In this document: one piece after another, positions 1 to 29,987 of the stretch
Layout of the letters: each line of letters starts with the position of its first letter
How positions within the stretch are numbered: the first letter of the stretch is position 1
Origin: Desulfuromonadales bacterium
Lineage (GTDB): Bacteria; Desulfobacterota; Desulfuromonadia; Desulfuromonadales; BM103
Direction: 5' to 3'
DNA: 29,987 nt
NCBI GenBank assembly: GCA_041611575.1
Contig: JBFIMV010000001.1
Span: 1-29,987 of the forward strand
Program-made: the position numbers and the translations under genes
The notes under the pieces: model-generated
What the model was told of the DNA's origin: nothing
Databases searched by the model: none
Seen by the model: only the letters and a program-made list of their open reading frames with translations

Positions 1-567
1 CGGGCGGTCACCGGCAAGCCGATCAAGCTGGTCGGCATGGGCGAAAAGCTCGAAGCGCTCGAGGCTTTTCATCCCGAACGCATGGCCCAGCGGATTCTCG
101 GCATGGGGGATGTCCTCTCGCTGATCGAGAAAGCTGAGGCGGCGTTCGACAAGGACCAGGCCGCGGGGCTGGAAAAGCGCCTCCGCGACGAAGGTTTCAC
201 CCTCGAAACCTTCAAGGAGCAGCTGCAGTCGATCAAGAAGATGGGATCGATGGAGTCGATGCTCTCGCTGATCCCGGGGGCAGGCAAGGCGCTCAAGCAG
301 ATGAAGGGTATGCAGCCGCCTGACGATGAAATGAAGAAGATCGAGGCGATCATCAACTCGATGACCCGCAGGGAACGGCAGGATCACAAGATTATCAACG
401 GGTCGCGCCGGCTGAGGATCGCCAACGGCAGCGGCACCCGGGTGCAGGATGTCAATCAGCTTCTCAAGCGCTTCACCGAGGCGCAGAAGATGATGAAGAA
501 GATGCAGAAAATGGGCCCCAAGGGGCTGCGGTCCCTGATGGGGCGCGGCGGCGGTCTGCCAATGTAA
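1..567 (+). CDS. ffh: Signal recognition particle protein Ffh, 5'-truncated by the window edge
   Basis: Frame 1 is open from base 1 ([41 protein letters not shown]). Met-rich M domain ([21 protein letters not shown]). Stop TAA at 565-567. Confidence 0.97.
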
Positions 568-658
568 GCCGGCCGGAACACATCCGGCTCAAACAGTGAC
601 GTCAACCAGGGTTCTCCCTGACAATCACAGATTCACAAGCTATGGAGGAAAGAAGTCG

Positions 659-919
659 ATGGCAGTAAAAATCAGGCTGGCCCGCGGCGGCGCCAAGAAG
701 AAGCCTTATTATCAGATCGTTGTTGCTGATGAGCGGTGCCCCCGCGATGGCCGTTTCATTGCCAAGCTGGGTCAATATGATCCGAAACAGGACCCCCCGA
801 TGATCAATATCGAAGAAGACCGGACCCTCGAGTGGCTGAACAAGGGTGCTCAGCCGACCGACACGGTCCGTCAGCTGCTGCGCAAGCAGGGTGTTTGGGC
901 CAAATACAAGCAGGCCTGA
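659..919 (+). CDS. rpsP: 30S ribosomal protein S16
   Basis: [34 protein letters not shown] is the S16 signature. SD GGAGG at 644-648 supports ATG 659 over the ORF-track start at 596. Confidence 0.97.
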
Positions 920-978
920 TAACCTGAGCTTTAGCGGCGACCTCGACAGGTTCAGCCTGTCGCGTAAGGATGGACGCC

Positions 979-1212
979 ATGAAAGAGCTCATCGAATTCA
1001 TCGCCAAGGCTCTGGTGGACAACCCGGAGGCAATCGTCGTCAGCCAGGAAGACGACGCTGACGGGACGATTCTCGTCAAGTTGGCTGCCGCTTCCGGGGA
1101 CATGGGGCGAATCATCGGCAAGCAGGGGCGCACGGCCAAGGCCATGCGAACCCTGCTGAACGCCAAAGCGACCCGGGAGAACAGAAGGGCTGTTCTGCAG
1201 ATCCTCGAATGA
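979..1212 (+). CDS. khpA: Single KH-domain RNA-binding protein (KhpA/YlqC family)
   Basis: MKELIEFIAKALVDNPE...DMGRIIGKQGRTAKAMRTLL with a GxxG loop, in the usual position after rpsP. AAGGA at 966-970 favours ATG 979; alternative start 970. Confidence 0.92.
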   Translation: MKELIEFIAKALVDNPEAIVVSQEDDADGTILVKLAAASGDMGRIIGKQGRTAKAMRTLLNAKATRENRRAVLQILE

Positions 1213-1751
1213 TGAACGTTGCAGTACAGGGCTTATTGGAGGTCGGTGTCATAGTCGGCACCCACGGTCTCCGTGGTGACTTGAAGGTCAAACCTCTGCC
1301 GACCGGGGACTTGGCCCTGCCTGGCGCCCGGGAAGTCTCTCTGCGTGACAGCGCAGGGCGCCTCATTTCTTATCGCGTTGTTCGCAGCACCCTCCACAAG
1401 CAGAACTATCTCCTGCGCCTCGAAGGGTTGGACAGCCTTGTTGCGGTCGAGCCGCTGGTCGGGGTCTCGGTTTTCATGGCCCGGGCCCAGCTGCCAAAAC
1501 TCCCTGCCGACCAATTCTACTGGACCGATATCGAAGATTTCGAAGTGGTTGATCAGCGCCTCGGCACGCTCGGCCGCGTGACCGGCATGTTCACCACCGC
1601 GGCACACGATATTCTCGAAGTCGAAGGGCTCCGCGGCGAAATCCTTATACCGGCAATCGAACCTTTCCTCATAGAATGCGACCGTGAAGGCAACCGGTTG
1701 CTTGTCAGTCTGCCGGACGGCCTGGTGCCGGAATCCGGCGACCCCTCCTGA
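1209..1751 (+). CDS. rimM: 16S rRNA processing protein RimM
   Basis: [16 protein letters not shown]-terminal motif and PRC-barrel C-terminus ([11 protein letters not shown]...DILEV...ILIPAI). Start overlaps the khpA stop (ATGA). Confidence 0.95.
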
Positions 1752-1758
1752 CGATCCC

Positions 1759-2505
1759 ATGCACTTTGACATCCTCACGCTCTTCCCTGCAATGCTCGAA
1801 GGGCCGCTCGCGGCCAGTATTCTTGGCAAGGCCATCGAGAAGGGCCTGATCCGGGTCGATCTCCACAACCTGCGTGACTGGGCGGCCGGCCGGCACCAGG
1901 TGACCGACGACACCCCCTACGGTGGCGGAGATGGTATGGTCATGAAGGTTGAGCCGGTGGCAAGTGCCCTGGAAGAGCTCAGGGAACGGACGCCGGGTGC
2001 CCGAGTCCTGCTCATGTCTCCGCAGGGGAAGACCTTTCGGCAGGCGGATGCGGAACGGCTGAGTCGTGAGTCGGGGTTGATTATTGTCTGCGGTCGTTAC
2101 GAGGGGTACGATGAGCGTATCCGCTCCCTGGTCGACGAAGAGCTGTCGCTCGGAGACTTTGTCCTGACCGGCGGCGAACTGGCCGCCGTGACGATGCTCG
2201 ACGCCATCGCCCGTCTTGTCCCCGGAGTACTCGGTGCCGCCGGCAGTGCGTTGACCGACAGTTTCAGTGACGGCCTGCTCGAATATCCCCAGTACACGCG
2301 ACCGGCTGAATTCGCTGGGATGCGCGTGCCGGAGGTGCTCACCTCGGGGAACCACCAGGCGATCGCCACCTGGCGCCGTCGCGAGCAGCTGCGGCGTACC
2401 CTGGCCCGGCGGCCCGATCTGCTTGCCACCGCCCCTTTGAGTGACGCCGATCGTCTTTTCCTGAAGACGTTGCGCGCTTCGGACGATGGCGACGACACAT
2501 GCTGA
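1759..2505 (+). CDS. trmD: tRNA (guanine37-N1)-methyltransferase TrmD
   Basis: [60 protein letters not shown] motifs. Real start is ATG 1759, not 1684. Confidence 0.97.
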
Positions 2506-3116
2506 TGCAACCGATGGCCATTGCCCTGGTGCATTACCCGGTTCTGGATCGCCAGGGCAACGTCGTGACCTCTGCTGTTACCAATCTAGACATTCATGAT
2601 CTGGCACGGCTCGCTGCCACCTACGGCCTTTCACGTTACTATATCGTTACCCCGGCAGCCGAACAGCAGACCCTGGTCGCCCGGATCGCCGGCCATTGGC
2701 GCGAAGGGGCGGGGGCTGCCTACAATCCGGACCGCCGCCTGGCTCTGAAGCTGTTACAGGTTGTCGACACTCTCGAAGACGCCTTAATTGATTGGTGCCG
2801 TATCGCCGGGCCGGACGGCTGCGCGCTGCTAACAGGCGCAGGTTACCGCGACGGCCTCGATATTCCAGAGGCCAGAAAGATGGCGGACCTGCGGTCTTTG
2901 CTGCTGGTCTTCGGCACCGGCCATGGCCTAGCTCCCGAAATTCATGCCCCGGATAGGCCTTGCCTCAATGCGATACGGGGCGGGCACTTCAATCATCTCT
3001 CGGTGCGAACGGCCGCCGCCATTGTTCTAGATCGTCTGGTAGGAGAGGGAGGGGTTCTGTCTTTGGGTGGTTCGGTAAAGGAGTGTCGTAACAGCTTGCT
3101 AGACACGACAGAATAA
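2505..3116 (+). CDS. SPOUT-class RNA methyltransferase of unknown substrate (TrmD-associated family)
   Basis: IALVHYPV...VTSAVTNLDIHDLARLAATYG and C-terminal LLVFGTGHGL...FNHLSVRTAAAIVLDRL (SPOUT knot). TGATG stop/start overlap with trmD at 2503-2507; alternative start 2499. Confidence 0.85.
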   Translation: MQPMAIALVHYPVLDRQGNVVTSAVTNLDIHDLARLAATYGLSRYYIVTPAAEQQTLVARIAGHWREGAGAAYNPDRRLALKLLQVVDTLEDALIDWCRIAGPDGCALLTGAGYRDGLDIPEARKMADLRSLLLVFGTGHGLAPEIHAPDRPCLNAIRGGHFNHLSVRTAAAIVLDRLVGEGGVLSLGGSVKECRNSLLDTTE

Positions 3117-3158
3117 GCGGCAGATTAAAGACGGAAGCAAAAATATCACATGGGTTGC

Positions 3159-3187
3159 TTGCACAATGAGGTATTATGTGTTAGCTT
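3159..3187 (+). promoter_or_regulatory. Sigma70-type promoter for the small lipoprotein gene
   Basis: TTGCAC (3159-3164), 17-nt spacer, TAGCTT (3182-3187), with an extended -10 TG at 3179-3180. AT-rich context. Confidence 0.55.
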
Positions 3188-3235
3188 TTTGTAACTGACT
3201 GTAACGGTCAACAAATCCATAGATGGAGGCTTCTC

Positions 3236-3379
3236 ATGAATAAGCTATTTGCTTTTCTGGCGGTTGTGTTACTGACCTTTACGCTAACTGCCTGTGCAGC
3301 TACGACCGGGTCGAGCGACATGAAGGTTAAATGTCCTGCTTGCGGTCATGATTTCAGCGTTAAGGCCGGCGGTCCATAA
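3236..3379 (+). CDS. 47-aa small lipoprotein with a CPACGH motif (not in the ORF track)
   Basis: Hand translation: MNKLFAFLAVVLLTFTLTACAATTGSSDMKVKCPACGHDFSVKAGGP*. SD GGAGG at 3225-3229, 6 nt before ATG. Lys, then a hydrophobic core, then lipobox LTA/C20. Flanked by a promoter and a terminator. Confidence 0.82.
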   Translation: MNKLFAFLAVVLLTFTLTACAATTGSSDMKVKCPACGHDFSVKAGGP

Positions 3380-3408
3380 TCAACTCGCTCATTATGACAA
3401 CTAAACAG

Positions 3409-3451
3409 CCCCGACGTATCGACATCTGTCGATGCGTCGGGGTTTGCTTTT
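3409..3451 (+). terminator. Rho-independent terminator of the small lipoprotein gene
   Basis: CCCCGACGTATCGACA (3409-3424) pairs with TGTCGATGCGTCGGGG (3427-3442), one G-U pair, followed by TTTGCTTTT. Confidence 0.8.
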
Positions 3452-3512
3452 CGGGTTTTGTTGAAGTCAATGAGCTTGACCCGTTTTTTTGTGTTCGATG
3501 ACAGTTTTTGCC

Positions 3513-3542
3513 TTGACTCTCCATGAGGTTCTGGAGTAAATA
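3513..3542 (+). promoter_or_regulatory. Possible sigma70 promoter for rplS
   Basis: TTGACT (3513-3518), 18-nt spacer, TAAATA (3537-3542). The -10 is imperfect, but a promoter is expected here because a terminator lies upstream. Confidence 0.35.
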
Positions 3543-3571
3543 TCCTGTTCGCTGACTTCAGGAGGAACGAG

Positions 3572-3919
3572 ATGAATACCGTCAATTACATCGGCATGGA
3601 ACATATGAGGAAAGACGTCCCCCGTTTCAAGGCAGGGGATACGTTGCGCGTGCATGTGAAGATCACCGAAGGTGACAAACAGCGCATCCAGGTTTTCCAG
3701 GGCGTCTGCATCAAGCGGCACAACAACGGCGTCGGTTCGTCTTTTACCGTGCGCAAGGTGTCCAACGGCATGGGCGTCGAGAGGGTCTTCCCGCTGCACG
3801 GTCCGTGCGTCGACAAAGTCGAAGTCATGACCATCGGTCGCATCCGCCGGGCCAAGCTCTACTACCTGCGCAACCTGCAGGGCAAGGCTGCCCGTATTCG
3901 CGAGAAGCGCCAGAACTAA
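3572..3919 (+). CDS. rplS: 50S ribosomal protein L19
   Basis: [29 protein letters not shown]...[17 protein letters not shown]...[17 protein letters not shown] at 3560-3565. Confidence 0.98.
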
Positions 3920-3940
3920 GCAGAATATACTTACAATTCG

Positions 3941-3973
3941 AAGCCCCGGCCCTGCGCCGGGGCTTTTTCATTT
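3941..3973 (+). terminator. Rho-independent terminator after rplS
   Basis: AAGCCCCGGC, loop CCTGC, GCCGGGGCTT (perfect 10-bp stem), then TTTCATTT. Confidence 0.85.
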
Positions 3974-4000
3974 CCGCTGGTTGTATCCCGTCGTTATAAT
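3972..4000 (+). promoter_or_regulatory. Sigma70 promoter for rnhB-yraN
   Basis: TTCCGC (3972-3977), 17 nt, consensus TATAAT (3995-4000), 45 nt upstream of the rnhB start. Confidence 0.55.
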
Positions 4001-4045
4001 GAAAACCCGATTGTCCTGAGAATGTCATGCCGTGAGGGCCTGTTG

Positions 4046-4681
4046 ATGCAGCTTTTCCCCGATCAACCGCAATCGACACTGCATTTTGAACGCCAAGCCC
4101 GCAGCCGGGGGTTTCGGGCCGTGGCCGGTGTCGACGAAGCCGGCCGCGGGCCGCTGGCTGGCCCGGTGGTGGCGGCCGCGGTCATTCTTCCCGAAACGTT
4201 CGATTTGCCCGGGCTGACTGATTCCAAGCAGCTCAGTGCTGTGGCACGCGAGCGCCTCTACCCTCTCATTCGAGCCCAGGCGCTGGCCGTGGGCGTCGGT
4301 GTCGGCCGCACGGCAGAGGTCGACCGGGTCAATATCCTTCAGGCAACCCTGCTCAGCATGGTGCGGGCGGTCGACCGACTGTCGATTCCACCCGATTATC
4401 TCCTGGTTGATGGCATCAACCCGGTTCCCCTGCCGCTGCCACAGCAAACCCTCAAGAAAGGCGACAGCCGGTCCCAGTCGATCGCCGCCGCATCAGTCGT
4501 CGCCAAGGTGCTTCGTGACCGCATCATGGTTGCCTATGATCGCATTTATCCCGGCTATGGCCTTGCCGGTCACAAGGGCTACGGCAGCGCTCAGCACCGC
4601 AGGGCGATCGCCGAGCTCGGTCCTTCGCCCTGTCACCGTCGCACCTTTGCGGGCGTCCGGGAATTCAGCGAGGTGCCATGA
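4046..4681 (+). CDS. rnhB: Ribonuclease HII
   Basis: VAGVDEAGRGPLAGPVVAAAV, DSKQL, LLVDG, KGDSRSQSIAAASVVAK, HKGYG, HRRTF. GAGGG at 4034-4038 favours ATG 4046. Confidence 0.96.
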   Translation: MQLFPDQPQSTLHFERQARSRGFRAVAGVDEAGRGPLAGPVVAAAVILPETFDLPGLTDSKQLSAVARERLYPLIRAQALAVGVGVGRTAEVDRVNILQATLLSMVRAVDRLSIPPDYLLVDGINPVPLPLPQQTLKKGDSRSQSIAAASVVAKVLRDRIMVAYDRIYPGYGLAGHKGYGSAQHRRAIAELGPSPCHRRTFAGVREFSEVP

Positions 4682-5040
4682 CCCGGCAGCGACTGACTCT
4701 GGGGCGCAGGGGGGAAGACGCTGCCGCTGACTATCTGAAACGCAAGGGGATGAAAATCCTCGAGCGCAACCTGCGGACTCCGGTCGGCGAGATCGACCTG
4801 GTCGCCCGGCACGGGCGTGACCTGGTCTTCATCGAGGTCAAGACCCGGCGTGGCACGGCCTTCGGTGCGCCCGCCGAGGCCGTCGGGCCGCACAAGCAGC
4901 GGCAGATCCTGCAGACGGCCAAGTGGTACCTGAACAGTAATCGAGGGCGGGGCCTGCAACCGCGTTTCGATGTTGTCGCGGTCATTGTCGACGGAGAGTG
5001 TCTCTCGATCGAGCACATCCCCGCTGCTTTCGAGGGCTGA
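4678..5040 (+). CDS. yraN: YraN/UPF0102 family putative endonuclease
   Basis: LGRRGEDAAADYL...LERNLR...GEIDLVA...LVFIEVKTR...EAV...KQ...RFDVVAV. Start overlaps the rnhB stop (ATGA). Confidence 0.92.
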   Translation: MTRQRLTLGRRGEDAAADYLKRKGMKILERNLRTPVGEIDLVARHGRDLVFIEVKTRRGTAFGAPAEAVGPHKQRQILQTAKWYLNSNRGRGLQPRFDVVAVIVDGECLSIEHIPAAFEG

Positions 5041-5055
5041 AGCTGAGACTCTCGT

Positions 5056-5084
5056 TTGCTTTTTCCTCTCCAGGGCCGTAAAAT
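5056..5084 (+). promoter_or_regulatory. Internal sigma70 promoter for nadE-rsmI-receiver
   Basis: TTGCTT (5056-5061), 17 nt, TAAAAT (5079-5084), within the yraN-nadE gap. Confidence 0.6.
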
Positions 5085-5134
5085 TAACATCCTTCGCCTG
5101 ACTCTCTATTGCCGTGCCGCCGAGGAGGTGCAAC

Positions 5135-7123
5135 GTGTCGACACTATTACGAGACCTTGGAATGATACGGGTCGCGGCGGTCTCCCCGGAATTGAAGGTT
5201 GCAGACGTCGCTTACAACCTGGCGGCGATCGAAGCGGCCACCCTGGAAGCTGTTGACCAGGGCGCACAGTTGATCGTCTTTCCGGAACTCGCCCTGACCG
5301 GTTATTCGTGCGGCGACCTCTTCTACCAGCAGAGCCTGCTCGACCAGGTGCGCGACAGCCTCAGCTCGCTGGCGGCGCTGAGCGGGCAAACGGCGACAAC
5401 CCTGGTCGTCGGCACCCCGGTCCGCCAGTCCGGCAGGCTGTTCAACGCCGCTGCAGTTCTCAGCCACGGCAGGATCTGTGGCGTGGTTCCCAAGACCTAT
5501 CTGCCCAACACCCAGGAATTTTACGAAGAGCGCTGGTTTTCGAGCGCGTCCGACGTGACCGATGACCAGCTGACCTGGCTTGCTGAAGCGCCGCCTTTCG
5601 GTGTCGACCTGCTGTTCGATGTCGAAGGGATGCAGGATTGCCTGTTCGGGGTGGAGATTTGTGAGGACGCCTGGGTTGCCAACCCGCCGAGCGGCAGCAT
5701 GGCCGCTGCCGGGGCCACCTTGCTGCTCAACCTCTCGGCCAGTCCGGAAATCCTCGGCAAGTGCCGTTATCGCCGTGCCCTGGTCGAAGCGCAATCGGCG
5801 CGCTGCCTGGCTGCCTACATCTACGCTTCGGCAGGCCCGGGAGAATCAAGTACCGACCTGGTCTTTTCGGGTCATTCCCTGATCGCCGAATACGGCCAGG
5901 TCCTCGCCGAAACCAAGCGATTTGCTTTCGAAACGCAGATGGCCATTGCCGATGTCGATATCCAGAGGCTGGTCCACGAGCGTCTGCGCAACAACAGCTA
6001 TGCGGCGATCCAGGCGGAGCAGGATTTCCTGCTGGTGCCGGTGCAGGTCGCCGAGCGCTCGGCAACGCGGCTGATGCGTCCGCACGTCAAAACCCCCTTC
6101 GTGCCGCTTGACGTCAGTGAGCGGCAGGCCCGTTGCGAAGAAATCTTTGCCATCCAGACCACCGGTCTCATGAAGCGTCTCATGCACACCGGCAGCCACA
6201 GGGTCGTTCTCGGCATTTCGGGCGGGCTCGATTCGACCCTGGCCCTGCTCGTGACCGTCAAGGCCTTCGACCGGCTGGGTTGGGACCGCGACGGCATCCT
6301 GGCCGTGACCATGCCCGGCTTCGGCACAACCGAGAGAACCCGCGGTAACGCCGGATCTCTCGCCGAAAAACTCGGCGTGACTTTGCGAACGATTGCCATC
6401 GATGCGGCTGTCAATCAGCATTTTACCGACATTGGTCAGGATCCACGCTCACACGATGTGACCTATGAGAACGCCCAGGCCCGCGAGCGCACTCAGATCC
6501 TTATGGATATGGCCAACCAGGTCGGCGGCCTGGTGGTCGGCACCGGAGACCTGTCGGAGCTGGCGCTGGGTTGGGCAACCTACAACGGTGATCACATGTC
6601 GATGTACGGGGTGAACGCGTCGGTGCCCAAGACCCTGGTGCGTTACCTGGTTGCCTGGTGCGCTGAGGCGGAGTTCAGCGGCCGGACGGCCGAAATCCTG
6701 CATGACGTTTGCGCCACTCCGGTCTCCCCCGAGCTGCTCCCGCCCGATACCAACGGTGACATCAGCCAGAAGACCGAGGAACACGTCGGCCCCTATGAAT
6801 TGCACGATTTTTTCCTGTTCCACGTCGTGCGCAATCAGTTTGCGCCTCGCAAGATTCTCGACCTGGCATGCCGGGCCTTCGCCGACGACTACCCTGCCGA
6901 TGTGATCCTGCACTGGCTGAAGGTCTTTTACCGGCGGTTCTTCGCCCAACAATTCAAGCGGTCCTGTCTGCCGGACGGGCCCAAGGTCGGCAGCGTCTCG
7001 CTCTCACCGCGCGGCGACTGGCGCATGCCGAGCGACGCCAGCTCGGCGCTATGGTTGGCCGAGTTGGACAGTATTCCCGTCAAGTCTCCCGGGAAGAAGG
7101 GTGGCGCGCGGCATGGCCGTTGA
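5135..7123 (+). CDS. nadE: Glutamine-dependent NAD+ synthetase (fused glutaminase and synthetase domains)
   Basis: N-terminal C-N hydrolase domain ([23 protein letters not shown]). C-terminal synthetase ([55 protein letters not shown]). SD GAGGAGG at 5122-5128 supports GTG 5135. Confidence 0.95.
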
Positions 7124-7979
7124 GCAGGGACGGAAGGGGGTGGGGACCCTCTACGTGGTCGCGACGCCGATCGGCAACCTCGAGGACATTACCTACCGGG
7201 CCGTTCGCATTCTCGGTGAGGTCGACCTGGTGGCGGCTGAGGACACGCGCCACAGCCGCAAGCTGTTTGCCCGTTACGGCATCAGCAAGCCCTTGGTCTC
7301 TTACCATGATCACAACGAGCAGCAACGCCTGGGTGGACTGATCGAACGGCTGCTGGACGGTCAGAACGTCGCCTTGATCAGTGACGCGGGTACGCCCTGC
7401 ATCGCCGATCCCGGTTATCGCCTGAGCGCAGCCTGCGCCGATGCTGGCATACCGGTGGTGCCGGTCCCCGGTCCGTCGGCCGTGATCGCGGCGCTGAGCG
7501 CCGCAGGGGTCAGCACCGAGCGATTCGCCTTCGAAGGGTATCTGCCGTCCCGCGCCAAGGCGCGCAGCGATGTGCTGAAATTGCTGCGCGACGAGCAGCG
7601 CACCCTGGTGTTCTATGAAGCTCCTCACCGCCTGGCGGCAACCCTGAGCGACATGTCGGCGATCATGGGGGCCGATAGGCCGTTGGTCGTCGGGCGTGAA
7701 CTCACCAAGTTGCACGAAGAGCTGTTCCGCGGCACGGTTGCCGGTGCCGTGGAGCGCTTCCGGGATGAACCGGCGCGGGGCGAACTGGTATTGATTGTCT
7801 CTCCGGGGCGCCGCGGGCCGATGATCAGCGCGCGCGAGGCTCTGCAGAAACTGCTCGCCGACGGCGATCTCTCGCGACGCGACGCTGTCAAGCTGGTGGC
7901 ACGGGAATATGGCATGTCAAGCAGTGATGTGTACCGCGAAAGCCTCAGGCTGTCGGAGGATGTGAATGGCACAAGCTGA
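7113..7979 (+). CDS. rsmI: 16S rRNA (cytidine1402-2'-O)-methyltransferase RsmI
   Basis: [54 protein letters not shown]. Start overlaps the nadE end. Confidence 0.95.
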
Positions 7980-8388
7980 AAAGATACGTCTGTTGCTGAT
8001 CGATGATCACCAGACGATGCACCGGTTGCTCGAGGCGATAGTGCGCATCCGCGGCTATGAACTCCTCTACGCGGAGAACGGCCGCCAGGGGATTGCCATG
8101 GCGCGGCAGGAAAGGCCGGACCTGATCCTGCTTGATGTCATGATGCCCGATATGGACGGATTCAAGGTTTGCCAGTATCTGAAAGGGCACGACGAGACCC
8201 GCGATGTTCCGGTGATGTTTCTCACTGCGCGGGGGGCGGAGAGTGACTTCGAGACTGGACGTAAGGCCGGTGGCGACGGTTTTATGACCAAGCCGTTCCA
8301 GGCGAGCGAAATCCTTGGTCAGATCGATCGCCTGCTTGCCGGGAGGAGCGCGTCTTGCCGTAGCAGCTTCACCGGGGAGCAGGTCTGA
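7966..8388 (+). CDS. Stand-alone response regulator receiver protein (CheY-like)
   Basis: LLLIDD, PDLILLDVMMPDMDG (phospho-Asp), FLTA, FMTKPF. No output domain. Overlaps the rsmI end by 14 nt. Confidence 0.9.
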   Translation: MAQAEKIRLLLIDDHQTMHRLLEAIVRIRGYELLYAENGRQGIAMARQERPDLILLDVMMPDMDGFKVCQYLKGHDETRDVPVMFLTARGAESDFETGRKAGGDGFMTKPFQASEILGQIDRLLAGRSASCRSSFTGEQV

Positions 8389-8426
8389 AGACTACTTGCG
8401 GTGGAGCTCAGGGCAGGAGCGGGCAG

Positions 8427-10790
<2,364 letters not shown>

Positions 10791-10806
10791 CCGACCGTTT
10801 AGCCAA

Positions 10807-10835
10807 TTGTCTTTGCCGCGGCTGTCGGTTATAGT
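10807..10835 (+). promoter_or_regulatory. Sigma70 promoter for the CNNM-family gene (back to back with the ligA promoter)
   Basis: TTGTCT (10807-10812), 17 nt, TATAGT (10830-10835). Confidence 0.6.
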
Positions 10836-10880
10836 CCTGTAAAATCCATACTGTAATGAAGTGAAGAGTGATTTGCGATA

Positions 10881-12143
10881 ATGACTGCTGATCAATGGCT
10901 GCACATTTTGGGCCTCCTGTTGCTGTTCGTCCTTTCGGCCTTCTTCTCAGGTTCGGAAACCGCCCTGATGTCGATGGACCGGATGCGGGTCAAGTATCTT
11001 GCCGAAAAGAACCGCCCTGGTGCCCGCAAGCTTGCCGAGCTCCTCGAGCGACCCGAAGGGTTGTTAAGCGCAATCCTGGTCGGCAACAACCTGGTGAACA
11101 TCATGCTTTCGGTGTTCGCGACGATCCTGTTCATCGATCTCTTCGGCCGGCACGGCGAACTGCTGACGATCCTGATATTGACCCCGGTCCTGTTGATTTT
11201 TTCCGAGGTCTGTCCGAAGACCTACGCTGCGAACTATCCCGAAAAACTCTCGTTCCGTGTTCTGCACCCGATTCGTTTCGTCATGTGGCTGCTGCGTCCG
11301 GTGACCTTTGTCGTCGGCGGCATCTCCCGTCTGATGACGCGCTTCCTGCACGGCGAAAGGGTCCTGCCTATCATCTCCGAAGACGAGATTCGCTCCATCA
11401 TCGAGTTCGGTGAACACCAGGGTGTCGTCGCCAAGGAAAAGCGCCGCATGCTGCACGGGGTCTTCGACCTCGCCGAGATCCGCGTGCGTGATGTCATGGT
11501 CCCCCGGACCGAGGTGGTCGGCATCGAAGTCAACGCGAGCTTTGCCGAGGTTGTGCAGATGGCCGCCCAGGCCAGGCACTCTCGCTTCCCGGTCTACGAT
11601 GGTGACCTCGACCGGGTGGTCGGCATCATCCACTCGAAGGACATTCTCAACTATCTTGATCGACCCGAGGAGTTCTCGCTGCGCGAGTTGGCCAGGCCGC
11701 CCTATTTCGTCCCGGAGGCCAAGCCGATCGAGGCCTTGATGCAGGCCTTCCGACATAAGCATCTGCACCTCGCCGTCGTGGTCGACGAGTACGGCGGGGT
11801 GGAGGGGCTCTGTACGCTTGAGGATATTGTGGAGGAGATTGTCGGAGAAATTCAGGACGAATATGACGAGGAGGAGATCCTCGTCAGTTCCCTGGGGCCG
11901 CGACGCTACATGGTGGATGGCAGTACCGCCCTGCGCTATATCAATCGCCGTTTTGGCCTGAGCCTCTCGGAGGAGCGAGTCAACACGCTGGCCGGTTTTC
12001 TCCTCGATTCCCTCGGCAGTATTCCCGAAGTCGGTGATGTCTGCGAATCCGGGGGCGTCAGGTTCACCGTACGCCAGATCGTGGACCGTCGCATCGAGCA
12101 GATCGAAATGCAACTTCCCGCCGAGGATTCTGCCAAATCTTGA
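10881..12143 (+). CDS. CNNM/DUF21-CBS-CorC_HlyC membrane protein (hemolysin-like, Mg/Co transport-associated family)
   Basis: SAFFSGSETALMS, ILVGNNLVN, FSEVCPKT, tandem CBS (VRDVMVPRT, HSRFPVY, AVVVDEYGGVEGLCTLEDIVEEIVGEIQDEYD), C-terminal CorC domain (NTLAGFLL...IPEVGD). Confidence 0.93.
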   Translation: MTADQWLHILGLLLLFVLSAFFSGSETALMSMDRMRVKYLAEKNRPGARKLAELLERPEGLLSAILVGNNLVNIMLSVFATILFIDLFGRHGELLTILILTPVLLIFSEVCPKTYAANYPEKLSFRVLHPIRFVMWLLRPVTFVVGGISRLMTRFLHGERVLPIISEDEIRSIIEFGEHQGVVAKEKRRMLHGVFDLAEIRVRDVMVPRTEVVGIEVNASFAEVVQMAAQARHSRFPVYDGDLDRVVGIIHSKDILNYLDRPEEFSLRELARPPYFVPEAKPIEALMQAFRHKHLHLAVVVDEYGGVEGLCTLEDIVEEIVGEIQDEYDEEEILVSSLGPRRYMVDGSTALRYINRRFGLSLSEERVNTLAGFLLDSLGSIPEVGDVCESGGVRFTVRQIVDRRIEQIEMQLPAEDSAKS

Positions 12144-12201
12144 GAGGCTGACCGCCCGTATTCGGTTGCCTGACCCGGCCTCCTTACCGCAGTGTCAGGT
12201 C

Positions 12202-12230
12202 AACTTGAGGCGTTTCTTCAAGTTTGTTTT
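12202..12230 (+). terminator. Probable Rho-independent terminator after the CNNM gene
   Basis: AACTTGAGG, loop CGTTT, CTTCAAGTT, then TGTTTT. The stem is AU-rich and the U tract is interrupted. Confidence 0.5.
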
Positions 12231-12355
12231 CTATCCCCCTGAAAAATATGAGATTGTCCTCCCCTTGCTTGTCAGGGTAGTGAAAATGTCCCCGGCGGGT
12301 GCTCTCGCCAGGCTTCTGATAATCGCCCTAACCCCTTAAAAAATTGAAATATTTC

Positions 12356-12384
12356 TTGACAGCTGGCGGCCCTGCACCTATAGT
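12356..12384 (+). promoter_or_regulatory. Strong sigma70 promoter of the dcw cluster (Pmra equivalent)
   Basis: TTGACA (12356-12361), 17 nt, TATAGT (12379-12384), with an AT-rich UP-like tract at 12338-12355. Confidence 0.85.
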
Positions 12385-12391
12385 TGCCCAG

Positions 12392-12408
12392 AAGGTGGTG
12401 AAATGTGT
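12392..12408 (+). promoter_or_regulatory. Putative MraZ operator (10-bp-period GTG-core direct repeats)
   Basis: AAGGTGG (12392-12398) and AATGTGT (12402-12408), just downstream of the -10. Resembles the 10-bp-spaced GTG(G/T) repeats MraZ binds in other bacteria. Confidence 0.45.
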
Positions 12409-12431
12409 TTATTTAGGCCAAAGAGGGCCAA

Positions 12432-12887
12432 ATGGGATTTCAGGGCGTCTATTACAATTCAATCGATGCCAAAGGGCGGGTCAGTGTACCGGCGCGTTTC
12501 CGCGAGTTGCTCAAGGGTGACTTCGGCGACGACGCCTTGATCGTCACCCAGGACCGTAGCGGCATTGTTGCGTATCCTGTCTCCGAATGGGAGCTTTTTC
12601 TGGAGAAGTTCGAGCAGCTGCCGAACGACCAGTTCCGGGAAGATCTCTACTTCACAACCGTCACACCTGCAACGCACTGCACTTTTGATAAACAGGGGCG
12701 CATTCAGCTCCCCGTGTCCTTGCGCGAATACTGCCAGCTTGACACTGATGGCCTCCGCGATGTTGTGGTCGTGGGCGGGGCAAGGAAGATTCAGTTCTGG
12801 AACAAGTCCATCTATCTCGAGATGCTCGCTGAGGCTGAACGGCGTCTGGCCGATGATCGGCAGAAGCGATTTGCCCTGGGATTGTAG
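12432..12887 (+). CDS. mraZ: Division/cell wall cluster transcriptional repressor MraZ
   Basis: FQG...IDAKGRVSVPARFR and a second DKQGRIQLP repeat. First gene of the dcw cluster. Confidence 0.95.
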   Translation: MGFQGVYYNSIDAKGRVSVPARFRELLKGDFGDDALIVTQDRSGIVAYPVSEWELFLEKFEQLPNDQFREDLYFTTVTPATHCTFDKQGRIQLPVSLREYCQLDTDGLRDVVVVGGARKIQFWNKSIYLEMLAEAERRLADDRQKRFALGL

Positions 12888-12891
12888 ATCT

Positions 12892-13863
12892 TTGACTTCG
12901 GATGCGTTCAGGCATGTGTCGGTTCTGGGTGAGGCGGTCTTGACCTACCTTGAGCCCCACCGTGGCGGCATTTACCTGGATGGCACCCTGGGTGGCGGTG
13001 GTCATGCACGCCTGATCCTGGAGGCTTCCGCCCCCGATGGTGTCCTGGTCGGCCTTGACCGCGATGCAGAAGCGCTGGCGGCTGCCGGCGCCAACCTGGC
13101 GCCCTTCGGTGAGCGCGCCCTGCTCAGGCAGGGCAACTTCGCCGGGCTGGAAGGTCAGCTCGATACGCTCGGCATCGACCTGGTTGACGGCATCCTGCTG
13201 GACCTCGGCGTTTCCTCCCATCAGCTGGACAGCCCGGGGCGTGGGTTTTCCTTTCGCGAGGACGGCCCGCTGGACATGCGGATGAACCCGGCAGAGGGAC
13301 AGAGTGCCGCCGAAGTAATCGCAGATGCGGAGATGGAGGAGCTGGTGCGGATTTTTCGTGACTACGGGGAAGAGCGCTGGTCGGGGCGGATTGCCCGCGA
13401 GATTGTTCGGACCCGTGAGAGCCGGCCGATTCAGACCACGACGCAATTGGCTGAACTGGTCAGCCGCTCGGTCCCGCACGGTCACGTGCCGCAGCGCATT
13501 CATCCTGCAACGCGCGTTTTTCAGGCGCTGCGCATTCATGTCAACGGTGAGCTCGACAGCTTGAAGGCAGGATTGGCGGCAGCGCAGCGCAGGCTGAAGA
13601 AGGGAGGGCGCCTGGTGGTGATCAGCTTCCACTCCCTGGAGGACCGGATGGTCAAGCATGCTTTCCGCGCTGCGGCCACCGGGTGTGTTTGCCCGCCGCG
13701 CCTGGCCGTCTGCGCCTGTGGGCAGCAGCCCTCGGCACGGGTGCTGACCCGGCGCGGGGTGCGGGCCGACGATGCCGAGATTACAGTGAATCCGCGCGCC
13801 CGAAGCGCCGTGCTGCGGGCCATGGAACGACTTACAGTAGAGGAGACCAGCCAACATGTCTGA
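12892..13863 (+). CDS. rsmH: 16S rRNA (cytosine1402-N4)-methyltransferase RsmH (MraW)
   Basis: HVSVL, YLDGTLGGGGHA, LLDLGVSSHQLD, RGFSF, PLDMRM, HPATRVFQALRI, VISFHSLEDRMVK, NPRARSAVLR. The ORF-track start at 12565 overlaps mraZ; TTG 12892 is the likely start. Confidence 0.95.
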   Translation: MTSDAFRHVSVLGEAVLTYLEPHRGGIYLDGTLGGGGHARLILEASAPDGVLVGLDRDAEALAAAGANLAPFGERALLRQGNFAGLEGQLDTLGIDLVDGILLDLGVSSHQLDSPGRGFSFREDGPLDMRMNPAEGQSAAEVIADAEMEELVRIFRDYGEERWSGRIAREIVRTRESRPIQTTTQLAELVSRSVPHGHVPQRIHPATRVFQALRIHVNGELDSLKAGLAAAQRRLKKGGRLVVISFHSLEDRMVKHAFRAAATGCVCPPRLAVCACGQQPSARVLTRRGVRADDAEITVNPRARSAVLRAMERLTVEETSQHV

Positions 13864-14173
13864 TACGACAGTCCGGGCCTTGCCGAAAATCAATGGCTTC
13901 ACCTTGCACCGCCCCAACCTCATCCCGGTTCTGGGTTTTATCTCGTTGCTCCTGGCAGCGTCGCTCTTCTTCGTCTGGTCGCGGGTGCAGGTGACCACCC
14001 TCGAGTACGATATTTCGCAGCTGGAAAGCACCTTGAGAGAAATGCGCCAGGAGACTGCGAGCCTGCGGCTCGAAGCGGCGAGCCTGAGAAATCCGGAAAG
14101 GATCGAACGGGTCGCCCGCAAGGAGCTCGGGTTGCGTCTCCCCACCTCTGAACAGGTTGTCACGGTGGATTAA
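13856..14173 (+). CDS. ftsL: Cell division protein FtsL
   Basis: Short cytoplasmic N-terminus, one TM helix, coiled coil, C-terminal LRNPERIERVARKELGL. Lies between rsmH and ftsI. Confidence 0.88.
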   Translation: MSDTTVRALPKINGFTLHRPNLIPVLGFISLLLAASLFFVWSRVQVTTLEYDISQLESTLREMRQETASLRLEAASLRNPERIERVARKELGLRLPTSEQVVTVD

Positions 14174-16158
14174 TGAAAGGACCGGAGAAAGGAGTTCGCT
14201 TTCGCATCCGCTTGATCGGGGCCGTTTTTGTCCTCGTTTTTGCGTTGGTGGCGATGCGGGCCTTCGATCTCCAGGTCCTGCAGGAACAGCAGTGGGGTGA
14301 GCGGGCGGAAAAGCAGCACCAGAAGGTCATCCCGCTGACGCCGCAACGCGGCACGATCTTTGATCGCAACGGCGAGGAACTGGCGGTCAGCGTCAACGTT
14401 GATTCCATCTATGCCGAGCCGCGCAAGATTCAGGATCGTGACGCCGTCGCCCGCAGCCTGTCCAGGGTGATTGATCTCCCCGTCAAATCGATCAATGCAA
14501 AATTGAAGGGCAATGGTGGCTTCGTCTGGCTCAAGCGACAGGTCACGCCAAGCGAGAGCGAGCAGGTGCGGAAGCTGAAGCTCGAAGGTGTGGGGATGAT
14601 CAAGGAGCATCGGCGCTTCTATCCCAATTCGGGCCTTGCCGCGCACCTTCTCGGCTTTACCGGACTCGATCCTATGGGTCTCGAAGGCCTGGAGCTCAAG
14701 TACGACAAGATGATCCTCGGGCGCGGCGGCTACCTGGTCATGGAACGAGACGCGCTCGGTCGAGGCATCGGTGCCGGCAGTCCCCATATCCAGGGGGCCA
14801 CGCGCGGTCACGATCTCTACCTGACGATCGACAAGAACCTGCAATACATAGCCGAGAGAGAGCTTCACGAAGGGGTGAAGGCTGCTGCAGCCAAGGCCGG
14901 GACGGTTGTCATGATCGAGCCGTCGACCGGCAAGATCCTGGCCCTCGCAAGCCACCCGGAATACAATCCGAACGCCTTTTTCCGGCACAAGCCGAACCAG
15001 TGGCGCAATCGCACGGTTTGTGACAGTTTCGAGCCGGGATCAACCTTCAAGATATTTCTGATGGCGGCGGCGCTGAACGAGGCCGTCATCAATACGAAAC
15101 AGAAGATCTACTGCGAGAACGGCACATTCCGCGTTGGTGGCAAGGTGATCAATGATACCAAGCGCCACCAGGATCTGACGCCGGCGGAAATCATCAAGTA
15201 CAGCTCCAACATCGGGTCGGCGAAGATCGGCAAGATGCTCGAGCGCGCGACATTTTACGAGTACATCCGGGATTTCGGTTTCGGCCAGGTCACCGGGGTT
15301 GATCTGCCGGGAGAAGCGAGCGGCTTGCTCCGGCCTTCGGAACGGTGGTTCGAGATTGATCTCGCGGCGATTTCCTTTGGCCAGGGGGTCAGCGTCACGC
15401 CGATTCAGCTGGCTGCGGCAACGGCAGCCCTTGCCAACGGCGGCACCCTGATGGAGCCCTACGTTGTCGAACGGATTGTCGACAGCCTGGGTCAGGTCAA
15501 CGAGGAGCGCAGGCCGCGCGTGGTTCGCAAGGTCGTTGCCCAGGATGTCGCCCAGACGGTGACACGCATGATGGAGATGACAACCGAGGCCGATGGCACG
15601 GCGACCAGGGCGCGCGTCCCGGGATTCCGGGTCGCCGGCAAGACCGGTACCGCGCAAAAGGTCGATGCGGTGACGGGGGGCTACTCGGCCGATAAAAGGG
15701 TCGGCTCGTTTGTCGGCTTCCTCCCGGTCGAGGCGCCGCGAGTGGTGATCCTGGTGACGATCGACGAGCCGGAAAAAGGCATTTACGGAGGATTGACGGC
15801 TGCGCCGGTGTTCTCCAGGGTGGCCGCACAGACGATGCAGTATCTCAAGGTGACACCGAGTGAACAGGTGCCCGGCAGCGAGAAGGCTCCGACTTTGGAA
15901 CAGTTCTTCGCCATCAAGGCGGCCAGCCCGATCGTCGAGCCCAAGATTGTTGCTGTTGAGGCGACGGAAGAGTCCGGTGGGCCGCAGATGCCGGATTTCA
16001 AGGGGTTGAGTTATCGCCAGGTCCTTGAGCTCATGGAGGAAAAACAGCTGAACATAAGTTTTCGCGGGCGCGGCCGTGTGGTTGAACAGTCACCGGGCCC
16101 GGGAGTTTCAATCCCTTATGGCGCTCCTGTCTGGGTAAAGATGTCACCGCCAACGTAG
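14173..16158 (+). CDS. ftsI: Class B PBP FtsI/PBP3 with a C-terminal PASTA domain
   Basis: RGTIFDRNG, GLEGLE, EPGSTFK (SxxK), SSN (SxN), GKTGT (KTG), C-terminal MPDFKGLS...VVEQSPGPG PASTA. TAATG overlap with ftsL. Confidence 0.95.
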   Translation: MKGPEKGVRFRIRLIGAVFVLVFALVAMRAFDLQVLQEQQWGERAEKQHQKVIPLTPQRGTIFDRNGEELAVSVNVDSIYAEPRKIQDRDAVARSLSRVIDLPVKSINAKLKGNGGFVWLKRQVTPSESEQVRKLKLEGVGMIKEHRRFYPNSGLAAHLLGFTGLDPMGLEGLELKYDKMILGRGGYLVMERDALGRGIGAGSPHIQGATRGHDLYLTIDKNLQYIAERELHEGVKAAAAKAGTVVMIEPSTGKILALASHPEYNPNAFFRHKPNQWRNRTVCDSFEPGSTFKIFLMAAALNEAVINTKQKIYCENGTFRVGGKVINDTKRHQDLTPAEIIKYSSNIGSAKIGKMLERATFYEYIRDFGFGQVTGVDLPGEASGLLRPSERWFEIDLAAISFGQGVSVTPIQLAAATAALANGGTLMEPYVVERIVDSLGQVNEERRPRVVRKVVAQDVAQTVTRMMEMTTEADGTATRARVPGFRVAGKTGTAQKVDAVTGGYSADKRVGSFVGFLPVEAPRVVILVTIDEPEKGIYGGLTAAPVFSRVAAQTMQYLKVTPSEQVPGSEKAPTLEQFFAIKAASPIVEPKIVAVEATEESGGPQMPDFKGLSYRQVLELMEEKQLNISFRGRGRVVEQSPGPGVSIPYGAPVWVKMSPPT

Positions 16159-16180
16159 AGTTATTCGAGACGCTGAAGAC

Positions 16181-17695
16181 ATGACCATGAAGCTTGCTGA
16201 TCTCTTGAAAGGTTGCCTGATTCGTCAGATGCTTGGCTCGTCTGATGTCGAGGTGACCGGTCTTTGCTATGACTCCCGCCGCGTCCGCAAGGGGGATGTC
16301 TTTTTCGCGCTGCGCGGCACCGCCAGTGATGGTCATGCCTTTGTCCCGGTCGCGGTTGCCGGTGGCGCTGCCGCGGTTGTCGTCGAGGAGCCGGTCGCGG
16401 GCGTCGATGCAACGACCTGTGTCCAGGTTGACAGTGCGCGCCAGGCCCTGGCGATTGCCTCAGCGAATTTTTACGCCGACCCGACACGGGAGATGCCGGC
16501 GATTGGCGTGACCGGCACCAACGGCAAGACGACCATCACCTATCTGCTCGAGGCGATCCTCACCCAGGCCGGGCTTGCCCCTGCGGTGGTCGGCACGATC
16601 AACTACCGGTTCGGCAAGGACCTGCGCCAGGCGGCGCACACCACGCCCGAGTCCCTGGATTTGATGAAGCATCTTGAAGAGTTTCGCCAGGCCGGAGCCC
16701 GCTCGCTGGTCATGGAGGTCTCTTCCCATGCCCTTGACCAGCATCGCGCCGATGGCGTGCATTTCAAGGTCGGGGTCTTTACCAACCTGACGCTGGACCA
16801 TCTCGATTATCATCCGGACATGGAGCATTACTACGCCAGCAAGCGGCACCTGTTCGCCCGCCTCCTGCCGCGTGACGGCGGCCGTGCTGTCATCAACATC
16901 GACGACAGCTATGGACGTCGCCTGGCGGGTGAACTGGAGTCGGCCCTGACCTGCGGCCGCCGGGACGAAGCTGACGTCCGGCCGGAGCAGCTTGAGGTGT
17001 CGCTTGCCGGTATCCGCGGGCGCGTCCTGACTCCGGCCGGTTCCGTCGAGGTCAAGAGCGCCCTGCTCGGCGATTACAACGTCGAGAACCTGCTGTGTGC
17101 TATCGGTGCGGCCGTCGCGCTGGACCTGCCGCCCGAGGTGATTGCCGCCGGCCTGGCCAACGCCCCGGGAGTTCCGGGACGCCTCGAGCGGATAGAAAAC
17201 GACCTTGAGGCGATTGTTCTGGTCGACTATGCGCACACCGGCGATGCCCTGCAAAGGGTGATCGCTGCCATGCAGGACCTCAAGCCGGCCCGGATCCTGA
17301 CCGTGTTCGGCTGCGGCGGAGATCGCGACCGCAGCAAACGACCGGTGATGGCGGAGGTCGCCGCGCGTGGTTCGCACATCGCCATCGCCACCTCGGACAA
17401 TCCGCGAACGGAAGACCCGATGAGGATTCTGGACGATGTCCGGGTCGGACTTGACCGGGTCCATGCGCGGGAATGGGCCAAGGCTGAAGCCGCCGAAGAG
17501 GCAGGTAAGGGCTATGTTGTCATCCCGGACCGCCGGGAGGCGATCCGCTTTGCTGTCAGCCTGTTGCAAGCCGGAGACCTGTTGCTCGTGGCCGGCAAGG
17601 GCCATGAGGACTATCAGATCCTTGGCACGTCGCGCGTTCATTTCGACGACCGGGAGGAATTGCGTGCCGCACTCGCCGAAAGGGGTCGCATATGA
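16181..17695 (+). CDS. murE: UDP-MurNAc-tripeptide synthetase MurE (meso-DAP type)
   Basis: GVTGTNGKTT, HTTPES, MEVSSH, FTNLTLDHLDYH, VPGRLE, DYAHT, FGCGGDRD, DNPR (DAP specificity), AGKGHE. Alternative start 16187. Confidence 0.96.
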   Translation: MTMKLADLLKGCLIRQMLGSSDVEVTGLCYDSRRVRKGDVFFALRGTASDGHAFVPVAVAGGAAAVVVEEPVAGVDATTCVQVDSARQALAIASANFYADPTREMPAIGVTGTNGKTTITYLLEAILTQAGLAPAVVGTINYRFGKDLRQAAHTTPESLDLMKHLEEFRQAGARSLVMEVSSHALDQHRADGVHFKVGVFTNLTLDHLDYHPDMEHYYASKRHLFARLLPRDGGRAVINIDDSYGRRLAGELESALTCGRRDEADVRPEQLEVSLAGIRGRVLTPAGSVEVKSALLGDYNVENLLCAIGAAVALDLPPEVIAAGLANAPGVPGRLERIENDLEAIVLVDYAHTGDALQRVIAAMQDLKPARILTVFGCGGDRDRSKRPVMAEVAARGSHIAIATSDNPRTEDPMRILDDVRVGLDRVHAREWAKAEAAEEAGKGYVVIPDRREAIRFAVSLLQAGDLLLVAGKGHEDYQILGTSRVHFDDREELRAALAERGRI

Positions 17696-19089
17696 TTCGC
17701 ATGGATGCACGTAAGGTCGCCGAGTTTACCGGGGGACACCTGTTGCAGAACGGGGCCTCGGTGGAAATTCACGGGTTTTCGACCGACAGCCGAACGGTCC
17801 AGCCCGGAGAGCTTTTCATCCCCTTGCGCGGCGAGAAATATGATGGCCATGACTACCTGACCCAGGCGGTAGAGCGCGGCGCGGCGGCTTGCCTCAGCGA
17901 AGAGATCATCGGCGGCCTGCGTGTGCCGGTCATCAAGGTCGCCGACACGCTGAAGGCGCTCGGAGATCTGGCCGCTGCCGTGCGGCGCCAGTTTTCCGGA
18001 CCGGTCGTCGGCATCACCGGCACGACGGGCAAGACGACCTGCAAGGAGATGCTGGCGGCGATTCTCGCCAGCCTGGGCCCCGGCCTCAAGTCGGCGGGCA
18101 ATTACAACAACCTGGTTGGCGTGCCGTTGACACTCTTCGGACTGCAGCCGCATCATTGCTGGGCGGTTATCGAAATGGGGATGAGCGCCCGCGGCGAAAT
18201 CGCGCGCATGGCTGAAATCGCCGTGCCGAGGCTCGGAGTGATCACCAACATCGGCGCCGCGCACCTGGAAAAGCTCGATGGCATCTCCGGTGTGGCGCGC
18301 GCCAAGGGTGAGCTCTTTATCGGCCTGCCGGCCAACGGCATCGCCCTGATCAACGCCGACGACCCACAGGTCACCCAGCTGCCGGTGGCCAACGGCGTCC
18401 GGCGGATACTGTTCGGAATGCATCAAGTCGCCGCAGTAAGGGGCGAACGGATCACGGCGCAGAACGGCTCGGTCAGCTTTGACCTGATCGTGGAAGGCCG
18501 GACGAAGAGGGTGCGTCTGCCGATTCCCGGCCGGCACAACGTGTCCAATGCTCTGGCGGCGGCCGCCGCCGCTTCGGCGCTCGGCGTCGAACTTGCCGCG
18601 ATTGCCGCCGGTCTCGAGGCCTTCCAGCCTTGTCCGGGCCGGATGGAGCTGATTGAGCTCCCGGGGGAGATCGTCATCCTGGAAGACAGCTACAATGCGA
18701 ACCCCTTGTCGGTGCGCGCCGCCCTCGACGCGCTGCGCGACCTCGGAACCCGGGGGCGGCGGATCGCCGTTCTGGGGGACATGCTCGAGCTCGGGCCGTC
18801 CGCGGCGGAGCTGCATCAGCAGATCGGCCGGGTTGCCGCTGAGAGGGTCGACCGGCTGTTCACCTGTGGACCCCTGGCGAAAGAAATCGCGCGCGGAGCC
18901 GTCGAGGCCGGACTGAGTGATGAGCATGTCTGCGCGGTGACCAGCCACGAAGACCTGACGGCACGCCTGTTCGCCATACTGAAGCCGGGCGACCGGATTC
19001 TGATCAAGGGCTCGCGTGGCATGCGCATGGAAAAAGTGACCGCCGCTTTGCGTAATCTGCAGCAACCAAATGCAGTCAACGGTGCCTGA
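17692..19089 (+). CDS. murF: UDP-MurNAc-pentapeptide synthetase MurF
   Basis: STDSR, GITGTTGKTTCKEM, NYNNLVGVP, EMGM, ITNIGAAHLE, EDSYNANP, VLGDMLELG, IKGSRGMRME. Confidence 0.96.
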   Translation: MIRMDARKVAEFTGGHLLQNGASVEIHGFSTDSRTVQPGELFIPLRGEKYDGHDYLTQAVERGAAACLSEEIIGGLRVPVIKVADTLKALGDLAAAVRRQFSGPVVGITGTTGKTTCKEMLAAILASLGPGLKSAGNYNNLVGVPLTLFGLQPHHCWAVIEMGMSARGEIARMAEIAVPRLGVITNIGAAHLEKLDGISGVARAKGELFIGLPANGIALINADDPQVTQLPVANGVRRILFGMHQVAAVRGERITAQNGSVSFDLIVEGRTKRVRLPIPGRHNVSNALAAAAAASALGVELAAIAAGLEAFQPCPGRMELIELPGEIVILEDSYNANPLSVRAALDALRDLGTRGRRIAVLGDMLELGPSAAELHQQIGRVAAERVDRLFTCGPLAKEIARGAVEAGLSDEHVCAVTSHEDLTARLFAILKPGDRILIKGSRGMRMEKVTAALRNLQQPNAVNGA

Positions 19090-19101
19090 CGGAGGAGACC
19101 T

Positions 19102-20178
19102 GTGCTCTATCATCTGCTCTATCCGCTGCATACCGAGTTCTCGGTTTTCTACGTCTTCCGGTTTATTACCTTCCGGACGATCTATGCCGCCATCACGGCG
19201 CTGGTCATCAGCTTCCTGCTCGGGCCCTGGCTGATCGAGAAGCTTTCCGCGCTGCAGCTGGGCCAGAGCATCCGTCGCCTCGGCCCGGAGTCTCATTTCA
19301 AGAAAGAGGGGACGCCGACCATGGGCGGCGCACTGATCCTGTTCGCCATCGTGTTGCCGACCCTGCTCTGGGCCGACCTGACCAACATGTATGTTTGGCT
19401 GACACTGCTGGTGACGATCGGCTACGGTGTCATCGGCTTTACCGATGACCTCCTCAAGGTTCGCAAGAAGAACAGTGACGGGCTGTCGCCGCGCAGGAAA
19501 ATGTTCTGGCAGATGCTGATCGCCTTCGGTGTCGGCATGGTCCTGATGACCTATCCCGGGTTCCAGACGACCCTGGCGGTGCCGTTCTTCAAAGGGGTTA
19601 ATCCCGACCTCGGCTGGTTCTATGTGCCCTTTGCCATGCTGGTGATCATCGGCGCCAGCAACGCCGTCAATCTCACCGACGGCCTTGACGGTCTGGCGAT
19701 CGGACCGGTGATCATTGCCGCCGGCACCTACCTGCTGTTCGCCTATGTCGCCGGACACGCGACCCTGTCGAGCTACCTGCAGATCAACGGTGTCAAGGGG
19801 GCCGGAGAGCTGTCGATCCTGTGCGGGGCGATGGTCGGCGCCGGGCTCGGCTTCCTCTGGTTCAACACGTATCCGGCGCAGGTTTTCATGGGGGATATCG
19901 GCAGCCTGTCTCTCGGCGGGGCCATCGGCACCATCGCCGTGATCACCAAGCAGGAGATCGTGCTGGTGATCGTCGGCGGCATCTTCGTCATGGAGGCCCT
20001 GTCGGTGATCGTGCAGGTCGCGTCGTTCCGCCTGTACGGCAAGCGGGTCTTTCGCATGGCGCCGATTCATCATCATTTTGAACTCAAGGGCTGGCCTGAA
20101 CCGAAGATCATCGTGCGGTTCTGGATCATCAGCTTCATCCTGGCGCTGGTCGCCCTTTCGACGCTGAAGTTGAGATAA
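19102..20178 (+). CDS. mraY: Phospho-MurNAc-pentapeptide transferase MraY
   Basis: [50 protein letters not shown] start with SD GGAGGAG at 19091-19097. Confidence 0.97.
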
Positions 20179-21546
20179 ATGACGCGAGAATACCGGGACA
20201 AACAGATCGTGGTTGTCGGCGCCGGAGCTTCCGGGTGCAGCATGGCACGCTTTTTTACCGCCCGCGGCGCCCGGGTGACCTTGTCGGATTCACGCCCCGC
20301 CGACGTGCTGCCACAGAGCGACGACCTGCGTGCGGTCGGTGTGCGTCTCGATTTCTCAGGGCACACCGAGGACATCTTTGCGGCAGCTGACCTGGTGGCC
20401 ATCAGCCCGGGCGTTCCCCTGACGGTGCCGGTCCTGCGACGCTGCATGCAGACGGGCATCCCGATTCTCGGTGAGATCGAGATTGCCTGGCGCGAACTCG
20501 AAGGCCAGGTGATCGGCATCACCGGCACCAACGGCAAGTCGACCGTAACGACGCTGATGGGCGGCATGTTCCAGGCCTGGGGGAAGAAGACGTTTGTCGG
20601 CGGCAACCTCGGCACACCGCTGGTCGATGCCGTCGGCCAGGGCTGCGAGTGGCATGTTGTCGAGCTCTCGTCGTTCCAGTTGGAGACGATCGAGAGTTTT
20701 CACCCCCGCTATGCCGTGCTGCTGAACATCACCGAGGACCATCTCGATCGTTATCGGGACATGGACGAGTACCTTGCGGCGAAGATGCGCCTGTTCGAGA
20801 ACCTCGACGCCGCCGACATCGCCATTCTCAATGCCGATGACCCGATGGTGGTGGCCGCTGCAGAAGGAATCATGGCACAGAAGGTGTGGTTCAGCAGCAC
20901 CCGTTCCCTCGAATGTGGCATGTGCCTGGTCGAGGATCGCATCCTCTGGCGTTGGCAGGACAGGGAACTCATCTTTCCTGTGGACCAACTGCAACTGCGT
21001 GGCAGGCACAACCAGGAGAACGTCATGGCGGCGCTGATTCCACCCTTGCTTGAGGGTTGTCCGCCGGAAGTCGCCTGGAACGTCGCCGCGGATTTCACCG
21101 GACTGCCGCATCGCATGGAACTTCTCGGAGAGTTCAACGGGGCCGCCTGGTACAACGATTCCAAGGGGACCAACATCGGCAGCGTTGTCAAAAGCCTCGC
21201 CGGCCTCGATGCGCCGGTCGTCCTGATTGCCGGCGGCAAGGACAAGCACGGCGACCTGTCGCCCCTGGCCGGACCGATCGAAGAGAAGGTCGCTCACCTG
21301 GTCCTCATCGGTGAAGCCGCCGGGCGCATGGCCGCGGAGTTCACCGGCCTGACGAACATCCACCTGGCCAGGAGCATGGCCGATGCAGTTGCGCAGGCCG
21401 CCGCCCTGTGCGAGCCCGGCGGCGCGGTCCTGCTGTCACCCGGTTGTTCGAGCTTCGACATGTTTCGCAACTACGAGGAGCGCGGGAGGGTCTTTGCCGA
21501 GGCCTTCCGTGAATTGACTCCGCAAGGGCAGTGTCATGGAAATTAG
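20179..21546 (+). CDS. murD: UDP-MurNAc-L-Ala:D-Glu ligase MurD
   Basis: ISPGVP, GITGTNGKSTVT, GGNLG, VELSSFQLE, LNITEDHLDRY, HRME, YNDSKGTN, LIAGGKDK, LLSPGCSSFDMF. Confidence 0.96.
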   Translation: MTREYRDKQIVVVGAGASGCSMARFFTARGARVTLSDSRPADVLPQSDDLRAVGVRLDFSGHTEDIFAAADLVAISPGVPLTVPVLRRCMQTGIPILGEIEIAWRELEGQVIGITGTNGKSTVTTLMGGMFQAWGKKTFVGGNLGTPLVDAVGQGCEWHVVELSSFQLETIESFHPRYAVLLNITEDHLDRYRDMDEYLAAKMRLFENLDAADIAILNADDPMVVAAAEGIMAQKVWFSSTRSLECGMCLVEDRILWRWQDRELIFPVDQLQLRGRHNQENVMAALIPPLLEGCPPEVAWNVAADFTGLPHRMELLGEFNGAAWYNDSKGTNIGSVVKSLAGLDAPVVLIAGGKDKHGDLSPLAGPIEEKVAHLVLIGEAAGRMAAEFTGLTNIHLARSMADAVAQAAALCEPGGAVLLSPGCSSFDMFRNYEERGRVFAEAFRELTPQGQCHGN

Positions 21547-22642
21547 ACAAGGACCAGACCATTCGATCCTGTTGCTGGCGGTCTGCCTGACCTGCCTCGG
21601 CGTCGTCATGGTCTTTTCCTCGTCTTCGATCATGGCCGTTCGCGGGTATGGCGACAGCCTGCATTTCCTCAAGCGCCAGGGTGTTTACGCCATATTGGGC
21701 TTCGGCATGATGGCCCTGATGATGAACGTGCGTCTTGAACTGCTGCGCAAGGCGGCCTGGCCGGTGCTGATCTGCTGCCTCCTGATGTTGATCGTGGTGC
21801 TGGTCCCCGGCATCGGCAAGAAGGTCGGCGGCGCGGCCCGTTGGCTGCGCGTGGGTGGGATCACCTTCCAGCCGGCGGAATTCGCCAAGATCGGACTGAT
21901 CCTGTTCCTGGCGCATTCGCTCGCCCGCAAGCAGGAAAAGGTCAAGAGCTTCCGGCGCGGTCTGCTGCCCTACATGCTGATTCTCGCCATCCTCCTCGGG
22001 CTGCTGCTGTTGCAGCCGGACCTGGGGAGTGCGATTACGCTCGGCGTGGTCGCCGCGGCGATGCTCATGGTCGCCGGAACGCGCTTGATCTACCTGTTCC
22101 TGATCGGTGCGACGACGATGCCGTTCCTTTACTGGCTGGTGATGAGCGCCGACTACCGCAAGCGACGCATCATGGCGTTTCTCAACCCCTGGGAAGACCC
22201 GAGTGACACCGGCTTCCAGATCATTCAGAGCTGGATCGCCTTCGGTTCGGGCGGCGCCTTCGGCAAGGGGCTGGGTGAGAGCAAGCAGAAGCTGTTCTTC
22301 CTCCCCGAGGCGCATACCGATTTCATCTTTTCGGTGATCGGTGAAGAGCTCGGCTATGTCGGCGTCATCGTGATCGCGGCGATGTTCATGCTGCTGATCC
22401 TGAGAGGATTTCGTACCGCCCTGAACGCGCCCGACGAATTCAGCTGCTACCTGGCCTTCGGGCTCACGCTGTTGATCGGCATGCAGGCGTTCGTCAACAT
22501 GGCCGTGGTCATGGGGATGGTCCCGACCAAGGGGCTGGCCCTGCCGTTCCTCTCTTACGGCGGGACGAGCCTGGTAACGACTTTGGCTGCCATCGGCATC
22601 CTGCTCAACGTGTCGCGGCACCTGCCGGGAGAAGTGCGATGA
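21536..22642 (+). CDS. ftsW: SEDS peptidoglycan polymerase FtsW
   Basis: MVFSSS, GAARWL, QPAEFAK, LQPDLG, GFQIIQS, LPEAHTDFIFSVIGEELG, PTKGLALPFLSYGGTS. Confidence 0.96.
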   Translation: MEIRQGPDHSILLLAVCLTCLGVVMVFSSSSIMAVRGYGDSLHFLKRQGVYAILGFGMMALMMNVRLELLRKAAWPVLICCLLMLIVVLVPGIGKKVGGAARWLRVGGITFQPAEFAKIGLILFLAHSLARKQEKVKSFRRGLLPYMLILAILLGLLLLQPDLGSAITLGVVAAAMLMVAGTRLIYLFLIGATTMPFLYWLVMSADYRKRRIMAFLNPWEDPSDTGFQIIQSWIAFGSGGAFGKGLGESKQKLFFLPEAHTDFIFSVIGEELGYVGVIVIAAMFMLLILRGFRTALNAPDEFSCYLAFGLTLLIGMQAFVNMAVVMGMVPTKGLALPFLSYGGTSLVTTLAAIGILLNVSRHLPGEVR

Positions 22643-23748
22643 AACTGCTGCTGGCCGGTGGAGGCACCGGCGGACATCTCTTCCCGGCCATTGCCCTGGC
22701 CGAGCAGCTCAAGCGCGAGGAGCCACTGAGCGAAGTGCTGTTCGTCGGGACCGAGAGAGGCCTGGAGTTCAGGTTGCTGCCCGAACTCGGCTGGCCGCTG
22801 CGCACCATCGACATGAGCGGCTGGGCCGGACTCGACATCCTGGCGAAGGTCAAGGTGCTTGGCAAAATCGTCAGGAGCGTTTTCGACTCGCGTAACATCC
22901 TGCGCGAATTCGCCCCGGACGTTGTGGTCGGCGTCGGCGGTTATGCCTCGGTGCCGGTCCTGATTGCCGCGAAGACGCTCGGCATCCCCTACCTGGTGCA
23001 CGAGCAGAACGCCTGGCCCGGGCTGGCCAACCGCCTGCTCGGCCGCTGGGCGCGGCGCGTCTGCCTGTCGTTTGCCGAGGCCGATCGGGCCTTCCACAGC
23101 AGCGCCACGGTCCTCACGGGCAACCCGGTGCGCAGTGGCATGGAAGACTGCCCGAACATTGCCGGGAACGGCCCGTGCCTGCTGGTTTTCGGCGGCAGCC
23201 AGGGGGCGCGCGCCATCAACCGGGCGATCGTGGCGGCCCTGCCGCTCCTTGAAGCATGGAAGGACAGAGTGCAGATCGTGCATCAGACCGGAGAGCGCGA
23301 GCACCAGGAGGTTGCAGAAGCTTATCGCGCGGCAGGTTGGACCACCGCGGAAGTGGTGCCCTTCATCAAGGAGATGGCCCAGGCCTACTCCCGGGCGACC
23401 CTTGTGGTATGTCGGGCCGGGGCGACGACCCTTGCCGAGCTGACGGTGTGCGGTCGTCCGGCGATTCTCATCCCCTTTCCGCATTCTGCCGCCGGGCACC
23501 AGGTGGTGAATGCCCAGGCGATGGCGACCAAGGGGGCGGCGTTGATGTTGCTCGAAGCCGACCTGACTGCCGAGCGCCTTGCCAGGCTGATCGACGGCTT
23601 GCTGCACGACCCCGCCAGTGTCCAGTCGATGGCTGCTGCGGCCAAAGGGCTGGCACGCCGGGGGGCTGCCGCAAGGCTGCTGCAGGAGTGTCGGAGCGTT
23701 TTGGCGGAAACCCGCGAAAGGACAGGCCATGTACGGCAAGATTCATAA
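22639..23748 (+). CDS. murG: Lipid II GlcNAc transferase MurG
   Basis: [56 protein letters not shown]. Confidence 0.96.
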
Positions 23749-25114
23749 AATCCATTTCGTCGGCATCGGCGGCATCGGCATGAGCGGTATTGCCGAGGTG
23801 CTCATCAACCTCGGTTACCAGGTCTCGGGATCCGACCTCAGGGAGACTGATATCACCCGGCGGCTGGTCAGCCTGGGCGGCAAGGTTGCCTATGGCCACC
23901 GCCTGGAAAATCTAGAAGAAGTCGATGTCGTGGTGACCTCGACGGCGGTTGACCGCAAGAATCCGGAGGTCCAGGAAGCGCACCGTCGCAAGATCCCGGT
24001 CATCCCGCGGGCCGAGATGCTGGCCGAACTGATGCGCATGAAGTACGGGGTCGCCATCGCCGGCACGCATGGCAAGACCACCACGACCAGCATGGTGGCG
24101 ACGGTCCTGTCGCATGGCGGCATCGACCCGACCGTGGTGATCGGCGGTCGCCTCGATTCCATCGGCTCGAACGCCAAGTTGGGGCAGGGCAAGTTCCTGG
24201 TGGCCGAAGCCGACGAATCGGACGGTTCGTTCCTCAAGTTGTCGCCGACCATCGCCGTGGTCACCAACGTCGATGCCGATCACATGGACTTCTACAGCGA
24301 CCTGGATGAAATCCGTGCGACCTTTGTCGATTTTATCAACAAGGTGCCGTTTTACGGGCTGGTCGTCCTCTGCCTTGATGATGAGAACCTGCAGGGGTTG
24401 ATCCCCCAGGTCGGCAAGCGGCTGATGACCTACGGCCTGACCAGCCAGGCGGATTTTCAGGCCTCGGATATCCGCCACAAGGCCGACCGCACCAGCTTCC
24501 AGGTGCACTTCCGCGGTGAAGTCCTCGGCCGCCTGAATATCCGCATGCCGGGACGCCACAACGTCCTCAATGCGCTGGCCGCCGTGGCCGTCGGTATGGA
24601 GCTCGACCTGCCGTTCGCTGTCATCGCCGAAGGGTTTCAGGACTTCGGTGGCGTGGGACGTCGATTCCAGATCAAGGGTGAAGTGGCCGGCACGATGGTT
24701 GTTGACGACTACGGCCATCATCCGGCGGAAATCAAGGCGACCCTGTCCGCCGCGCGCGGCGGCTGGGATCGGCGGATCGTCGCCGTCTTCCAACCGCACC
24801 GCTACAGTCGCACCAAGGCGCTGTTCGAAGATTTCACCAAGGCTTTTTACCAGGCCGATCATGTCGTCCTGATGGACGTTTATGCCGCCGGTGAAGAGCT
24901 GATAGAAGGGGTTTCGGCAGACAAGCTCGCTGCCGGTATCACCGGCCACGGACATCGTTCGTGTTGCTACACCGGGTCAGCAGAAGCGACCCTGGAACAT
25001 CTCGCGGAAGTGGTCCAGTCCGGAGACATCGTCATCACGCTCGGCGCCGGCAACATCTGGCAGATCGGTGAAGCGCTGCTCACCCGACTCGGGGCTCCGG
25101 CCAATAAGGATTGA
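23729..25114 (+). CDS. murC: UDP-MurNAc:L-Ala ligase MurC
   Basis: [67 protein letters not shown]. Real start is ATG 23729. Confidence 0.96.
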
Positions 25115-25118
25115 CGGC

Positions 25119-26048
25119 ATGCAAGAACGCGTAGAAGTGAAAAACAAACGGGTCGCCGTCCTGATGGGAGGGCTGTCCGCCGAACGCGAGATTTCCCTGC
25201 GTACGGGGAATGCCGTTCTGCAGGCCCTGCTGGACAGCGGTGTTGACGCCGTGGCCGTCGACGCCGGGCGCGACCTGCCGAATCAGTTGAGCGCGGTCGC
25301 GGCCGACGTGGCCTTCATCTGCCTGCACGGACGTTACGGCGAGGACGGGACCGTCCAGGGACTGCTGGAGCTGATGGGGATCCCCTACACCGGCAGCGGC
25401 GTCATGGCATCGAGCGTGGCGATGGACAAGGTCGTCACCAAGCAGCTGCTGCTTTACCACGAGATTTCGACCCCGGGTTTCCTGGTCTTCCGCAAGGGCG
25501 ACGACCGTGAAGCGCTCCTGGCGCGCTGCAAGCACTTCCCCCTGGTGGTCAAGCCGTCGCGGGAAGGTTCCACCATCGGTGTGAGCATCGTCCGAGATCG
25601 GGCCCAGTTGGCCGAGGGTCTCGACGAAGCGCTCAGGCACGACAGCCTGGTGCTGATCGAGGACTTCATCCAGGGCGATGAAGTCACGGTCAGCGTGCTC
25701 AACGACGAACCATTGCCGATCATACAGATCGTCCCCAAGGGCGGTTTTTACGATTACCAGTCAAAGTACACACCGGGCCAGACCGAGTACCTGCTGCCGG
25801 CGCCCATCGACCCGGTCCTCTACAGCCGCCTCCAGGCCGTAGCGGTAGAGGCCTGCCGGGCGCTTGCATGCCGTGGCGCAGCCCGGGTCGACTTCATGGT
25901 GCGGGAAAAAGAGTTCTTCTGTCTTGAAGTCAATACGATTCCGGGCATGACGGCGACCAGCCTGCTGCCGAAAGCGGCAATGGCTGCCGGAATCTCTTTC
26001 GGCGAACTGGCGCTGAGAATTCTCGACGATGCCGGGCTGAACAAATAG
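25119..26048 (+). CDS. ddl: D-Ala-D-Ala ligase
   Basis: VLMGGLSAEREISL, LHGRYGEDG, MDK, KPSREGST, FYDYQSKY (Tyr-type omega loop), LEVNTIPG. AAGGA upstream; start ATG 25119. Confidence 0.96.
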   Translation: MQERVEVKNKRVAVLMGGLSAEREISLRTGNAVLQALLDSGVDAVAVDAGRDLPNQLSAVAADVAFICLHGRYGEDGTVQGLLELMGIPYTGSGVMASSVAMDKVVTKQLLLYHEISTPGFLVFRKGDDREALLARCKHFPLVVKPSREGSTIGVSIVRDRAQLAEGLDEALRHDSLVLIEDFIQGDEVTVSVLNDEPLPIIQIVPKGGFYDYQSKYTPGQTEYLLPAPIDPVLYSRLQAVAVEACRALACRGAARVDFMVREKEFFCLEVNTIPGMTATSLLPKAAMAAGISFGELALRILDDAGLNK

Positions 26049-26077
26049 GACGGGAGCAGACGTCAGCGGACAAAGCG

Positions 26078-26920
26078 ATGAACGACCTGAAAGCGAACAA
26101 CCAGAAGAAGATCAAAACCAACCGGCGCAAGAAGGAGAAACAGCCGCGCGACTGGAAGAAGCTCTTCCATTGCCTGCTGCGGATCGGGATTGCCTCGGGG
26201 ACCGGTTTTCTTCTCGCCAGTGGCGCTTTCCTGACGGCTCAGTTGCTGCTGGAATCAGGATATTTTGCGGTCAAGCAGGTGCGGGTCGAGAACCCTGACC
26301 GGGTTTCCGCCGAGGAGATCCTCGAGGCCTCCGATATCAAGACCGGCGACAATCTGTTCGACCTCGAGCTGCACATGATCGGGCGCAAGATCGAGGAAAA
26401 ACCCTGGATCGCCCGCGCGGAGGTCGAGCGGATTTTTCCGGACCAGGTCGTCATTCGCGTTGTAGAACGGCAAGCCAGGGCGATCATTGACCTCGACTAC
26501 CTGTACTACGTCGATGCCGGCGGCGATATTTTCAAGATGCTCGAGGCCGGCGACGCGCTCAACTTCCCGGTCATCACCGGGATCGATCGGCAATCCCTGC
26601 TGGAGCATGCCGAAAAGAGCGTCGATTGCCTGAAGCTGGCGCTGCGCCTGATGGAAGTCCTCGACCAGCGGTCGTTGTTCAACCTGGACGACGTTTCCGA
26701 GATTCATTATGACTCCCAGGAGGGGTTGATCGTCCATACGCAGATCGGAGGCGTTCCGGTCCTGCTCGGACGTGACGGTTTCGAAACCAAGCTGGACCGG
26801 CTGGAAAAGATATTCGTTGACCTGGAGCCACGCCTGACGGCGCTCAAATACATCGATCTTAACGTTACCGATCGCGTGATCGTCAAACTCGACGTCAAGC
26901 CAATTGGCGGCAAAAGTTAG
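26078..26920 (+). CDS. ftsQ: Cell division protein FtsQ/DivIB
   Basis: Basic N-terminus, TM helix, POTRA (PWIARAEVERIFPDQVVIRVVER), C-terminal YIDL. Lies between ddl and ftsA. Confidence 0.9.
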   Translation: MNDLKANNQKKIKTNRRKKEKQPRDWKKLFHCLLRIGIASGTGFLLASGAFLTAQLLLESGYFAVKQVRVENPDRVSAEEILEASDIKTGDNLFDLELHMIGRKIEEKPWIARAEVERIFPDQVVIRVVERQARAIIDLDYLYYVDAGGDIFKMLEAGDALNFPVITGIDRQSLLEHAEKSVDCLKLALRLMEVLDQRSLFNLDDVSEIHYDSQEGLIVHTQIGGVPVLLGRDGFETKLDRLEKIFVDLEPRLTALKYIDLNVTDRVIVKLDVKPIGGKS

Positions 26921-26946
26921 CAAAACAGACAGGGAAGGGGTGACAC

Positions 26947-28176
<1,230 letters not shown>

Positions 28177-28251
28177 GAAAAAAAACCGTTAACTCAACCC
28201 GGCCCGCACTACGGAGAAGTGCCGGCCACAACCATGACGGAGGGAGTCATC

Positions 28252-29406
28252 ATGTTCGAATTTGACGAGAGTGTAGAGCAGGTAGCGAAGATCAAGGTGG
28301 TCGGAGTCGGCGGCGGTGGCAGCAACGCGGTCAATACCATGATCGCCGCCAGGATCGATGGTGTCGATTTCATGGTGGCCAACACCGACGCCCAGGCGCT
28401 GCGGGCCAACCTGGCGCCGATGCGCGTGCAACTCGGACAGAAGCTCACTAAGGGGCTCGGCGCCGGCGCCAATCCCGAGGTCGGGCGTGAAGCGGCACAT
28501 GAGGATCGCGCCCGGATTGCCGAACTGCTGCAGGGGGCCGACATGGTCTTCATCGCCGCCGGTCTAGGTGGCGGCACCGGCACCGGCGCCGCGCCGGTCA
28601 TCGCCGAGGTCGCCAAGGAGTTGGGCGCGCTGACGGTGGCCGTCGTCACCAAGCCGTTCGGTTTCGAAGGCAAGCAGCGGATGCTCAAGGCGGAGCAGGG
28701 CGTGGAAGAGCTGAAGAACATCGTCGACTCGCTGATCCTGATCCCCAATGACCGCCTGAGCGGCCTGGCGGGGAAGAAGATGGGCATCGTCGACGCCTTC
28801 CGCCCGGCCGATGACGTGCTGCGCCAGGCGGTGCAGGGGATTTCCGACCTGATCACCACCCATGGCATGATCAACGTCGACTTCGCGGACGTCAAGGCCG
28901 CGATGAGCGAGCGCGGCATGGCCATGATGGGCATCGGCGTCGGCGAAGGCGAGAACCGCGCCGTCGACGCGGCGCAGCAGGCGATCAGCAGCCCGCTGCT
29001 CGAAGATATCGACATCTCCGGCGCCAAGGGCGTGCTGGTCAACGTCACCGGTTCCTCGAGCATGACCATGGATGATTACGAGGAAGTCGCCAACATCATC
29101 CATTCCAAGGTCCACGAAGACGCCAACATCTTCATCGGCCTGGTGATCAACGAAGAGATGGGCGACCGCGTCAAGGTGACCGCCATCGCTACCGGCTTCG
29201 GCGGGGTTTTTGACGCCTCCCGTCCTTCGACCAAGGACCTGGGCCGACCCAACCCGATACCCAGCCCGGCCAAGATAGACCGCGACGTACCGGCCTTCAT
29301 CCGCAAGCAGAACCTGGACAAGCCGCGCGCCGGGATGCGTATGGGCGGCCTGACCGAGGAGGAGGAATACGATATTCCGACATTCCTGCGCAAGCGCGTC
29401 GATTAA
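28252..29406 (+). CDS. ftsZ: Cell division protein FtsZ
   Basis: KVVGVGGGGSNAV, NTDAQAL, GLGAGANPEVG, GGGTGTG, INVDFADV, C-terminal DIPTFLRK peptide. SD GGAGGGAG at 28239-28246 supports ATG 28252. Confidence 0.98.
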   Translation: MFEFDESVEQVAKIKVVGVGGGGSNAVNTMIAARIDGVDFMVANTDAQALRANLAPMRVQLGQKLTKGLGAGANPEVGREAAHEDRARIAELLQGADMVFIAAGLGGGTGTGAAPVIAEVAKELGALTVAVVTKPFGFEGKQRMLKAEQGVEELKNIVDSLILIPNDRLSGLAGKKMGIVDAFRPADDVLRQAVQGISDLITTHGMINVDFADVKAAMSERGMAMMGIGVGEGENRAVDAAQQAISSPLLEDIDISGAKGVLVNVTGSSSMTMDDYEEVANIIHSKVHEDANIFIGLVINEEMGDRVKVTAIATGFGGVFDASRPSTKDLGRPNPIPSPAKIDRDVPAFIRKQNLDKPRAGMRMGGLTEEEEYDIPTFLRKRVD

Positions 29407-29576
29407 GGCGCAAGAGCACATCCGCGGGGCCGGAACACGGTCCTGACGGCTGACAATTGGAATTCATTTCTGTGGCTTGATGGCGCGCGCGCTGCCGTGT
29501 CGGTTCTCCGACCGGCGCCAGCGGTGGTGTGCAGAAACGACATCAAACCTGTGATCGGACTCCCTCACTCACCTTT

Positions 29577-29602
29577 GGGCCGCCTTGTGCGGCCCTTTTT
29601 TT
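29577..29602 (+). terminator. Rho-independent terminator of the dcw/ftsZ transcript
   Basis: GGGCCGC, loop CTTGT, GCGGCCC, then T7. Confidence 0.9.
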
Positions 29603-29638
29603 GCGACCTATAATCAAAGTCAAGTCTCGAACATTTTT

Positions 29639-29743
29639 ACGCAGACGCAAAGGAGAGGGGACAGTAGCAATTTTTGAGCAGAATTAAGTGATTGAATGAG
29701 CAAATTGTCTTCGCGTCTTTCTTTAACCTTGGCGTCTTTGCGT
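29639..29743. repeat. Imperfect inverted-repeat element built from CTTnGCGT / ACGCnAAG units
   Basis: Left arm ACGCAGACGCAAAGG (29639-29653) pairs with CCTTGGCGTCTTTGCGT (29727-29743), with one mismatch and a 2-nt bulge. An extra unit CTTCGCGT lies at 29709-29716. Confidence 0.55.
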
Positions 29744-29871
29744 TGAAATGTGTGGATTTTCTATTGGTTTTTTCGATTTTTTAGATACGGGGTTGATACT
29801 TGACCAGTGAGGAGGTGGGGTCTGGCGGGGAAAGATACCTGGTGAAACATGTCATTGCGAGGTCAGCTCAA

Positions 29872-29987
29872 TCAGCCGGCGTGGCTGGACCTGTTCTTGC
29901 CCATTTGCTTGGAAGTGTACATCGCCTTGTCGGCAAGGGCGACCATTTCTGCGGGGCTGTCGAGGTTGCCGTTGAACAGGGTCGTGC
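29872..29987 (-). CDS. C-terminal end of a GGDEF (diguanylate cyclase) domain protein, 5'-truncated by the window edge
   Basis: Minus-strand hand translation TTLFNGNLDSPAEMVALADKAMYTSKQMGKNRSSHAG*. ADxAMYxxKxxGKN is the GGDEF C-terminal motif. Stop at 29874-29872. Confidence 0.85.
   Translation of the reverse strand, partial: TTLFNGNLDSPAEMVALADKAMYTSKQMGKNRSSHAG

Follow-up and report, generated by a model that had tools for sequence, protein, structure and literature searches.

In a genome of the order Desulfuromonadales, a short open reading frame (ORF) of 47 amino acids lies between the genes of the trmD operon and rplS, and the question that this locus raises is whether so short a frame is a gene, and if so, what a protein of this size might do in the cell envelope. 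The ORF occupies positions 3236-3379 of the forward strand, stop codon included, of the stretch of 29,987 nucleotides that was analysed here, referred to below as the window. The local gene order is ffh, rpsP, a KH protein gene, rimM, trmD, a PF09936 RNA methyltransferase gene (2499-3116), the 47-aa ORF, rplS (3572-3919), rnhB and yraN. The frame had been pointed out in an earlier note made from the sequence alone, and both its length and the mature sequence quoted there are correct. All parts of the gene listed here are on the forward strand. A Shine-Dalgarno sequence, GGAGG, is found at 3225-3229, 6 nt ahead of the ATG, in agreement with the strong ribosome-binding site claimed before. The first 19 residues (3236-3292) read as a Sec/SPII signal peptide, with the n-region M-N-K, a 12-residue hydrophobic core and the lipobox L17-T18-A19 in front of Cys20, so that the protein follows the pattern expected of a lipoprotein, in which a basic n-region and a hydrophobic core precede a lipobox [LVI][ASTVI][GAS]-C. 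Cys20 (3293-3295) is the predicted lipid-attachment residue, and Ala21 is at position +2. It is followed by a flexible tether rich in Ala, Thr, Gly and Ser (residues 21-31, 3296-3328), the knuckle K32-C33-P34-A35-C36-G37-H38-D39-F40 (3329-3355) and a variable tail (residues 41-47, 3356-3376), which gives a mature peptide of 28 residues with a single C-P-A-C-G.

The gene is followed by an intrinsic terminator (3407-3460, forward strand), detected by a terminator scan and by folding, which consists of a perfect 17-bp stem at 3407-3444, 27 bases past the stop codon, with a 4-nt loop and a U-rich tract after it. Its predicted folding energy is -34.3 kcal/mol (z = -6.46), and none of 200 shuffled sequences was equally stable. 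The ORF had been credited with a terminator and a promoter of its own, of which the former is borne out and the latter was not found, since a sigma-70 promoter scan of positions 2900-3700 gave no site, and inspection by eye yielded no acceptable -35/-10 pair either. The gap of 119 nt between the upstream methyltransferase gene and the ORF contains no terminator, and read-through from the trmD and RNA-methyltransferase genes is equally possible. The strong terminator at 3407-3444 cuts rplS off from the trmD operon, and rplS would thus be expected to depend on a promoter of its own, for which the same scan (2900-3700) gave no candidate. Of note, Rfam returned a weak match to the Aggregatibacter sRNA JA03 at 3403-3449 (19.9 bits versus a gathering score of 44, E 0.04). 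This sole Rfam match lies on the terminator hairpin and is most likely due to chance, and the identity with JA03 was therefore rejected.

A single-sequence word-index search matched the query to itself alone, and the family surfaced only via genome-wide six-frame and profile searches. The six-frame search gave best matches with E<=1e-4 in 51 of 61 related genomes, with 1-10 copies per genome. In a collection of 5.8 billion proteins, a profile search retrieved 826 protein clusters, all either called "hypothetical" or plainly mis-named, and none of these clusters carries a Pfam domain. An exhaustive search of 1.84 billion representatives (50% identity) returned 342 sequences at E<=1e-3, mostly proteins of 44-52 aa. 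No Pfam or NCBIfam family matched the small lipoproteins above its cut-off, and what these collections did give were sub-threshold matches to zinc ribbons or to signal peptides, in line with the earlier statement that the protein could not be assigned to a described family. Genes of this kind are skipped by most annotation pipelines, with up to ten copies per genome, and a named family model would make hundreds of unannotated genes callable, even if the function proposed below turned out to be wrong.

The homologues keep the same frame, the lipobox and the cysteines in dozens of genomes. A ribosome-binding site precedes all 19 homologues that were first examined, nearly all of the full AGGAGG type. 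In an alignment of 18 sequences, the A-C of the lipobox and K-C-P-A-C-G-x-x-F are invariant, and over the alignments A1-A3 the lipobox cysteine is invariant, with the preceding alanine invariant in A1 and present in at least 90% of the sequences in A3, which bears out the lipobox LTA/C20 that had been read from the sequence. Across 65 genes the C, P, C and G of C-P-x-C-G are invariant at the protein level with every synonymous codon in use, and 72 gene pairs gave a median pS of 0.58 and a median pN of 0.12, a ratio of 0.24 (for example, pS 0.70 and pN 0.07 for the pair L031 and L032). It could be argued that the frame is a chance ORF in a non-coding spacer between the trmD-operon genes and rplS, since its small length is under the cut-offs used in gene calling and no promoter was found for it. 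However, chance would have to account for a frame, ribosome-binding site, lipobox and cysteines that are kept across dozens of unlinked loci with synonymous turnover, which makes this explanation practically out of the question; the homologues, the codon turnover at invariant residues and the pN/pS of 0.24 exclude it. The data thus show that 3236-3379 is a real gene under selection, that it encodes a Sec/SPII pre-lipoprotein, and that it is part of an undescribed family which occurs widely and in multiple copies in the Desulfuromonadales, and they support the claim of a genuine lipoprotein-type micro-protein. A tree of the family, built from sequences of 45-50 aa, is mostly unresolved, and the window copy groups weakly with free-standing copies of its own bacterial family.

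Full-length profile matches came from the window's own order only, and the database members that carry names (Desulfuromonas versatilis, Geothermobacter and Trichloromonas) point to the Desulfuromonadales as well. Cultured bacteria with a gene of the family include D. versatilis (DESUT3_01190) and Geothermobacter hydrogeniphilus. This order comprises environmentally important metal- and sulfur-reducing bacteria. Within it, some bacterial families are fully positive (f1 10/10, f6 6/6 and f19 5/5 genomes) and others are patchy (f12 9/20, f23 1/10). Among 75 genomes sampled from other families of the class (f26-f29), the search returned eight weak matches with E-values from 2e-4 to 9e-4, which cover the signal peptide only. 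A sample of the phylum contained diverged relatives with the same plan in three further families (L123:1498-1656, L124:1465-1632 and L122 at about 1500-1650), in two of which CPACG is replaced by CPKCG and in one by CPNCG. Judged by their sequences, these relatives suggest a wider superfamily of single-knuckle lipoproteins.

To describe what is conserved, sequence rules were counted over a set of 217 single-knuckle lipoproteins. The consensus of the knuckle in this set is [VI]-K-C-P-A-C-G-[YH]-E-F, with CPAC in 195 and CPSC in 16 of the 217 members. The distance from the lipid cysteine to the first knuckle cysteine is 13 residues in the window protein and in 144 of the 217, and 12-15 residues in 95% of the set. 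The residue at +2 is alanine in 201/217 members and aspartate in none, and the mature peptide contains three cysteines, two of them non-lipid, in 216/217. The glycine of CxxCG is followed by tyrosine in 138 members and by histidine in 59 (27%). Lys, Gly, Ala and Thr abound in the linkers, and Pro, Ala and Asp in the tail past CxxCG, whose length is 8-13 residues for most members. Any copper signature in the 217 members is weak, as histidine is not enriched in linker or tail, and methionine is raised about 2-fold, to 4.7% in the linkers. A Met-rich linker occurs in one member only, P0188 (L127:1711-1980), which has a 40-residue linker with G-M-M-x-x-D-K repeats and is encoded 44 nt past an Rv1681-like radical-SAM gene. 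Another unusual lipoprotein, P0142 (L125:5001-5384), is 127 aa long and contains three tandem knuckle units, G-V-S-Y-G-R-V-K-C-x-x-C-G-F-E-F. An AlphaFold2 model of the window protein, based on an alignment of 50 sequences, has a helix at residues 3-20, no helix past the signal peptide, and a beta-hairpin with strands 29-32 and 39-42 flanking CPACG, with a mean pLDDT of 86 over residues 31-40.

Several lines of comparison indicate what kind of module this hairpin resembles. The sub-threshold Pfam and NCBIfam matches were to zinc-ribbon, MJ0042 and rubredoxin-like families, with 16.7 bits for the window protein against PF13717 (cut-off 30.3) and 18.1 bits against TIGR02098 (cut-off 20.9), and the profile matches in the PDB were generic knuckles: C2H2 consensus fingers, eS27, LysW, rubredoxin and the Rad50 hook. 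Zinc ribbons and rubredoxins (Zn_ribbon_4/5, TIGR02098 MJ0042 and PF00301) share the knuckle sequence and the hairpin with the small lipoprotein, whereas they carry four cysteines per chain and no signal peptide, in contrast to the two non-lipid cysteines counted above. Membership of PF13717, PF13719, TIGR02098 or PF00301 was rejected, as a second CxxC is missing and the scores are under the cut-offs. The knuckle had been described as one half of a zinc ribbon, and this is supported by four cytoplasmic proteins of 50-58 aa (P0190, P0238, P0246 and P0268), in which the unit [VI][RK]-C-P-x-C-G-[YH]-x-F is present twice and makes up a complete four-Cys ribbon. Attachment of haem c is unlikely, since only 27% of the members have a histidine after CxxCG and the sequence is CxxC-G-H and not CxxCH, thus the earlier view that this is not a canonical cytochrome site holds. 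ExtJ (NF040942), PG1828, LptM and entericidin B were rejected as relatives, since the alignments listed cover residues 1-29 only and score far below the cut-offs.

A likeness at the level of the motif was found with the zinc hook of Rad50 (PDB 1L8D; PMC5093744), in which a beta-hairpin carries a single C-P-x-C-G and the fourth residue past the second cysteine is hydrophobic, as in the knuckle of the window protein. The spacing of the Rad50 hook, C444-P-V-C447-G-R-x-L451, equals that of C33-P-A-C36-G-H-D-F40 in the window (PMC5093744). Two copies of Rad50 share one Zn ion through four thiolates, and short hook peptides do so with femtomolar affinity; isolated hook peptides of 14 residues form Zn(peptide)2 with logK12 = 19.2 (PMC5093744). 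The likeness is at the motif level only, with E 0.53 for the family profile against 1L8D. In Rad50, a cytoplasmic ATPase of DNA repair, the hook caps a long coiled coil, whereas the hairpin of the small lipoprotein is on a lipid anchor and extracytoplasmic, and the flanking antiparallel coiled coil of an SMC-like ATPase is absent from the 28-aa mature peptide.

The cytoplasmic proteins that carry the same knuckle twice as a four-Cys ribbon, together with the Rad50-hook spacing, favour a thiolate metal site as the reading of this protein. The site would be tethered to the outer membrane, a second copy would probably complete it in the manner of the Rad50 zinc hook, and we put the probability of this reading at roughly 0.4. 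The proposed sequence of events would start with lipidation at Cys20 and removal of the signal peptide, which would yield the 28-aa mature peptide, and the alanine at +2 would direct this peptide to the outer membrane. Under the Lol rule of E. coli, which is also stated in PMC13056109, the alanine at +2, found in 201/217 members with Asp in none, predicts outer-membrane sorting for the family. The peptide would hang on a tether of ~12 residues into the periplasm, possibly reaching to the cell surface, and the hairpin V-K-C-P-A-C-G-H-D-F, the sole conserved module, would ligate a metal ion by its two thiolates. As there are two free cysteines per peptide, a tetrahedral site of the Zn or Fe type needs a second copy, whereas a soft ion, Cu(I) or Hg(II), could sit in one copy alone. 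In this way the family might provide a membrane-tethered thiolate metal site, or a metal buffer, in the envelope of anaerobes. Lipidated copper-binding peptides are a described precedent for the sequestration of metal at the membrane (PMC13056109). The AlphaFold2 hairpin around CPACG and the consistent sub-threshold matches to zinc-ribbon, MJ0042, rubredoxin-like and Rad50-hook profiles count in favour of the metal reading, as does the genomic context of an order-wide paralogue, which lies between a ResA/TlpA-like thioredoxin and an OmpJ-like porin (described below). If it is correct, these would be among the smallest conserved membrane-anchored metal sites that are known, and a synthetic peptide of 27 residues would be a simple system for the study of intermolecular thiolate metal sites outside the cytoplasm. 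What would be familiar here is the zinc-knuckle or hook motif, which in this case appears to be placed on a lipoprotein anchor in a family without a name.

Several observations count against a metal site. A CxxC pair in the oxidising periplasm tends toward a disulfide. There is no enrichment of histidine and a weak one of methionine, the window-type copies have no metal-resistance genes as neighbours, and P0142, whose three knuckles give an uneven count of Cys pairs, does not fit a simple scheme in which knuckles pair up into four-Cys sites. In addition, the near-invariant Pro-Ala, K, E and F appear to be kept more tightly than a mere chelator needs, a pattern of conservation that would also be expected if a partner protein or an enzyme had to recognise the motif. 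A complex prediction with two copies of residues 18-47 and Zn gave a score of 0.21 against a mark of 0.42, which was counted neither for nor against. The metal reading can be sharpened to a half-site metalloprotein, in which two lipid-anchored peptides of ~28 aa share one metal via four thiolates, as an extracytoplasmic zinc hook or, with iron, as a minimal membrane-bound rubredoxin-like Fe(Cys)4 centre in the envelope of bacteria that reduce metals and sulfur. Such a protein would be the enzyme-free anaerobic counterpart of the O2-dependent lipidated metallophores, and in this specific form we consider the proposal rather unlikely. As for the earlier description of an undescribed membrane-tethered micro-protein with half a zinc ribbon, the comparisons support it, and the chemistry suggested there is plausible as far as the sequences go.

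The near-invariance of the residues between the cysteines would also fit a motif that is a substrate for modification. In 2026, precursors were described that combine an SPII signal with a C-terminal CPACGMG, in which the cytoplasmic MNIO enzymes ChrH/DybH rebuild the motif before lipidation (PMC13056109). These CPACG-containing, chryseobasin-type DAG-RiPPs are the nearest described look-alike of the small lipoproteins. Like the latter, the precursors DybA and ChrA are very small, with an SPII signal, a lipid-attachment cysteine and CPACG, and lead to a tethered product of a few dozen residues. They differ from it in that CPxCGxG is at the extreme C-terminus, whereas in the small lipoprotein CPACG-[YH]-[ED]-F is followed by a tail of 8-13 residues and there is no xG. 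An MNIO (PF05114) is encoded beside the DybA and ChrA precursors, in contrast to the small lipoprotein family, with PF05114 absent from the 61 genomes, including the window's own (81% complete), in a search that did detect the family in the control genome of Caulobacter. Moreover, MNIOs use O2, and the hosts of the small lipoprotein family are anaerobes. The NCBIfam model for ChrA, NF050124, gave no match above its cut-off, and 3 of 18 members matched it weakly, with a best E of 0.072. Since the motif is internal without xG and PF05114 is found in 0/61 genomes, the family can be excluded from the ChrA/DybA-type peptides, and the suggestion that the protein is a precursor for post-translational modification fails for the single known system that matches it.

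This leaves the idea of an anaerobic counterpart of DybA/ChrA, a precursor on which an as yet unrecognised enzyme would rebuild CPACG to give a modified lipopeptide. The architecture of an SPII signal followed by CPACG, as in DybA (PMC13056109), the weak matches of three members to the ChrA model (E 0.07), and the near-invariant Pro-Ala between the cysteines (195/217 CPAC) would fit such a precursor, and in three loci a radical-SAM gene is located less than 2 kb from a family member (L127, L028 at 6438-7409 and L047 at 2284-3258). However, none of the conserved neighbour genes resembles a maturase, the motif is internal, with no xG after CG, and the enzymes of the known system, PF05114, need O2 and are missing from all 61 genomes. 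This radical-SAM gene is present in only 9 of the 61 genomes, adjacent in only 2 of those 9, and missing from the window's genome, and its enzyme was rejected as a family-wide maturase. Taken together, a modified peptide seems very unlikely to us. The lipidated copper-binding bufferins and oxazolins, such as NedA, share the role proposed for the metal site, as small peptides on a lipid anchor that bind a chalcophilic metal at the membrane, and their ligands are enzyme-made heterocycles on EGKCG-type motifs (PMC13056109), whereas plain thiolates are proposed for the small lipoprotein, with no modifying enzyme present. If the thiolate metal site is correct, the design of a lipid anchor plus CPACG known from enzyme-modified peptides would also exist in a plain, unmodified form in anaerobes.

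To examine the genomic contexts, about 60 loci were fetched and their neighbour genes clustered, from which three types of paralogue emerged. The commonest one, found throughout the order and referred to as the porin type, carries the sequence ...[KR]-V-[KR]-V-K-C-P-A-C-G-Y-E-F-[DE]-A-P. Its small gene is located 10-130 nt upstream of a gene for an OmpJ-like porin on the same strand, which is followed by the gene for an FG-GAP protein of ~600 aa, an arrangement seen at about 27 of 62 loci and spread over many of the order's families. The outer-membrane porin measures 390-495 aa and ends in an aromatic residue; no Pfam domain was found in it, and its match to the porin model NF033939 is sub-threshold. 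By eye it resembles the tryptic peptides of OmpJ printed in PMC1186022. Exact matches were found in none of the fetched neighbours for any of the 8 peptides, and short cores of these gave two chance-level 5-mers only; as it rests on this by-eye likeness, the label OmpJ-like is provisional. OmpJ has been reported to be abundant in the outer membrane of Geobacter and to be required for the reduction of Fe(III) and Mn(IV) oxides (PMC1186022), thus one copy of the small gene would precede a homologue of this porin, with the same reservation on the label. The row of thioredoxin, CPACG lipoprotein, porin and FG-GAP genes can be seen at L021:5155-9434, at L024:5220-9685 and in about 27 further loci, and it is usually located downstream of the genes for methylmalonyl-CoA mutase, MeaB and an epimerase.

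The arrangement suggests another function, in which the lipoprotein is an accessory of an envelope complex whose rigid hairpin docks on an outer-membrane partner such as the OmpJ-like porin or the periplasmic FG-GAP protein, to anchor or modulate this partner. The cysteine pair would then merely staple the hairpin, and the window copy would be a spare paralogue. The about 27 of 62 loci with the small gene 10-130 nt in front of the porin and FG-GAP genes fit this explanation, as do the porin features, i.e., the C-terminal aromatic residue and the sub-threshold NF033939 match, and the tight tether length and conserved flanking residues would suit a docking geometry. However, 140 of 151 genomes in the class encode a member of the FG-GAP family, even in families in which the small protein was not found; in f23 it is present in 10/10 genomes versus 1/10 for the small protein, and f26-f28 likewise have FG-GAP proteins without it, indicating that the porin operon is independent of the small protein. 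Moreover, the window-type and crcB-linked paralogues are not located beside porins. With 0-1 cysteines, neither the porins nor the FG-GAP proteins are able to complete a shared Cys site. A role as porin accessory is therefore somewhat unlikely.

The same loci bear on a redox function. In at least 16 of the porin-type loci, an exported ResA/TlpA-like thioredoxin, with a signal peptide and the motif WCPTC, is encoded 290-470 nt upstream on the same strand. For a thiolate metal site, this thioredoxin could serve to keep the knuckle reduced. Alternatively, CPAC itself might be a redox-active dithiol/disulfide that cycles as a tethered substrate or relay of the thioredoxin, and that might sense or buffer the redox state of the envelope or, in these reducers of sulfur and metals, attack sulfur or polysulfide. 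CxxC is a classic redox motif, rhodanese genes are close by in some loci, and NlpE is an outer-membrane lipoprotein with a redox-sensing CxxC, all of which would speak for this explanation, in addition to the thioredoxin genes in the at least 16 loci. Yet there is no thioredoxin fold around the CxxC, and short CPxCG hairpin knuckles typify metal sites rather than redox sites. The thioredoxin linkage may also mirror no more than inherited synteny, and it is missing for the window copy, thus we regard a redox relay as decidedly doubtful.

The window protein belongs to the free-standing type, with C-P-A-C-G-[HYQ]-x-F, which occurs mainly in its own bacterial family, in varied surroundings and in some cases as tandem pairs. 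The neighbours of window-type copies include genes for an amino-acid-binding protein, a Na/Pi transporter, a TetR regulator and a rhodanese, and among these neighbours there is no theme of metal resistance. None of about 80 homologue loci has a homologue adjoining rplS, and in relatives the gap between the methyltransferase gene and rplS contains either a gene for a 209-aa secreted protein, one for the thiol peroxidase Tpx, or only about 100 nt. The position of the window copy is thus lineage-specific, in a slot (3117-3571) whose contents vary. The third type is located between a sigma factor gene and a row of crcB, DUF190, TerB and methyltransferase genes, and its sequence ends in ...F-D-A-[LI]-x-x-x-[RN]-[FY]. 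These copies are divergent from the gene for a sigma-70-family factor and upstream of crcB, as for example at L080:4974-7031. The window's genome also contains a crcB-type copy, at the very end of another contig (C267; L117, G000; 11-271 on the reverse strand), with the tail ...FDALYQKRY.
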